Shown one piece after another: positions 1-64,000 of a stretch of 64,000 nucleotides of DNA. The stretch is from NCBI GenBank assembly GCA_009859145.1, contig VRVR01000004.1, positions 108,677 through 172,676 of the forward strand, written 5' to 3'. This DNA comes from Andalucia godoyi And28. Lineage: Eukaryota > Protista > Jakobida. The notes under the pieces were generated by a model. The model saw only the letters and a program-made list of their open reading frames with translations, was not told where the DNA came from and did not search any database. The position numbers were made by a program, and so were the translations under genes. The number at the start of each line of letters is the position of its first letter. The first letter of the stretch is position 1.

Positions 1-56
1 TAATACTTTTTACTTTGTGTGTGTGTGTGTGTGTGTGTGTGTGGTATTGAGGGGAA

Positions 57-1418
57 ATGTCGCTTTCAAAGGAATCTGCGATGGCGACTCGTCGAATAAA
101 AGCGATATTGTCGCACATGAATCCTGTTCCTTTGGCACGCGGGGTAATTGCGACGGCGACGAGTACGGCATCGATCCCGAGTTTATCGACGATTGCGGGA
201 TCTGAAGTTACGCCGCTTGTGCTTGCTTTGTCCGATGTAATGTACTCCAAACACTTGTATGCTCAAAAGGACAAAGAAGGAAAAGAAGGATCGAAAAGGC
301 GGCTTTTCTTCCCGCTTTCCAACAAGGCGTTTCGCACCGTCATGACTGCTTTGTATGGGTGGGCGCGATGGGAATCCGCGAAAAATCCATCTGAGCGGCT
401 TCGAGCGTTTTGCTCGCTTCTGATTTCGCTTATTTCGCTTATTCCGGTGTATCTGAATGGCGGTGCGGGTAGCACAGAATTCAGAATCCGGCTGATGGGA
501 ATGCTGAACACGTGGACTTGGATCGGCCAGCAACTGCTTTCGCTGCCTTCTGCTTCGATCGACAACTGGCTCCTGAAAGTATTCGTCAAGATGCAAAGGA
601 TGCTGCATCTTGGTCCAAATTCTGCCAAGCTGTTTGGAATGCACAGCAGGATCTTCAACAGCGACAAGAAGAATCAGAAGAGTACTGGAAATCGGATGCA
701 TCCATTCAACCTGATTGAAATTCTAATCTCGATTTCCATCATTGTAACGTTTTCTGGGCTTGTTGGAGTGGTATACCCCAAACTGCTGGACGACTCGAAA
801 GAATCCAATGCACAGCTGGACTTGCATACAATTGCTTCGGCTCTTGTTATTTTCTATTCCCGAACATCGCGGTACCCGCTGTCTCTGGACGATTTGGCCA
901 GATCTGGCGATTTGGCTGCGGTTCCTAGGGATCCGTGGGACAACGACTACAAGTACATCCCCCACGTTGATCTCTTGGCGCTCTCCAGAGCCCTCAAGTC
1001 GAGGACGAGCGGAGCCGTCACAACATCGACAGTTGGTGCGAATGCGGGTGCAGATGGGAAGGCACATCTTGGGACGCTGGAGTATGGGATCGAGTGTCTG
1101 CGACGAGCTGCATCCGTGCTCTCCGAGCTTCAGTCGGTTTCATCGACGAATGCAAAAGCAGGTGGTCTGGATCTGATGGGCATCCTCGTCGCCTGCACTG
1201 ATGGACCTGTCATATGCTGTTTGGGAAAACGCGGTCCACTTTTTCTTGGCGCCGGTTCGTCTGGTGGATCTTCGCCGGGTTCAATTGGGAACATTCCACC
1301 TGCAAAGAAAAAAGAAGTCGCTGGTCTGATCCAGGAAATTCGAAACACTGCCGCACAAGCCGGGCGGCGAGAAGCACTCGATGCTATTGAGTCTGTTCGA
1401 CAAGTCTTGTCGTCATAA
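57..1418 (+). CDS. gspG: GspG-like pseudopilin of the mitochondrial T2SS-derived system, with long N- and C-terminal extensions
   Basis: Internal type IV pilin N-terminal motif HP|FNLIEILISISIIVTFSGLVGVVYPKLL (from nt 705), then A..DLHTIASAL..F....RYP...L..L and PRDPWDNDYKY, matching the bacterial GspG PKDPWGNDYQY motif. About 216 aa precede the pilin helix. Confidence 0.88.
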   Translation: MSLSKESAMATRRIKAILSHMNPVPLARGVIATATSTASIPSLSTIAGSEVTPLVLALSDVMYSKHLYAQKDKEGKEGSKRRLFFPLSNKAFRTVMTALYGWARWESAKNPSERLRAFCSLLISLISLIPVYLNGGAGSTEFRIRLMGMLNTWTWIGQQLLSLPSASIDNWLLKVFVKMQRMLHLGPNSAKLFGMHSRIFNSDKKNQKSTGNRMHPFNLIEILISISIIVTFSGLVGVVYPKLLDDSKESNAQLDLHTIASALVIFYSRTSRYPLSLDDLARSGDLAAVPRDPWDNDYKYIPHVDLLALSRALKSRTSGAVTTSTVGANAGADGKAHLGTLEYGIECLRRAASVLSELQSVSSTNAKAGGLDLMGILVACTDGPVICCLGKRGPLFLGAGSSGGSSPGSIGNIPPAKKKEVAGLIQEIRNTAAQAGRREALDAIESVRQVLSS

Positions 1419-2141
1419 TGAAGCCCATGCAAGGGAAAAACAGTGTTCCATGGGCCACTCTTTTTTCTCATATTGTTCCTTTGTCCTGCCTCTCAGCCTC
1501 GCTCAATCTGAACGCACACGACTGTTTATCCACGTGCTCCCAAGTCATTCGTGGCACACCCTGTTCGCAACAAAACAAATCCTGATTGTCTCAACGCAAC
1601 AGTTGCATCCTGCGCCTACACTGTACACTAATCATTTATTGCCAGTGCTAATCAATGATCACCAGTCTTGCATTTCACCGTTGCGCATCCACGAAACGAG
1701 AGCAGGTAGGCTCCCAGCACGCCACCCATGTCTCCATGGACAACGTTTTTCAAATAAGTACTGAAGAGGCGGTGGGATCGTCGGGAGCCGACGCAGACGA
1801 GACGGACGCGACCGGCAGCGGCGTCGGTGTCGTAATAGTGAGGTGGGGAGATGTCAGAATACGTCCTGCGGACGGGCTGCAGGTCCAAGGAGCGCGCTCC
1901 GAGTCGTTGGAACAACAATAAAGAAGAGAAACGGCGGCTATCCTTGGTTACCGATGATACGTGATGCTGCAGTAGCATTTCCTAGCTGCTGCACATCGTA
2001 CTGATCGCTGCTATTCAGCATCGATCACCATTGTTTCCACCTTTCAGACAGCTCTTTGTGAGACAAAAAAGTGCCGGGTCCGTTTTCTGCTCTTCTGTTG
2101 TTGTTGGAATTTCATTATTCAACATTTTTCAATATAAAAGG

Positions 2142-3002
2142 ATGAATGGGTATACCTTTCCATTGGACAAGTTGCGTCCGGTGTCATCGTGTCTGCCCGG
2201 AAAGACGCCTGCTGTGATTGTTTCATGCGGTTCCTTCAATCCGGTAACATTTTTGCATCTGCGATTGTTTGAAGTGGCTCGCGATGCATTGCGCTTGAGC
2301 TCAGAATACGATGTTTTGGGAGGTTATTTCTCACCGGTGAATGACAGATACACCAAAAAAGATCTCGTTCCGTCTGTTCATCGAGTGGCCATGTGCCGGC
2401 TTGCTGCGGCTGCAAGCGATTGGATCATGACTGACCCCTGGGAGTCTTTGCAATCCGAGTATCAGCGTACACGAGTAGTACTTGAGCATATCGAGCGCCG
2501 TGTGAACGGCTCCGTTGCTCTGTCTGCGGGGCCTCCCACATCGAATAGCTCCGCAGTGGACGCACGTCAGTTGGACGGATCCCACCAGGAGGACTGCCCG
2601 AAAAGAATCCGAGTTCTTCTTCTCTGCGGCTCAGACCTTCTCGAGTCCTTTATGACTCCCGGCGTGTGGAATCCCTCCGATGTGTTGTCGATTCTACGAG
2701 ACTTTGGTGTGGTGTGCATCCAGCGTGAAGGTGTAGATCCGTTTCGGATCATCCACGAGTCCGACCTCCTGTCTATGCTCTCAAAGTACATTCTTGTGTT
2801 TCGTGAATGGATCCTGAATGACGTGAGTGCCACGGAAGTGAGGCGCCACATCCGACGGGGACTGTCCATTCGATACCTGACTCCGGACCCTGTTGTCAGC
2901 TATCTCGTCCAACATGGGCTGTATCGAATGATCGACGAGGAAAAGTTGATTGACTCGCTGCGTGAATCATTTGAAAGGGCTTTGGAGAACAAAAAGCAGT
3001 AG
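2142..3002 (+). CDS. NMNAT: Nicotinamide/nicotinate mononucleotide adenylyltransferase
   Basis: CGSFNPVTFLHLRLFE, GGYFSPVND.Y.KKDL, WESLQ..YQRT..VL, LLCGSDLLESF..PGVW, N.VSATEVR...RRGLSIRYL. ATG at 2142 preferred over the upstream TTG. Confidence 0.95.
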   Translation: MNGYTFPLDKLRPVSSCLPGKTPAVIVSCGSFNPVTFLHLRLFEVARDALRLSSEYDVLGGYFSPVNDRYTKKDLVPSVHRVAMCRLAAAASDWIMTDPWESLQSEYQRTRVVLEHIERRVNGSVALSAGPPTSNSSAVDARQLDGSHQEDCPKRIRVLLLCGSDLLESFMTPGVWNPSDVLSILRDFGVVCIQREGVDPFRIIHESDLLSMLSKYILVFREWILNDVSATEVRRHIRRGLSIRYLTPDPVVSYLVQHGLYRMIDEEKLIDSLRESFERALENKKQ

Positions 3003-3272
3003 CAGCATGTCAAGATGTTGCTACCTCATTCCTTAATTATTATTTTTTTTAACGGGCCAAAGTCCTCTTGTTGTCGACGCGTCCCCAGGGTCGAACTGCA
3101 AGATAAAACAGGGGTTCGTTTTATTGTTATTGTTATTATTATTATTTGATCAAGTAATATTCAATAATTAAAAAATATATACATGTATACATATAACAGA
3201 ACACGACTGTGAATAGCGCTCTTTTGACGAGATGAAAAAACGATTTACTTACATTCAAGAGAAGAGGGGACA

Positions 3273-4670
3273 TCACGTGGTGAACGAAAGAGAGAGAGTG
3301 AGCAGCACGGGTGTCTTGAGCGGATTTCCGACCCAAATGCGCGCCTTGGCCTGCTGCAAGTCAAAGACCACTGTGCACACTGTCGACACCGTATCGGGCG
3401 TCTTGGAAGACCGGAAGATAGGGTACTCGGAATCCTGCGTATCCGACAAAATGTTGAGCATGTCATACTCGGTCTTCGGGGGCGAGAACTGCAAAGCCCG
3501 AGCAAGTCTGTGAATGGACGACGGGTCGTCATATTGCGCAATCTCCTTGTTGTACAAGTACATATTAAAATGGAAAACGGCGTCTCCGGTGCATTTTGTG
3601 ACCGTCAGCGCATGCTCCATGGGAATAACTTCAAGATTGATTGTCTGCAGTTGTCGGACGAAGCCAACATTGTACGCAAAGCCGAGTGCTGGCTTGATTC
3701 CGTATGCAAGACCGCTCGCCTTGTTCGACACATCTGCAAACGATTTTGAAGAGAGCAGATCGCGCTGCACCCAGTACCGCGCTGCGCCTCGTGCAAACAC
3801 GGCTTTCGGAAACACTGCATCGGATGTCATAACAAGCCCGTACCGATTGAACGCCCAAGCATTTCCTGCAACGAAGCCGGGATACACATACGCTGTAAAC
3901 TCGTCCGTTTCGAGCAAGTACGCCGTCTCCATCACAACGGCACGCGTGTCTTCATTATGTCCGATAAATCCAGAAAGGAGAATGTCAGAACAGTCCTTTA
4001 GAAAATCCGGAATCGCATCATTCGTCCCGATTTTCTCATTTGCCAATTCCACATCATCATCGTCGTCGTCGACGTCATCATCGCCGCTATCACCACTATC
4101 ATCCGCATCCATATCATCCACACGGGCTGAAAGAGCATCCTTCTCATCAAGCAAGTCCACACCCTCCAAAGCATGTTCGGGGGTTTCGACACGACTTAAA
4201 CGAGACTGCAAAATGGCGTCTTGAGCAACTTTGAAAGCGACTTCCTGTTCACGCAACTTCATTAATTCAGACTCTGAAATATTGGCCTGCATGACCGCGT
4301 ACAGTTCTTGTTGGAAAGACAGCATCAGCAAGTCAGCAAAGGACACATTTGCGCCAGTTGCGATTCCCCGAAGTTCGTCATAGACACTCGGAAGAACACC
4401 CTGGTTTGCTTCCAACAGAAACTCAAGCGCAAGTTTCCCTGTCCCAGCGGCCGTGAACGGTCTCAGATCATTGTTCAAAAAGGCATCTGCAGCCAGAAAC
4501 TCCACAATGTCAGAGCCAAACGACTGGCCTTGCACAAATCCAAGATCATACGCAGAAATATCCCCGGCAACTCGCAATCTGCGCAGAGTCGCGTACGCAT
4601 CCACGGAGGACGTGCCAAAAAGAAGCACAAGCCCCAACAAAACAAGAACCGCAAATACGCTCCTCTCCAT
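3273..4670 (-). CDS. Secreted C45-family Ntn hydrolase (acyl-CoA:6-APA acyltransferase/tan-like)
   Basis: Signal peptide (MERSVFAVLVLLGLVLLFG), G..YDLGFVQG, autocleavage site D|CSD and GHNED, G.AWAFN.YGL, D.SSIHRLAR, TVCTVVFDL. Confidence 0.85.
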   Translation of the reverse strand: MERSVFAVLVLLGLVLLFGTSSVDAYATLRRLRVAGDISAYDLGFVQGQSFGSDIVEFLAADAFLNNDLRPFTAAGTGKLALEFLLEANQGVLPSVYDELRGIATGANVSFADLLMLSFQQELYAVMQANISESELMKLREQEVAFKVAQDAILQSRLSRVETPEHALEGVDLLDEKDALSARVDDMDADDSGDSGDDDVDDDDDDVELANEKIGTNDAIPDFLKDCSDILLSGFIGHNEDTRAVVMETAYLLETDEFTAYVYPGFVAGNAWAFNRYGLVMTSDAVFPKAVFARGAARYWVQRDLLSSKSFADVSNKASGLAYGIKPALGFAYNVGFVRQLQTINLEVIPMEHALTVTKCTGDAVFHFNMYLYNKEIAQYDDPSSIHRLARALQFSPPKTEYDMLNILSDTQDSEYPIFRSSKTPDTVSTVCTVVFDLQQAKARIWVGNPLKTPVLLTLSLSFTT

Positions 4671-4951
4671 TCTCTGCGTTACACGAATGCTTGTTAGAAC
4701 ACAGAATATCACAAAACAAAACAAAACAACCCAAAAACAAAAAACAGAAAACAGAAAACAGAAAAATAAGAGTGAATTCGTGCGCTTTGCGGCACACTCG
4801 GTTCATTCGGCGGGCTGTAAAATGAAATATATTTAAATTTAAAAAACTACCCGCACAAGCCTTTTGTTGTTTTACGACAGGCAGTTTCATTTCTTAGGTA
4901 AGAAAGGGAAGGTCGTGCAGTTGACGCCGAACGCAAAAAGAAAAGGGCTTA

Positions 4952-5746
4952 CTACAATAAATACAGGTTTGATCGTTCGACGACATCGAACAAAAACAGA
5001 GTTTTCAGCAGCTCCTGAGCTTGTGCAAAGACAGCAGGAGTCTTTTCATCGGTGGCTGCAGAGTGTCCGTCTCGAGTGATTCTTGCTTCCACAGGATGCA
5101 TATGTTGCAGCTCGCAGATGGCCTTGATCTGGACTCCGTTTCGAAATGCAATGTCCCACAGATCATACGAGTTTGACACTTCACACTTTTCAATTTCACC
5201 GCTCGCTGCTCTTGCCTTCAACTCAAGGACTTGCTCTCGGCGGCTCACGAATGCCACGACATGTTGACTGATTCTCTGAAGCACGCTTTGCAGATCCGTC
5301 TTTGCAAACTGCGCTACAATCTGCTCCACTGGAACAAAAAACGGGAGTGAGTGCTTTGAGATTTTGAAATGCTGCGAACTTCCAGTTGCATCGTACTCGA
5401 GAAACAGAAAATATGCTTCGAAAAACTTGTTCTTGTAAAACGTGTCGAACTGGACCGCAATCGTATCCTGGTCAATTGCAAAAAACGTGATTCCTGACAT
5501 TCGATACGCAGCAAAGGACTCCGAGAGTACGCGCTTCGAAACACGGTCTGGAAAATTCGCAATAATGGCAGCCTTCATTTCCTCTGAAGCGGCCGGAACT
5601 GTGCTGACGCTGGCCGAAGATCCGGAAACGGGCTGCGTGCCTTGGCGCGACTGAGAGAAGAACGTCGCGAATGGAACCGATGCGTGCACAAGCGCATTGA
5701 AATGGGCTGTATTTCTCTGAGAAACCAGCGCTTCGCCTATTTTCCG

Positions 5747-5782
<36 letters not shown>

Positions 5783-6068
5783 GGAACACACGCGCACGGT
5801 GCAATTATTAATACGAATGATTCTTCGGTCGTTCAATGAAAATGGAAGAAAATCCAAGGGGGAAAAAAAAGATGGAGACGGAGAAAGAAGCATGGAAAAA
5901 TTCTCACATACATTGCTGTTGAAGAAAAGAAAGCTGTTCGAGATTTCGCTCGTTTGTGTGTTGGACAGAAGAAAGTATTCGAGACTGCTCGATTAGATCG
6001 TCCAGCTGGACGAGAATGCGCGATTGCAGTCTTGCCGAAGCTTGCTGAACCGCAAACGAACTACTCAT
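4952..6068 (-). CDS. CENPO: Kinetochore protein CENP-O/Mcm21-like; 2 exons (6068-5912, 5736-4952)
   Basis: GITFF..D...AVQFDTF....FEAYFL...ISKHSLPFFVPVEQI...LQRISQHVVAFVSRREQV is the CENP-O RWD signature. A GTATGT...AG intron (5911-5737) joins an upstream ATG exon in frame. Confidence 0.75.
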
Positions 6069-6459
6069 TCCTCTGTCTCTCTATCTCTGTGTGTATGCAA
6101 CCTGTGTGTTCTTGGTTTAATCTCAAAAGACAGCCAAAACAAGAGTTACAGAAAATAATAAAATAATAAAATAATAAATAAATAAATAAATACGAGTTGA
6201 GAGTCAGCTGCTCTTCATCGTATCAACGACGTCATTAAGCACAAACAGGATCAAGGTGCACGCGGGAAAAAGCACCCTCTCAAGGTCATGTATCACTTGA
6301 TTCTACATCGAGGAAGAAAGGTTCGCTGCGCTGATTTCTGCTGCTCTGCTGCTCTGCTGCTTTTCTGGACTTTTTTTGTGAACCCAAGAGCAGCGAGAAA
6401 GGCAATCATTGGATCTGGGTTCCGAAGAGAGAGGAGGCGGGGGAAAAAATAATAAGAAT

Positions 6460-7688
6460 ATGGAGGGTCTTTCTGCGGAAGAGTCTGCGATTTATGATCG
6501 GCAAATTAGATTATGGGGACTAGAATCACAGAAGCGGTATGGTTTTTGAGCTGCAAAAAAAAAAAGAAAAAAAGAAGAAGAAGAGAAGAAGAAGAAGAAA
6601 AACACCAGCAGTGATTGACATTTTCATTATCAGTTTACTGATGTCTGAGAAGTGTTTGTTATTCATGTTGTTTTTGGTGATGTTCCGAATGCAGAATGAT
6701 GTCGTCCAAGGTGCTCTTGGTTGGATTGACTGGACTTGGTGTGGAGATTGCAAAGAATATCATTCTCGCGGGGATTGGATCTCTCGATGTTATGGATGAC
6801 GTGGTGGTCAGTGACAAGGACTTGGAAGCACAGTTTTGTCTCAATCGAGAAAATGTTGCCAGGAAGCAGACTAGAGCATCCGCATCTTCACCAATGTTGC
6901 AGGAATTGAACACACTCATGAGAGTCCAAACGGTATCCTATTCTACACATGCAGAGTGGACTGCGGCGTGTGCATCGTACAATCTGGTATGCCTTGTGGA
7001 TGTTCCCACTGCGCTACAACGCAGCGTTGCAGAGTCGTGCAGGCTGACTGGATGTCATTTTGTTGCTGCGTCTTCGTTTGGACTCGTGGGATACTTTGTT
7101 CTTGATTTTGGAAGCAATTTCGAGTTTGCAGCGTATGTTTTTCCCCTGTGTATTGTTGTTGTTGTTGTTGAGGTTTAGTGAACCTGCAGTTTTTTGTTTT
7201 CTTCCTCTTCCGTCTTTTTTTGGTGGTACTTGTTCACGAACAAGAATGAACGAACTGTCTAACTATGCGAGGGAGAGATGAACGCATACAGCGAAACGAA
7301 GAGTCACGACGGAGATGCCCAGCTTGGCGTGAAGCGGATATCTGCCCCTTCGTTCCAGCAGTTCTGTGATACTGATGTCGGTTCCTTGGTCCGGGCCGTG
7401 CCGATGACTATATTTATCAAAGGCCTGTACACTAGCGACGAAAACACAGCGGCTGCCGCTGCTCTCGCATCGCAGCACGGTGTTGATGCTGCAAAGGCGA
7501 CACAGCTTGCGCAATGGTACGATGCGAAATGTCAACTGACTCCTGTCTGCGCAATCGTTGGCGGATTCTGTTCACAAGAAATCGTGAAACTCATTAGCAA
7601 ACGCGATGAACCCGTGAATAACGTGTTTGTGTATGACGGGCTCGATTCGTATGCAGCCACTTGCGACACGATTCCAGCTTCCTTGTAA
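6460..7688 (+). CDS. SAE1: SUMO-activating enzyme subunit 1 (Aos1); 3 exons (6460-6536, 6695-7132, 7292-7688)
   Basis: Spliced product MEGLSAEESAIYDRQIRLWGLESQKR-MMSSKVLLVGLTGLGVEIAKNIILAG...LTPVCAIVGGFCSQEIVKLIS.RDEPVNNVFVYDG. Both introns are GTATG..AG with compatible phases. Confidence 0.88.
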
Positions 7689-7837
7689 AGTTCATCGCAC
7701 CATTGTCGCGCACTATCCTTTTTTTTCTTTCCTGCGCCATCCACATCGAGAGCTGGACACATATGCGTCTTTGCTGTCGCCATCCAATGCACTACATGCT
7801 CTTCCGCCCCGCCATGGTTTTTTTAATTTATTTATTA

Positions 7838-9173
7838 TTACACATACTTTGCAGGCTGGCCAGCTCCACTATTTGCCGATCCCTGACCTCCATATGCCGG
7901 CTGGTACGTGCCTTGTGGTTGTGCACCATAGGGCTGCGCGCTGTACGGCTGAGCAGAGTAGTATGCAGCGGGCTGCTGATCCGGCGCAGCCTGATACCCA
8001 GACTGCTGCGGTTGCTGCTGTTGCTGCGGCTGCTGTGGCTGACCATAACCATATGGCTGCTGCGGCTGCTGCTGCTGACCATAACCATATGGCTGCTGCG
8101 GCTGCTGCTGTCCATAACCATACGCAGCACCCTGCGCAGGTCCCGGATACGGTGCGTACGCCACGCCTCCGTTGTTCACCCCATCCATTCCGGATCCCGG
8201 TGGGCCATATGCGCCGCCTGCGACCATTGTTCCGGGGGGATACGGGCCGCTTGTGATGATGACCTGGGCAGTCTGGACGACAACGGGCTGTGCAGGTCCG
8301 TATTCTGACCGTCTGGCTTGAATGAACGCCGCTGACGCAAACGCCATGCACAAAATCGAAAGCGTAAAGCCGATGTAAGACCACGAATACGACGCATCGC
8401 TCCATGGCTTACTGTCGGACGGTGTGAACAGAACATAGACTGCCGCCGCAATCACCAGGATAATTCCTGAAACGAGTGACACTCCATACGCATGCACAAA
8501 ATCCTTCTCCTCCGCCTTGTCCTTGTGGATTTTGTGTGCATAGAACAACGATGGAAGCGTCAATATGATGCCAATGATTCCGATCGCAAGAGTCGCATTT
8601 GACACGCGAACAATCTTATCCACGCTAGACGAGCTCAGCGGGTTCTTGAAATCCGCAAGCGAAGCCCCAGTCTTGTCAAAACAGCCCTTAGAAATGACAG
8701 CCGAGTACGTCCGAAGACCAAACCACATGACCACATCTGCAGCTGTGTTCGGCGCGCACGACAGATTCGACGCACGAACAGTTTGATTCGAGCCGGAGTA
8801 ATACTAGTGGAGTAACATATTAATACTATTCATGCACACAACCATCTCAGCAATGAAGCAGAACATTGCCCTAATAATATCATAAAGAGATGTAGAAGAG
8901 AGTACGTACGAGCCATCCACGAGTTCCCAGAGATACAGACGCGAGCTACAGCCATTTTTGAAGAACAGAGGGAACAGAAACGAGGAAAATCAGTATCAGG
9001 ACCACATGTTTCGAGAACACAGAAAGCGAACGTCCAGTCCATGATCAACCAAACCAAACCAAGGTTTAATTTCATTAATGTAAAATTTAAATTTAAAAAA
9101 CACATACGATAATTGCAGCAAATGTAAAAAGAACTGCAGACACTGCGTAATGTTTCGTCTTTTCCAGAACCAT
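7838..9173 (-). CDS. Claudin/PMP22-like tetraspan protein with a Pro/Gln/Tyr/Gly-rich tail; 3 exons (9173-9108, 8945-8910, 8803-7838)
   Basis: Splicing gives MVLEKTKHYAVSAVLFTFAAII-LASVSLGTRGWL-YYSG...WFGLR..C (claudin-type T..W / GL motif), three further TM helices and a tail of repeated YGYGQ(Q)QQPQQP. Confidence 0.7.
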
Positions 9174-9787
9174 ACTCTCAATGTTTTGTTTTTTCCCTCT
9201 CTCCTTTTTCTTTTTCTTTTTCTTTTTCTTTTTGTTTTTGTTGTTGTCTTTCGTTTTTAATTCTTCTTTCCAGTCTTCCGCCTTGAAATACACGAAATGC
9301 AGATACCAAATGGAAAATGAAAAATGAAGAGCAAAAGGAGGCAAAATTCAAAGGAGGAAAATCTCGATTACCGAAAGGAAGCAGCGTCAGAGTGCTGCCC
9401 GTTCTTGGCCAGTTTTGCCGCAAGAGAAGCACGAATCGTTTATTCCATTGGGGGGAAAAAACTGCCACCATCAAGCATCAATTGATATAACAAAAAACTC
9501 AACCAAGTCGTGCAATGAGCAAAACGATCTCAACCCTGAGGTTCAAGATTGTTGTAGTTTCGTTGTTGGCGGTCGTTGGTCAAAGATTCAAGAAACAAAA
9601 GGAATTTCGAGTTGCACGAAACGAGCCTCCACGATTTTTTATTTTTATTTGGTTTTATTTTTTTCTGCTGTGAAGCTATTAAACAGGAGGGGGGCAGTTT
9701 GATCTCATTTGAGAGAAAAGTGAACGAAAAAGAAGAAGAAGAAGAAGAAGAAGAAGAAGAAGAAGAAGAAGGAAAAGGGAAAGAAAT

Positions 9788-10462
9788 ATGAGATTCTGGA
9801 CTTCCGTATTGGTTGCGGCGTTGGCTGTGACTGCGTATGTTGTGGTTGATCATGGAGTATTTCAGCATGTCCATGTGTGGGAAGCACCGTTTGATTCTTT
9901 TGAGATGATTCTTGCCAAGCATCGAGGACCTTACCATCACATTGGACCTGTGATTGAGTCTGTTTTTAGCATTGTGGCGAATGCAACTCACATTCCGAAA
10001 GACACGTTGGCGCGCGATGCGGATGGTGCTGGCGTGTTTTTGGACGATCCAATGGCGGTTGCAGACAGCTCGCTGCTGCGATCCCTGGGAGGCCTTGTGT
10101 TGCCGAAAAATGGAGCTAAGATCTCAGAGGAACAGTGGGTTGCCATGCAAAAGCTGGCTCAGGATCAAGGTGGACGTACCTTGGAACGCATATCGGTACG
10201 TAAGCAGCAGTACGTACAGTCCTACTTCCCGCTTCGCTCGCGCATTCTCTCGTTTATGATTGCACCATTCAAGGTTTATCCAGCAATCGAAGCCTTCATC
10301 TTTGGGAAGAACGCAGACAAGCCAGGACACTTTGCATTGTCCATCGAGATCTACAAGCCCAACTCGATCCTTTATCTCATTCCAACTTCAGAACAAGATG
10401 ATGATGCGGTGTACAAACGTTCCGAGTTTCCGTCTGCCGCGCCAGCTCAGAATGCAAAGTGA
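9788..10462 (+). CDS. TEX264-like protein with a GyrI-like domain and N-terminal TM anchor
   Basis: N-terminal hydrophobic helix; HRGPYHHIG, GVFLDDP....LLRS.GG, FPLRS..SFMIAPFKVYP. Confidence 0.7.
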   Translation: MRFWTSVLVAALAVTAYVVVDHGVFQHVHVWEAPFDSFEMILAKHRGPYHHIGPVIESVFSIVANATHIPKDTLARDADGAGVFLDDPMAVADSSLLRSLGGLVLPKNGAKISEEQWVAMQKLAQDQGGRTLERISVRKQQYVQSYFPLRSRILSFMIAPFKVYPAIEAFIFGKNADKPGHFALSIEIYKPNSILYLIPTSEQDDDAVYKRSEFPSAAPAQNAK

Positions 10463-10802
10463 TTTTCGCGATGTTCAGAGTGGACGAAACGGCTCGCTTG
10501 GCACCCGTTTTTTTGCATCCAAGACCAATTGTTTTAAGGTGATTTTGCACTTTTTATTTATTTATTTCTGTGGGAAACCATAAACACGAAAATTGAAAAT
10601 GAACCGCTCTGGAGATGGCTGGGCTGTTTGCTTCCGAGATGATGAAGAATTTGAGGCTGAGGAGCACACACAAAAACGCACAGCGTCAGCAACAGTCGGA
10701 CTTCGAGATGAGTTTCTGACTTCTGAAATCCTGTTTCACTCTGGTTCTGCTATCATATTGTTTTTCATTTATTATTATTTTTTTGTGGTAGAAATTCCTT
10801 CT

Positions 10803-10805
<3 letters not shown>

Positions 10806-10866
<61 letters not shown>
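10806..10866 (+). repeat. (AG)n microsatellite directly upstream of the DUF218 start codon
   Basis: Uninterrupted agag run. Similar simple repeats occur at about 16-44 (GT), 5747-5772 (CA), 9730-9770 (GAA) and 38370-38405 (GAA). Confidence 0.95.
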
Positions 10867-10867
<1 letters not shown>

Positions 10868-10869
<2 letters not shown>

Positions 10870-11554
10870 GTGGGACGCGGTGCTCGTGCTGGGCGGGGGT
10901 CTGCTGGATGATGGGAATGTTCCACCGTGGGTTGCAAACAGGCTCGACTATGCTGCGGCGTTGTTTCAAGCCGGTCGAACAAGTCGACTGATTGTGCTGA
11001 GTGCTGGAACGACGCACAAGGCACCCATTCTGGATGCATCCCAGCGGCCGATCCTCGAGAGTATCGCCGAAGCAAAGTATCTTGTGGACAAACACCATGT
11101 GAATCCGCGGATCATCTTTTGCGAAAAGAACTCATACGACACGATTGGTAATGCATACTATTGCCGAATGCTGTTCACAGACCCCTTTCAGTGGCGAAAG
11201 CTGCACATTGTTACGTCCGCGTTCCACATGGCGCGCTCAAAGGCGATCTTCGACTGGATCTTTTCGTTAACGGACAGTGCAGGGAATAGTCGCTCCGGAG
11301 GGATGTACGAAGTTACGTATCAGCAAGTTCCAGATGTCGGCCTTCCGCAAGATACTCTAGAGAGCAGGAAGGAGCGCGAGGCAAGATCTGCAGAGAATGT
11401 GCTGATGAACCTGTCGAAATCTATTACAAACTTGCAGCTTTTGCACACTTGGATCAATCTTGATCACGCTGCATACTCAACGGAAAAGCTTGTCGAGAGC
11501 CTTGCGTCTGCTGCAGAGGTCAAGGTCACCGATCCAGCACTCCGGTCATACTAA
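10868..11554 (+). CDS. DUF218 (YdcF/ElyC-like) domain protein
   Basis: DAVLVLGGG, RL..AA.LF, LIVLSAG, EKNSYDTIGNA, LHIVTSAFHMARS. Confidence 0.85.
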
Positions 11555-11699
11555 TGAAGCACCACAGCAGAGAATCGTGTTTCTGTTTTGCATGATACGT
11601 CCATCTCTTCTCTTTTTCCTTTCTTCTTTTTATTATTATTATTTGTATAATTAATTTTTTAATTTAAAATTAAAATACAACCACACATTTGCCTTGTCT

Positions 11700-12413
11700 T
11701 CAGACAGATTCGGGATCCTTATCAAACACTGCAGCATTCTGGACTTGCGCAGCGTTCGCAGATGCCGATCCTAGGTCAGACTTCACCTTATCGGTGATCT
11801 TGGAGTCGACTACGTTGTGGAAGAACGCATCGAAGCGCATTGCAGAGCATGTTTGCATATCATTGTTGCTGACAACCTTGTATGAGCTCCAGACCAATTC
11901 GATGATCAGCACTCCGTACATGACGAACACAGTTCCCGTGCGATACGAGTCCCAGTAGATGATGACCAGCGCAAGGGAGAAGACGATGTTCAAAGCCACA
12001 AAAACGAGCGAGATCAGATTGAGAATAAAACATCGTTTGTTCTGCTCCTGAAGACCCATTTTAATGCTTGGAAAACTTTCGAGGACCTCTTTCCAAGCAG
12101 TATCAGGCTTCGTTCGATCTTCGTCAAAGTGCGAAATCAAGAAGCGCTCACGTAACAGCAGGGCAAACCGAGTCACGACAACCATTACAAGCGTCAGAAA
12201 GTTCCACACAAGTACAAATACGTTGAACTGCGTCAGGTCCGTGAACTGCTGGTTGATGCTGCATGTTTCGCCATTATTTTCAGGACATGATTGCGGAACC
12301 CAAACAGCCAGCAACGTACCCATCAGGATCTTGTACAGAGAAATTGACGACGCAAAGATCGACTCTGCCGACTCTATTGCGTCATTTGAAATGTCAATTC
12401 CTAGCACCTTCAT
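11700..12413 (-). CDS. Uncharacterised 4-TM membrane protein (VPQxC...CS family)
   Basis: 237-aa ATG-initiated ORF with 4 hydrophobic segments and motifs LYKILMG.LLAVWVPQSC...CS, NFLTL, RERFLISHFD. Confidence 0.7.
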   Translation of the reverse strand: MKVLGIDISNDAIESAESIFASSISLYKILMGTLLAVWVPQSCPENNGETCSINQQFTDLTQFNVFVLVWNFLTLVMVVVTRFALLLRERFLISHFDEDRTKPDTAWKEVLESFPSIKMGLQEQNKRCFILNLISLVFVALNIVFSLALVIIYWDSYRTGTVFVMYGVLIIELVWSSYKVVSNNDMQTCSAMRFDAFFHNVVDSKITDKVKSDLGSASANAAQVQNAAVFDKDPESV

Positions 12414-12486
12414 ACTGCGAATTCCTGCACTTGCACAGCTTGAGAAAGACGATCAACAGTGGCTTGCCTCTCTCTCTCTCTCTCTC

Positions 12487-12519
<33 letters not shown>

Positions 12520-12763
12520 GCAAAAAGAAGATTCAAACGGCCGCAACGCACGAAATACCAGAACAGTCGGGGATCGGGGGAAATTTCAGGGCATCAACTC
12601 CAAGGCTCAATCGGGAACAAATAGCCGCTTTTGTTTGTTTGTCAGTCTGCTTGGTATTTTTTACGTACAGTAAGCTTCCCTCGATGATTGAGAAGATCTA
12701 TCGCTCTCAGCAGCGCCTAACATCTACACGTACTCGATGAAACATCGGAGAATGTCTTTCCGG

Positions 12764-15700
12764 TCAAGAAGAGGATGATGAATTGAATGATGGAGTCCGA
12801 ACGATTTTGGGAGAAGACGCGGAAAACCCGGTGTTGGATCCTTGTTGTTGATTGCGCGATGCAATGTCCATAAGGAACGACGTCACAGGCTTCAGATCAA
12901 AGCCCTCTGCAGGAGGAAACGGACTTCCGCTTTCACCTGGGGATTGCATGCTAAGCTCCGAGAGTTTCTTTTGCGTTAGTTTGGCAGTTGATGCAAGACG
13001 TGCCTGGGCCTGTCGACGCGCTCCCTTGCGTTTCTCCGCATGCTGAACCGCAAGTTCCTTGATCTGGAAACCGACACGACGACACACGGACGCCAGCAAC
13101 TGTTTGTGGCGTTTCATCTCCGGCTTCGTTTCGTAGTCTGCTTGAATCGTGAACTTGCGGTCGTACTTGTCAATGACGAACAGACACAGTCGCAGAACTT
13201 CTTCTGCAGAGGAAACCTTTGAGGCACGCTGCGTCTTGTGAATTTCATCGAGAAGAGTCGTGCTCAGTTTCGTGGCATCCAGAGTCTTGAGTACCTCGTT
13301 TGCAAGAATTTCTTTTTCCACCATGGGGATTGCCATGCTGAACAAATCCCAGTAGTTGTCTTCGTCCTCTTCCGACGCGCCCGAAGCAACCGAATTAGAA
13401 TCCGAACCGGACGACCGCGCGGAGAGCGGGACATCGACACCATCCAAATGGACCGCACCGCGACTGCTCACACCTCCAGAGTACGACGTAGTGACCAGTC
13501 CAGAACTTCCCAACGGAATCCCCATGTAAATCAGCTTCATGTCTTCGGTGACCCAAGGCATTTGCTTGTACGGGTTAAATACTTCCTTCTTCTTCTTCTT
13601 CTTCTTCTTCTTGGACGGCGACAAATTAGGGCTGCGCGAAGGACTGACTTTCGAAGGGGATGCCGAATGGGATCGATCCGAGTTGAGAGGAGAGTTCGCA
13701 TCTACCTGCGCACTCGGTGCAGGCGATGCGGAGCGCCCGCCTTCCTTTAGATTCTCGAGCATTTCCTGCATGGCGGCAGCTTCTCGAGCAACCTCCGCCT
13801 CTTCTTTTTTCCTCAACGTAGACTTGATCAACGCACCGGCAGTCGGACGAGAGTGTTTCAACCCTCGCTTAAACAACGGCGTTTCAGCCTTCATCTTCTG
13901 AGAGTTTGTGCGGTTGGTGACAGAGGTTCGCACGGATGATTTGTACGAAGCAGCTTCTGATTCATTATTGCTGGACCCAATGCTTCGGAACGTCATGATA
14001 ACAGTCCCGCTGGGATCCAGAGAACCAACGGAAGTCATCGAATCGTTCCTCTGCAATTCGAAATTCGACTGTTCTCCACTCTGGTGCACAGGAGACAATT
14101 CTGCATTGTTCCCATCGCCCGATCCATCCCGAAATCCCACCGACTTGCGACGAGCAGAGTGCGGCTCAGCGACGAAGGAGACACCCAGGGATGGCTTGGA
14201 GACCGACTGCCAAAACAGGTCCCGCTTCCGAACCATGTCAAGGTCTGGTGGCAACTCCGGCTCTAGAGTCCAATTTGTGTTCGAAATCTGCGTGTACTCC
14301 ACAGTGCCCCGGGGTCTGCGCTGGCCAATCAACTTTCGAACATCAACCTCCTGATCGAACGCCCGCTTCATGGTCAGCGTTGCACGTGCTTTGAGAATTC
14401 TGAAATTCTTTGTGAATGGATCGTCTTCTGCGAACGGATCTTTCGCGGTTTTTTGCTGCGCGCTCGGGTCAATGGCAAGGATCAGTGACATCCGACGTTC
14501 TTCATCCGACTCTGAACTGTCAATTGACATTGACCGATTTAAACGGAGGCTGTCAACCTTGACAGGATACTTGGATCCAAAGGATTCGTCCTCCGAGTCA
14601 CTCTGCATTGACGGAGGACTAAGTGACTCTACAATCGCAAGTGCAGAAGATAACCGATCAGTGGATCGAGATGCCCTACCAATTGGCGTCAACGCACGGG
14701 AGCCGGTAAACGACAGGCTTGATTCTGGACGCGCCTTTGTCGGAGATGTCGATGCGCTCGTGGATGGTCGAACGGATCTCGATCGCGAGTTCGTTCTGTG
14801 TGGGACATCGAATTCCTCTTCGTCCATCACCGCCATTCTCTCCAGTAAGACGTGCCGACGCACATTTGATCCATGCAGCGCACTGATGGGACGAGCAAGC
14901 AAGCTATGCAGTCGCTGCTTTCGCTGCACAGAAAGTTGAAACTGTGACGTCATATTTGCGCCGGCTGTCGTGGGACGGGACGCTGCGCCCAATGGCACAG
15001 CAAGTGGCTGTGGAGAACGCAAAGTTCCCGAACGTGGTCGGCTTGCGCTCCCGGGTCTGGAAGACGCACGAGAGGAGTTCTGGCGCGACGACGAAAGATC
15101 GTCAAACAGCGAATTTCGGTTCACTTGGCTGACAATCAAGGCGCTCTCTTTCCTGTCCAGGGGAACTTTTGGCACAGACGACGTGTTGGTAAACGACGGG
15201 GCCCTCATCAAATTGGCAGCCATCCCTTGATCCTCCACTTCATGCAAGGCATTACTCGCAATCATGAGCCGCTCATACATTTTTCCGACCTTGGATGAAT
15301 ACTGAATCACGACAGGCTTTCGCAGGTTGTGACCAAGGTTGGCACTCATGCCTCCATAGATGAGCAATTTGTTTTGCTGCACCTTGGTCGACGAGTGTCC
15401 GTACCGAGATCCAAACTCTTCAACAATCTTGGTATCCAGCGGATACGTTTGCCCACTCACATCAATGATAGCGCCATCCTTGAGAATGGAAGCCTGTTTT
15501 GCACCCTCTCGATGGTACCCTCCCAATACAATCAATGCTCCTTGAAAGACATTCACTGTCGCAGAACACCTCGAAAAGAACTGAATATCCTCTGCGGCAT
15601 TATCAAAGAATTTCAACTCGTATGGTCTCCATGAATCCGCACGAATATCAAAGATGAATGCATCTCGGAGCGTTTCAGAGCCGGTGTACCCAAACAAAAC

Positions 15701-16360
15701 CGCAAGTTCGTTGTTGAGATGAAGTGCGCTGTGCCTGGATCTCCCAGTAGGCACACAGGTCGTACGATTCAAGAGAGAGTTCTGGCCTGCATACCGCACC
15801 CTGTGCCACTTCACCTCCCGAGGGTCCAGTCGATACATGTCCGACAACATGTGATACCCGTTCCAACCACCAAACATGTACAGACAATCGTTTGCAAACG
15901 TCAAAGAATGGCCTGATCGAGGACCCGGATCTCCTCCGGAGCCGGTGGCAACTTGCGGTCTCATCTGCCGAAACTGTGCAGAATTCATATCATACACATA
16001 CAAGTCGTCCAACCGAGCAACCTGATAAGCATCCTTCGACGTGTTGGGAGCAAAGTTACTCCCCCCGTGCAACCACACTTCTGTATCCACCGCTGCAGAT
16101 GCGTGTCGGTACCGCCCCGGCATCCACGCGACTGACGATGACGAAGCAGCACTGCTGCTAGTACGATTCATCAGCGGCCCTCTGTGATGCGTCCACTTTG
16201 TGGAATCCAGATCAAAAGAGTAGACTTCTTTCAGGCAAACTGCATCTGTGAGAGACCAGCCTCCAAAAAAGAAGGACTTGTTTCCGTGGGCATGAGACGT
16301 GTGTCCGAGAATCGACGGCGGCGGTACTCCGCGTGTAGCGACTATCCGGTTTGCATTCAT
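12764..16360 (-). CDS. Kelch-repeat protein with a long Ser/Arg-rich low-complexity C-terminal region
   Basis: Six Kelch-type repeats (GHTSH, RYRHASA, RSGHSLT..YMFGGWNG, RSRHSA, RYGHSS..LIYGG) in the first ~350 aa; 1198-aa uninterrupted ORF. Confidence 0.85.
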   Translation of the reverse strand: MNANRIVATRGVPPPSILGHTSHAHGNKSFFFGGWSLTDAVCLKEVYSFDLDSTKWTHHRGPLMNRTSSSAASSSSVAWMPGRYRHASAAVDTEVWLHGGSNFAPNTSKDAYQVARLDDLYVYDMNSAQFRQMRPQVATGSGGDPGPRSGHSLTFANDCLYMFGGWNGYHMLSDMYRLDPREVKWHRVRYAGQNSLLNRTTCVPTGRSRHSALHLNNELAVLFGYTGSETLRDAFIFDIRADSWRPYELKFFDNAAEDIQFFSRCSATVNVFQGALIVLGGYHREGAKQASILKDGAIIDVSGQTYPLDTKIVEEFGSRYGHSSTKVQQNKLLIYGGMSANLGHNLRKPVVIQYSSKVGKMYERLMIASNALHEVEDQGMAANLMRAPSFTNTSSVPKVPLDRKESALIVSQVNRNSLFDDLSSSRQNSSRASSRPGSASRPRSGTLRSPQPLAVPLGAASRPTTAGANMTSQFQLSVQRKQRLHSLLARPISALHGSNVRRHVLLERMAVMDEEEFDVPHRTNSRSRSVRPSTSASTSPTKARPESSLSFTGSRALTPIGRASRSTDRLSSALAIVESLSPPSMQSDSEDESFGSKYPVKVDSLRLNRSMSIDSSESDEERRMSLILAIDPSAQQKTAKDPFAEDDPFTKNFRILKARATLTMKRAFDQEVDVRKLIGQRRPRGTVEYTQISNTNWTLEPELPPDLDMVRKRDLFWQSVSKPSLGVSFVAEPHSARRKSVGFRDGSGDGNNAELSPVHQSGEQSNFELQRNDSMTSVGSLDPSGTVIMTFRSIGSSNNESEAASYKSSVRTSVTNRTNSQKMKAETPLFKRGLKHSRPTAGALIKSTLRKKEEAEVAREAAAMQEMLENLKEGGRSASPAPSAQVDANSPLNSDRSHSASPSKVSPSRSPNLSPSKKKKKKKKKEVFNPYKQMPWVTEDMKLIYMGIPLGSSGLVTTSYSGGVSSRGAVHLDGVDVPLSARSSGSDSNSVASGASEEDEDNYWDLFSMAIPMVEKEILANEVLKTLDATKLSTTLLDEIHKTQRASKVSSAEEVLRLCLFVIDKYDRKFTIQADYETKPEMKRHKQLLASVCRRVGFQIKELAVQHAEKRKGARRQAQARLASTAKLTQKKLSELSMQSPGESGSPFPPAEGFDLKPVTSFLMDIASRNQQQGSNTGFSASSPKIVRTPSFNSSSSS

Positions 16361-17151
16361 CGCCGAACAAGCAGTTCAACTACAAGATCAACACGAATGA
16401 ATGCGATTGAATGCTGGATCACTGAATCAAGCGACGATTACGTGATAAGTTAATGCGCACAAATACTTGCAGAATTACATCCAGCACAATACGCCAACAG
16501 CAACAACAACAACAACAACAAAAAAAAAAAAAAAAAAGAAAACCAACTTCCGAAAATCGTTTTTATCCATGTCAGCAGCCTGCAGATAACGTTTGCAAAA
16601 ACAAAAAAGGCGCTTTGCCTGCATTGATCCATCAACACACATCGACAGAAGATATTTTCCCCTTCTTTTTATTTCCTCCTCAATGAATCTTGGGAGCGAA
16701 GAAAGATTGCAAGTGTGAGTTTCCGTTCTCCTTCCCTTTTTTTCCCCCAACTTTATTCTCCTTACGAACCTATTACAAAACAGAACCGAACAAATAAAAA
16801 CCAAAAAAGAACGCGAGACAACAACAGAGAAATACATTGTTTTCCAACAGACCGAAGAAGAAAGGCTCAAGCTGCCGCGGAGACACGAGGTTGCTCGGAA
16901 ACAGGCAAAAAGGGTCTGGCTACAGCGGGAATCACAAACGTCAAGGCATCCCAAAAGAGACCGAAGGGAGAAGAATTTGGGTTCGAATTTGGGAATATCC
17001 CGAAGTGGTATTGTCCGCTGAGAACTGGAAGCGATTTGATCAACTTTCGTTTTTCCAATCGAGGAGCACTTTCTGAGCGATATCGACTCTGAAAAATCTG
17101 TGAAGGGAAAAATTAATTTAACGCTTCACTGATTTTGTCTTCTTCGTATTT

Positions 17152-17152
<1 letters not shown>

Positions 17153-17206
<54 letters not shown>
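17153..17206 (+). repeat. (GTT)n microsatellite
   Basis: Long perfect gtt run in the spacer upstream of the RCC1 gene. Confidence 0.95.
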
Positions 17207-17208
<2 letters not shown>

Positions 17209-17356
17209 TCAGTGTGGTGTTTTCAATTATTGCTATCATTGCTAACGCTTTTTGCCTTCATTATTTTGTCAGCGTGATCAAAGACGAGTTTTGGTCGTAG
17301 TTTGAAATCAGAGAATTCCGAAAGGAAGACAGAAAGAAAACAGAAGAAGAAAAATC

Positions 17357-19222
17357 ATGTCCCAACGCCGCGCGTCAACATTGTCTTCTGTTTCGCTGTA
17401 TTCAGAAGGGTTCGAGACGGAAGAACGTGTGGAAACCCATATTCTAAGTCCCGTTTTGTACGGATATTCATATTTTAAATGCGCACATCTCGGCATCCAA
17501 AAACACAAGCCATCCAAACCAGCGTGCGCGTTGTCTTCGCTTCATTCCAAAGGAGAAACCGTCTCGAAGGTGTGCGGCGGCGATGGGTTTTGCCTCTTTC
17601 TGTGTGAAAGTGGACGCGTGTATGTGAGCGGAACATTGCCTGGTGCGGATTCAGGCCAGGATTCGGCGTTTCTAAACGGAATGCTGAATCGCGAACCTCG
17701 GCCCATTTCGAACTTGCACTCCGAAGTCGTGTCGGATATTGCGTGTGGCATGTACCACGCATTGTTTCTGTGCAAGTCTGGATCTGTCTATTCTTGTGGG
17801 TGTCCAAATCAAGGGCAGTTGGGAAAGGGACATGAGCTGATCCGCACGATCTCCCGAGTTGCACTCTCTCGATCCATTGAAGTTGCTGCGATCTTTGCGG
17901 CATCGCATGCAAGCTGCATTCTCGGCACCAATGGAAAATGCTACATGTTTGGATGCAACGCCACCTATTCCCTGGGGGTTCAATCTGAAATTCTGTTTGG
18001 TGGGATATGCCACTACCCCACAACAGCTCGGTTTCCGTCCGATGTCAGGATTGTGTCTGTGAGCATGAGCACGTGTCATACGCTTTTCCTGGCGGAAGAC
18101 GGGCGTCTCTTTGGCTGCGGAGAGAATGCGAGCGGGCAGGTGGGATGGGGATCGAACGTCGTGAGAACAATGTATCCTGCTGCAGTTCCAACACCAGAGC
18201 CAATCGTAGCAATTCGAGCTGCCTCATCCTACAGCTTGTGTGTTGGGCAATCGGGACGCCTGTATGGCGCAGGATACATTCGGCCGCTAAGATGCACAAA
18301 CACGGGGTTCTTGCCGGTGTTGGAAATTGAGAACGCAAAGTATGTATCTGTAGACGTGGACATGGACCACATCTACACGGTAACGGACTCTGGCCGATGC
18401 CTTGTCAACGGATGCCCGGACCCGCATTTTCAATCCATCCATGCAGTATCCGTATTTGCCTGTGACGGTCCTGTCTACATCTTGTCTGGCATTCCCATGC
18501 GCGTAACGTCCGAAAAACACTCCGTCTTTGATGAGGACCAGCAATCCTTGCTTCGAAGATGCGCACATGTGAACATTCAGTGCCGCGGCGGCGCTGTATC
18601 GGTCGCAAGAAGCGCTGCAGTCGTTTCCTCGCAAGTTGTTCGCGCCATTGTTTGCGAAGAGCTTATTGGACGCCATGCAGATTTGCTTCTTTCACCACCT
18701 CCAGCGTCTTGTCCCGAATCACCAGCCGAGGGCAACGCAAGCTTCGATCAAGTTCACATCGATGGGCTGGTGGATGAGGGTCTAATGGTGGATGTGTGTC
18801 TGTCTCTGTCGGAGTTTTCTCTGGAAGCTGTCGGGCTGCTTGTGGCCGAGTGGGAAGGCCGGCTGAATCGTGTTGATGAGCTCGTGAAGGACGGGTCGTG
18901 GTGGAGAAGCAAGGTGCAGTATGTCGAGTCTGGACGCAGTCAGCCCCTTCGATTGGACCACGGTACCGTCGTCGAGGTTCTGATGCTTGCCGACCAACTT
19001 GGCGTGCAGTCTCTAAAGGATCGGTGCGCGGAAGTGATTGCCAGCGTTGCCTTGTCCGAAAGAATCGTCGATCAAGTTCATATTGCGCAGATTGAAGAGA
19101 TCGGGAAGAGATTTGATGTTCCACAGCTTATCAAACTATGCAGCCAAATCCGAAGGGGAGCGTTTTCCGATCTCAAAATTACGAAACGATCAAGGCTTGC
19201 ATCGCTGCTGTGCTTTACGTAG
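17357..19222 (+). CDS. RCC1-repeat protein with a C-terminal BTB/BACK-like region
   Basis: Repeats IACGMYHALFLCKSGSVYSCG...GQLG, VSMSTCHTLFLAEDGRLFGCGENASGQVG; C-terminal VVEVLMLADQLGVQSLKDRC. Confidence 0.85.
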   Translation: MSQRRASTLSSVSLYSEGFETEERVETHILSPVLYGYSYFKCAHLGIQKHKPSKPACALSSLHSKGETVSKVCGGDGFCLFLCESGRVYVSGTLPGADSGQDSAFLNGMLNREPRPISNLHSEVVSDIACGMYHALFLCKSGSVYSCGCPNQGQLGKGHELIRTISRVALSRSIEVAAIFAASHASCILGTNGKCYMFGCNATYSLGVQSEILFGGICHYPTTARFPSDVRIVSVSMSTCHTLFLAEDGRLFGCGENASGQVGWGSNVVRTMYPAAVPTPEPIVAIRAASSYSLCVGQSGRLYGAGYIRPLRCTNTGFLPVLEIENAKYVSVDVDMDHIYTVTDSGRCLVNGCPDPHFQSIHAVSVFACDGPVYILSGIPMRVTSEKHSVFDEDQQSLLRRCAHVNIQCRGGAVSVARSAAVVSSQVVRAIVCEELIGRHADLLLSPPPASCPESPAEGNASFDQVHIDGLVDEGLMVDVCLSLSEFSLEAVGLLVAEWEGRLNRVDELVKDGSWWRSKVQYVESGRSQPLRLDHGTVVEVLMLADQLGVQSLKDRCAEVIASVALSERIVDQVHIAQIEEIGKRFDVPQLIKLCSQIRRGAFSDLKITKRSRLASLLCFT

Positions 19223-19630
19223 TCACCATATTTCTTTTCTTATTTTTCCTTGTTTTCCTTATTTTCTCTTCTTGCATTTTTGTATTCTATTGTTTCTTCA
19301 GCTTTGCAATGTCCATATTTTCTTCTCGCCGCTGTTCTCGCGGTATTTTATTTGGCACAAGATGCGCGACTGCCTTCTTGTTTCCCTTCCCTTCCTCCTT
19401 TCCTGTAAAAATAATATTAAGTTGTTACCGCTTGGTTAAACACTGATCAACAATAATAACGAGTTTCAAAACTGCGCATGGAAACCGGGGGGGGTCTAAT
19501 TGCAGTCTCAAAATTGCCAACTGGAGACGTTATGGCGAAGCTGCTCCCTTTTTCATGAAAATGGTTCAGCGCTTCCCATAACAAGTATGTTGTTGGGTGT
19601 TTTCAGTCCCACGCAAACACCTCCCTCTTA

Positions 19631-21209
19631 TTACGAGGAGGATGAAAAGGGGCTTGGGTGTTGGCAGACTCCAATGGAGTCTCCAATACACTCCACACCC
19701 AAGATCGCAACGTTTCTCGCACCATGCTGGTCACGAGGTTGCGAATACGTGCATCCCGCGTGGGGACACTGTGACGTCTTCACTCTGTTTCTGGCACATC
19801 TTCTGGGTGTTCATTGGCGGGAGCAGGATATGATCCGCATTCTGGCACACCGCCTTGGCAATGTGTACATGTCCATCATGTTGCATGTTCTGAATGCGGT
19901 GCGAAATGTTGCGCATCTTACGCCGGGCATTCCGTCTTGCCGTTTTTCGACATGCGAGTCGTCTCGGTGGCGCGTTTCGATTGCAATTTCTGATAGCGTT
20001 TCTGGGGTTTGATCAGCGTCCAGGCTCGCCTCGGAGAACCCATATTCCTTGTAATTCCCACAGCCATCATAAACAGTCTGGAAGACACGGCCTCCGCCAT
20101 CGCAGCTGTTCATGACAACCATGTCTCCGGTTTTCGCCTTGGGTGGTGCCATGGATCGCGCGACTGGGACAATCGGAAAAGCATCGTCCTTGGACATAGG
20201 AAATGGAACACGTGCGCAGGCCATTGAAAACCGAGCCGTTACTGCCACCTTGGGGTTTCTCACGCTCCATCTCACGTAGCCGTCGAATTTCACGATCCGC
20301 CTTCCTTCCTCATTTCCACAATTTGATGGTGCTTCCGGGAATGAAAGTGGACCAGAAAGCAGCACCTTCCTCGACCGACAATTGGACGGGAGGTTTTCCA
20401 CCATTCTTGGGAACCTTGAAGCTGCGATGATCGGAATGCTTGTCTCGCGGTTTCACGACGAAGCATTTCGGACAACGTCTCGTGTTCTTCGTCAGCCTGG
20501 AGTCGGGGTTCGGAAAAACATGTCGATCCATCTTTCGGGATCTTGCGGGGACATTGCGTTTCTGGTAAAGGAAGACGCAGTTGTTATACGCATCGTCCCA
20601 GAGATCGAACATCTGATGAAGTTTCAACTTCTGTTCTTCGGTGGGTCCGCAGGCGAATCTTGAATGCGCACATAGCCAAACCGGGAGGTAGCTTCTTCTC
20701 GTCATCCCGCTCACATGCCTCCGATTTGGGGTTCGACTTAGACGCCTGAGGCTTCCCCCGGAGGCTCGTCTTCTGTTTTCCACGGAAACGGTTCTTCTCG
20801 TGGATTTTCTGTGTCTTGGGTTTTGGGACTTTGCTGAAGCAGCCGCGGGTTTAGGTTTCGTCTTCGCCTCGGGCTTCTTTTTTGGGAGCGGGTTTCTTTT
20901 GTCTCCCTAGGAACAATCTTAAGTTTCGCCAAGTTGGCTTGGATCGTGGCAGGATCGAACAAACGCACCGTCGGCAGACTTCCCGGGGTCGAGTTGATTG
21001 TGCGCACGCTGACCTAGCTGTGTTCCAGCTTTCCGGAACGAACGACTGGGTGGTCATGTCCCGCAGGCATCTGCTGCGCAAGCAACCTTTTGCGCTCAAT
21101 GTCTACCCAAGGCACCGTTCGAGCGACGTCGGAAGGAGGGTCTGGGAGTCTTCCTAAGGCGCTTCTTGTCGGGTTTGCGACCTCCTGGAAGGTTGCGTTT
21201 CCGAGTCAT
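19631..21209 (-). pseudogene. Fanzor2 (TnpB-derived RNA-guided nuclease) pseudogene with frameshifts, stops and an internal deletion
   Basis: Collinear fragments across frames: basic start MTRKR...KKRLRK; AFKIRLR/(+1)PTEEQKLKLHQMFDLWDDAYNNCVFLY (TnpB N-terminal HTH); VVMNSCDGGGRVFQTVYDG (RuvC-I); RIQNMQHDGHVHIAKAVCQNADHILLPPMNTQKM; KTSQCPHAGC...PRDQHGARNVAIL (Zn finger half and RuvC-III). Confidence 0.85.
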
Positions 21210-21350
21210 TCTTCTGCTGTTTTCTTGCTGTTGAGAAAAACGAGGATTGTGTGTTGGGATTTCGGGAAAGATGGAAAACGAAAATCGTGGAAATGCGTAT
21301 GTTTTACGTCGTGATCAATATTGACCAATATCTTTGCTCACTGTGCAGCA

Positions 21351-21888
21351 CCGTTGAATAATAACACGACATTGTCATGCATACGGAAGGAAGCATCCAT
21401 AAACAGACACGGTCAATACTGGCCGACACCAGCACGTTTGTTTCACAGGCATTCGTGCTTACGCGTAGCCATCTATTCTATCATTCGTTATTTGGTTTTT
21501 TGGTTCCACTCTTTTACTCAAATATAGGCGTGAGTGCGCTGGATGACGCATTCGCCTACGCCGCTCGATACAGGGCCTCCTAGGTCCCGCAGACCTACAA
21601 AGAGACCACGTGTCACTACGCCTGCCGCCTCTTCCTCTCGTATCTCCAGGTGCATCAATCGCTGCAACTGAGGACACGAAAAGCGCCTGCTGCTAGGGCC
21701 GTCAGAATCAAAAAATGCACTGAGAAAGTGGCTCACCGATGGATCGAGATTGGGAACAGTGCGCGGAACATCTATCTGAAGAGCGCAGTGAGGCGTGTTG
21801 GGGGCCGATCCCCTTCCAGGCAACGGGATGCAAGATTGAATATGCATACCTACGAATAGATATGCATGTTCAGTGTATAATGTAGGCG
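21351..21888 (+). mobile_element. Non-autonomous IS607/Fanzor2 element, family 1, copy A (contains an unrelated ~210-bp internal segment)
   Basis: Starts CCGTTGAATAATAACACG and ends ...ATATGCATGTTCAGTGTATAATGTAGGCG. Both arms align with 41824-42266 and 45810-46308. Encodes ..DRDW/(+1)NSARNIYLK. Confidence 0.9.
21553..21730 (-). mobile_element. Diverged Fanzor2 3'-end relic nested in inverted orientation inside copy A
   Basis: Minus strand reads agcagcaggcgcttttcgtgtcctcagttgcagcgattgat (RRFSCP...ID, compare copy D GGSKVFACPACSSPID) and terminates in GGCGTAGGCG, the shared right-end motif. Confidence 0.45.
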
Positions 21889-22082
21889 CCAGACAAAGAA
21901 GCCGCTGTAGTGAGGGGTGTCTTTTTCAATTGAAGGTCGAATCCTCTTTCTCACTCATTTTCTTCTGGGTGAATTTTTGGGATCGTTTTTTGTTTGTTGC
22001 ATAGTATCGAATATCTGTTTGTATTTTGTTTGTACGCTTTTGTTTTTGGGCACTTTTTTTAAAACATAAATTATCAAGGATC

Positions 22083-23768
22083 ATGTCTTCCGGCGGCTCA
22101 ACCAGCAAGGAAGTTAAGGATCTTGGGCCTTATCTCGTGTCTCGAAACAGGCTTGGCTTCGGTTCTTATGCTACAGTCTTTGAGGGTTTTGAAAAGCTCA
22201 CGAATCGAAAAGTTGCCGTCAAGTCGATTAACCGAGATCGGTTGAATCGCAAGTTGATCGAGAATCTCGAGCTTGAAATATCAATTCTGCAGATCCTTGA
22301 CCATCCAAACGTAGTGAAGCTGTACCATGTACATCGATCGGTTCGTCACATTTATCTGGTTTTGGAGTTTTGCGAAGGTGGCGATTTGGCCAAACTCGTC
22401 AAGAAAACAGGACCGCTTTCGGAGCCAATTGTGAATCGGTTTACCAGAGACATTGCACAGGCATTGGTGCTTCTGAGGTCAAGAGATCTTGTTCACCGCG
22501 ACTTGAAGCCACATAATCTGCTGTTGACCTCCAGCGACCTTGCGGCTGCGCGGATTAAGTTGACGGACTTTGGGTTTGCACGATACATGGTTCCCTCATC
22601 ACTTGCGGAGACTGTTTGTGGATCGCCTTTGTATATGGCACCCGAGATTTTGAGCATGAAAAAGTACGATGCGAGAGCGGACTTGTGGTCTGTTGGAACA
22701 ATTCTGTATGAGCTGGCCTACGGAAAGCCACCATTTTCAGGAATGAACCACTTGGACTTGCTCAAAAACATCGAAAGTACGTCTGTGTCGTTTCCCTCCA
22801 GTGTCTCGATTTCCGATTCGCTGAAAAATCTGTTGACCGCGCTATTGCAGCGCGATCCCGAGCGTCGGCTGTCGTTTGATCAGTTTTTTCACCACCCGTT
22901 TGTGCAATTGGACTTGGAATCGGCAACGAATCTAGCAAAGTCATGTTTTTATGGAGGAATGATTCCACAAGACGTCAAAGCAGTTCCTCTCAGTCCAGCA
23001 CCTTCGGTCGCCTCTCCAATTTCAAATGGCCTTGGGGCGCCACAACCACCGTTTTCAGTTGCTGCTCAACAACAACAGCAACAGCAGCAGGTTCCCACGG
23101 GTGGGAAAGGCGAAATGAGACATCCTTTGAATGATCGAGGAGCTGAAAGGAATGAAAGAATGGATTCCCAAGGCACCTTCGATTCTCCGGTGAGTAATAT
23201 TGCGAAGAACTCGGCTGCCGCTCCTACGTCGCGAAACCCAGTTTCGTCTCGGATCATCAGGTACGAAGATTGCGAGCTGATGTTTCGTGCTGTTGGAGTG
23301 CTCTGCGATTGGCTCCGGTCACGTAGAAAGGATGCATCGATTGATCCCGCCAATGTGGTGGTAGTAGCCATGAATATCGCTGTACAAGTCGGGTCTGAGC
23401 TGAAAAAGCTGTCTGTTACGGAAAAGGAATCCTCGGCTGGCGGATTGCAGCTTATGTCAAAAAATCTGAGATCGTATGTGTCGGATCTGAATGGACGATT
23501 TGCGGATTTTGTCATGGCGAGTGAAGATCCGGATGCTTCGGTGGTCGTCGAAGCGACGCTGTATCTCTGTGCTCTCGACTTTGGATCGCGCGCAACCGTG
23601 GAAGAGAAGATGGACAACGGCAAGGAGGCTCGTAACCGATACGTGGCAGCCAAGATTCTGCTTGAATATCTGGAAAAGTACAGAGAAGGCGTGTCGGACA
23701 CTGATCGCCAAGACTTGCGTTCGTTGCAACGGTTTATTGATTTCCGCATCGAGTCCTGCAAACAGTAA
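22083..23768 (+). CDS. ATG1: Autophagy kinase ATG1/ULK
   Basis: LG.GSYATVF, VAVKSI.RDRLNRKL.ENLELEI.IL, HRDLKPHNLLL, KLTDFGFARY....LAETVCGSPLYMAPEIL..KKYDARADLWSVG; helical C-terminal MIT-like region. Confidence 0.92.
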   Translation: MSSGGSTSKEVKDLGPYLVSRNRLGFGSYATVFEGFEKLTNRKVAVKSINRDRLNRKLIENLELEISILQILDHPNVVKLYHVHRSVRHIYLVLEFCEGGDLAKLVKKTGPLSEPIVNRFTRDIAQALVLLRSRDLVHRDLKPHNLLLTSSDLAAARIKLTDFGFARYMVPSSLAETVCGSPLYMAPEILSMKKYDARADLWSVGTILYELAYGKPPFSGMNHLDLLKNIESTSVSFPSSVSISDSLKNLLTALLQRDPERRLSFDQFFHHPFVQLDLESATNLAKSCFYGGMIPQDVKAVPLSPAPSVASPISNGLGAPQPPFSVAAQQQQQQQQVPTGGKGEMRHPLNDRGAERNERMDSQGTFDSPVSNIAKNSAAAPTSRNPVSSRIIRYEDCELMFRAVGVLCDWLRSRRKDASIDPANVVVVAMNIAVQVGSELKKLSVTEKESSAGGLQLMSKNLRSYVSDLNGRFADFVMASEDPDASVVVEATLYLCALDFGSRATVEEKMDNGKEARNRYVAAKILLEYLEKYREGVSDTDRQDLRSLQRFIDFRIESCKQ

Positions 23769-23929
23769 CTGGCTCACCTGTTCTCGTCCGTGTACCGGGG
23801 AGAGAGGGGGAGTTATTATATGACACCTGTACAGAACACGGAGTACCCACTTGTGGGATACGTAAAGTAAGAAACAGACTTGTGTGCGAAGCTGCTTTAT
23901 ATTTATTGCTCTATTTTTAATCATGCACA

Positions 23930-24040
23930 CGCCTGCAACACACTGCGTCAAAACGAATTAGCTTCACTTGGAGCTGTTGCAAAATGCTGCACGACAATCG
24001 ATCCTGCGAACATCAATCGTCTTGGGGGAAGGCCCGGCGT
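23930..24040 (-). repeat. Fanzor2-type right-end/omegaRNA-like cassette, family 2, copy 1
   Basis: Minus strand AGACGATTGATGTTCGCAGGATCGATTGTCGTGC...GACGCAGTGTGTTGCAGGCG aligns with 24754-24847 and 46660-46766 and ends in the shared YAGGCG terminus. Confidence 0.7.
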
Positions 24041-24147
24041 TTTTTAATCAATTTTAACTGGATAAGGGGAAAAACCTGCTTCGCTAGGGTTCCAGCGTCC
24101 TTGTCACGACGATGAAACGAAATAAGAAAAAACACGATAACAACAGT

Positions 24148-24597
24148 TCACAATTCTTGCACACGGTTTATGGCTTGCCACTTTGGCTGGTTTTGGAACA
24201 AGCGCATCGCTTGAATGAATTTCGTATCTGTTAGGGTAAAACGATGGTATATTTCTCTTGGCAAAACCAGCAAGTCGTTCTTTTCGACAAGAATGCGAAC
24301 CCACTCGTCGTTTGCATTGCGGACATCAAAGATTCCATGTCCGTCCAGCACGAATCGGACTTCTTCATCCGTATGCTTGTGCTCCGTAAAGAAGACTTTA
24401 AGCTTGTCTTCGAGACACTCAGTATCTGGCGTCAAGCGAATCACATCGAATTCTGCATACTTGCGCCGAGCTCGGAACTCGTCTATCTCCCTTTGATAGT
24501 CGTTTGCATCGATGGTGTAGTATTCCACTCCAATTGCTGCCAACTCCTCAACAGAAACTGCCTTTTGGTCGTTCGACTCCAACAAGAATGCCTTCAT
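24148..24597 (-). CDS. ADI1: Acireductone dioxygenase (methionine salvage)
   Basis: KLKVFFTEHKHTDEEVRFVLDGHGIFDVR...WVRILVEKNDLLVLPREIYHRFT. Start at ATG 24597 (MKAFLLE). Confidence 0.95.
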   Translation of the reverse strand: MKAFLLESNDQKAVSVEELAAIGVEYYTIDANDYQREIDEFRARRKYAEFDVIRLTPDTECLEDKLKVFFTEHKHTDEEVRFVLDGHGIFDVRNANDEWVRILVEKNDLLVLPREIYHRFTLTDTKFIQAMRLFQNQPKWQAINRVQEL

Positions 24598-24753
24598 TTT
24601 TGCTTTATTTCGATTGTTGCTTGTCCCTTCCTTCGTAATTCCATCACAACTGAAGAACGAAATTATGAAATATACTAATGATAACAAATTGACAAAATGA
24701 CAGGACGTTTCGGAAACGAGATTTGGAGTTCTGCCGGACATTTGATTGCTGCC

Positions 24754-24847
24754 CACCAGCAACATACTGCATTGATGCGAATTGGTTCTAATTGGATCTA
24801 TTGCAATGCAGCATGACAGTCGATCCTCCGAACAACAATCGTCTTTG
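24754..24847 (-). repeat. Fanzor2-type right-end/omegaRNA-like cassette, family 2, copy 2
   Basis: Minus strand AGACGATTGTTGTTCGGAGGATCGACTGTCATGC...ATGCAGTATGTTGCTGGTG; direct repeat of 23930-24040. Confidence 0.7.
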
Positions 24848-25043
24848 ATTGGGAGGGAAAGAAAACGGTTCGTCAGGGGGATTTCAATTAAAACGAAATA
24901 AAATGCAATAAGAACAGTTCAAAAAGCTGTCAACGGTTGAAGAATGCCCGACCAATCCGGAAAGATGTGTGTGATAAAGATGGGGGAATGCACAAGATAG
25001 ACATCGATGGAGAACTGACTTTTGTAGGCGATCTTGTAGCGGA

Positions 25044-26375
25044 ATGGGGGGCTCGACAGCGTCTTCGGAAGAGGAAGTGCTGAGCGCTGCAAGTGCAGAC
25101 GAGAAGCTTTTTGCCTTTTTTCAAGATTGCTTTGTTGGAAACATCGAGAACGTCCGGTCGTTTCTGAGCTGGGACAAGAAGTTGCGATTGCTGAATCGAA
25201 CAGATGCGTCTGGATCTGGGAAGGGTGCTTTGCATTTCGCACTAGACTCTTCTTCTACGAATGCCGGTCGCATTTGTGGACTGCTGCTGGAGTCTGGAAT
25301 CGACCCGAACTTGACGGACAACGAAGGGATGTCGCCCTTGCTGGTTTCGGTGAAGAGAAAACAGTTGGAAATCGCCGCGATGCTCATGAACAAGGGTGCT
25401 GATTTACTGCATAGATCGAGATCGGGAGTCTCCATCTTTCATCTCGCGGCCGGAATTGGCTCCAAGCCGCTTATTGCTGAAGTTCTGCGAAGACTTGCCG
25501 GTAGTTCAAAGCTGGCAATCAACTTCTTCCCGGATGATCTCAAGATCGGCGATCACGAAAGCTTCGGGACAATTCTGCACTTCGTAGCGGGCTCGCCACT
25601 AACGAATGGAATTGACAATATATGCGAATGCGCCCGGTATGTCATTGACATTCTCGGCGTCGACGTGAACCAAACCGATTATGTCGGCGCTACTGCCTTG
25701 CACTACGCCGCTGGCCAAAGCTACACGCCGCTGGTCGAGGCTCTACTGAATCGCAAAGCAAAACCGAACATACGGATGCGCGGAGGGGTGACTGCACTGC
25801 ATCTAGCAACCGAACATGGGAATGCGGCAATCGCAGAGCTGCTGCTGAACAAACACGCAGTTCAATATATGAATCAGGACAATTTGTATCCTTTTGATCT
25901 TGCAATCCAGCTGCAGCGTGTCGATATTGCTAGGATGCTGCAGTATGTTCCAAAAGGCCAAGAAACTGCTGACGACCGCAAATTCCGACTTGCGCCAGCT
26001 GTTAAGAGATACAAGGAAGCTGGAAACACTGCATTTCAGAGGCAGGAATTCGAAGAAGCGCTATCTTTGTTCACTAAAGGACTGAAGATGGATCCAGACG
26101 ATCACATCCTACTGTCCAACAGATCCGCGACTTTCTACACCTTGAACAAATACGAACATGCAATCGAGGATGCATACCAGGCCACAGTGATCCAGCCTGG
26201 CTTCGCGCGAGGATACTATCGATTGGCGATTGCATGGCTTGCACTGCATGATCTCGATGCGGCTGAAAATGCTGCAAAACGAGGTCTCGAACTGGACCCA
26301 CACGCTGTGGAATTGCGAGACGTTTGCGAAACCGTAAGGCTTGAGCGAGATGTCCACATCAAACCACGAAATTAA
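25044..26375 (+). CDS. Ankyrin-repeat plus C-terminal TPR protein
   Basis: Several ANK repeats (GKGALHFA, GMSPLL, GATALHYAA, GVTALHLA), then TPRs (KEAGNTAFQ...EEALSLFT, LLSNRSATF, ARGYYRLA). Confidence 0.9.
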   Translation: MGGSTASSEEEVLSAASADEKLFAFFQDCFVGNIENVRSFLSWDKKLRLLNRTDASGSGKGALHFALDSSSTNAGRICGLLLESGIDPNLTDNEGMSPLLVSVKRKQLEIAAMLMNKGADLLHRSRSGVSIFHLAAGIGSKPLIAEVLRRLAGSSKLAINFFPDDLKIGDHESFGTILHFVAGSPLTNGIDNICECARYVIDILGVDVNQTDYVGATALHYAAGQSYTPLVEALLNRKAKPNIRMRGGVTALHLATEHGNAAIAELLLNKHAVQYMNQDNLYPFDLAIQLQRVDIARMLQYVPKGQETADDRKFRLAPAVKRYKEAGNTAFQRQEFEEALSLFTKGLKMDPDDHILLSNRSATFYTLNKYEHAIEDAYQATVIQPGFARGYYRLAIAWLALHDLDAAENAAKRGLELDPHAVELRDVCETVRLERDVHIKPRN

Positions 26376-26438
26376 CGACCTTCCTTTTTTTTTTAAAAAA
26401 AATTGGGGGGAGGGGGGGTGGGCAGAAAGACGCGGAAA

Positions 26439-28498
26439 TCACTTTTTCGAGCTTGCCCAGCCTCCTAGTGGCTTGTTGTACTCCTCCTTGTGCGTCATCT
26501 GCAGCATTGTTGAAACGGACTTTCGGATAGATTTGATGTCTGCGGAGGGACGCATAACCTGCACGGATTGACGGGCGATGACTACACTGGCCTCCTTCTT
26601 CTTGATCTTCACCAGAGATTCCTGTATCTCGGGAGGATTTGGATTGAATTCTTGCGTAGTATGCTTTGTTGGTGTTTGGGGCTGGTCAAATACATACTCC
26701 ATTCCAAACTCCTTCGCAATCATCCTTGCCGTAGGTTCGGGTACTCCCAGTGGACAGTATCGGTCAATTGCATCTTGTGCAGGTTGGCAGTCCGGATCGA
26801 GAAATAGCACTCGCGTGAAGTCTTCGATTGCCTTTTCGAGATCCTGCAGAGTCGAAAAACACCGGGCTCTACTGAGATAGTAGCCGGGAACCCGCGGCTG
26901 GCACATGATGGCCTTCGTAAATTCTGTGACTGCAGAGCGGCAGTCGCCCGAGTTGAAAGCTACGCATCCCCATTCAAAATGAAGAGCACTCAGTCGTTGA
27001 AGAGCAATCGGGTGTTTTGGATCCAACTCCAGTGCTCGAACAAGATCCTGGAACGCAGGCTTTGAATCTCCTGATTTTGCAAAACACTCAGCGCGCGAGA
27101 TGAAATACTCGGGAATGCAGTCCCATTTTAAACCCTCCGTGAAGTACGGAATGGCTTCCGCATGATTGCCCTCTGTCATGAGTTGCAATCCAATGTCATT
27201 CAGCGCCCTGCCAAGCTGCATCTCAGCCTTTTCAAAAACGCCCCCGTTCAACTTCACCGCTTGCAAAAGATCTTGCACTGCGGCCTGAAATTCCCCAATG
27301 TACCGAAAACATATACCCCGCTTGTGAAACAGTTCGGGATCATCGTCTATGATGTCGATTGTCCTAGTGAGCAGCATAATTGCTTCATCGTAGTTCTTAT
27401 CAACCAGGAACGAGTTTGCTGCATCCTTGACATCGTTTCTGTAGTGATCCAATCGAAAGCCAAGATCTGCAACCGCAGCGCTTTCCGGCTCAATCTCAAG
27501 TAAGATTCGGTACAAGTTTAGAGACTTCTTTGGCTCATGCTTCAACAGCAGCAAATGGGCCGATGCCAGCATCGAAGGCACATGTACGTCATCAATCGCA
27601 AGAGCTTGGTCGAACGACAACTGAGCATTTTCCGGATCTCTTTTTTCCAAGTAGTACACCGCTCTGAGAGAAGAAAGCAAAGGTGAATGCATAAATGCAT
27701 AAATGGCAAATGGCAAAGTCCAAACGATAGTTAGTTATTCAACTGCACTGAACCCCCCAAAAAATCTATGACCGAACGTATGATTAAAATGAAAACAAAG
27801 CAACCCCCCCCAAGTAAACCACAGCAATTACATAAGAGCATACCTGTAGAAATGCACGACTGCGGATTTTCCGGGAAACGCAAACGCTTCTGCGAACGTC
27901 TTTTCGGCATCCAACAAGCATCCAGACCTTTGCAGCTGCAATGCGCGTTGACACGTGACTTCCTGCAATCTCGGCCGGAACGGTGATTCGTTCATCGAAT
28001 CACACTGCATGAAATGCGCATGACGGATATGAACCAACGCAGAGGAAACATCACCCAACGCAAGGTATGCGTCACACAACAATGCAAACACCCGGGCATC
28101 TTTGCGTGGCGAGGCAGACGAAAACAAGAATCATCAAACGATAACAACAAATCACCGAAATTAACACACGTTCGACTACTATACGCACGAACAGGCAGCA
28201 GCGGGAGAAGAAAAAGAAGAGTTGAAAAGCAACGAAAAGACTGCATACCATTCGGCTGCATAAACTTTGCCTTATTCAAATGTCGCATTGCAGAGGATGG
28301 GTCTCTTGCACCCAGTGCACTTCGAGCTTGTGCAATTCTACATTCACACACAACCGCAGGGTGGGGAGGGATACATGCATAAGAAAATCAAAAGGTCCCA
28401 TTGAGCAGAGATAGAAGAAAGATAGCTTTTAACATGAAACGGGGGAGAACAGCTAAAACATACAGTTCGTCAATGCTGACGATTTGAGAAAACGACAT
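26439..28498 (-). CDS. TTC16: TPR protein TTC16-like; 4 exons (28498-28464, 28337-28249, 28099-27844, 27663-26439)
   Basis: Three GTATG..AG introns give a continuous TPR protein (ALLCDAYLALGDVSSA, DPELFHKRG, LGRALNDIG, YYLSRAR....LQD...A..D...VLFLDP) collinear with TTC16. Confidence 0.7.
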
Positions 28499-28904
28499 TC
28501 CGCGCAAGCTACTTACAAAATCATCAAACTACAATTCTATATCAAAAAGGGCAGCACAGCACTAAACTGATGGTTCTCTGTTCTCTGTTGGATCTCACCC
28601 GCGCCTGTTTACCAACTATGAGAATGACGAGGAAACAAGAAAGAGGCAAAGGCAAAGCAGTCTGCAATCCGAACGTTTGAAAAAAACGAGAAAATCGAAG
28701 CGTGTGAGACCAGACAAACTGGTTTTCTTTTACCGCCGCTGCCACTTACTGCGACGTGATGAAGCAGTCTAAAGGCGCACATCAACAGAACCACTGCCAT
28801 GCGCCATGCGCAGGCGTTTGTTATCTTAAGCAACTCCGTCACACGATGCCCGATTCGTTTCGCCCCGATTTTGATCATGAAATCCCTATATAAACACGCC
28901 GCCG

Positions 28905-29409
28905 CGTTGCATTATGCATGTTGTCGCTCATTTCTTATTTTATTGTTATTGTCCATGCAACGCACCATGTACGTCACACCCGCAACGCTGCGCAAGACCT
29001 GTGACATCTCCACCGACGCTGGGCCGCCGCCAGGAAAGATCGTCAAGGCGACAACTGCGCGGCAGCGGCTGCTCTGCAAAAACTGCGCGAAATCGCGGGG
29101 ACGGCAGGTGTCGATTGTGACTTGTGACGGAGGAGTACACGTCTAAAGCGTGCGGCCGTTGCGGGGGGAAATGCATCGCAAGGTGTATGGAGGCAAGGTG
29201 TGTTTTGTTGCCCATCGTGCAAATGCACGATCGACCGCGATTGGAACGGCGCGCCCGACATCTACATCTATCTTAGGAGCGTCTCGCATGCCGAGGGGCG
29301 TGTTGGGGGCCTACCCCCTTCCCAATCAATGCCATGCATGTTGTTGGGTTGCAACATCGATTATGGGTGATCAGCGACGATTATCCGTGGTTAGTGTTCA
29401 ACGTAGGCG
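28905..29409 (+). mobile_element. Internally deleted Fanzor2 element of a further subfamily (copy B)
   Basis: KIVKATTA/RQRLL.K....GRQVSIV then TEEYTSKACGRC...CPSCKCTIDRDWNGA; GGGGGCCTACCCCC hairpin shared with family 1; ends GTTCAACGTAGGCG. Left boundary (CG|TTG at 28905) is tentative. Confidence 0.8.
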
Positions 29410-29559
29410 TGAAGCTGACTGTTTCACATGTGTTCTACTACCCTCCAATGCAAAACGTCTCGCGGACGGTCGTGATTTCATCGGATAGTATGGCTGAGTT
29501 GACAGCCGTCGACATTGCTGCTGAATGACAGTCGACCAATTTTTCTTTTCTTTTCTGCA

Positions 29560-30056
29560 GATGATGGCTGCTGCTACCAATTGTTGCTGTCTTCTCGGAG
29601 TAGGTGTGCAGATCGGGACCCAATAAGACACTGTCGGATATTGAGAGCCGCATTCCTGCCTCGGGACTTCCAGCGCCGAGACGTGCAGTGGGCGGATTCA
29701 CAATATCTCAAACCGCCCTTTCCGCGTACGATGGTGAGCTCTTGGCCGCAGTCATAGCCGGCACTTTGTTGTTCGGAATTCGTCCACGGGAACCGTCGAA
29801 AAGTGTCGCGCGCATGCTTTGCATGCCTTAGATGTCGGGACAGTCACTGTTCCTCGTCCAGTTAAGCTGACGTACGCGATGACTGGCTCCGGCTCTCCGG
29901 GCTGTCGCAGAGACTGCACCCATCGGTCCAAACAGCGGGTCTTGTGGATGTAGGTGTCCATCCTTCCCATCGCGTTGTACTTCGCATCATCCTTGTAGAA
30001 CGCAACGTACCGTTCAAATGTCGCAACCTCAGCAGTTTTCGGGTGTGTTGACGGTA
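29560..30056 (-). pseudogene. Fanzor1 C-terminal fragment (RuvC-II, Zn finger, RuvC-III)
   Basis: PKTAEVATFERYV...YIHKTRCLDRWVQSL...PVIAY..TGRG...VPT......HF..VPVDEFRTTK, frameshift, then YDCGQEL...GLRYCESAHC...WKSRGRNAALNIRQCLIGSRSAHLLR. VIAY / VDEFRT(S/T)K / RDxNAALNI is the Fanzor1 pattern. Confidence 0.82.
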
Positions 30057-30396
30057 TACAAATAAATGACAAAATATATGATAAACCAATGTTTATTATA
30101 CGCACATGGGAAAACAAAGCAAAACAAAACAAACAAACAAATAAGGCGCAAGAGCTGTTACGACCCAAGTCGATTTTCATGCGAACTCGTGCTTTGAATA
30201 TGTTGGAAGCTTTGTGCCTGCTCTCCCTCCTTTTCATCGGTGTAGGTTCTCAATAACAAGTAGTCTGCTCCTCGCGCTGTCGCAGAAGTTCCAGCATGTC
30301 GGAATGTCGAAGGAAGGGCGAGATGCAGCGTGTGCGCAGTCGTTGAGCAAGGAGGATATGTGCAGCACTCATCATTCTGATGATGGCAACCTTCGG

Positions 30397-31080
30397 TCAC
30401 CCATTCGCGCACGAGTCGCCTTCGTGGCACAGCGCGGTGCACCGACGGTTGTTCTTGATGCATGCACAGTGTGAGCTGGAGCATTTCTTTTTCGCTCTCC
30501 TACAGTTACAGAAGCGCGGTCCATCGTTTGACAATATTGGCTCGACACCCGTTGAATGCTTCATCCCAGCTTCGGAGACAGATATCGTTTCCACTGTCTC
30601 TTGGCTTTGGTATTTTTGGAACATGGCTCGGAGTTGCGCATCTTGGTTTGTTCCTTTGGGAGCAAGTGCCACGAAAGCAGAAGACTTCATCGCAGGCTCA
30701 ACTAGCTTTCCTTCAAAGAGGACCTTGTACGAATCCATTGGCTTCCCTGTCCTTCGGTTGCGCATCCGCTCTGCGACAACTCCAGGCTGTCTCACGGGAG
30801 CCAGTTTGCTTGCCCCTGGAACATCGAAATACACTGGCGTTCCCTCTTCGAATGTGATGACAGAGACGACGGTGGGCGCAGGCGGTGCACACTGCGATTG
30901 CTCCGGGGATCCCAAGTCCCCGAGGAGATGTGTCGATGGTCAGGTCGATGGGCGATTCCGAAAGCACCGGCGATTGACGGCTCAAGTCGATTGTCGTATC
31001 GGCAGCAGGATGTTGTGGCGATTTGTTGAAGGTTGCAGCAAACACGTCGTAGATATCCAAATTCTGTCTACGCAATCTCT
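30397..31080 (-). pseudogene. Ginger/KRBA2-type integrase C-terminal relic (SH3-like region and CXC Cys cluster)
   Basis: FEEGTPVYFDVP...PGVVAE...SYKVLFEG and terminal CNC....KKCSSSHCACIKNNRRCTALCHEGDSCAN; frameshift near 30915; no DDE core visible. Confidence 0.55.
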
Positions 31081-32116
31081 GAAAACACATCAGGACAGGA
31101 GCAGAAGTAAAAGAAAACGGCAAGTGCAAAACACCACAGCAGCAAACGGGTCCGCAGGACGATTGCCTGGATGTGGAGATGACGGCTTCATTGCACGAGT
31201 GCTTCTCGCTGCACAGTTTCTCGATATGGGTAGAGCAGGAGCGGAATTAGTGCTGCTGGACATCAGCGAGCTCGTTTGGTGCGATCGGTGAGCTGCACTT
31301 TTCAATGTAAAATGTGCTGTCATCGTCAGTTTTTTCGTCTCATTGTTGCACTTTGGACCGGTGAGCGCGCGACAGGCGTCGTGATGGGGCTGTCTGTCGT
31401 CCGCTGGCAGTGGCGCAAGCACGGTTCTTCAAGAACAAGGCGTGAAACGGCGATATCACAGAAGAACACAGGAGTGCAGAACTCCGTTGAGCAGCTCCTC
31501 GTAGATGCAGATGTCAGTGTTAGTGTGCAACATGTGTGTAGCATAAACTGACCGTTGTGAACGTTAATCCGCGCTTGTTTCTGTGCTCTGAGCACAACGG
31601 CTGCGCAAAAACGGAAGACTTGGATGCACAGTTGCTAATACAGAATCGGCTGGATGCCTGCCAAGCGTGTATCCAATGCACAATCTTGCTTCTGAGAGCA
31701 GTCCGTCGATGCAGGCACATGCCGATGCACTGAATACATGAACAGAACAGAGAAAAACTGACATGAATGATGCTTTTATGACCTAATTAATCAAAAAACA
31801 CAACTCTGCAGGGAGGCAGCCAAAAGCGACGATTTTTGAGATTCAAAGAGATCTTGTTGTGGACGATGCATATATTCGAAATCGCATCTTGGTATTGAGT
31901 AGGAACAGAGATATAACAGAAATGCGCAGCCATGCGAAATCGACTTCGGTCGGCTCAAATAAGGAACTTCTTGACTTGACTACGGTAAGAAAAAAATCGT
32001 ATTGTTTGATGCTCAACGTTGATTTACAAAGCTGCCATCCGTGAATGAGAAGATTTTTGGTTGCCGCTGCCGCTGCCGTTTTTCCTCGTTTCTTTTGCTG
32101 GCGAAACAAAACAAAA

Positions 32117-32266
32117 ATGAACCCGTTGGACGATATTCTAGCACTGAAGAAATCAGAGCTGAAAACATCAAATGAGAAGCAAAAGTTTCGGAGAAAAGGG
32201 GATGAATTGGCTGCTTTGAAGGCACAACTCTTGTCAAGTGTACCGGTATGTACTGTGCTGCTGCTG

Positions 32267-32301
<35 letters not shown>

Positions 32302-33066
32302 TACCATCTAATCATCTTCTTCTGTTCTTTATTGTTGTATTTTTATTTGTGTTATGATTAGGCCAAACGAAGCATTTCTGAAATTTCTGCAGCCAAGATT
32401 CCGGACGAGGCAGATGAATGTGCGTCTGTGCCGTCTGATAGGAGTAGAAGAGGAACGGATGACGACGCTGGTACGACAGACTCTACAGCAGACAATCAAA
32501 TGTCCAAGCTCGATGAATGCAGGAAATTGCTGGGCTTGTATAGCACCCCCGAGTCGCTGTTTGCGATTGAAGGTCGAGACGACCTGCTGTCAAAGCCTGT
32601 GCAGTCGTTTCACGTGTTGACTCGACTGCTGAAGCTGTGGAACGCGAGATTGGTGTTGAATGCCGAACTTCCGCGAGAAGAGCAGAACGAAGAGTTGTCC
32701 GCGGGTCTGTTTTCTGAGCATGCATACAGATTGGAAAGGGAATTCATCCAACCCCTATTGGATTTGCTGAGTGCGGATGCACTGTCTGCGGATTTGGCGC
32801 GACAATTGTGGTCTATTCTGTCCTACGTGCGTGTGCGCGACTACCAAAAGGCCGATAACTGCTACTTGCAAATGGCGATTGGAAATGCTACATGGCCTCT
32901 TGGAATTTCATCGGTAGACATCCACGAACGGAGAGCGCGAGAGCGAATTCGGGACACAAAGGTCAAGTCCATGCTGAAGGACGACACTTCACGCAAGTAT
33001 CTGCAATCTCTCAAAAAACTCTTGTCGTTTTCTCGGTTTCAATATGGACTATCTGCGCCGCCATAA
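32117..33066 (+). CDS. PRP18: Pre-mRNA splicing factor Prp18; 2 exons (32117-32245, 32362-33066)
   Basis: YLQMAIGNATWPLGISSVDIHERRARERI...DDTSRKYLQSLKKLLSF; GTATGT...TAG intron in phase 0. Confidence 0.92.
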
Positions 33067-33370
33067 TCTAGGAGAGTATTGCAGCCCGAGCGATTTCTTG
33101 CTGTTGCCATTAGCAACAATTGAACTGTTCTTATCGTGTTTTATATTTCGTTTTCACCATCTTGACAAAGACGCTTGAAACCCCAGCATTGCCATAGTAC
33201 TCAATTAGAACCAATTTGTATGGGTGCAACGTACCGCTGGCGTGTATTTATTGATTCGGATGCGTGCTTGCATTGCATCTCAAGCAATAATTTCTTGGTT
33301 TTTTAAAAAAAAGAATCCTATTATTATAATCAAGGCACTTCCTTTTCATTCTCATCCAGTGCATGCTCGC

Positions 33371-34291
33371 TCACGGTCGGCGAACAGGAGAAGCACTCCG
33401 CTGAGGTGATGATGAACTTTTCATGTACACATCAAAAGGGTCTTCGAAAGTATGCTTCTGCGTCGTTTCGTATTCTCCCTTTCCACGTCCAATCGACACG
33501 GACGACCGCAGCGTATCGTGCACAGAGCCCGCTTTCTGAGTCTTTGAGGGACTTGTATTCTGGAACGAAGATTTAAAAGTTGTTTCATACCGATATGCAT
33601 CTTTGGCGTGTTCTGGTTGTCGGCCGTGGTTTTCGTTCGTCTTTCTCAAGCCAGCAGGCTGCGCAAGCGGAAGGTTGGACTTGAACAAACGCTCCTTGAC
33701 GTCTGACTGACTGACACGTTCCACCTGCTTACTCTTATCCACGAAATCCGAACGCGTGGAACTCGCAAAGTCTCGGTCTCTTCCAAACGAGATGTGTGAA
33801 ATCTGAAAATCCGTGTTGGTAAAAGACTTTGCAGACGGGTCCATGCCGCGGTACTCGAACGCTGACTTTGTAGTGGATTCAAATTCGCGACGCTTTCCCC
33901 GAAACACGCTCGCTGCTTTGGAGTCAAAGAGCTTTGCGCGCTGGTCATCCCATGCTTTGGGATCCACGTTGTTTCCGTTCACTGCAAGTTCCTTGTATAC
34001 GCTCTGATTGGAGGTCTCGTAGTTTTGGCACTTTCCTTGCAAAAGTGGGATTGAGGATGTGAAGATGATCTCCTTTGTCGCTGCAGTGTCCTGCCTTCCC
34101 TGTGACAGATCAAGAGCCTGAAAAGCAGCATGCTGTGCCGACTGAGTTACATGCATCTTCTTGGACTGCAAAACATGCGACGACAGCAACTCCTTTTTGT
34201 TCTCTGCAAAGCTGGCATTCTCAACGTAAAACTTTCGGTAGGCATGCAGCTTGGCGTCCGCTGCAGGTGCGATGGGCAAAGCAGACGACAT
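33371..34291 (-). CDS. Putative ciliary microtubule inner protein (TEX45/SAXO-like repeats)
   Basis: Repeated SHISFG/SSVSIG...(Y/F)E(T/S)T.KS.F units spaced about 35-40 aa apart. Confidence 0.55.
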   Translation of the reverse strand: MSSALPIAPAADAKLHAYRKFYVENASFAENKKELLSSHVLQSKKMHVTQSAQHAAFQALDLSQGRQDTAATKEIIFTSSIPLLQGKCQNYETSNQSVYKELAVNGNNVDPKAWDDQRAKLFDSKAASVFRGKRREFESTTKSAFEYRGMDPSAKSFTNTDFQISHISFGRDRDFASSTRSDFVDKSKQVERVSQSDVKERLFKSNLPLAQPAGLRKTNENHGRQPEHAKDAYRYETTFKSSFQNTSPSKTQKAGSVHDTLRSSVSIGRGKGEYETTQKHTFEDPFDVYMKSSSSPQRSASPVRRP

Positions 34292-35316
34292 CTCTCTATT
34301 TTAATAAACAGAAATAGTCGTGTATCGTAGGTAACAACGCAATTCTAATTCCACGTTTCAATCTCAATGGGTATTTTCTTCTCGTGACAACGTCCCTTCG
34401 TTTCGGTGGAAGAAATACACAAGCACAGCATTTCCAAACTGCAACAGCAGAAACCTCGGGTCTGGGATGTTTGGTCGTTGGGATTGGGGGGAGGGAATCG
34501 TTTGGTCCAAACCCTGCTCTGTTGACACATGCTATGCAAGCAGAAGGCTTCCGAGTTTGGTGACAGTTCTCTGGTGTGTGCTCAGACAACATGGCCAAAC
34601 CCGGATGCAAGTCGAAGTCGAGTTTTGTTTCCCAGGCGCATGATGCCTTTTTGGACGCCTTCTCCATCAGCATGAGCACAGGAAACGGCGGCAAAAAAGC
34701 AGTGAAAATGGCCAAGCACAAACAAGGACCTTTTCCATCCGTGTTAGTATTTGTTCTTTGCTTGCCCCCCTCCTCTCTCTCTCTCTCTCTCTCTCTCTTC
34801 GCGCCTCGCTCCGCCTTTTGTTTTTTCCCTCTTTTTCCTTCTTCTGCTTTTGTTCTCTCGCCCGCCTGCACGCATTCGGTTGCATTTCCCAAACGGCATC
34901 CAGCGGGCTCGTTTTTTTTTTAAAAGCAAAGCTCTGTAACCGCAAAGCCTCCGCCTGGGCGCCAAGCAATCTCGTGAATTGAAAAAGTCCATAAGCAAGT
35001 ATTTTTCAACAGCAAAGTGATTGCGTCTTGGTTGTGCTGAAGCTGCGATTTTGGCAGTGTTTCTGTGCCTTTCTTTTGTTTCGCTCTCCTTCGTTCTTCA
35101 TTCTTTATCCATTTTCTACACATAATAATTATTATTATTATTACTATTATTAACTTACCAGTTCATTAATATATTTACTATTATTTGGCTTTCCCCCCAC
35201 CCCCTCGCCGGATTGTTGCCCGAGTTCATTGGGCGCTCTCATCACCACGCGTCGATATTGGTCTCCTGTACTTTCCCGGGCCTCGGTTTTCACTGTGATT
35301 GTTCGTTCGTGCTGTA

Positions 35317-37017
35317 ATGTCGTTTTCTGCGAATGTGGAACGTCTTTCTGAATTGCCGTTCAGTGTTTGGATCCACATTGTCGATTTTCTTGATGGTACG
35401 TCGCTTGCTAGAACCGCGTGTACGTTGCGTGTAGCGGATGCCGTGCTTGGGCAAAACTCGGAAGATCGCTGGAAACGATGTCTTCAAGCACAGTTTCGAT
35501 ATTTCCGCGTTTTTGACTCTTTTGAAAAGACATTTGTTCGCAAAGTGACCGAATGGAGAGCACATCCGAAACAGAGAGGCTTTCTTGTGCAGATCAAATC
35601 CCTACCATTTCGAGCATACATACAGTGCTTGGAGGATTCATCATTGGGCGATAAGATGGCACGCTCGGCCGCCACCACCACCGTGACCTCTCCTGCAATG
35701 GATGCTGGATTCAAGCTGATGTTTACTTCGGAAATCGGCATGGGGTCCACGGTGCTGTACCCTTCGCACTGTGGCCGTTTTGTTGCGTTCACTGCAGACG
35801 ACGGGCTTACGGGATTTCACAGATTGCGCGTGTACGACGTTTTAAAGGAGTGTGTGGTCCATGAATGCGATCCAACAGATGCAGAGCCGTTCTACCTTCA
35901 CTGGTCTCCAGATTCGACGTTTCTTGTCGGTCTTACTCCAGACAGCGAAGTCACTGTGCGAGCGCACGTCTTTGACATTTACCACGGAAAGGTGTTTCCG
36001 TTTCTCGGCGGCTCCCCAATCTTTTTCTCCTTTTCCCCATCTAATTTGAATGTGGTCTGGGAAATGTCTCTTTCTGCGTACCGCATCCTGGCACCGCTGT
36101 CACAGCCGTTGCAGACGTCGACAGCCGAAAGCAGCAATGGTTGCGATTGGCATCGCGGTCAGGAGATTGCCGATGTTCGGCCGGAGAACAAGGGCATGCC
36201 CGTCCCATTCTGGGTAGAGCCACGCATTGTAATCTTCGGGGTTCAAGAAGACCCCATGGGAGATCGAAACAAGCTTGTTGAGTTTGATCCTTATACCCAG
36301 AAAGAAATTCGTTGTTTGATGAGCTCAACTTGTGAGTTCTTTGGGACAACAGCGCTGAATGGCGGGCAGTTTGTCGCTGTGCTTGTCGCATTGGATGGTG
36401 ACCCTCACTCGGTTGCCGTGTACATTCTTGATCGACGCAGTACATGGAAAGATCCAGGGGAGTCGTCTTGTCCCTCGGGAACGGATGCGCCTGCCTTGTT
36501 TGCAGACGGTCTGCTGACTGCATATGTTCCGTGTTGGAAGATTCCCGTTTCACAACATTTCCGAGGCACATGGCACTTTTTCTCTCCTGACGGAACGATG
36601 TTTGCTTCGTTTGACACTCTTGGATGTCCCGTAGTAGTGGACTGTGTCCACAAGACCGTGCATCGTCTCCTAGAAAAGTTTGAGCTGCATCGATTTTACT
36701 GCCTGACGTTTAGCATGTTTTATCAGCAATTTAGTCAGTCCGTGTCTGTGTGGAGTCCCGATTCTGCAGAGTTTGTGTTTGTCGCTTCTGCTTGCATTTC
36801 GACGCATCAGCATCCTGGTTTCGAAAGATGTCCGGACAGAGTGATTCGAGGCCCTGTTGGCGGATACAAGATTGCTGTGAAGCGCGCGGCCGGTGGTCGA
36901 GTTGAGGGGCTGTCCTTCTCCTTCATCCCGCACACCGACGACCTCACAAACTACATTGGGTACCCACGAATCGTGGACGACGCGTACTTTCCTCCGTTCT
37001 TCTCGCATTCTGGTTGA
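35317..37017 (+). CDS. F-box protein with a TolB/WD40-like beta-propeller
   Basis: LSELPFSVWIHIVDFLDG.SL..ACT (F-box); later WSPDS repeats (LHWSPDS, FFSPDG, QQFSQSVSVWSPDS). Confidence 0.7.
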   Translation: MSFSANVERLSELPFSVWIHIVDFLDGTSLARTACTLRVADAVLGQNSEDRWKRCLQAQFRYFRVFDSFEKTFVRKVTEWRAHPKQRGFLVQIKSLPFRAYIQCLEDSSLGDKMARSAATTTVTSPAMDAGFKLMFTSEIGMGSTVLYPSHCGRFVAFTADDGLTGFHRLRVYDVLKECVVHECDPTDAEPFYLHWSPDSTFLVGLTPDSEVTVRAHVFDIYHGKVFPFLGGSPIFFSFSPSNLNVVWEMSLSAYRILAPLSQPLQTSTAESSNGCDWHRGQEIADVRPENKGMPVPFWVEPRIVIFGVQEDPMGDRNKLVEFDPYTQKEIRCLMSSTCEFFGTTALNGGQFVAVLVALDGDPHSVAVYILDRRSTWKDPGESSCPSGTDAPALFADGLLTAYVPCWKIPVSQHFRGTWHFFSPDGTMFASFDTLGCPVVVDCVHKTVHRLLEKFELHRFYCLTFSMFYQQFSQSVSVWSPDSAEFVFVASACISTHQHPGFERCPDRVIRGPVGGYKIAVKRAAGGRVEGLSFSFIPHTDDLTNYIGYPRIVDDAYFPPFFSHSG

Positions 37018-37293
37018 GAGTGCCTGAACAGTGTTATGAGGACGTAGCATGGTCTTTCGTCAATTCGACCAATTTGTTTCATGTAATTCTCGAATAAAAC
37101 GTGCGCACCCTGTCGTGTGTGGATGTGGGTCTCGGGGCGGTGTTGGTGTTGTACCTGCTTCCCTCTCTCTCTCTCTCTCCATCATTTTTCATTTACCGTT
37201 CGAGACCCCACACACACACACACTCGACGTATTCAAAAAGAAGAAGAAAAAAACCGGAAGCAATGATATATGCAAAAATTAGACTTAAAGGCT

Positions 37294-38524
37294 CTAAATT
37301 GGTACAACATCCACGGCAGGAGACTCCACACTGTCGTCCGTGTTCTCAGCGACGGTTGTGGTTCTCGCGGCAGCCGGTTCGTTAACTGCGTAGGATTGAT
37401 CGACAGGAACCGCAAAGTGCACATCACCTGGCGCTAGTGGCATTGCAGAATTCGGAGACACTGATTCCGCAAGTGCAACATCGTCGTTCTTGTCTACCAC
37501 TTCAGAAAACGGGATTTCTCGAGTGATGGACTCGACACTGGCTATCTGTAATGCCGCCAACATCATAAACGGCAGCATCGAGCATATCTGCATAATGAGC
37601 CCTGCAAGATACAGCTTGAGTGCGCTGTCCGCTTCGCTGCCCGTAATGAACTTGTCATCCCTGAGATACCGCAGTGTTTCGTACGAGTACAGGTACTGCA
37701 TGATGCAGTAGACCGCGGCAACGGGGGACACGACCAGCAGATCGCGGGACTGCAAAATGGCTCCAAAGGTCAGGGAAAACCCAGAAACAAGACCCCAAAA
37801 AGGTGGCGCAACTTCTGTTGACATGACTCCCGCTAGATACGATGCATCCGGCGTGACAATCCCGATGAGTCCCACAACAAACCCAATTGCGTTGAGACAG
37901 CAAAAGAAAAGGAACGTCCAGAACCACATGCTTGAAACAGTCGGTGTTCGACTGCCAAATCGAAGGTCCTCCAAACACACAATCAGCCCGACGAGTAGCG
38001 AAAAGATCTGAATTCCAGCGCCCGCATACGCCACAGATGCATCCACACTGTCGTGCAAGAGCGCACCATAACAGTTTTGTTTTGAAGACTTGCACAGATC
38101 CGCTTGTCTGACAAATCCCATGTTTCCAATATAGAATGGAAAGTTGAGAATTGCTGCAATCACCGAAAGAACCATCAATGCCCGGAATCCACTCGAACGG
38201 GTATATGCAAATCCAACAAGTGACAAAAACGACCAAAACGGCGGAACCCACATATACGAGTATTTCTGCAGATCTTGCATCCCATACAAGAACAAGATAA
38301 GTCCAATCTAGCCCCCACTCAGTTATGAAGACGACGACTACATTAGCAAACAAGGCATACCAGAATCCAAAAGAAGAAGAAGAAGAAGAAGAAGAAGAAG
38401 AAGAAAGGATGCAGGAGAGAGACCAAAGCAAAAAAAGAACACAAAAACATACGACATTCACAACAGCCATTACTGCTGGAGGCAAAAAAGATTTTGCACT
38501 TTGGTGAACGACTGGATTTTCCAT
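37294..38524 (-). CDS. Multi-pass membrane protein with an internal duplication; 2 exons (38524-38453, 38307-37294)
   Basis: GTATGT...TAG intron in phase 0; about 8 TM helices in two similar halves, each with a PPFW motif. Confidence 0.7.
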
Positions 38525-38916
38525 TGCTGAATTGGGTGTCCGTCTGTGCTTTCCAATCAATAAAATGTTCACTCCGTGTTGCACTGAGACAAGTACAAAC
38601 ACCATCTCTCCAACGAAGAATGTCTGTGTTCAGAGTGACAACGCATATGTTGGATTTCGAAACACGGAAGTCCGGCACTGGAATGGAAGTCGATTGCTGT
38701 CGACATTCCACAAGAACGTTAACTTTTGTTTATGCAGTTCTCTCCTTCGACAGAAAACGTTTTTCATTATTTATTTATTTATTAATATTTATTTATTTGG
38801 ACTTTGGAAGTTTTTTGGCGCAGTTTTGGAATCATCTCTGTTTCTAGGAACAGCAATACTTGCAGATATTGTATTGCGTACACACACCATACCAAGAACG
38901 AGGAAGAAAGAAGACA

Positions 38917-39051
38917 ATGGCGTTCGTATCAGACACTCCTCAGATTATTCGCCAGCTCAAATTCGACGACGTCCAGGAGTCGGATCCAAGAGATCTGATC
39001 TGCAAATTCGAAACGTATGCTTTGTTTATTTGATTGTTTGTGGTTTACTTG

Positions 39052-39083
<32 letters not shown>

Positions 39084-40755
39084 GGTGGTGTTGTTGTTTT
39101 TCTTTGCTTTTTTTTTTGGAAGCTTTTGTCAAATGTTCCTCATATCACATTTATATACTGATGGATTCCACCGCTGTTAGGGACTCCAAGTTTTACGAAG
39201 AGCAGCTGGCGTGCTTGAACTCCATCCGATTGGTTCTGGATGCTCCCAAAGACCGCTCAAGTCTGTTTGAACTTGCGAAAATCAAAGTATGTTTTCTCCT
39301 CCTCATGGTTCTTCTGTCCTTTTCAATGCGACGCACTTCACGCCTGTCTTTTTTTGTGATTTCTAACATCATGCTCGCTACCATAATCGTTGGGCGGGAA
39401 AAAATATACGTATGTAGAACCAAATTTCCGAGTGGAAGCAGGTCTATCTCGACGCAGAGACGAAGCAGCAGGTGCTGGAAGCACTGTTGGTGGCGGATGT
39501 CATTGAGGATGTTCCAGCGGAACTGTTGCAGCAGGTCGAAGAGGAGCTCAAAAAGTCCAAGAAGTCTCTGAAGGAGATAAAGGTTCGATCCAATGAAGTT
39601 TCCGCAAAACTTGAGAATCTTGTTCAGGCGTTGACCGAACGTATGTATTTTTATCATCTCCACCAATGTCGGTTTCATGACAGCATAAGTTCTCTGCTTT
39701 TATTTGCTCTTTAATCGATGCTAATGAGTAATGGCTTTGCGTTTCTTTTGCGTTGCAACTTTGTTGATGTAGTGTATGATTCTTTCGAAGAAGCGAAAAA
39801 ATTGTTTGATGCAAAAGTAGCCGAGCTTCAGAGAATGTCGTTAGGTGAACAAGATGGGAAGGCGACGGCGTACGCCTGCGATGTGTCCTCGAACATTCCC
39901 AGTTCTGCAGAAATGGAAAAGTTTCGTCAAGGTGCGCTGGCGGATATCCGCCATTGGACGTCGCAAAATCAAAAGCTGGAAGCAGAAGCATCGAATCTTC
40001 GCGGAATGATCGTGTCTGTGCAGAAGCAGCAGCAAAGTGCGCAAACTCTACTTTCGTCGCGCAAAGTCGAACTAACTGCACTTTCTGCACAACAAGTAGA
40101 GCTGATGCAGGAAGCCAAGTTCGCAAAGTCGTCGATTGAAGAAAGCAGCCGAATGCGGGCGGTCGTGCAGCAAATGACGGGGATTACGCTTCTCTCAACC
40201 GATGATCAGTCGTTCACTTTTTGCGTCTCCTCGGTTGTGAAGACGCGGACGGAGTCGTTTGTAGTGCGCATCGCACTGAATCCACGCACCGCAGAGTTGG
40301 TTTCTGCATCCGTACTGTCATTCCTCGAAGGATCCGCAGCAGCGTCAAGTATGAGCCCTTCCATGCTGGGACTCGGCGACCTTGTGAAGGAAGCTGCCTC
40401 TCGTGAAAACGATCTTGCATCCTTTCTCCGCGAAGCTCGGCATCGATTCCGGTGTGGTATTCTTCGCCAGGATATCTACGACGCACTGAGCTCGCGTTAT
40501 GCAATCCAGGGAAACCCGTTCGAAAACAGCGTCTCGGTTACGTTCTTGACGGGCTCTTCTGCGATCCTGAGCGTCCCTAAAGATTTTCCCGTTGTCCACA
40601 CTGCCAAGGAAAAGATCGCGGTTGCATCCGTCAAGATGCGCGATGGACGCATCGAAACCCCCGTGACCTCACAGCGGCTTGCCACCATCAACGCCGATCC
40701 CAAAACGTCTGATATCCTCGTTCTCATCTCTGAGCTTTCTCGATTCTGCCTCTAA
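38917..40755 (+). CDS. Zwint/Sos7/Kre28-like kinetochore protein; 4 exons (38917-39014, 39181-39286, 39418-39640, 39773-40755)
   Basis: Three phase-compatible GTATG introns; WKQVYLDAETKQQVLEAL resembles the Sos7 YLEQETKEKFL motif; coiled coil followed by an RWD-like C-terminus. Confidence 0.6.
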
Positions 40756-40902
40756 TTTTTACTCGAAACAGCGCCACCAGATCCTCAACCGCAGCAGCAG
40801 TAGCAATAACAATCCACACTGTAACTTGTAAACTAAGCCCTTCAGGAGCCAGGACAGTTGCTTGCTGGTCGTTGTGTTGCTACTACTAACTTTTTACAAA
40901 GC

Positions 40903-41355
40903 CTACTGGAGTTTCTTAATAGAGTCCAACCACGCATCCAGCTGGGGTTTCGGCAAGACTCCGACAAACGAGTTCACCACTTTTCCCTTGTGCATCAGAA
41001 GAACCGTGGGCACCGCTTCGATGCGGAACTTGTCCGACGTGTCTGGGCAATGGTCAATGTTAACCTTTGCAAGCACAAACTGGCCCTTGGCAGCCTCGGC
41101 AGCCTGAGTTAGCAGCGGCGTGAGCATTCTGCATGGGCCGCACCAATTAGCGTAAAAATCCACAAGAACGGGCTTGCTGGAATCCACCACCGCGCTCTGG
41201 AACGTCGCGTCCGTCACCTCCACGACCACTCCATTACCGCTCGTAGTCGGCCCACTCGTCGCGGCCCATCGCTTGATTACAGCAGGTGCCAAAATATTCG
41301 ACATAAACAACCGCGGCGTTACTGCTCTTGGCGAAATTCGGAAAATCGCATTCAT
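40903..41355 (-). CDS. TRX: Thioredoxin with a likely mitochondrial presequence
   Basis: PVLVDFYANWCGPCRML; Arg-rich, acid-free N-terminal leader. Confidence 0.93.
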   Translation of the reverse strand: MNAIFRISPRAVTPRLFMSNILAPAVIKRWAATSGPTTSGNGVVVEVTDATFQSAVVDSSKPVLVDFYANWCGPCRMLTPLLTQAAEAAKGQFVLAKVNIDHCPDTSDKFRIEAVPTVLLMHKGKVVNSFVGVLPKPQLDAWLDSIKKLQ

Positions 41356-41499
41356 TTCTGTTTTCACCAAAAAACTAAAAATCCCCAGACAAAATTAATT
41401 AATTTGATGAGAAAGTCGTTCAATAAAGAATAGAGAAAAAAACGAAAGAAAAACGGAAAAAGAAAGAAAACATCAAGTTCGACTTCATTAACAGGACTC

Positions 41500-41710
41500 A
41501 TCAAAAGAAAGCGAGGTTTACAGTAACCCAATGTTGTCGTTTTTATTACAGGCGGTGGTCCACACCAATTTTTGTGCACGAAGCGTGGCCAACCATCACT
41601 GACCAATCCGAGCATGCAGCCTTGCAGCGGAACCGGAAAGCGTTTCTTTCAAAGAAATATTGCGCGCGCCATCCAGACGTGCGCCAATGACGGTGGACTG
41701 GCATAAATGA
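41500..41710 (-). mobile_element. Possible very degenerate Fanzor2 3' relic
   Basis: Minus-strand frame ..LCQSTVIGARLDGARNISLK resembles DRDxNGARNIxLK; no clear terminus. Confidence 0.35.
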
Positions 41711-41823
41711 AAAGGAGCGGACATAATAACAGCATCTAAAAGCTTTGGATAAGTAGAGCAAAGAAAGGAAAAGTAGAGATGGCAAAGTACGGGGGAGAAT
41801 GAGGTTTGCTGATCCACGCAGTA

Positions 41824-42266
41824 CGCCTACACTATACACTGAATATGCATGTCTATTCGTAGATATGCATATCCAATCTTGCATCCCGTTGCCGGGAAGG
41901 GGATAGGCCCCAACACGCCTCACGGTGTTCTTCAGATAGATGATCCGCGCTCCGTTCCCAATCTCGATCAATATGTGAGCTGCACGCGGGACATGCAAAC
42001 ACTTTGCTTCCGCCGCTCGCGATACTCGGTCGCCTTATGGAACAAACGTTGCAAAAAGAACGAATGATAGAATTGATGGCTACGGATGCTGCGTTAAATC
42101 GTGTCGAAAATGCGGAGCCTGTGTCACCGGCTGAATTTTGGCCGAGCGTGCGTAAGCACGAATTCCTGTGAAGCAAACGTGCTGGTGTCGGCCAGTATCG
42201 GCGGTGTCTGTTTATGGATGCTTCCTTCCGTATGCATGACAATGACGTGTTATTATTATTCAACGG
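41824..42266 (-). mobile_element. Non-autonomous IS607/Fanzor2 element, family 1, copy C
   Basis: CCGTTGAATAATAATAACACG...GGSKVFACPACSSHIDRDW/(+1)NGARIIYLK...CAGTGTATAGTGTAGGCG; aligns with copies A and D. Confidence 0.92.
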
Positions 42267-42413
42267 CAGTTTTCTGTTTTGCCTTTGTTTGAAATTTGCA
42301 CTTTCATTCCCAAGTATATATATATATATATGTATATACCAATTTGATTTTGAGTTTTGTGTTTTTAAAAGAATAGTATACAAAGCGTGCGTTTGTGAAA
42401 AAAGAAGACGGGG

Positions 42414-44137
42414 ATGCCTGGATCAGACGCAGAGTTGGTGAGACCGCCTGTTCCACCTTCTGCGGTAGTCGCTCGAGTGCAATCCTCTTATTACTATGCA
42501 CCTCCGCTGCCAGAGTCTGCATATCTCCTCCAGCAAGGTAATCCTCAACATCCGCAATCTGTGGACACTGCGGCCAATCCGTATTTCCATTCCAGTATAT
42601 CGTTTTCACCGGTGTCGACGAACGGGCTTGTGCTGATTCGCCAATTACCTTCCGACACAGATAGCCATACTTATAATGGCAGCAGCAGTGGTGTTAGTGG
42701 TTCGGTTTCTGCTTCTGCGAGCAATGTGAAGAATGCGGATGGCTCTCCGGCTAAGATGGTTACTGTCCAACATCGTCCACTCACGTATGAAGAACTTGTA
42801 GATGTGAACTTCCGGTTGGAGTATGAATATCAGAGAAAACTGGATCTGTTGATGAAGCGGTACGAACAAGAAGCAGTCAACAAGATGGATGCGATTTTGG
42901 AAGATGTGAAGCGCGAAAAGAGGTCTTGGGAAGAAAGAGAAATCAGCTTGTTTCAAACAATTGACCATCTGAAATATCTCTTACTGATTGAAAGAAATAG
43001 AACGCAGTTTCTCTCTTCGTCGTCATCAGCCGCATCATCAGCCGCACAGCCGCAACAACGACTGCTCCGAGTTCCGAGTATTCGATTTCTTCACCGTCGA
43101 AGAAGACAGAGCATTTCGCACTTTCAAATCAGCATAGCCATCACAGTCAAAGTCAAAGTCATAGTCATCCAGTATCGGGAAGCCCATTGAGATCAAGAGA
43201 CGCGTCACGCAGGCAGAGCACAGCTTCGGATATTCCGGCTTCTCCGCATGCTGATGATCACTGGACGTACCGTGAATCCATATTGTATCGATTGATCCGC
43301 GATAAGGATGCCGAGATTTTCCGGCTTCTTGAATTCAAACAGCGACTGGAAAGTGTCGATGCGAAGTGGGACAGCGAAAGAGAAGAACATGCCACACAAC
43401 TCAGGAAAGTTGCAGAGGATCTTTCGGCGGCTCATTTATGCAAAATCGAAGAATTGGCCGCGAAACACGCACAGGAAATCGCTGATAAGGACGCAGAAAC
43501 CAGCAAGAAAGATGCAGTGCATGCCGAGGCTGTTACAGAGTATGAGAAGAGAATTGGAGTGTTCGAGGAAACGATCGAATCCATGGTCGATGACTTGGCT
43601 GTGGATGTGAATCAGATGATTGCGCAGGCTGTCGAAGTACAGAGAGCCGAGTACGTTGGAGCCATCCAAGAGCAGTTGGAGTATATTCAGTACCTCCATG
43701 GACTCTTGGGATACAGTCCAAAAGAAACCACTGCTGATGCTGATGCTGATGCTGGGACAGATGCTGGCGCAAATGCCCATACAGATACTGCACAATCATC
43801 TGCGGACCGCGCGGATTCTGACGTGGATAAGGGCAGCGATAGTCATAGTGACGCAGCGTGCGGGGTTGTACAGAACACGGACGACGATAAGAAAGATGAA
43901 ATGGTACATGAGGCCGCTGCCGATACAGCACCACTAGCGCCACAGTCGCAGTCACAGCTTGCAGATTCGACGGAAAACAGTGCTGCAAACAACCCAGAGA
44001 TGGCATCATCATCCGATGGAAATGGTTCCGGAGACGTGTCAACTGAAATCAGCACTTCGTCGACGACTTCCGATGGTGACGCAGAAGACGCGGATTTTGA
44101 CGGGTCGTTTTCTTGGATGAGCGGCGCCGCCACGTGA
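42414..44137 (+). CDS. Coiled-coil protein, apparently one gene split by a 1-nt frameshift near 43046
   Basis: ORF1 (42414-) and the frame of ORF2 (open from 43001) overlap. Restoring one A in gccgca(a)cagccgcaacaacg gives SSAA-TAATTTAPSSEY and a continuous protein. Confidence 0.6.
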
Positions 44138-44274
44138 GTTTCCATAGTGAACAACTTTTCTCTTTTCTTTTTTTTATTTTGGTCTCTGGGTACTCAGTAG
44201 TGATCAAAAGTTCAAAATGCTTCGTATTGCATTATCGATAATTTAATTTTCTTTTTGTTTTGGGGCTTGTTGTG

Positions 44275-45663
44275 CTACACACTGGATCCGCCGCCAGTCA
44301 ATATTAGAGCGGCCGACAGTGCGTACGCAATGATGAGAAACGTGACCGAGAGCACATCGACAGTGCGAGTCATCTTCAGCTTTTTCTTTCGGTTGTTGCG
44401 GATTTTCGAGTATGTTTCATATGAAGATACAAAATCCTTCTTGGCCTCATCAACTTGGTTGATCGGTGGCAATCGCATTTCCGATCCTCTGTTTCGTGCC
44501 TGCTCCTTTTGAGGGTCGTCTTTAAGCAGGGGTGAGTCCGGTGCAACTCTTCTCATCGGCTCGACACTCATGCCGCGAGGTGTCAACCCTGGCAACGGAT
44601 TCTTTTCCGTGCTCGGATGGCCTCTCTCGGACATAGGGCCGTGTGTTTCTGCATTTTTCGCTTCCGAAATCTGCAACACCATTTCCGCGTGCTCGTCTCT
44701 CTTCTCGTGTGTGTAGAACACTAGATAGTTGACTGCGTGTACAGCCATACACGCAAACACGGTCAGATACGAGAGTTGCATGAACGAGTCGATCCGAGTG
44801 CTGTATGCAACCTTTGGAAGATCCTGCGACGCTATAAACAAGTAAGATATAATTGCCAAGAATACCGTAATCGAGCCCATCATTCGATCGGCCTCGTCAA
44901 CTTCAAGCGCAAAGCACAGGAAGCCCATCATCACCAGCACCACGACACCAATGACGAATTTGGACAAGTAGTATCCAGGATCTCTCTTCACGACAATTGC
45001 ATATCGCAATCGGGAATATGAAGCCTTGAAAAGAGTGTAGTAATAATCTAATTCATCGGCTGCATTGCGCTGAATCGTCCAACTCTGCACTTCAAATCCA
45101 GGAGGAAGCACACCCGCCGGGGGCAAGTTTGCCGGCAACACGACAAACTTCATTTGGGAACTTGTCCAAATCGCCGACTCTACAATGATGAAAATAGTCT
45201 GTGTGTCAAATGGAAAGTCACGCAGATTCATGTCCACCAGAAAATCGCCCTTGAACCGGAAGTCCCCCTGGACCCATGGACCCACTGTGTTTGGAGCATT
45301 CGGATCCCCCGCAGAATAACCAAGCAGATCATCGGGCTGAGAAGCATGCACTTGATACGGCGAATCAATCGTCTGCTCCGGAGTCCCCACAACGTTAATC
45401 ATCTCTATGTAAGGATTGAAGTGCGTCACCGGGTCGTATTCCAGCGTCTGATTATCAATCGTCGGATCATTCCAAAACACCTCCAAATAAAAATCAGCAT
45501 TAAACGTCTGCTCAACTCCATTGATTTTCTGTAGCATGTTGAAATACACTTTTGTGTACACGTTCAGTGTCTCATAAGGCGGAGCAACCTGTGAAACAAC
45601 CCTCAGCATCCCAAAGCACCCAATCCACACAAACGCCGTTATCAAAAAATACTTGAATTCCAT
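44275..45663 (-). CDS. Cys-less pentameric ligand-gated ion channel
   Basis: N-terminal hydrophobic leader, INGVEQTFNADFYLEVFW.DP, NLRDFPFDTQ, YSRLRYAIVVKRDPGYY, four TM helices with a long M3-M4 loop. Confidence 0.9.
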   Translation of the reverse strand: MEFKYFLITAFVWIGCFGMLRVVSQVAPPYETLNVYTKVYFNMLQKINGVEQTFNADFYLEVFWNDPTIDNQTLEYDPVTHFNPYIEMINVVGTPEQTIDSPYQVHASQPDDLLGYSAGDPNAPNTVGPWVQGDFRFKGDFLVDMNLRDFPFDTQTIFIIVESAIWTSSQMKFVVLPANLPPAGVLPPGFEVQSWTIQRNAADELDYYYTLFKASYSRLRYAIVVKRDPGYYLSKFVIGVVVLVMMGFLCFALEVDEADRMMGSITVFLAIISYLFIASQDLPKVAYSTRIDSFMQLSYLTVFACMAVHAVNYLVFYTHEKRDEHAEMVLQISEAKNAETHGPMSERGHPSTEKNPLPGLTPRGMSVEPMRRVAPDSPLLKDDPQKEQARNRGSEMRLPPINQVDEAKKDFVSSYETYSKIRNNRKKKLKMTRTVDVLSVTFLIIAYALSAALILTGGGSSV

Positions 45664-45809
45664 TTTCTACTGTTCCACATACTTCGCTGCCTCCATTCAA
45701 AGTATCTCAACAAATGCAGCACGAACAATACACAGCAACAACACTCTGAATGGCCAAAATCGGAACATCAACAATTATCAAAAGACAAAAAAGACAAAAA
45801 CCGATCAAG

Positions 45810-46308
45810 CCGTTGAATAATGACACGTCATTGTCCGATACTGGCCGACACCAGCACGTTTGTTTCACAGGGGAATTCGTGCTTACGCACGCTCGGCCAA
45901 AATTCAGTCTGCGACACAGGCTCCGTATTTTCGACACTCTTGAACGCAGCATCCGTAGCCATCTATTCTATCATTCGCTGGTTTCGCTTTTTGGTTTCAC
46001 TTTTTGCAACGTTTGTTCCATAAGGCGACCGAGTATCGCGAGCGCCATGTTGCCATCGTGACGGAGGAGTACACGTCCAAAACGTGCGGGCGCTGCGGTG
46101 AGATCCATGCACGTCGAGGCGGAAGCAAAGTGTTTGCATGTCCCGCGTGCAGCTCACCGATTGATCGAGATTGGGAACGGAGCACGGAACATCTATCTGA
46201 AGAACACCGTGAGGCGTGTTGGGGCCTATCCCCTTCCCGGCAACGGGATGCAAGATTGGATATGCATACCTTCGATTAGACATGCATGTTCAGTGTATAG
46301 TGCAGGCT
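45810..46308 (+). mobile_element. Non-autonomous IS607/Fanzor2 element, family 1, copy D (longest Fanzor remnant of the family)
   Basis: CCGTTGAATAA start; QRLFHKATEYRERHVAIVTEEYTSKTCGRCGEIH..GGSKVFACPACSSPIDRDW/(+1)NGARNIYLK; ends CAGTGTATAGTGCAGGC. Confidence 0.92.
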
Positions 46309-46659
46309 GGTCTTAGTGTGTTTTATTTCGTTTTCATCGTCATAGCAAAAATGCTTGGAAAATCTACTGTAGCGATGAGCGTTTTTTATCCGATTAGAAT
46401 TACGGTAAGTAAAACGGGATCTCCTTTCTCTTCCACAAATTCGCGTTTTTACTTGTTCTAAAGTTTGGGTTTGATTTGGCTGTCGTCGTCGCCCGCAGCT
46501 CGGATTTGTTGAGAGTCGGCCACTCTTGGAGGCATGTCGGAAAAACTGCACGAACGATACGAAAAGAAGCACCGTGCATCCGCATTTTTTTACCCACGAC
46601 TCTACAAATAGCGCCCCAACTTCGCAAGCTTTATCGGCGAACTAGGATGGCGCATGCAC

Positions 46660-46766
46660 TTGTGTGCCTGGGGTCTCTCCGCAGACGACTGCTGGTTCGT
46701 AGGATCGATGGTCATGCAATAGTGCCAACTGGAGCCAATTAATATTGATGCAGTGTATCGTAGGCA
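46660..46766 (+). repeat. Fanzor2-type right-end/omegaRNA-like cassette, family 2, copy 3 (may extend upstream to about 46480)
   Basis: AGACGACTGCTGGTTCGTAGGATCGATGGTCATGC...GATGCAGTGTATCGTAGGC aligns with the two copies flanking the ARD gene. Confidence 0.7.
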
Positions 46767-46952
46767 AGCGATCGTAAAGAAAAAACCCAACACAAATGTG
46801 ATTTTCGAGATTTTCCGTTTTTGTTTTTCTGTTTTCGTGGACTTTTTGTTTGAAAAAGGCAGCCAAGGCACGAAAGAGATTCACAAAACAAACCAAAAAA
46901 GAGAAGAAGAAAGTAAGAAAGAAAAAGAAAGGCAGTTAGCACGTGGTGAGTT

Positions 46953-47285
46953 ATGAAGGAACAACGAATGTCGGTGGCTGTTGGAACGCACGTATCACCT
47001 TCTCGGTCTCGAAGATCTTCGTTCTCGACTTATGCGAAACAGGAAGCATGGGGAAGCACAACCAAGTTTTGGGGTTGGGGGCTTCTCGGGATCTCTTGCC
47101 TCTTCTTCTGCTTCTTCATGTATGTGATTGTGTTCGCGAAACAAGCTCCAGAAACAGGATTTCTTGTGTTTGACTTTTGGAGAATCGATTGGTACTACTG
47201 CTTGCTGATTCCTATGCTGATCCCAGTCACGACGATTGCTGCGTATCTGAATTGGATGGGAATGAAGTTCTTTCGACACAACTGA
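46953..47285 (+). CDS. PIGY: GPI-GlcNAc transferase subunit PIG-Y/Eri1-like
   Basis: Two TM helices and DWYYCLLIP.LIPVT....LNWMGMKFFRHN C-terminus; start at 46953 or 46968. Confidence 0.8.
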   Translation: MKEQRMSVAVGTHVSPSRSRRSSFSTYAKQEAWGSTTKFWGWGLLGISCLFFCFFMYVIVFAKQAPETGFLVFDFWRIDWYYCLLIPMLIPVTTIAAYLNWMGMKFFRHN

Positions 47286-47442
47286 CAACTTGTTTTTTTT
47301 TTTTGTAGTTGTAGTTGTAGTTGTAGTTTTTTTTTGTTGTTGTTGTTGTATTGTCGACAATGGTGTATATCGTCATTTCCACAATCACCACAAAAATAAG
47401 AGCAATTAGCAAGATTAAGACCAGGACACGAACAACCGGGTT

Positions 47443-50400
47443 CTATCCGCCGAGCTGAACGGTGCATGTGAACCCGTAGTAGTCTGTGGAGTCGAAGGCA
47501 CTGTATCCTGCAACTGTTAGTATGATATTGAGGACCCCCATCGCTCCAGGGACCGATGGGGCAGTGTAGATTACTTGCGTGTAAATTGGATAGAACGCTG
47601 TTCCTACTTTGACCCCGGTGCTGTAATCGACACTGAACGTGTTCGTTCGCACAATGCAGGTTGCATACATGACTCCCAACTTCGCGATGAGTGTGCCGTG
47701 AAGGAGGACACCTGTTTTGGTTGTTGTGCACTCGTAGTTGGGGCCATTGGCAGCGCACGACGGAGCACCCTTTTCAATTTGGATCACCACAGGCGGGTAC
47801 ACGCAAGTCGCATCCGACAATACAGTTGTTGAACCCGTGCAGAGAGTTCCCAGCAGGGTTGTTTTCGTCTTTGTGCCGCCTATCACAAACGTCTTCGATG
47901 TCTCGCTGCCAATGTTGAGCGTTGTTGTGGATGCTCCGATGTCAATGGTTCCTGTGGAGTCCACTTTGAGATACGTTCCTGAAAGACGAAGACCGCTCTT
48001 GCTTGCCACGCTGTATTCCGAACCGGTCTCACCCAGGGTTACGCCCGTACCGCGAAGCCAGGTGGTGACGTTTGTACCACCGATTCGCACCGAGTTGCTG
48101 TCACTACCGATGTAAACTGACCCAGCAAGCGAGCCATTCACAGATCCCAGTCCGGCCTGCAATACAAGATCGCCACCACTGGAGTTCAGGTCTCCTCGCC
48201 CAGCTGAAATTACCAACGAAACGCCTGTTGCATTGGAGTTTGGGTCCGCGTTGGAAGCAAAAATAGTCACAGTTCCTGTGGAGTTTCCCAGCTGAACTTT
48301 GGGGGATCGGAGCCACACTTTTCCAGACGACGTCGTCGGTTGCAGCGTAATATCTGATCCACTGAAAATCGACACGGTTGATGTGGTTGTCATTGTCACA
48401 CTGCCCGTGTTCGTCGTCAACGAAGAGCCAGATAGTATGAGCGAGCTCGAGCCTGCGATGGCAGAAACGAAGGAAGGACCTGATAAAAAGACACTGCCTG
48501 CACTGGAGGAAACCGTGACGTCTCCGCTGGATGTCAGGGCCGCTGAAGAAGTGCCGCTGAAGAATGCCGAGGACGCTTGGCCCCGCAGTGCGCCGGAGGA
48601 CGACAGCAGAATATTCTTCGTTGCCACGAGCTGCACTGAATCTTGCGCAGTCACTGTGGAGTTCGCAGAGGACTGCACGTCCACAGTTGACGAACTCACG
48701 GCAATTACAGCATGCGCACTAAGACGGACGTTCGCCGCGGTCGACTTCACAGTGACGTCTCCTGCCGAAAATACAGCTGAAGATGATGTTCCAGAGAGAA
48801 CAACTGCTTGGGCATTTCCGTGAATGGTACCGGATGTTTGAAAATCGATTCCTTGCGAGCCATTAACGTTGACAAAAGAGCTGGAACTGATGGAGGCGTT
48901 CGACATTGACTGCAGTGAGAGCGAGGTGCTGAAGGCCTTGAAATTAGCACCAGTGAGAAGCATGCTACTTGCCGCGCCGACGATGACATCCGAGGGAGAC
49001 GTCATGCTGATTCCAGCAGCGGACAATGCCGAGGAAGAACCAAATGCAGATGCATGGATGCCAGTGGTCGAGACATCAAAATGCTCAGCGCCAACAGAAA
49101 GTTTGATGGTCGAGGCTGATGTTAGTGAAATAGATGAGCCCGATGTCATGTACGTATCCCTAGTAGAGGTCGAAGTCAGATCTCTTGCTGCCCCAAGAGA
49201 GACATCTTGCGAAGCTGCTAGTGAAATATCTTTTGCAACTGTATTCGCATTTCCACTGGGAGCAGAAACCTTCACGGAATCACTGGACTGCAGTGTCATC
49301 GCACCAGCAGATGTGATTTTGACGGATCCCGCTGACGTCGTTGCATCGATGTCTCCGACGATTGTGGCACTCAGAGTCTGCGAAGTAAATCCGATGGCGC
49401 TCCCGGGAGACGACACAGACACGCCGCCGGAAGCAGATAGAGCAATCGATGCTGAAGAGATGGTTGTTGGGCCGGAGGAAGAAACAACCAACACTGCACT
49501 TGATGCAGAAAGCTTTCCGGACGCCGACAAGGTCATGTCCGTCGCTGCCACGTTCATTGTTCCGCCTACCGAAAACAAAGTATCCTTTGCAACAGCAAAC
49601 TTTGCGTCGTTTGCGGCGACACGGACTTCGTTGCTCGGCGTTGATAGGCTTACAGATCCACTCGCAGAAATTTGTATGCTCGACTTCGAGACCAGCGAGA
49701 CTGTGCCGTCCGATGAGATGTCTGTTTTCCCACCGCTCGATACGATCGTATCTCGGCCTGTCACAAAGCTGGTGTCCAGCGCTGCTGTTGAAGCAACCGA
49801 TCCAGCAGAAGACACAACGGTCAGGTCTCCGGAAGTCGTCGACAGCGCAATGCCTGTCGCAGCGGAAACCGCAACTGCCGAACTTCCTGCAATCATGCTG
49901 ATTGCATTTCCGGTAAGAAGGACACCTCCGGCAGCGGCTTCAGCAGGCATCGAAAATCCCGACTGGGTGGCAGCTTGAATGGTGACTCCTCCTCCAAGCA
50001 CTCCTATGTTTCCTAAAGTTCCAGAGCCCGAGTCAAACCCCCCAAGCTTAAGTGTGGAAGCTGTGGAAGCTGAGAGTACACCTCCTGCAGCAGTGATTCC
50101 ACTGAAAGACGATTGTGCCGAGTTCACGACAAACTTGTTGGAGTCAGCCTTCATGATGACGCTACCTGCAGAGCTCAGTGCTTGCACTCCCGCGCTTCCG
50201 GTTGTTCCCGAGAGTTGAATGAAATCCGCTCCGGCAGAATCCCAAAGTCGCATCGAACCCGTTTCCGAAATTGAGAATACCGAATGCGCGGTCAGTGGTT
50301 GATGGAAAGTCGAACCTGCGTAAACAGAAAGTAGATGCGGCCCCCCTCCCGCGGCGTTGCCAATGACCGTCGATTTCCACAATTCGGTGTAGTTTGTGAC

Positions 50401-51075
50401 ACGCAGTTTTCCGAATTCGAAAGTCGGGACATCAATAATGTTCGCCTCGAGCTTCATGAGCTGAACTATGTCGACGGTGCCGTCTGCAGTGATAATCTTA
50501 TTGGTGAACACCGTGAACAGCACATACGAGAGCAAAAATGCGTTGGAAAGAGATACGAGGACAAGGAATGCAATGATTGCAAGCATCTTGTTTCTTTGCT
50601 TGAGCAGTCGACGTTCAATGTTTTCTCGGAATCGAAGAACTTCCTTCTCTGTCAGCGAAGTTGGAGTTTCTTTTTCTGCGTCAAAGGACTCGGGAGCACC
50701 CGTTGCTGCCAAGATCTTTCGAGGAAATGCAATCTTTTTCGGAAGCTTTGGCGGCGGTTTCAACGGCGACGTCCCTGGCACACGCGTTTCATCCTGTTTG
50801 GAAATCAGAGAAATTGCGGAGCCCTTTCTGAAAGTGCTCCCTTTTGGAAAAATAAAGCTATTTTGTGAGCTGATGGATGCTGCAGACGCGAACAATTCCG
50901 CTGCAGATCCCTCTGAATTTCGCAGAAGAGCTGTTGGCGTACCACTGAATGACTGGACGTCCTTGAACCGTGGAGACGCACGAAAGCTTGCGATGCGGGG
51001 AGGCTGTGGGGCATTCTGTGGAGTTGAGGGGATTTCGACGGGGGGAGCCTCTTCATCTGTGTCTTGAGTGGACAT
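47443..51075 (-). CDS. Large type II membrane protein with an ~900-aa Ser/Ala/Gly/Thr-rich beta-repeat ectodomain
   Basis: 1210-aa ORF: ~160-aa disordered N-terminus, one TM helix (MLAIIAFLVLVSLSNAFLLSYVLF), then ~8-residue periodic strands (SISLTSAS TIKLSVG, SVKITSAG AMTLQSSD). Confidence 0.8.
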   Translation of the reverse strand: MSTQDTDEEAPPVEIPSTPQNAPQPPRIASFRASPRFKDVQSFSGTPTALLRNSEGSAAELFASAASISSQNSFIFPKGSTFRKGSAISLISKQDETRVPGTSPLKPPPKLPKKIAFPRKILAATGAPESFDAEKETPTSLTEKEVLRFRENIERRLLKQRNKMLAIIAFLVLVSLSNAFLLSYVLFTVFTNKIITADGTVDIVQLMKLEANIIDVPTFEFGKLRVTNYTELWKSTVIGNAAGGGPHLLSVYAGSTFHQPLTAHSVFSISETGSMRLWDSAGADFIQLSGTTGSAGVQALSSAGSVIMKADSNKFVVNSAQSSFSGITAAGGVLSASTASTLKLGGFDSGSGTLGNIGVLGGGVTIQAATQSGFSMPAEAAAGGVLLTGNAISMIAGSSAVAVSAATGIALSTTSGDLTVVSSAGSVASTAALDTSFVTGRDTIVSSGGKTDISSDGTVSLVSKSSIQISASGSVSLSTPSNEVRVAANDAKFAVAKDTLFSVGGTMNVAATDMTLSASGKLSASSAVLVVSSSGPTTISSASIALSASGGVSVSSPGSAIGFTSQTLSATIVGDIDATTSAGSVKITSAGAMTLQSSDSVKVSAPSGNANTVAKDISLAASQDVSLGAARDLTSTSTRDTYMTSGSSISLTSASTIKLSVGAEHFDVSTTGIHASAFGSSSALSAAGISMTSPSDVIVGAASSMLLTGANFKAFSTSLSLQSMSNASISSSSFVNVNGSQGIDFQTSGTIHGNAQAVVLSGTSSSAVFSAGDVTVKSTAANVRLSAHAVIAVSSSTVDVQSSANSTVTAQDSVQLVATKNILLSSSGALRGQASSAFFSGTSSAALTSSGDVTVSSSAGSVFLSGPSFVSAIAGSSSLILSGSSLTTNTGSVTMTTTSTVSIFSGSDITLQPTTSSGKVWLRSPKVQLGNSTGTVTIFASNADPNSNATGVSLVISAGRGDLNSSGGDLVLQAGLGSVNGSLAGSVYIGSDSNSVRIGGTNVTTWLRGTGVTLGETGSEYSVASKSGLRLSGTYLKVDSTGTIDIGASTTTLNIGSETSKTFVIGGTKTKTTLLGTLCTGSTTVLSDATCVYPPVVIQIEKGAPSCAANGPNYECTTTKTGVLLHGTLIAKLGVMYATCIVRTNTFSVDYSTGVKVGTAFYPIYTQVIYTAPSVPGAMGVLNIILTVAGYSAFDSTDYYGFTCTVQLGG

Positions 51076-51405
51076 TTTGTGCGATGAAACTGTGGGTTAA
51101 TTACAAAATCTGTGACGGTTGACAGGTGCTCGGCACTTGGCAGTTTGGGCAGCTGGACTCCTCTTATCGCCTTTCAATGCGATGCTGCTGCTGCTGCTGC
51201 TGTTGTTGTTGTTGTTAGACAGAGGCTGCTCAAGAAAGAGACGAGGAAAAACGTGAGTTGGTGATTGGAATTTGGCGAACTTGATTATGAGTGTGGAAAG
51301 TACACAGCACCGATCATAAATGTTTTTAAAAAATTAAAATATTAATCAAATAAACAATAAATTAAATAAAGAGAGGAACCGAATCCGGATTCTCGGAGGA
51401 TTCAC

Positions 51406-51822
51406 ATGTCGAACGTTCGAAAAGTGATAAGTGATAAGGCCTCAGTTAGAGGGTTAAAAAAGTTCCTGTTTCGTGTGCGATATGCCTCTTGTCACTCTGC
51501 ATCAAACAACTGGAAACGGTTTGCAGCTTTGTGTATCAAACAATATCATAACGTAAGTTTTTATATGAATTACCAATGCAAAGATTTCTTTTCCCAGCAA
51601 TTCTCCATTCTTCACTCACTTTCTGATTCTTTCTGTTATTTTCTGTTTGTTTGTGTTTTATAAACGAACCTTCAAGCCGCACCTTTCGTCAAGGACAAAG
51701 CATCTCGTGGCTCCAAAAAGAGGGATCTTCCCAACGAACTCAAACCGGCCATGCCCAATGATATCGAGAACCTGGAAACTCGTGGCTGCGACGATCCTTT
51801 GATGCAGAGCAATCTTCACTGA
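51406..51822 (+). CDS. Possible small spliced gene, weakly resembling the mS25/mL43/NDUFA2 family
   Basis: ATG exon ..FRVRYASCHSASNNWKRFAALCIKQYHN ends at a GTAAGT donor (51553). The downstream exon phase is unresolved. Confidence 0.25.
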
Positions 51823-52200
51823 AGAGTTGGTGTTCGCCCCAATTAATTTTTAAAAAAACATGTGCCTTGGATCTGTCTTCGGTGATAGCTTCGCCGATGA
51901 TCAATAATGACTCACGTTCTGGCAAGCGGTAAAAACCACAAAAATAATGAAACCGCTGTAGAGGTGAGCTCTTTCTGTTTTTTGTGCAAAAATTTGTGGC
52001 AGAAATATTTTTTACAACTGCTTCCGGCCGGGCTGCAGGGAGTTGTGGCGTTGCTTAGATTGTAGCCTGCGGGTTTTCGGCATCCATTTTGCGCTTATGC
52101 AGCACCGAGTGTAAAACTTCATTGGATGCCAGGAAGATCTGCCCTGGGAAAAGTGGGGAGATGGCTCGGTTTCGTATTTTACACCCATAAACGGGGCGAA

Positions 52201-55200
52201 TTAATCTTCGTACATCCACGACGACGGAAGCACCGTGACCGAGGGCCGCGGGGGTTCATAGTGATAATGATGAACATGGCGAACATAAGAAGAAGAAGAA
52301 GCAGAAGCAGAAGCAGAATCGCTTTCGGTGGAGCGATCGACCATGTTGCGGTCTCCGCCGAGCGCAGGCTCGGACACGGGATGAGAATCCACAAGAAGGA
52401 ACACTTCTTCTCGAAGTCTCGGCTTGGACCCAGGACTGTACATTCGTCCAGGAGATGGGCGTCGAGAGCCCGCAACAGAATGCATCGTGGAAGCATGTGA
52501 CATAGGGACATGTAGCGGAGTGGTCCAATCATGAGAAGCCGGCTTGATAGGCGTCTCGGAAACAGCAGGAGTGGCTGTCCAAGGTACTGTCCTTTGGGCG
52601 ACTGGAGAGGACACATCGGAAACGCGCTGGGCATTCTGATCGCGGAGTCGAGGTCCATCTACTTGCAGACCGACATCACTTGCGTCCGCTCTGATCGATG
52701 CTTGGCATGCCCCGTCGCAACTTCGTGCAATAGTTGTCTGTGAAGTCGCCTCACATGCAGGGACTTGAAACATCGAAGAGGCGTCCGAAGTCTCCATTCG
52801 CAGCGTTTGCGTGGATGCTGGAGATAGCAGTCGAGACGGATCCGAACATTGAACAACTTGATCGCATCCAGCGACTCGGATGGTTTGCACAACACAGTCT
52901 TCCATGGAGACTGGGCGAGACGATTGCATCCCTGCATCTATTCTCACCGACTGAGCCTGAGTTCCAAGTTCGGCTACTGCACCGAGATCACTCATGCAAA
53001 CCTGAGAATGGGCATCGGCGACGCTCTCCTTTTGCATTTCCAGCTGGCGACGCATCTGAACGACTCTTCGAAGAGCATCTTCCTCCTGTTCAACAACATT
53101 TTGTCGTTCACACAAATACCGCTCTTCCTCTTGAAGGCGCCGCCGGACAGTAAACGCTTCGTTCTCAAGAATCGCAAGCTCCTCGCGGGCGAGAGTAATG
53201 GTGTCGACCAATCGCTGAAGCACTTCCCTGGAGGATGCAATTTCGTCATCAAAATCATGGATCATGCGGCGTTTGTCTTCGTACGCGCGAGAAACAATCG
53301 CCAAATCATCGAGGATAGCGCAGTAGTGAGAAAGAAGAACAGACAAAATATATTCTCCGCTTCGGGAATTGGCATCAAAGGTCGGAATCAGCTTTGCAAG
53401 AGCTGGAGCAGAGGAAAATATAGTATGGAACAGGGGCTCCAAGGACATGTCAGTTAAGCAGCTCGCATCTGAAGACCGCCGAACCTCCGTGTTTGTTCCA
53501 CCCTGTTTGACAGACGGACAAACACCACATGAAGCATCCGTAAAGACAGTCGAATTTGTCATAGTCGACGAGGAAACCAACGACGGGCCGCTGAAATTCG
53601 CCAGGGTTGCCACGTTAGCTGTGCAAATTTGCTCAGTCAGCGTGCTGACACCAGAGCGCAAAAGGCAGAAAATATCCGTCTGCGCAGTCCAGGACAAGAC
53701 CTGGGGCGAGTCAGTCAACGACGAAGCATCCACAGCGTGACAATCTCTCGTCTGCGACGAGACAGAGTCTGTCACTGCGAAATACTGAGAAGCGCGGCTG
53801 ACACACAATGGCTTTGGAGGAACTACGAGCAGCAAGGGATCGCCCGCCACTGCAGTCGAAGAGAATCCGACAATTGTCTCTTCCTCCGCGAGAGAAACGG
53901 ATGGACGACACGGTGTCGAAGTAGATACGTTTTTAACAGCCAAGCCGGACGTCTGGGATAGCGTAGATTGAATGATAATCGGTGGATCGGGAGCCGACGA
54001 TCCTTGGCTGGACGTTCGGATTGAGGCAGTGTTCACGCCAACAGACAACAGTGGTAGAGACGTCCGCTGAGCGGCAGCTTCCTCCAGAACAGAGACCGAA
54101 CGTGTTTGCGTTGCGGTGGACCAAATGGAAATCTTCCTTTCAGAAGACGCGGCTGCACTTGTTTGCGATGCGGATTCCACGCGAACTGGACTGGACGGAC
54201 GCATCTCTCTGCTATAATCGCCCTCGGTCTGAGTCGAGGAAGAACACAAGGGCACAGGTGGCGGGAAGGCAGCCGGTACAAATTCGACAAACACAGGACT
54301 TGACGTTCGAATAACGGATTTGGGGTGCTCCGTCTGTGTCTGTGAACTGAAGGTGGTAACGGTGGAAATTGTCGACTCGAATCCAAATTCGACTGGACTG
54401 GAGGATCGAAGAGTGGTGTGCTGCCCTCCGGTCTCGGTCTGTGACGACGTCTCATGATCTGGATTGTTCTCCCAGTGTGCCGAAAATTCAACTGCTACTG
54501 GGCTTGATGGCCGCAACACCCTTGCTTCCAAAAGATCTGTTTGAGAGGCTTCGCTCAACAATGTCGCAGAAGCAAGAGAAGCAACGCTGCAGGATGCCGG
54601 TGACGCCTGGATATCTTGATCGATGCGCTGCACCAACTCGAAGGAGGGTATCTCACGATTTGCCGATGGGGAGGCGGAAACAACAGCTCCCGCTGCAGCA
54701 GTCTGAGAGTCCGTTTCGCGCACCAGTGGCAGATATGTTTGCGTGCCTGCGTGGCTTAGAATAGGATCCGAATGAATGTTCAGAAGAATTGCAGTGGGAA
54801 CTTTGCCTGACGCCTGACCTGAAGGAGGAGCACAGTCATCCGCACTCACCGAACAAATCTCCCTGGTGATGGTGTCGGCTTGCATCCCAACAATCTCAAG
54901 AAGCGGATTCGAGTTGTGATCGGTGAAAGTGCCAACTGACACAGTGAATGCAGATTCCGCTTTTGTGAACGCATCCTTCGACAACACAGAGGCTGTCTGT
55001 GCAGCTGAGGACGAACACTGCGGATCAAATGTTTGCGTAGTAATCGATGTCCATGGAACCTGCGTGTCCGTGGCAGTGCCTATAGACCGGAGAGAACCAG
55101 CAGTCGAGAGTAGAGAAGCCGTCTGGCACCCCAAGCTGGAATGTTCAGCAGAGTATGTCATGGTCCAGGATTCAGAAGTCGACAGAGGTGGTGGCGGAAG

Positions 55201-56691
55201 AGAAAGCGGAATCGCATCTGCTTCCGAGAAATCGACGACGTCCGAAGGATGCATACCAAGTCTTTGTCGCAGGAGAGAGCATTCCTTTCGAGTCCTTGAC
55301 CAACGGAGTCTCCATTCATCCGCAAGAGCCATAAACTCGAGCTCGCGAGCAGTAGAAGACTTTGCAAAAATCTGCGTGACTTGATCAAGTTCTCTCGACA
55401 GCGCTAGAAGTTCATCTTCATAGTGCGCCTTTTCGAGAACAAAGGACCGCTCAGCGTCAGAATCGCCCTCGGACAATACCAACGAATTTTCCTTATCTTG
55501 CAACTGAGAACGAAGAGAATCGACCATGGTTCGGAGCAGCTGCACTTCCTCGTCTTGGTCATAAGAGACAGGCTCCTCATTTGCGTCCAGCGCCGTGGGG
55601 GCCGAGGATGCATCTCGAATTTCCGAGTCTGACACCAATAAACTGCACTGCACTGCACCATCTTCCACGAATCTAGTGGTGGAAATGCCAATGGATCTCG
55701 AAATGCCGCTGCCTATTTGAGTTCCAAACTCTCGAACTATCGTGCTCGTCCCAAACTCCGCGTCGGATATCTCTGCAAATTGGTTAGAGTCCTCAAAAGA
55801 AGGTTTCCATCTGGAAGCCCGTTCTCGAGAAAGTTGCTCAATCATCATCCTCGCATTTCTCTCGCTTTCCGAAACACGGAAAAGATCCGCGTCTTGCTGC
55901 TGGAGTTTGTCAGATAACTGCGTTAGTTCCGAGAGCCTTGCGGACGCGATGGTGCGAGTATTTGCAAGCTCTTGTTCCAGAGAAGCAATTTTTTCGAACA
56001 GCTCTCGTTCCACAAGTTGCTGCGAAAATCGTTCGCTTCCGCTAGTTCTTTGGTCTTCGGTAATGGATTCTCCGTCCAGAACGTCCAAGGACGGCAGTGC
56101 AGCAATCACCAACAGTGGATACGCACTGCTGGCAGACAGTGCATTTCCATACAAGTCAAGAACCTGAAGCCCAAGAACTCCTCGCAAGTTGATGACGTCA
56201 GGTATATTATCAAAGCGGTTGTTTGCCAGTCTTAGCACGCGCAATCTGGTGAGAACGCTGACGGAAGCCGGAATCGAGCGAATTCTGTTGTTTGACAGAT
56301 CCAATTCCACCACCGAGCTTGGAATCCCGGAAATCGCTGAGATGCGATTGAACGATAGGTTTAAAACAGAAAGTCTAGAAAGACCTTCCAGACCTTCAAT
56401 CCGGGTAAGTGCATTATGTGAGACATCCAGATGCTGCAAATTCACAAATGGCACAAGGTTCTCAATCTGTACAAACTTTTCATTCCTTGTTGGATCCGGT
56501 CGAAACGCTAGTTTCCGCAATCTGATTGGATCCGGATAACCGGCAATCCGAGCAACGGTATCTGGAGTCATGTATCGAGGAAGATAGCTTCGTTCTGCGT
56601 CACTCTCTCCAGCCCTGGAAGATGTGATCGATCCTGCATCTTCCGGGGGCGGGATCGTATCCTCAAGTAGTTCGAACAGAGAATTCGACAT
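52201..56691 (-). CDS. Centriolin-like LRR/coiled-coil protein with a long array of TQT-like motifs
   Basis: SDS22-type LRRs ending LPSLDVLDGESIT.DQR..GSERFSQQLVER (compare centriolin ERFSLEEVER), coiled coils, and dozens of (S/T/G)xQT motifs. Start at ATG 56691. Confidence 0.75.
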   Translation of the reverse strand: MSNSLFELLEDTIPPPEDAGSITSSRAGESDAERSYLPRYMTPDTVARIAGYPDPIRLRKLAFRPDPTRNEKFVQIENLVPFVNLQHLDVSHNALTRIEGLEGLSRLSVLNLSFNRISAISGIPSSVVELDLSNNRIRSIPASVSVLTRLRVLRLANNRFDNIPDVINLRGVLGLQVLDLYGNALSASSAYPLLVIAALPSLDVLDGESITEDQRTSGSERFSQQLVERELFEKIASLEQELANTRTIASARLSELTQLSDKLQQQDADLFRVSESERNARMMIEQLSRERASRWKPSFEDSNQFAEISDAEFGTSTIVREFGTQIGSGISRSIGISTTRFVEDGAVQCSLLVSDSEIRDASSAPTALDANEEPVSYDQDEEVQLLRTMVDSLRSQLQDKENSLVLSEGDSDAERSFVLEKAHYEDELLALSRELDQVTQIFAKSSTARELEFMALADEWRLRWSRTRKECSLLRQRLGMHPSDVVDFSEADAIPLSLPPPPLSTSESWTMTYSAEHSSLGCQTASLLSTAGSLRSIGTATDTQVPWTSITTQTFDPQCSSSAAQTASVLSKDAFTKAESAFTVSVGTFTDHNSNPLLEIVGMQADTITREICSVSADDCAPPSGQASGKVPTAILLNIHSDPILSHAGTQTYLPLVRETDSQTAAAGAVVSASPSANREIPSFELVQRIDQDIQASPASCSVASLASATLLSEASQTDLLEARVLRPSSPVAVEFSAHWENNPDHETSSQTETGGQHTTLRSSSPVEFGFESTISTVTTFSSQTQTEHPKSVIRTSSPVFVEFVPAAFPPPVPLCSSSTQTEGDYSREMRPSSPVRVESASQTSAAASSERKISIWSTATQTRSVSVLEEAAAQRTSLPLLSVGVNTASIRTSSQGSSAPDPPIIIQSTLSQTSGLAVKNVSTSTPCRPSVSLAEEETIVGFSSTAVAGDPLLLVVPPKPLCVSRASQYFAVTDSVSSQTRDCHAVDASSLTDSPQVLSWTAQTDIFCLLRSGVSTLTEQICTANVATLANFSGPSLVSSSTMTNSTVFTDASCGVCPSVKQGGTNTEVRRSSDASCLTDMSLEPLFHTIFSSAPALAKLIPTFDANSRSGEYILSVLLSHYCAILDDLAIVSRAYEDKRRMIHDFDDEIASSREVLQRLVDTITLAREELAILENEAFTVRRRLQEEERYLCERQNVVEQEEDALRRVVQMRRQLEMQKESVADAHSQVCMSDLGAVAELGTQAQSVRIDAGMQSSRPVSMEDCVVQTIRVAGCDQVVQCSDPSRLLSPASTQTLRMETSDASSMFQVPACEATSQTTIARSCDGACQASIRADASDVGLQVDGPRLRDQNAQRVSDVSSPVAQRTVPWTATPAVSETPIKPASHDWTTPLHVPMSHASTMHSVAGSRRPSPGRMYSPGSKPRLREEVFLLVDSHPVSEPALGGDRNMVDRSTESDSASASASSSSYVRHVHHYHYEPPRPSVTVLPSSWMYED

Positions 56692-57176
56692 GTAAGTAAC
56701 TGGTCCCAATGGATAAATTGCTGCAGGAAGAAGGAAAAGGGAGGGGTTAAACAAAATAACACACTTTAAAAATGAATAATGAATAATGAATGATGAATAA
56801 TATGATATTCGAGGAAACCGAGTCTCGTTTTAAATTGTTTGGAATGCTCAATGGAGGGAACAGATACTGCTGGGCGCCATAAAACTGTCAGGCATCACTT
56901 GAGTCCAGCTCGCTGTATGCGCAGTCCTTTGATTCTTTTGAATGCTTTTGAAACAGTTGAAGGCATTTTCTACGAATCGCACCAAAAGGACGTGTTTTTC
57001 TTCTTCTTTTCACTGACGTTTGTGTGTGCGACTGCGAACTGCGTTTCCTCCCCCCCGTTCTCCTTTTGTGCTCTTTGGTTGCAAATCCCCCCTTCTCCGT
57101 CTCCAAAAGGAAAAGAAAATAAGAAAGAAAGGGGAATAAAAAAAGTGGTAAACAGGCGTCGCTTCAACACAAGAAC

Positions 57177-59012
57177 ATGTCATCAGCATTAGCTACCGAT
57201 ACAGTTGTGGTTCCAAAGGTTTCTTTGGACGTCGTGTCGTTTGTGAGGTCTGCTCGTGAAGAACACGGACTTCGTCATGGAGACTTTTTGAACTATCGGC
57301 GATTTTGCGCTCGTCGGTTGCATCGGATCCGCCGTGCTACGAAGATGACGCTGGGCCGTGGCCGGTTCCAAAGCCGAGAAGTCAATGCCAATCACGGATC
57401 GTCTGATGTACGCACGCTTCACATTGTTCTTGTTTCTGCAGAACGAGCGTGGGCAATGGCTATGCAGAAAAAGTCCGATAACGAGGAGAACGATAATTAC
57501 AACACGATGAAAAAGCTCCATATGAAGCGCAGACTGGCAAAGGCTATCAAGTACGCACACAAACTGGAGAGCCTGTGCGTGGAGGTCGCAGATGAGGTTA
57601 CGATCATGCATGCCCAAGCATATGCAACTCACTTGGAGGCGCAGCTGCGTTTCGAGAATGAGTTGTTTGTGGAAGCTCGATCGCTGTTTGTTGCTGCTAG
57701 GGCTCTGTATCTTTCGCTGGCGCAGGACGCGAAACATGTGTCGGAAGGCACGAGAAAGATGTGCAGATCCCTTGCGGAAGAGGTGGAGCCAAACATTCGC
57801 TATTGCCATTTGCGGGCAGGCGGGTCAGATGGTGCCGAACTGCAGAAGCTCTTAGCCACGCCAGCCAGCGCACTTCCGAATTTGCTTGCTGCTTCTTCTT
57901 CTTCTTCCGCGTCGCAGAGGCTCCATGTAAGTTCGATGGAGGACAATAATCCTGCCGCAAAGAAGGAGGAGGAATCTGCGAACGATTCCCAAGACAATAT
58001 TGTTTTTCGAGGAACTGTTGTTCCTCTTGGAAAAGTTGTCAAGCTCCGAGAAGCCGTTTTTGGGATTCGCGCGTCGTGGTCGGGACTTGCCAAGGAGGGC
58101 TCTTCTGTTCTGTCCGCCCTCGAAGACTTTGTATCCTCTGTATCGTCTGCATTGGGCATCCTGAAGACTTCGAGTCAGCATATTACGGGCCAGCAACACC
58201 AAGCCTGCGAAGCGCTGCTGAAGTTGTTGTCTGTCGAGGGAACTGTTTTGCGAAACCAGGCAATTGCTAACGGTCTTGCTGGTTCGAAGTTTGATGAAGT
58301 CGTGGTTCGCGTGTTGTCGAGCTTTGGTGTATTGCCATCTGCATCGTCGCCAATCATGTTCAACACCGCACAGCGCGCTGCACAAGAAGCCAAACTTCTT
58401 GCAACATCATCATCTCTGGTAGACGATGTTCTTCGTTCCGTGGAATTTGTCTCCAAGGACAGCGAACTGGTTCGTATTCTGACGTGCCAGGCACAGCTGT
58501 GCGATGCAGAGCGCCTTGTGTCTGTTTCAGAGCGATGTGCGTGCATGCTGAACCAGTGGAGCGAGGCTGCTTCGTATCTTGAGGCCGCCAGGCAAATACT
58601 CGCTCGAGAGGTGGTCTCGGATCTTTCGACTTCGGACGCGGATCTTCAGCCGATCCTGACATTGGTTCAGGCGCAGTACGCGAAAGTGGCGACTTTAGTG
58701 GACAAGCGAAGTGTTCAACTGCATGCACTGTTCAAATTGTCCACCGTGGTTTCCGGGGAACAGCAAGCCGCTTCCCAAGCAAGAGTCGTTGTCGCAGAAG
58801 ATGCTTCCAAGTTCCCGGAAGATCTGTCCCTGTTGGTCGCTGCCGGCATCCCTCCTCGTGCACGGCCGGTTCCTGCTCGACCCGTCTTCTTTGACCTTGC
58901 TGGCGAGAGCGTCCAGTATCCTGATCTCAGCGAACGCGTCGAGAAACTGCAAAAGCCTCAACAAAAGCCTGCTGCAGGCGGCGGACTGTTTGGATTCTGG
59001 AGAAGAGGATAG
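57177..59012 (+). CDS. SRP68: Signal recognition particle subunit SRP68
   Basis: LDVVSFVRSAREEHGLRHGDF.NYRRFCARRLHRIR, AERAWAMAM, EPNIRYC, PARPVFFDLA. Confidence 0.93.
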   Translation: MSSALATDTVVVPKVSLDVVSFVRSAREEHGLRHGDFLNYRRFCARRLHRIRRATKMTLGRGRFQSREVNANHGSSDVRTLHIVLVSAERAWAMAMQKKSDNEENDNYNTMKKLHMKRRLAKAIKYAHKLESLCVEVADEVTIMHAQAYATHLEAQLRFENELFVEARSLFVAARALYLSLAQDAKHVSEGTRKMCRSLAEEVEPNIRYCHLRAGGSDGAELQKLLATPASALPNLLAASSSSSASQRLHVSSMEDNNPAAKKEEESANDSQDNIVFRGTVVPLGKVVKLREAVFGIRASWSGLAKEGSSVLSALEDFVSSVSSALGILKTSSQHITGQQHQACEALLKLLSVEGTVLRNQAIANGLAGSKFDEVVVRVLSSFGVLPSASSPIMFNTAQRAAQEAKLLATSSSLVDDVLRSVEFVSKDSELVRILTCQAQLCDAERLVSVSERCACMLNQWSEAASYLEAARQILAREVVSDLSTSDADLQPILTLVQAQYAKVATLVDKRSVQLHALFKLSTVVSGEQQAASQARVVVAEDASKFPEDLSLLVAAGIPPRARPVPARPVFFDLAGESVQYPDLSERVEKLQKPQQKPAAGGGLFGFWRRG

Positions 59013-59636
59013 AGAAATCGTCTGTTTTCGGTTTCGTTTCTTGCACGACACGTCCGTTCTTCCTTCTATGTCTCTTTTTGTCTAAAAAGCCAAAAGGACT
59101 TTATAATAAATTTTACGCAGAGATGAAACATGTTGAATAGTGTGGTGACTTTGGCTGAGGTGACTTTGACTGTGTTGGGACATTCTTTATTGCATCAAAA
59201 CGTTCAGACTGGTCTTGTCAGCGTATGAGCAGACGCCCCGACAGCACAAAGCAAGCCCCGGCCCCAGAGGATCCTGCCTTTTTGCTGGCCAAAGGCAAAA
59301 AGGACTTTTCCCCAGGTTCCTAAAAGATTCGTTCCTGTCGGACTCAATTTGCATCCTCCATTCATGACTCACGAAAATCGTTCGACCGCACAAAGACAGC
59401 CACACTGCAGAAAACCGCAATCGTCGTCTTCGACAGCAAACGCTCATTCTCTTCTTCTTCTTCTTCATCATCATCATCTTCTTCTTCTTCACCATTTTGT
59501 TTTTCTTCTTCTTTGTACCACTGTGGTTGCTGTTGGCTTGTTTTGATTTATTTTTTTATTTAATCGTGTAGGGATTTTCGGCAGCTCAGGTTGGAGAAGG
59601 GAAAGAGAAAAAAAAAAAAGAAGAAAGAAGAAGAAA

Positions 59637-62600
59637 ATGACTGTTCTCTCGGATGTTCTTGCAAACCCTGCGAACCCTCCTCATGCAGACCTGATGTTTT
59701 CCGATTTGCAAAAGTTTGTTCTGCAATTGGATCCGGCGACTCCGTTTGCAAATGACTATGAGTTTGTGCAAAGCGAAGCTACCCGTCTTTCCTTCCTGGC
59801 GCACATCATGAGGACCTCGGAAGCTGGTCGTATGCAGCTCTCAAATCCCACCGAATTTACTTCGGAGGTGAAGCCTGAGGCGGTTATCTATTGGCAGCAG
59901 GTTCTTCAGTTCATGTCGAGAGCCAAGGATGCGGTAATTCAGCTGCAGAAGCAGAAGCTGGAAGCACAGGCCGCTGCTGGTCTGCGCATGCCGCGAGTGC
60001 TGAGAGCTTGCGAACTGCTCAAGCTCGAAGGTGTCGAAGCCGAGCTGCTTCGGGCGTTTGTCATCACTGCTGTCGCCCAGTTCCAGCAGGAACTGGGAAA
60101 TGGATATGATGCAGTATCCGTGTGCATGATGATCAATGTCAGTTCCACGGTTCTCATTGAGTTTGCCCAGGAGTCGCGGTCCTACATGAAGGCTGGGTTG
60201 TTCCCGGAAGTCATGTACACGAACATCTCTCGATCGTCGTTCAACATTGAAGAGCGAATGCTCAAGGTGCTGATTGGCTCGAAACTGGAGGCAGACGATG
60301 TGATCCGACTTGGAAACACCTTCATTGCGACTCTGCTTGAGGAAGAAGGAGTTGATACCAACGCGGTCGCTGCAGAGACTGATGAGGACTATGACATGTT
60401 GGAGGAAGAGGATCCAGCAAAATCTCAATCCGTCGAGGAGGGCGAATCGGCAGAGGCGTCACAGGAGCCGGTTGATCTTTACGAGATGCTTCGTCGAGAA
60501 CGGGAGAAGGAAGCTGCAATGATACTTGAACTGAAGGAACAGGAGAGCGTCTCCGGCGAGAGTCCGTCATCGGACGCAGCTGCAGGAGGTGTCTCTTCTG
60601 CGGACGAGTCTCAGCCATACAAGACCGATCTTGAGTACATGGACGACTACTTTGAGTGGACTCGTCAGACTATCCGTTTGTTGGAAATGGCACGTCGGCT
60701 GGCACAGTGCACGACGTATCGTGACATGGAGGCCGAGTCCCTGAAGCGCGAAGCAGAAGGTAAGACCAAGGTCATCAAGACGAAGATTGAAAATCGTCTC
60801 AAGCTTACCAAGGAGCGTGGTCGATGGATGCCGCGTCTTGAGCGACTTGCAACGAGCAAGAAGTTGTCCGACTTTGAAAAGAACGTGCTGGTTGTGTTGA
60901 TCTATGCAGTCATGAATCCCTCGTACAATTCGTATTTCAACTCGTACTCGGTGAGAGAGCTGCTCGCAATGTTTGCAGGAGAGTCGTTGCAGGAACAGGT
61001 TCGTCTGTCTTCTTGTTTCCTGAAGAGCGCCCCACTGGTTGCCGATGGCATCATCCGTGTGGATTCAAACAACAACTACATTTTGCATTCGCAAGTCAAT
61101 ATTGATCGACGCATGCTTGATTTTCTCGCCGGCCTTGACACGGATTTTTCCGAAGTCGTCGAGGGGTCGCGTCTGTTCATCCCCACCACAGACCTTGCCC
61201 AGGTTGTTCTTCCGATTTCTCAGAAGGACCTTATTATCAAGACCATCCGCAATTTCAACACGTTCCAACGTTTCAAGAAAACCAAGGTTCGCGTGGGATC
61301 GTCTACCCCGGGATCGACAGTTTCCGCGAATGGCATGAATGCCGGTCTCGTTCTGTTGTTCCATGGCCCGCCCGGAACTGGAAAGACCATGTGCTGTCAT
61401 GCTTTGGCGAAGAACTTTGAAAAATCCGTGCTGCTGATCGATTATCCTTCTTTGGAGTCCATGTCGTCGTCGTATGAGAACAAGTTTCGGTCCATCTTTC
61501 GTGAGGCCCAGTTGAACGATGCAATTGTCTTTTTTGATGAATGTGAGAACATTTTTGAGTCGCGTGATCATGGCAACACGACTGTGAACCAGCTCTTGAT
61601 TGAAATCGAAAAGCATCCAGGTATCGTCATTCTTGCGACAAATCGCAGATTCGAACTTGACGAGGCCATGCATCGTCGAATTACACTTGCGGTCGAGTTT
61701 TTGCCGCCCGATCGTATTCTTCGTGAGGCCATTTGGCGCACCCACATTCCTGCCGAAGTGTCTCTGGACCCGGCAGTGAACTTGGAAGAGCTTGCAGCAA
61801 AGTACGAGCTCACTGGAGGATTCATCCGAAACGCGGTGCTGATCGCCGTGACGGAAGCGGTCGCCCGCAATTCGGATGCTCCTGTTCTCACAGCCAAGGA
61901 TTTGGAAGAGGGTGCTTCGTTCCAGCTTCGCGGCGCCATCAATATGAAGCTGAATGGTGCCGTGGATTCCTTGGTGCCTTCGAATGGTCTCGATCGCGTG
62001 TTTGTGGAGGATGGTACTGCGCGCGTACTCCGTGAAATCGTGGACTTCCACAAGGCACAGTCGGTCTTGTACTCTCAGTGGGGCTTCGATGCGCGATCCG
62101 AAGTGGCATCGGGGGGCGGCGCGCATGCGATTCGTGCGCTGTTTGCCGGTCCCTCTGGCACTGGAAAGTCTGTCTCGGCCGAAGGAATTGCATTTGAGTT
62201 GGGAATTCCTATGAAGCTGATCCATGCTCGTGAGATCATGCATCATGACGTATCGTCATCAACCATTTCGCAGATCTTTGCTAGCGCCCAAGCTTGCGAC
62301 GCGCTCGTCCTTATAGAGTCTCTTGAAGAAACGATTGCGAACCCCGCTGCCTTTGGACTGATGATGCACCACATCCGTTCGTATCGTGGCATTGTGGTTG
62401 TCTGCGTCGAGAGCGCCAAGGCGCTCGAGGACCGCATTGTCCGGGAATTCCAGTTCATTGTCAAGTTTACGATTCCTGATGCCCGTACTCGTGCGTTGCT
62501 GTTCCGGAGCTTTGTTCCCTCCAAGCTGCCTCTCGATGCGGACATGGATTTCGCGCAAGCTGCGAATCTGTTTGCACTGACAGGACTGCAGATCAAGCGC

Positions 62601-62723
62601 GCTATTATGCGTGCCTCGGCTCGTGCTGCGCTGCGCAAGGCGATTCCGGATCGCGTTGTGCGCATGTCGGATCTTATTCGCGCTTGCCAAGAAGAAATGG
62701 AAAACTCCAACATGGGTCGGTGA
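59637..62723 (+). CDS. Bacterial-type AAA+ ATPase (winged-helix region, active AAA, degenerate second AAA)
   Basis: LSDFEKNVL, SAPLVADGII, IDRRMLDFLAG; GPPGTGKT / FFDECE / ATNR..LDEAMHRR / LAAKYELTGGFIRNA; second GPSGTGKS with a degenerate Walker B. Confidence 0.88.
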   Translation: MTVLSDVLANPANPPHADLMFSDLQKFVLQLDPATPFANDYEFVQSEATRLSFLAHIMRTSEAGRMQLSNPTEFTSEVKPEAVIYWQQVLQFMSRAKDAVIQLQKQKLEAQAAAGLRMPRVLRACELLKLEGVEAELLRAFVITAVAQFQQELGNGYDAVSVCMMINVSSTVLIEFAQESRSYMKAGLFPEVMYTNISRSSFNIEERMLKVLIGSKLEADDVIRLGNTFIATLLEEEGVDTNAVAAETDEDYDMLEEEDPAKSQSVEEGESAEASQEPVDLYEMLRREREKEAAMILELKEQESVSGESPSSDAAAGGVSSADESQPYKTDLEYMDDYFEWTRQTIRLLEMARRLAQCTTYRDMEAESLKREAEGKTKVIKTKIENRLKLTKERGRWMPRLERLATSKKLSDFEKNVLVVLIYAVMNPSYNSYFNSYSVRELLAMFAGESLQEQVRLSSCFLKSAPLVADGIIRVDSNNNYILHSQVNIDRRMLDFLAGLDTDFSEVVEGSRLFIPTTDLAQVVLPISQKDLIIKTIRNFNTFQRFKKTKVRVGSSTPGSTVSANGMNAGLVLLFHGPPGTGKTMCCHALAKNFEKSVLLIDYPSLESMSSSYENKFRSIFREAQLNDAIVFFDECENIFESRDHGNTTVNQLLIEIEKHPGIVILATNRRFELDEAMHRRITLAVEFLPPDRILREAIWRTHIPAEVSLDPAVNLEELAAKYELTGGFIRNAVLIAVTEAVARNSDAPVLTAKDLEEGASFQLRGAINMKLNGAVDSLVPSNGLDRVFVEDGTARVLREIVDFHKAQSVLYSQWGFDARSEVASGGGAHAIRALFAGPSGTGKSVSAEGIAFELGIPMKLIHAREIMHHDVSSSTISQIFASAQACDALVLIESLEETIANPAAFGLMMHHIRSYRGIVVVCVESAKALEDRIVREFQFIVKFTIPDARTRALLFRSFVPSKLPLDADMDFAQAANLFALTGLQIKRAIMRASARAALRKAIPDRVVRMSDLIRACQEEMENSNMGR

Positions 62724-62860
62724 AAAACATCCTTTTTTTGTTCTGGGAGGGTGGAGAGATGTTGTTTTTGCTGTTGAATAAAAAGCTCACTGCATGTCTT
62801 GTTATATAGGCTCGTTTAATGGTCCACTACTTTCTTCTTTGCATCTTCATGCGAATGGCT

Positions 62861-64000
62861 TCAACTTCTCCATTCAAAAATGACGACTCGGCTGTCTCCG
62901 AAACTTGCTGCCAGGCGTTCGCCACTTGGACTGAAGCACACATCAAACGCCGGAGAATCGCTGGAAAATGACTTGACAATCTTCTGGTCTCTAACGGACC
63001 ACACGAAAATGCGGCCATCTGCAGAAGCACTCGCAAAGTACGTGCCATCCGGACTAAAAGCAGCAGCAGAAATCCCCTCCTTGTGTTCCCTAAGTTGCCC
63101 GACGCAGAGTCCCGACGTGATGTCCCATAGCCTGAGTTGGCCATCACTGGAACCACTGAGAAGGAGGTTTGGTTGCCTTGGAGACCATCGGATGACAAAC
63201 ACAGCATCCGTGTGGCCAGTCAAATTGTACACCGGCGACAAAGCCGATGGATTTGCAACATTCCAGATCTTGATTGTTCTGTCATCGGAACACGAAGCCA
63301 GCAGCTCTCCCGACGAGGAAAATCGCACCGAGTTCACATCGTGCTCATGTCCTTCAAATACACGGACTGGCAATCCTGGTGTGCCCATCTCCAGGTCAAA
63401 CACACGCACGAGCCGATCCACACAGGATGTCGCAAACATGGTGTTGTCTCTCCAATCAATGTCTAGAACTGGCAAACCATGTGGATACTGTCGATACACG
63501 GAATTTGTGGCAGGGTTCCAAACCAACGCCGTCTTGTCTTTTGCAACGGAAGCGACATATACACCAGATCGATTCCATTTTGCATTGAAAACACAACCTC
63601 TATGACCATTGAACTGCTGCACAAGTTGTCCGTCAGCAGATCTCCAAATTCGCAACACACCATCCATGGAGCCCGTCAGCAACAGCTGTCCATCCGGAGA
63701 AAATTCGAGCGCTGTGACGTCCTTGGTGTCGTGAGGAAGGACGATTGATCGATCCGGGTTGAAGGACCAAAGACGTGCTGTGCAGTCCCCCGAGCCCGAC
63801 GCAAGCATATTCGCGACAGGGTTCCATCGAACAATAGGTACTTCTCCTTGGTGTCCTCTAAGAGTCGTAACCTCGGAATCCGCAAACAGGGTAGATGGGA
63901 TGCCATTTTGCTGTGATTGAAATGCCGAAGCCAAAGATGCGACAGCAGGAGTACCTGGAGCCGAGGCAGTCACATGACCACTTAGATCTCCATTCAAGTG
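62861..64000 (-). CDS. TBL1: TBL1/TBL1XR1-like WD40 protein (5' part lies beyond the window)
   Basis: VTTLRGH..EV...WNP...LASGSGDCTARLW, KDVTALEFS.DG..L.TGS.DG, LDIDW, F.GH..DVN.V.FS.SG.LLASCSDD. Frame is open to the window edge. Confidence 0.85.
   Translation of the reverse strand, partial: HLNGDLSGHVTASAPGTPAVASLASAFQSQQNGIPSTLFADSEVTTLRGHQGEVPIVRWNPVANMLASGSGDCTARLWSFNPDRSIVLPHDTKDVTALEFSPDGQLLLTGSMDGVLRIWRSADGQLVQQFNGHRGCVFNAKWNRSGVYVASVAKDKTALVWNPATNSVYRQYPHGLPVLDIDWRDNTMFATSCVDRLVRVFDLEMGTPGLPVRVFEGHEHDVNSVRFSSSGELLASCSDDRTIKIWNVANPSALSPVYNLTGHTDAVFVIRWSPRQPNLLLSGSSDGQLRLWDITSGLCVGQLREHKEGISAAAFSPDGTYFASASADGRIFVWSVRDQKIVKSFSSDSPAFDVCFSPSGERLAASFGDSRVVIFEWRS

Follow-up and report, generated by a model that had tools for sequence, protein, structure and literature searches.

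A nuclear gene for the GspG pseudopilin precursor of Andalucia godoyi and a PTS2-like N-terminal nonapeptide shared by subunits of the mitochondrial T2SS-derived system

Gene identity and genomic setting

Analysis of the window, a 64-kb stretch of DNA from the jakobid Andalucia godoyi, led to a complete and intronless coding sequence on the forward strand at position 57..1418, an uninterrupted ATG-initiated ORF that encodes a protein of 453 aa followed by a stop codon. Residues 1–399 are identical to the A. godoyi GspG (KAF0853042.1) over the 399-aa comparison with Supplementary Data 1 of Horvathova et al. (2021, Nat Commun 12:2947, PMC8134430; genome by Gray et al., 2020). Length and architecture match as well, no difference was found and the two are the same protein. 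This identity bears out the first-pass annotation, which had read the ORF as a nucleus-encoded GspG of the mitochondrial T2SS-derived system (miT2SS) and had claimed that the gene constrains the host lineage, the lineage being the jakobid A. godoyi. The gene has already been published and the present finding is a rediscovery; in itself it adds nothing new, being already listed among the components of the miT2SS. Very probably the ORF is the nuclear locus from which A. godoyi makes the precursor of its major miT2SS pseudopilin, GspG, and the protein acts through the mechanism proposed below. Most A. godoyi genes have no introns (Gray et al., 2020).

The other large ORFs of the window encode eukaryotic domains (NMNAT-like cytidylyltransferase, CENP-O, kelch, RCC1, protein kinase, ARD, ankyrin/TPR, Prp18, Cys-loop channel, LRR, SRP68, AAA ATPase and WD40) and base composition is even over the 64 kb (GC 0.43–0.54), which together argue that the GspG gene is not a bacterial chimera; a chimera had been judged unlikely at first, and the domains of the neighbouring ORFs exclude it. 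Contaminating bacterial DNA, a chimeric assembly or a horizontal transfer that is now dead could draw on the bacterial ancestry of GspG and on nothing more, and each is extremely improbable, considering that the window is gene-dense and eukaryotic within a contig of 510 kb, that the ORF is intact and that orthologues with the same eukaryote-specific extensions occur in four eukaryotic lineages.

Physical clustering of miT2SS genes was also considered, as the A. godoyi accession numbers of GspF, Gcp13, GspDN1, Gcp6 and GspG are at most 42 apart, and was dropped, since tblastn found none of eight other A. godoyi Gsp proteins encoded within the 64-kb window. All accessions together span about 820 numbers, as would be expected if annotation in the record were confined to the roughly 864 curated mitochondrial genes, so close accession numbers do not mean close genes. 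A tblastn match of AgGspEL at 19599–19754 (E = 0.01) was attributed to chance; the stretch looks non-coding and lacks the N-terminal tag described below.

Relationship to bacterial and mitochondrial GspG

The region homologous to bacterial GspG is located at 705..977 of the forward strand (mature residues 1–91) and comprises helix alpha1, the alpha-beta loop and the first strand, as supported by Pfam, NCBIfam, phmmer, hhalign and Foldseek. It includes the DPWDNDYKY signature at 930–956 and coincides with the pseudopilin core that the first-pass annotation had placed at 705–965 (aa 217–303). The Pfam domain T2SSG (PF08334) matches aa 244–301 at 22.2 bits (gathering score 21; profile positions 6–77 of 108), and TIGR01710 (GspG) is the best NCBIfam match with 27.5 bits over aa 217–300, a score that does not reach the equivalog cut-off of 88.85. 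The N_methyl domain (PF07963), present in the bacterial matches, gave no Pfam match in the A. godoyi protein. A phmmer search against PDB sequences returned only weak matches, to PulG and EpsG, aligned over the helix and the DPW..Y.Y loop. Profile-profile comparison (hhalign) of 12 eukaryotic mature GspGs with 50 bacterial pseudopilins gave a probability of 99.9% (E = 1.9e-32), and the alignment spans mature residues 1–91 against bacterial columns 14–104 of 143. The homology of A. godoyi GspG to bacterial GspG is certain, yet limited to mature residues 1–91.

The family became visible only by exhaustive phmmer search; a word-indexed database search yielded a single relative, P0002 (344 aa, JGI metagenome, 39% identity). 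Searched exhaustively with the mature part alone (aa 216–453), a set of 1.84 billion representatives gave 335 proteins at E ≤ 1e-3. The first 25–30 are long eukaryote-type GspGs, in which the pilin helix starts 50–275 residues from the N-terminus, and classic bacterial pseudopilins of 110–170 aa come after them, which is the order that supports the first-pass reading in the reciprocal check it had proposed. Over the mature region, the A. godoyi protein is 27–58% identical to the mitochondrial GspGs of other eukaryotes. The contig of P0002 also carries SYF2 and CENP-O genes, and its CENP-O is 45% identical to the CENP-O of the window, which stands two genes downstream of GspG; P0002 is therefore from an uncultured relative of Andalucia in which the microsynteny is conserved.

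The mitochondrial GspG1 and GspG2 of heteroloboseans, malawimonads, Reclinomonas and hemimastigotes share with A. godoyi GspG the long N-terminal extension, the basic anchor, alpha1 with Glu+5, the DPW..Y.Y loop and a conserved C-terminal part. The A. godoyi protein differs from them in its unique Pro at -1, its 216-aa extension and three Gly/Ser/Ala-rich inserts, and it is among the longest members. In common with bacterial GspG, PulG and EpsG (PF08334, TIGR01710; PDB 5WDA, 4LW9, 3GN9, 3FU1) it has the alpha1 helix, Phe+1, Glu+5, the alpha-beta loop and the signature loop. Unlike them, it has neither a short class III leader nor Gly-1, it bears about 145 extra C-terminal residues, and it is encoded by a nuclear gene rather than in a gsp operon, with no GspO partner (Horvathova et al., 2021).

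Mature domain and C-terminal part

The AF2 model of the 237-residue mature GspG has a mean pLDDT of 82.4 and a pTM of 0.74, with two of five models confident, and predicts a helix at residues 3–54, a loop helix at 61–67, a short strand at 83–85, four helices between 90 and 166, a hairpin at 169–182 and two terminal helices. Foldseek with this whole model found no significant neighbour in the PDB (best E = 0.13), only helical-repeat noise. When mature residues 1–102 were modelled separately (pLDDT 85; helix 3–54, loop helix 61–67), the top Foldseek matches were a type IVb pilin, V. cholerae EpsG, a V. vulnificus pseudopilin, type IV pilins and PulG, with probabilities of 0.97–1.00, an rmsd of 2.2–2.7 Å and E-values of 0.06–2 that are not significant alone. 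As modelled, residues 1–102 adopt the pilin fold, with a long alpha1 and the alpha-beta loop.

The place of the type IVb pilin at the top of these matches, together with a weak NCBIfam match to Myxococcus PilA (15.5 bits) and the statement that some eukaryotic Gsp proteins are not unambiguously classifiable (Horvathova et al., 2021), could suggest that the gene is a relative of type IV pilins rather than a T2SS pseudopilin. We regard this as very unlikely, because the GspG-specific models PF08334 and TIGR01710 score best, the DPW-x-x-Y-x-Y signature loop is GspG-like and homologues of GspD, GspE and GspF co-occur in the same species (Horvathova et al., 2021).

The eukaryote-specific C-terminal part of this GspG (978..1415, forward strand; aa 308–453) consists, according to alignment and AF2, of helices, a conserved hairpin and two terminal helices, with three Gly/Ser/Ala-rich inserts found only in A. 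godoyi. This "novel domain" aligns with 11 other family members up to the C-terminus; Gly174 of the mature protein is invariant and Pro157 nearly so. The conserved hairpin lies at 1209–1250 of the forward strand (aa 385–398) and contains the invariant glycine (Gly390 of the precursor). Neither Foldseek nor hhalign found a bacterial counterpart of the C-terminal part, and the bacterial beta2-beta3 and calcium-binding SxGxDGxxGxxxD segment remained unaligned in the hhalign profile-profile comparison. Since the beta2-beta3/calcium-site region is undetectable, the filament-forming ability of A. godoyi GspG is putative. The hairpin itself (PVICCLGKRGP; ...PxVFSxG...PIF in the family) has its best local match, against the nearly full bacterial profile, at the bacterial SxGxDG columns, and its ...VxSxG... 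was considered as a displaced beta2-beta3; with E = 0.18 over 11 columns the match is not significant and such a displacement would be speculative. In our reading, the pilin helix, the alpha-beta loop and the first strand have been retained and the rest has been remodelled. Horvathova et al. (2021) describe a "complete pseudopilin domain" with a distinct novel domain behind it, an arrangement that hhalign, AF2 and Foldseek did not reproduce.

Pilin site and the missing glycine

The basic "polar anchor" (654..704, forward strand; aa 200–216) has a net charge of +3 and ends in Arg(-4)-Met-His(-2)-Pro(-1), without Gly-1. It is followed at 705..776 (forward strand; aa 217–240) by the hydrophobic N-terminal half of the pilin helix alpha1, which falls within the helix modelled by AF2 at mature residues 3–54. 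The site reads ...NRMHP|FNLIEILISISIIVTFSGLVGVVY, with His at -2, Pro at -1, Phe217 at nt 705 as +1 and Glu at +5 (codon 717–719), and its FNLIE (aa 217–221) has Phe at +1 and Glu at +5 as in class III prepilin substrates, where +1 may also be Met or Leu. The first-pass annotation had correctly described Pro in the place of Gly at -1 and the retention of Glu5.

The residue at -1 was surveyed in 17 eukaryotic GspGs, namely 15 from Horvathova et al. (2021), the window protein and P0002. It is His in seven, Arg, Asn and Tyr in two each, and Pro, Gln, Ala and Gly in one each. Gly-1 is absent from 16 of the 17, the sole exception being the hemimastigote Spironema (RVHG|FSLIE), and no Gly-1 was seen among the additional eukaryote-type phmmer matches. 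Glu+5 is kept in 17/17 and position +1 is Phe (14) or Leu (3); His stands at -1 or -2 in 14/17, and a basic residue is present within -2 to -4 in 14/17 as well. As a control, position -1 was read in 79 bacterial-type matches of that phmmer search: 64 have Gly there, 15 have Ala and none has another residue. Prepilin peptidases require Gly at -1 and tolerate Ala poorly, as known from Pseudomonas pilin mutagenesis, and the bacterial control agrees with this requirement.

Loss of Gly-1 in 16/17 members makes it a trait of the family and not a peculiarity of the A. godoyi gene. The first-pass observation and interpretation were accurate; the missing glycine is nonetheless typical of the family, and the gene was already on record as KAF0853042.1. 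The sole peculiarity of A. godoyi at this site is the Pro between His and Phe+1, and its closest relative P0002 reads ...KDH|F, without Pro. The class III prepilin substrates of GspO/PilD have a short basic leader ending in Gly-1; A. godoyi GspG has instead a 216-aa leader and Pro-1. The loss fits the reported absence of GspO, which occurs in none of these eukaryotes and for which MPP or Gcp16 has been proposed as a substitute in processing (Horvathova et al., 2021); a Peptidase_A24 domain was likewise not found among the large ORFs of the 64-kb window. The first-pass conclusion that processing differs from bacteria is a reasonable one, already discussed by Horvathova et al. (2021). That study never mentions the glycine and calls the maturation features conserved; cleavage "following the His residue" had already been put forward in a 2023 review. 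With Gly-1 lost in nearly all eukaryotic lineages and Phe+1 and Glu+5 kept, the identity of the protease that generates the mature N-terminus becomes a more pointed question.

The N-terminal extension and its PTS2-like tag

The N-terminal extension (57..704, forward strand; aa 1–216) is presequence-like, Ser/Thr-rich and of net charge +18, and bacterial GspG has none. A role in mitochondrial targeting has been assigned to it (Horvathova et al., 2021), and targeting predictors are equivocal for the A. godoyi protein (TargetP 2.0 "OTHER," MitoFates "no"; supplement of the same study). An extra hydrophobic segment (LRAFCSLLISLISLIPVYLNGGA, aa 115–137) is located within it at 399..467 of the forward strand; the TMHMM column of the supplement gives 3 TMDs for A. 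godoyi GspG (Horvathova et al., 2021).

Motif comparison revealed a PTS2-like nonapeptide, RIKAILSHM (aa 13–21), followed by Asn-Pro, at 93..125 of the forward strand. The canonical PTS2 is [RK]-[LVI]-x5-[HQ]-[LAF], in which position 5 is hydrophobic; it is normally found no further than residue 40 from the start, and RIx5HM and RLx5HV are listed as probable functional variants (PMC7710942). RIKAILSHM fits the canonical form save for Met at position 9 and corresponds to the RIx5HM variant.

We compared 63 members of GspE, GspEL, GspEN2A, GspEN2B, GspF and GspG from jakobids, malawimonads, heteroloboseans and hemimastigotes with 64 members of eleven other families (GspD, GspDL, GspDN1-3, Gcp1, 2, 7, 8, 14 and 15); Gcp3, Gcp4, most of Gcp5 and Gcp10-12 were left out of the survey. 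The canonical motif with a hydrophobic position 5 occurs within the first 40 residues of 28/63 proteins of the tag set, against a shuffle mean of 0.3, and of 1/64 in the comparison set. When the listed variants are included, the counts become 49/63 within 40 residues and 56/63 within 100, versus 2/64 and 4/64. By family, the motif with variants is present in GspE 8/8, GspEL 9/10, GspEN2A 8/10, GspEN2B 8/10, GspF 8/8 and GspG 15/17, and a relaxed pattern finds the tag in 16/17 eukaryotic GspGs. The strict Petriv consensus matches 20/63 proteins of the tag set (5/17 for GspG) and, in 60 of these sequences, was not found past residue 100 (about 12,700 residues). Seven eukaryote-type GspGs from the exhaustive search, outside the table of the published study, also bear the tag, at positions 3–31, although the query did not contain the extension. 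Among the first 100 residues of the other 124 ATG-ORFs of the window, the core pattern was found in three, and neither the strict pattern nor the extended form ending in x-Pro in any, so that A. godoyi GspG is the only ORF of 125 with the extended tag.

The putative metallopeptidase Gcp16, proposed as a substitute prepilin peptidase (Horvathova et al., 2021), has a strict match at its extreme N-terminus in Malawimonas, Gefionella and Spironema and a relaxed one in Reclinomonas. The matches are internal in Gcp16 of two heteroloboseans, and the motif scan found no tag in Gcp16 of A. godoyi and Naegleria. In these sequences the tag marks the subunits expected to face or cross the inner membrane (ATPase-derived, platform and pseudopilin) and is missing from all the secretin-derived ones. 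Figures aside (including Supplementary Fig. 4), no description of the tag was seen in the text of Horvathova et al. (2021), its supplements, the 2023 review or other miT2SS literature; in the text of the former, PTS2 is mentioned once, as the ligand of Pex7, and a PTS1 predictor was run with no PTS2 scan. The shared tag is the one possibly new result of the present analysis, and the authors of that study may have noticed it in their alignments.

Targeting and maturation

We propose that the basic 216-aa extension would bring the GspG precursor into mitochondria, where alpha1 would anchor it in the inner membrane, the extension facing the matrix and the globular part the intermembrane space. 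The extension would then be removed at or beside Phe217 by a protease that is not a prepilin peptidase of the GspO type, and GspF and GspE would polymerise the mature GspG of about 237 aa, with Phe1 and Glu5, to build a short pseudopilus under the GspD pore. Orthologues have been localised to mitochondria by experiment in N. gruberi and G. okellyi, self-interaction of the Naegleria and Gefionella proteins has been reported, and all detected peptides of N. gruberi GspG lie downstream of the pilin +1 site (Horvathova et al., 2021). MPP may be the protease that cuts the extension, given that many family members have a basic residue at -2 or -3, although the A. godoyi Arg stands at -4. Gcp16 is another possible candidate, with some support from the shared tag, though not in A. 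godoyi itself. Pro at P1 is awkward for many endopeptidases, so the real cleavage site may differ from Pro|Phe.

An alternative is a precursor that is not cut at the pilin -1/+1 junction of A. godoyi but elsewhere, for example by MPP after Arg-Met (leaving His-Pro-Phe...) or after His (leaving Pro-Phe...). Glu would then not stand at +5, and GspG might be a membrane-anchored stalk instead of a polymerising pseudopilin. Such a cut would suit Pro-1, unique among the 17 members and missing from the ...KDH|F of the closest relative, the Arg at -4, which fits an R-2 cut two residues upstream, the cleavage after His expected by the 2023 review and the lack of a GspO homologue in these eukaryotes (Horvathova et al., 2021). 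It is nevertheless unlikely, as Glu+5 in 17/17 and the retention of Phe+1 make sense only if the N-terminus is made at +1, with which the position of the N. gruberi peptides agrees (Horvathova et al., 2021). The destination of the precursor can be questioned in a similar way, for a true peroxisomal signal would send GspG and the other tagged subunits partly or wholly to peroxisomes via Pex7 or its paralogues. The 20/63 strict and 28/63 canonical matches within 40 residues, the finding of GspEL and several Gcp proteins in a putative peroxisomal fraction and the PTS1-like ends of Gcp1, Gcp13 and others (Horvathova et al., 2021) are in line with this. However, antibodies placed NgGspG1 and NgGspEN2A in mitochondria, the GspE of both Ng and Go, whose tags match the strict consensus, reached mitochondria in yeast (Horvathova et al., 2021), and GspG and GspF belong to the membrane proteins, a class that PTS2 does not normally serve; a peroxisomal destination therefore appears even less likely than a displaced cut. 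A mitochondrial GspG matured at or beside Phe217 remains the reading that we prefer.

For the tag itself, the fact that the extension of mitochondrial GspG starts with a nonapeptide shared by all the ATPase-derived and platform subunits makes it most likely a tag by which the inner-membrane and matrix-side parts of the machine are jointly targeted or recognised. It resembles the PTS2 of Pex7 cargo as an N-terminal nonapeptide with a hydrophobic position 5, usually within 40 residues, and the miT2SS gene set includes three Pex7 paralogues with WD40 repeats, Gcp1-3 (Horvathova et al., 2021). It differs from PTS2 cargo in that the tagged proteins localised so far are mitochondrial and not peroxisomal (Horvathova et al., 2021), x-Pro often comes directly after the nonapeptide, two tagged families consist of membrane proteins and binding by Pex7 or Gcp1-3 is putative. 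The coexistence of the tag with three Pex7 paralogues turns a vague "link to peroxisomes" into a direct question of binding. We tentatively suggest that the tag could be a dedicated mark of the matrix/inner-membrane side of the miT2SS (GspE, GspEL, GspEN2A, GspEN2B, GspF, GspG and part of Gcp16), with Gcp1-3 as its readers. The existence and distribution of the tag follow from the counts given above, and the receptor role of Gcp1-3 is what we infer from them. If true, Gcp1-3 would gain a concrete ligand and the "peroxisome link" of the published gene set would be explained. Tom20 binds a hydrophobic-x-x-hydrophobic-hydrophobic pattern in presequences, which positions 2, 5 and 6 of the tag fit as well; read conservatively, the tag would on that account be an unusually conserved presequence helix. 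The tag also offers a simple sequence handle for finding further miT2SS components or cargo in these genomes, and Naegleria Gcp6 carries it too.

PTS2-Like Nonapeptide of GspG and Its Occurrence in Other miT2SS Proteins

GspG of A. godoyi, the pseudopilin of the mitochondrial T2SS-derived system (miT2SS), carries the nonapeptide RIKAILSHM followed by Asn-Pro (aa 13-23; window 93-125), which resembles PTS2 (peroxisomal targeting signal 2). In the published sequences (Supplementary Data 1 of PMC8134430; Horvathova et al., 2021), a PTS2-like nonapeptide is common, across four eukaryotic lineages, to GspE, GspEL, GspEN2A, GspEN2B, GspF and GspG. It also occurs in part of Gcp16, one of the further miT2SS-linked families (Gcp). 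The secretin-derived subunits and six Gcp families lack it. No published account of this shared miT2SS nonapeptide was found in the searchable literature.

Further segments were observed in the same dataset (Supplementary Data 1 of PMC8134430). Within GspDN2, the helix [RK]-L-V-A-F-L-[RK]-H-F-D-x-P-P is similar to the PTS2-like tag, and the C-terminal ends of GspDN2 are PTS1-like tripeptides. Gcp13 contains the conserved internal segment R-[LI]-H-x-[IV]-[IV]-H-H-I-L-P-K-P, and -SKL, -SRL or similar tripeptides terminate Gcp1, Gcp13 and the A. godoyi Gcp16.

Closest Relative and Variable Positions of GspG

The closest relative of A. godoyi GspG is P0002, a metagenomic GspG of 344 aa with 58% identity over the mature part, counted from Phe217 at the start of the pilin helix. 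Its gene is located at 1605-2639 (+) of locus L001 and 918-1952 (+) of locus L002 (JGI 3300042934 and SRR35185192), where it adjoins a CENP-O gene 45% identical to that of the window (4952-5893, -). This suggests that P0002 belongs to an Andalucia-like jakobid, as yet uncultured, in which microsynteny is conserved.

Position -1, immediately before Phe217, is Pro in A. godoyi; in P0002 it is His and not Pro. Among eukaryotic GspGs, Gly at this position (RVHG|FSLIE) is found only in the hemimastigote Spironema cf. multiciliatum (Supplementary Data 1 of PMC8134430), where it may represent either the ancestral state or a reversion.

Three Gly/Ser/Ala-rich inserts (approximately at window 1011-1079, 1137-1163 and 1245-1283) are specific to A. 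godoyi GspG and missing from the other family members. Two of them coincide with the low-confidence segments (mature residues 105-119 and 186-192) of the AF2 model, the predicted structure of mature GspG. Additionally, a (GT)14 microsatellite (window 17-44) immediately precedes the start of the GspG coding sequence, ending some 12 nt upstream of the ATG at 57.

Other ORFs of the Window

A 483-aa ORF (3273-4724, -) encodes an acyl-CoA:6-aminopenicillanic-acid acyltransferase-like (AAT) domain and bears a long acidic, Asp-rich insert. The sole Pfam match of a 1210-aa ORF (47443-51075, -) is DUF2345, which in the Pfam description is uncharacterized and conserved among bacteria, with a score just below the threshold (29.4 vs 30.7 bits). 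Finally, a 462-aa ORF (44275-45663, -) harbors both domains of the Cys-loop ligand-gated ion channels (Neur_chan_LBD, 37.8 bits; Neur_chan_memb, 43.3 bits), a family unusual for a jakobid.
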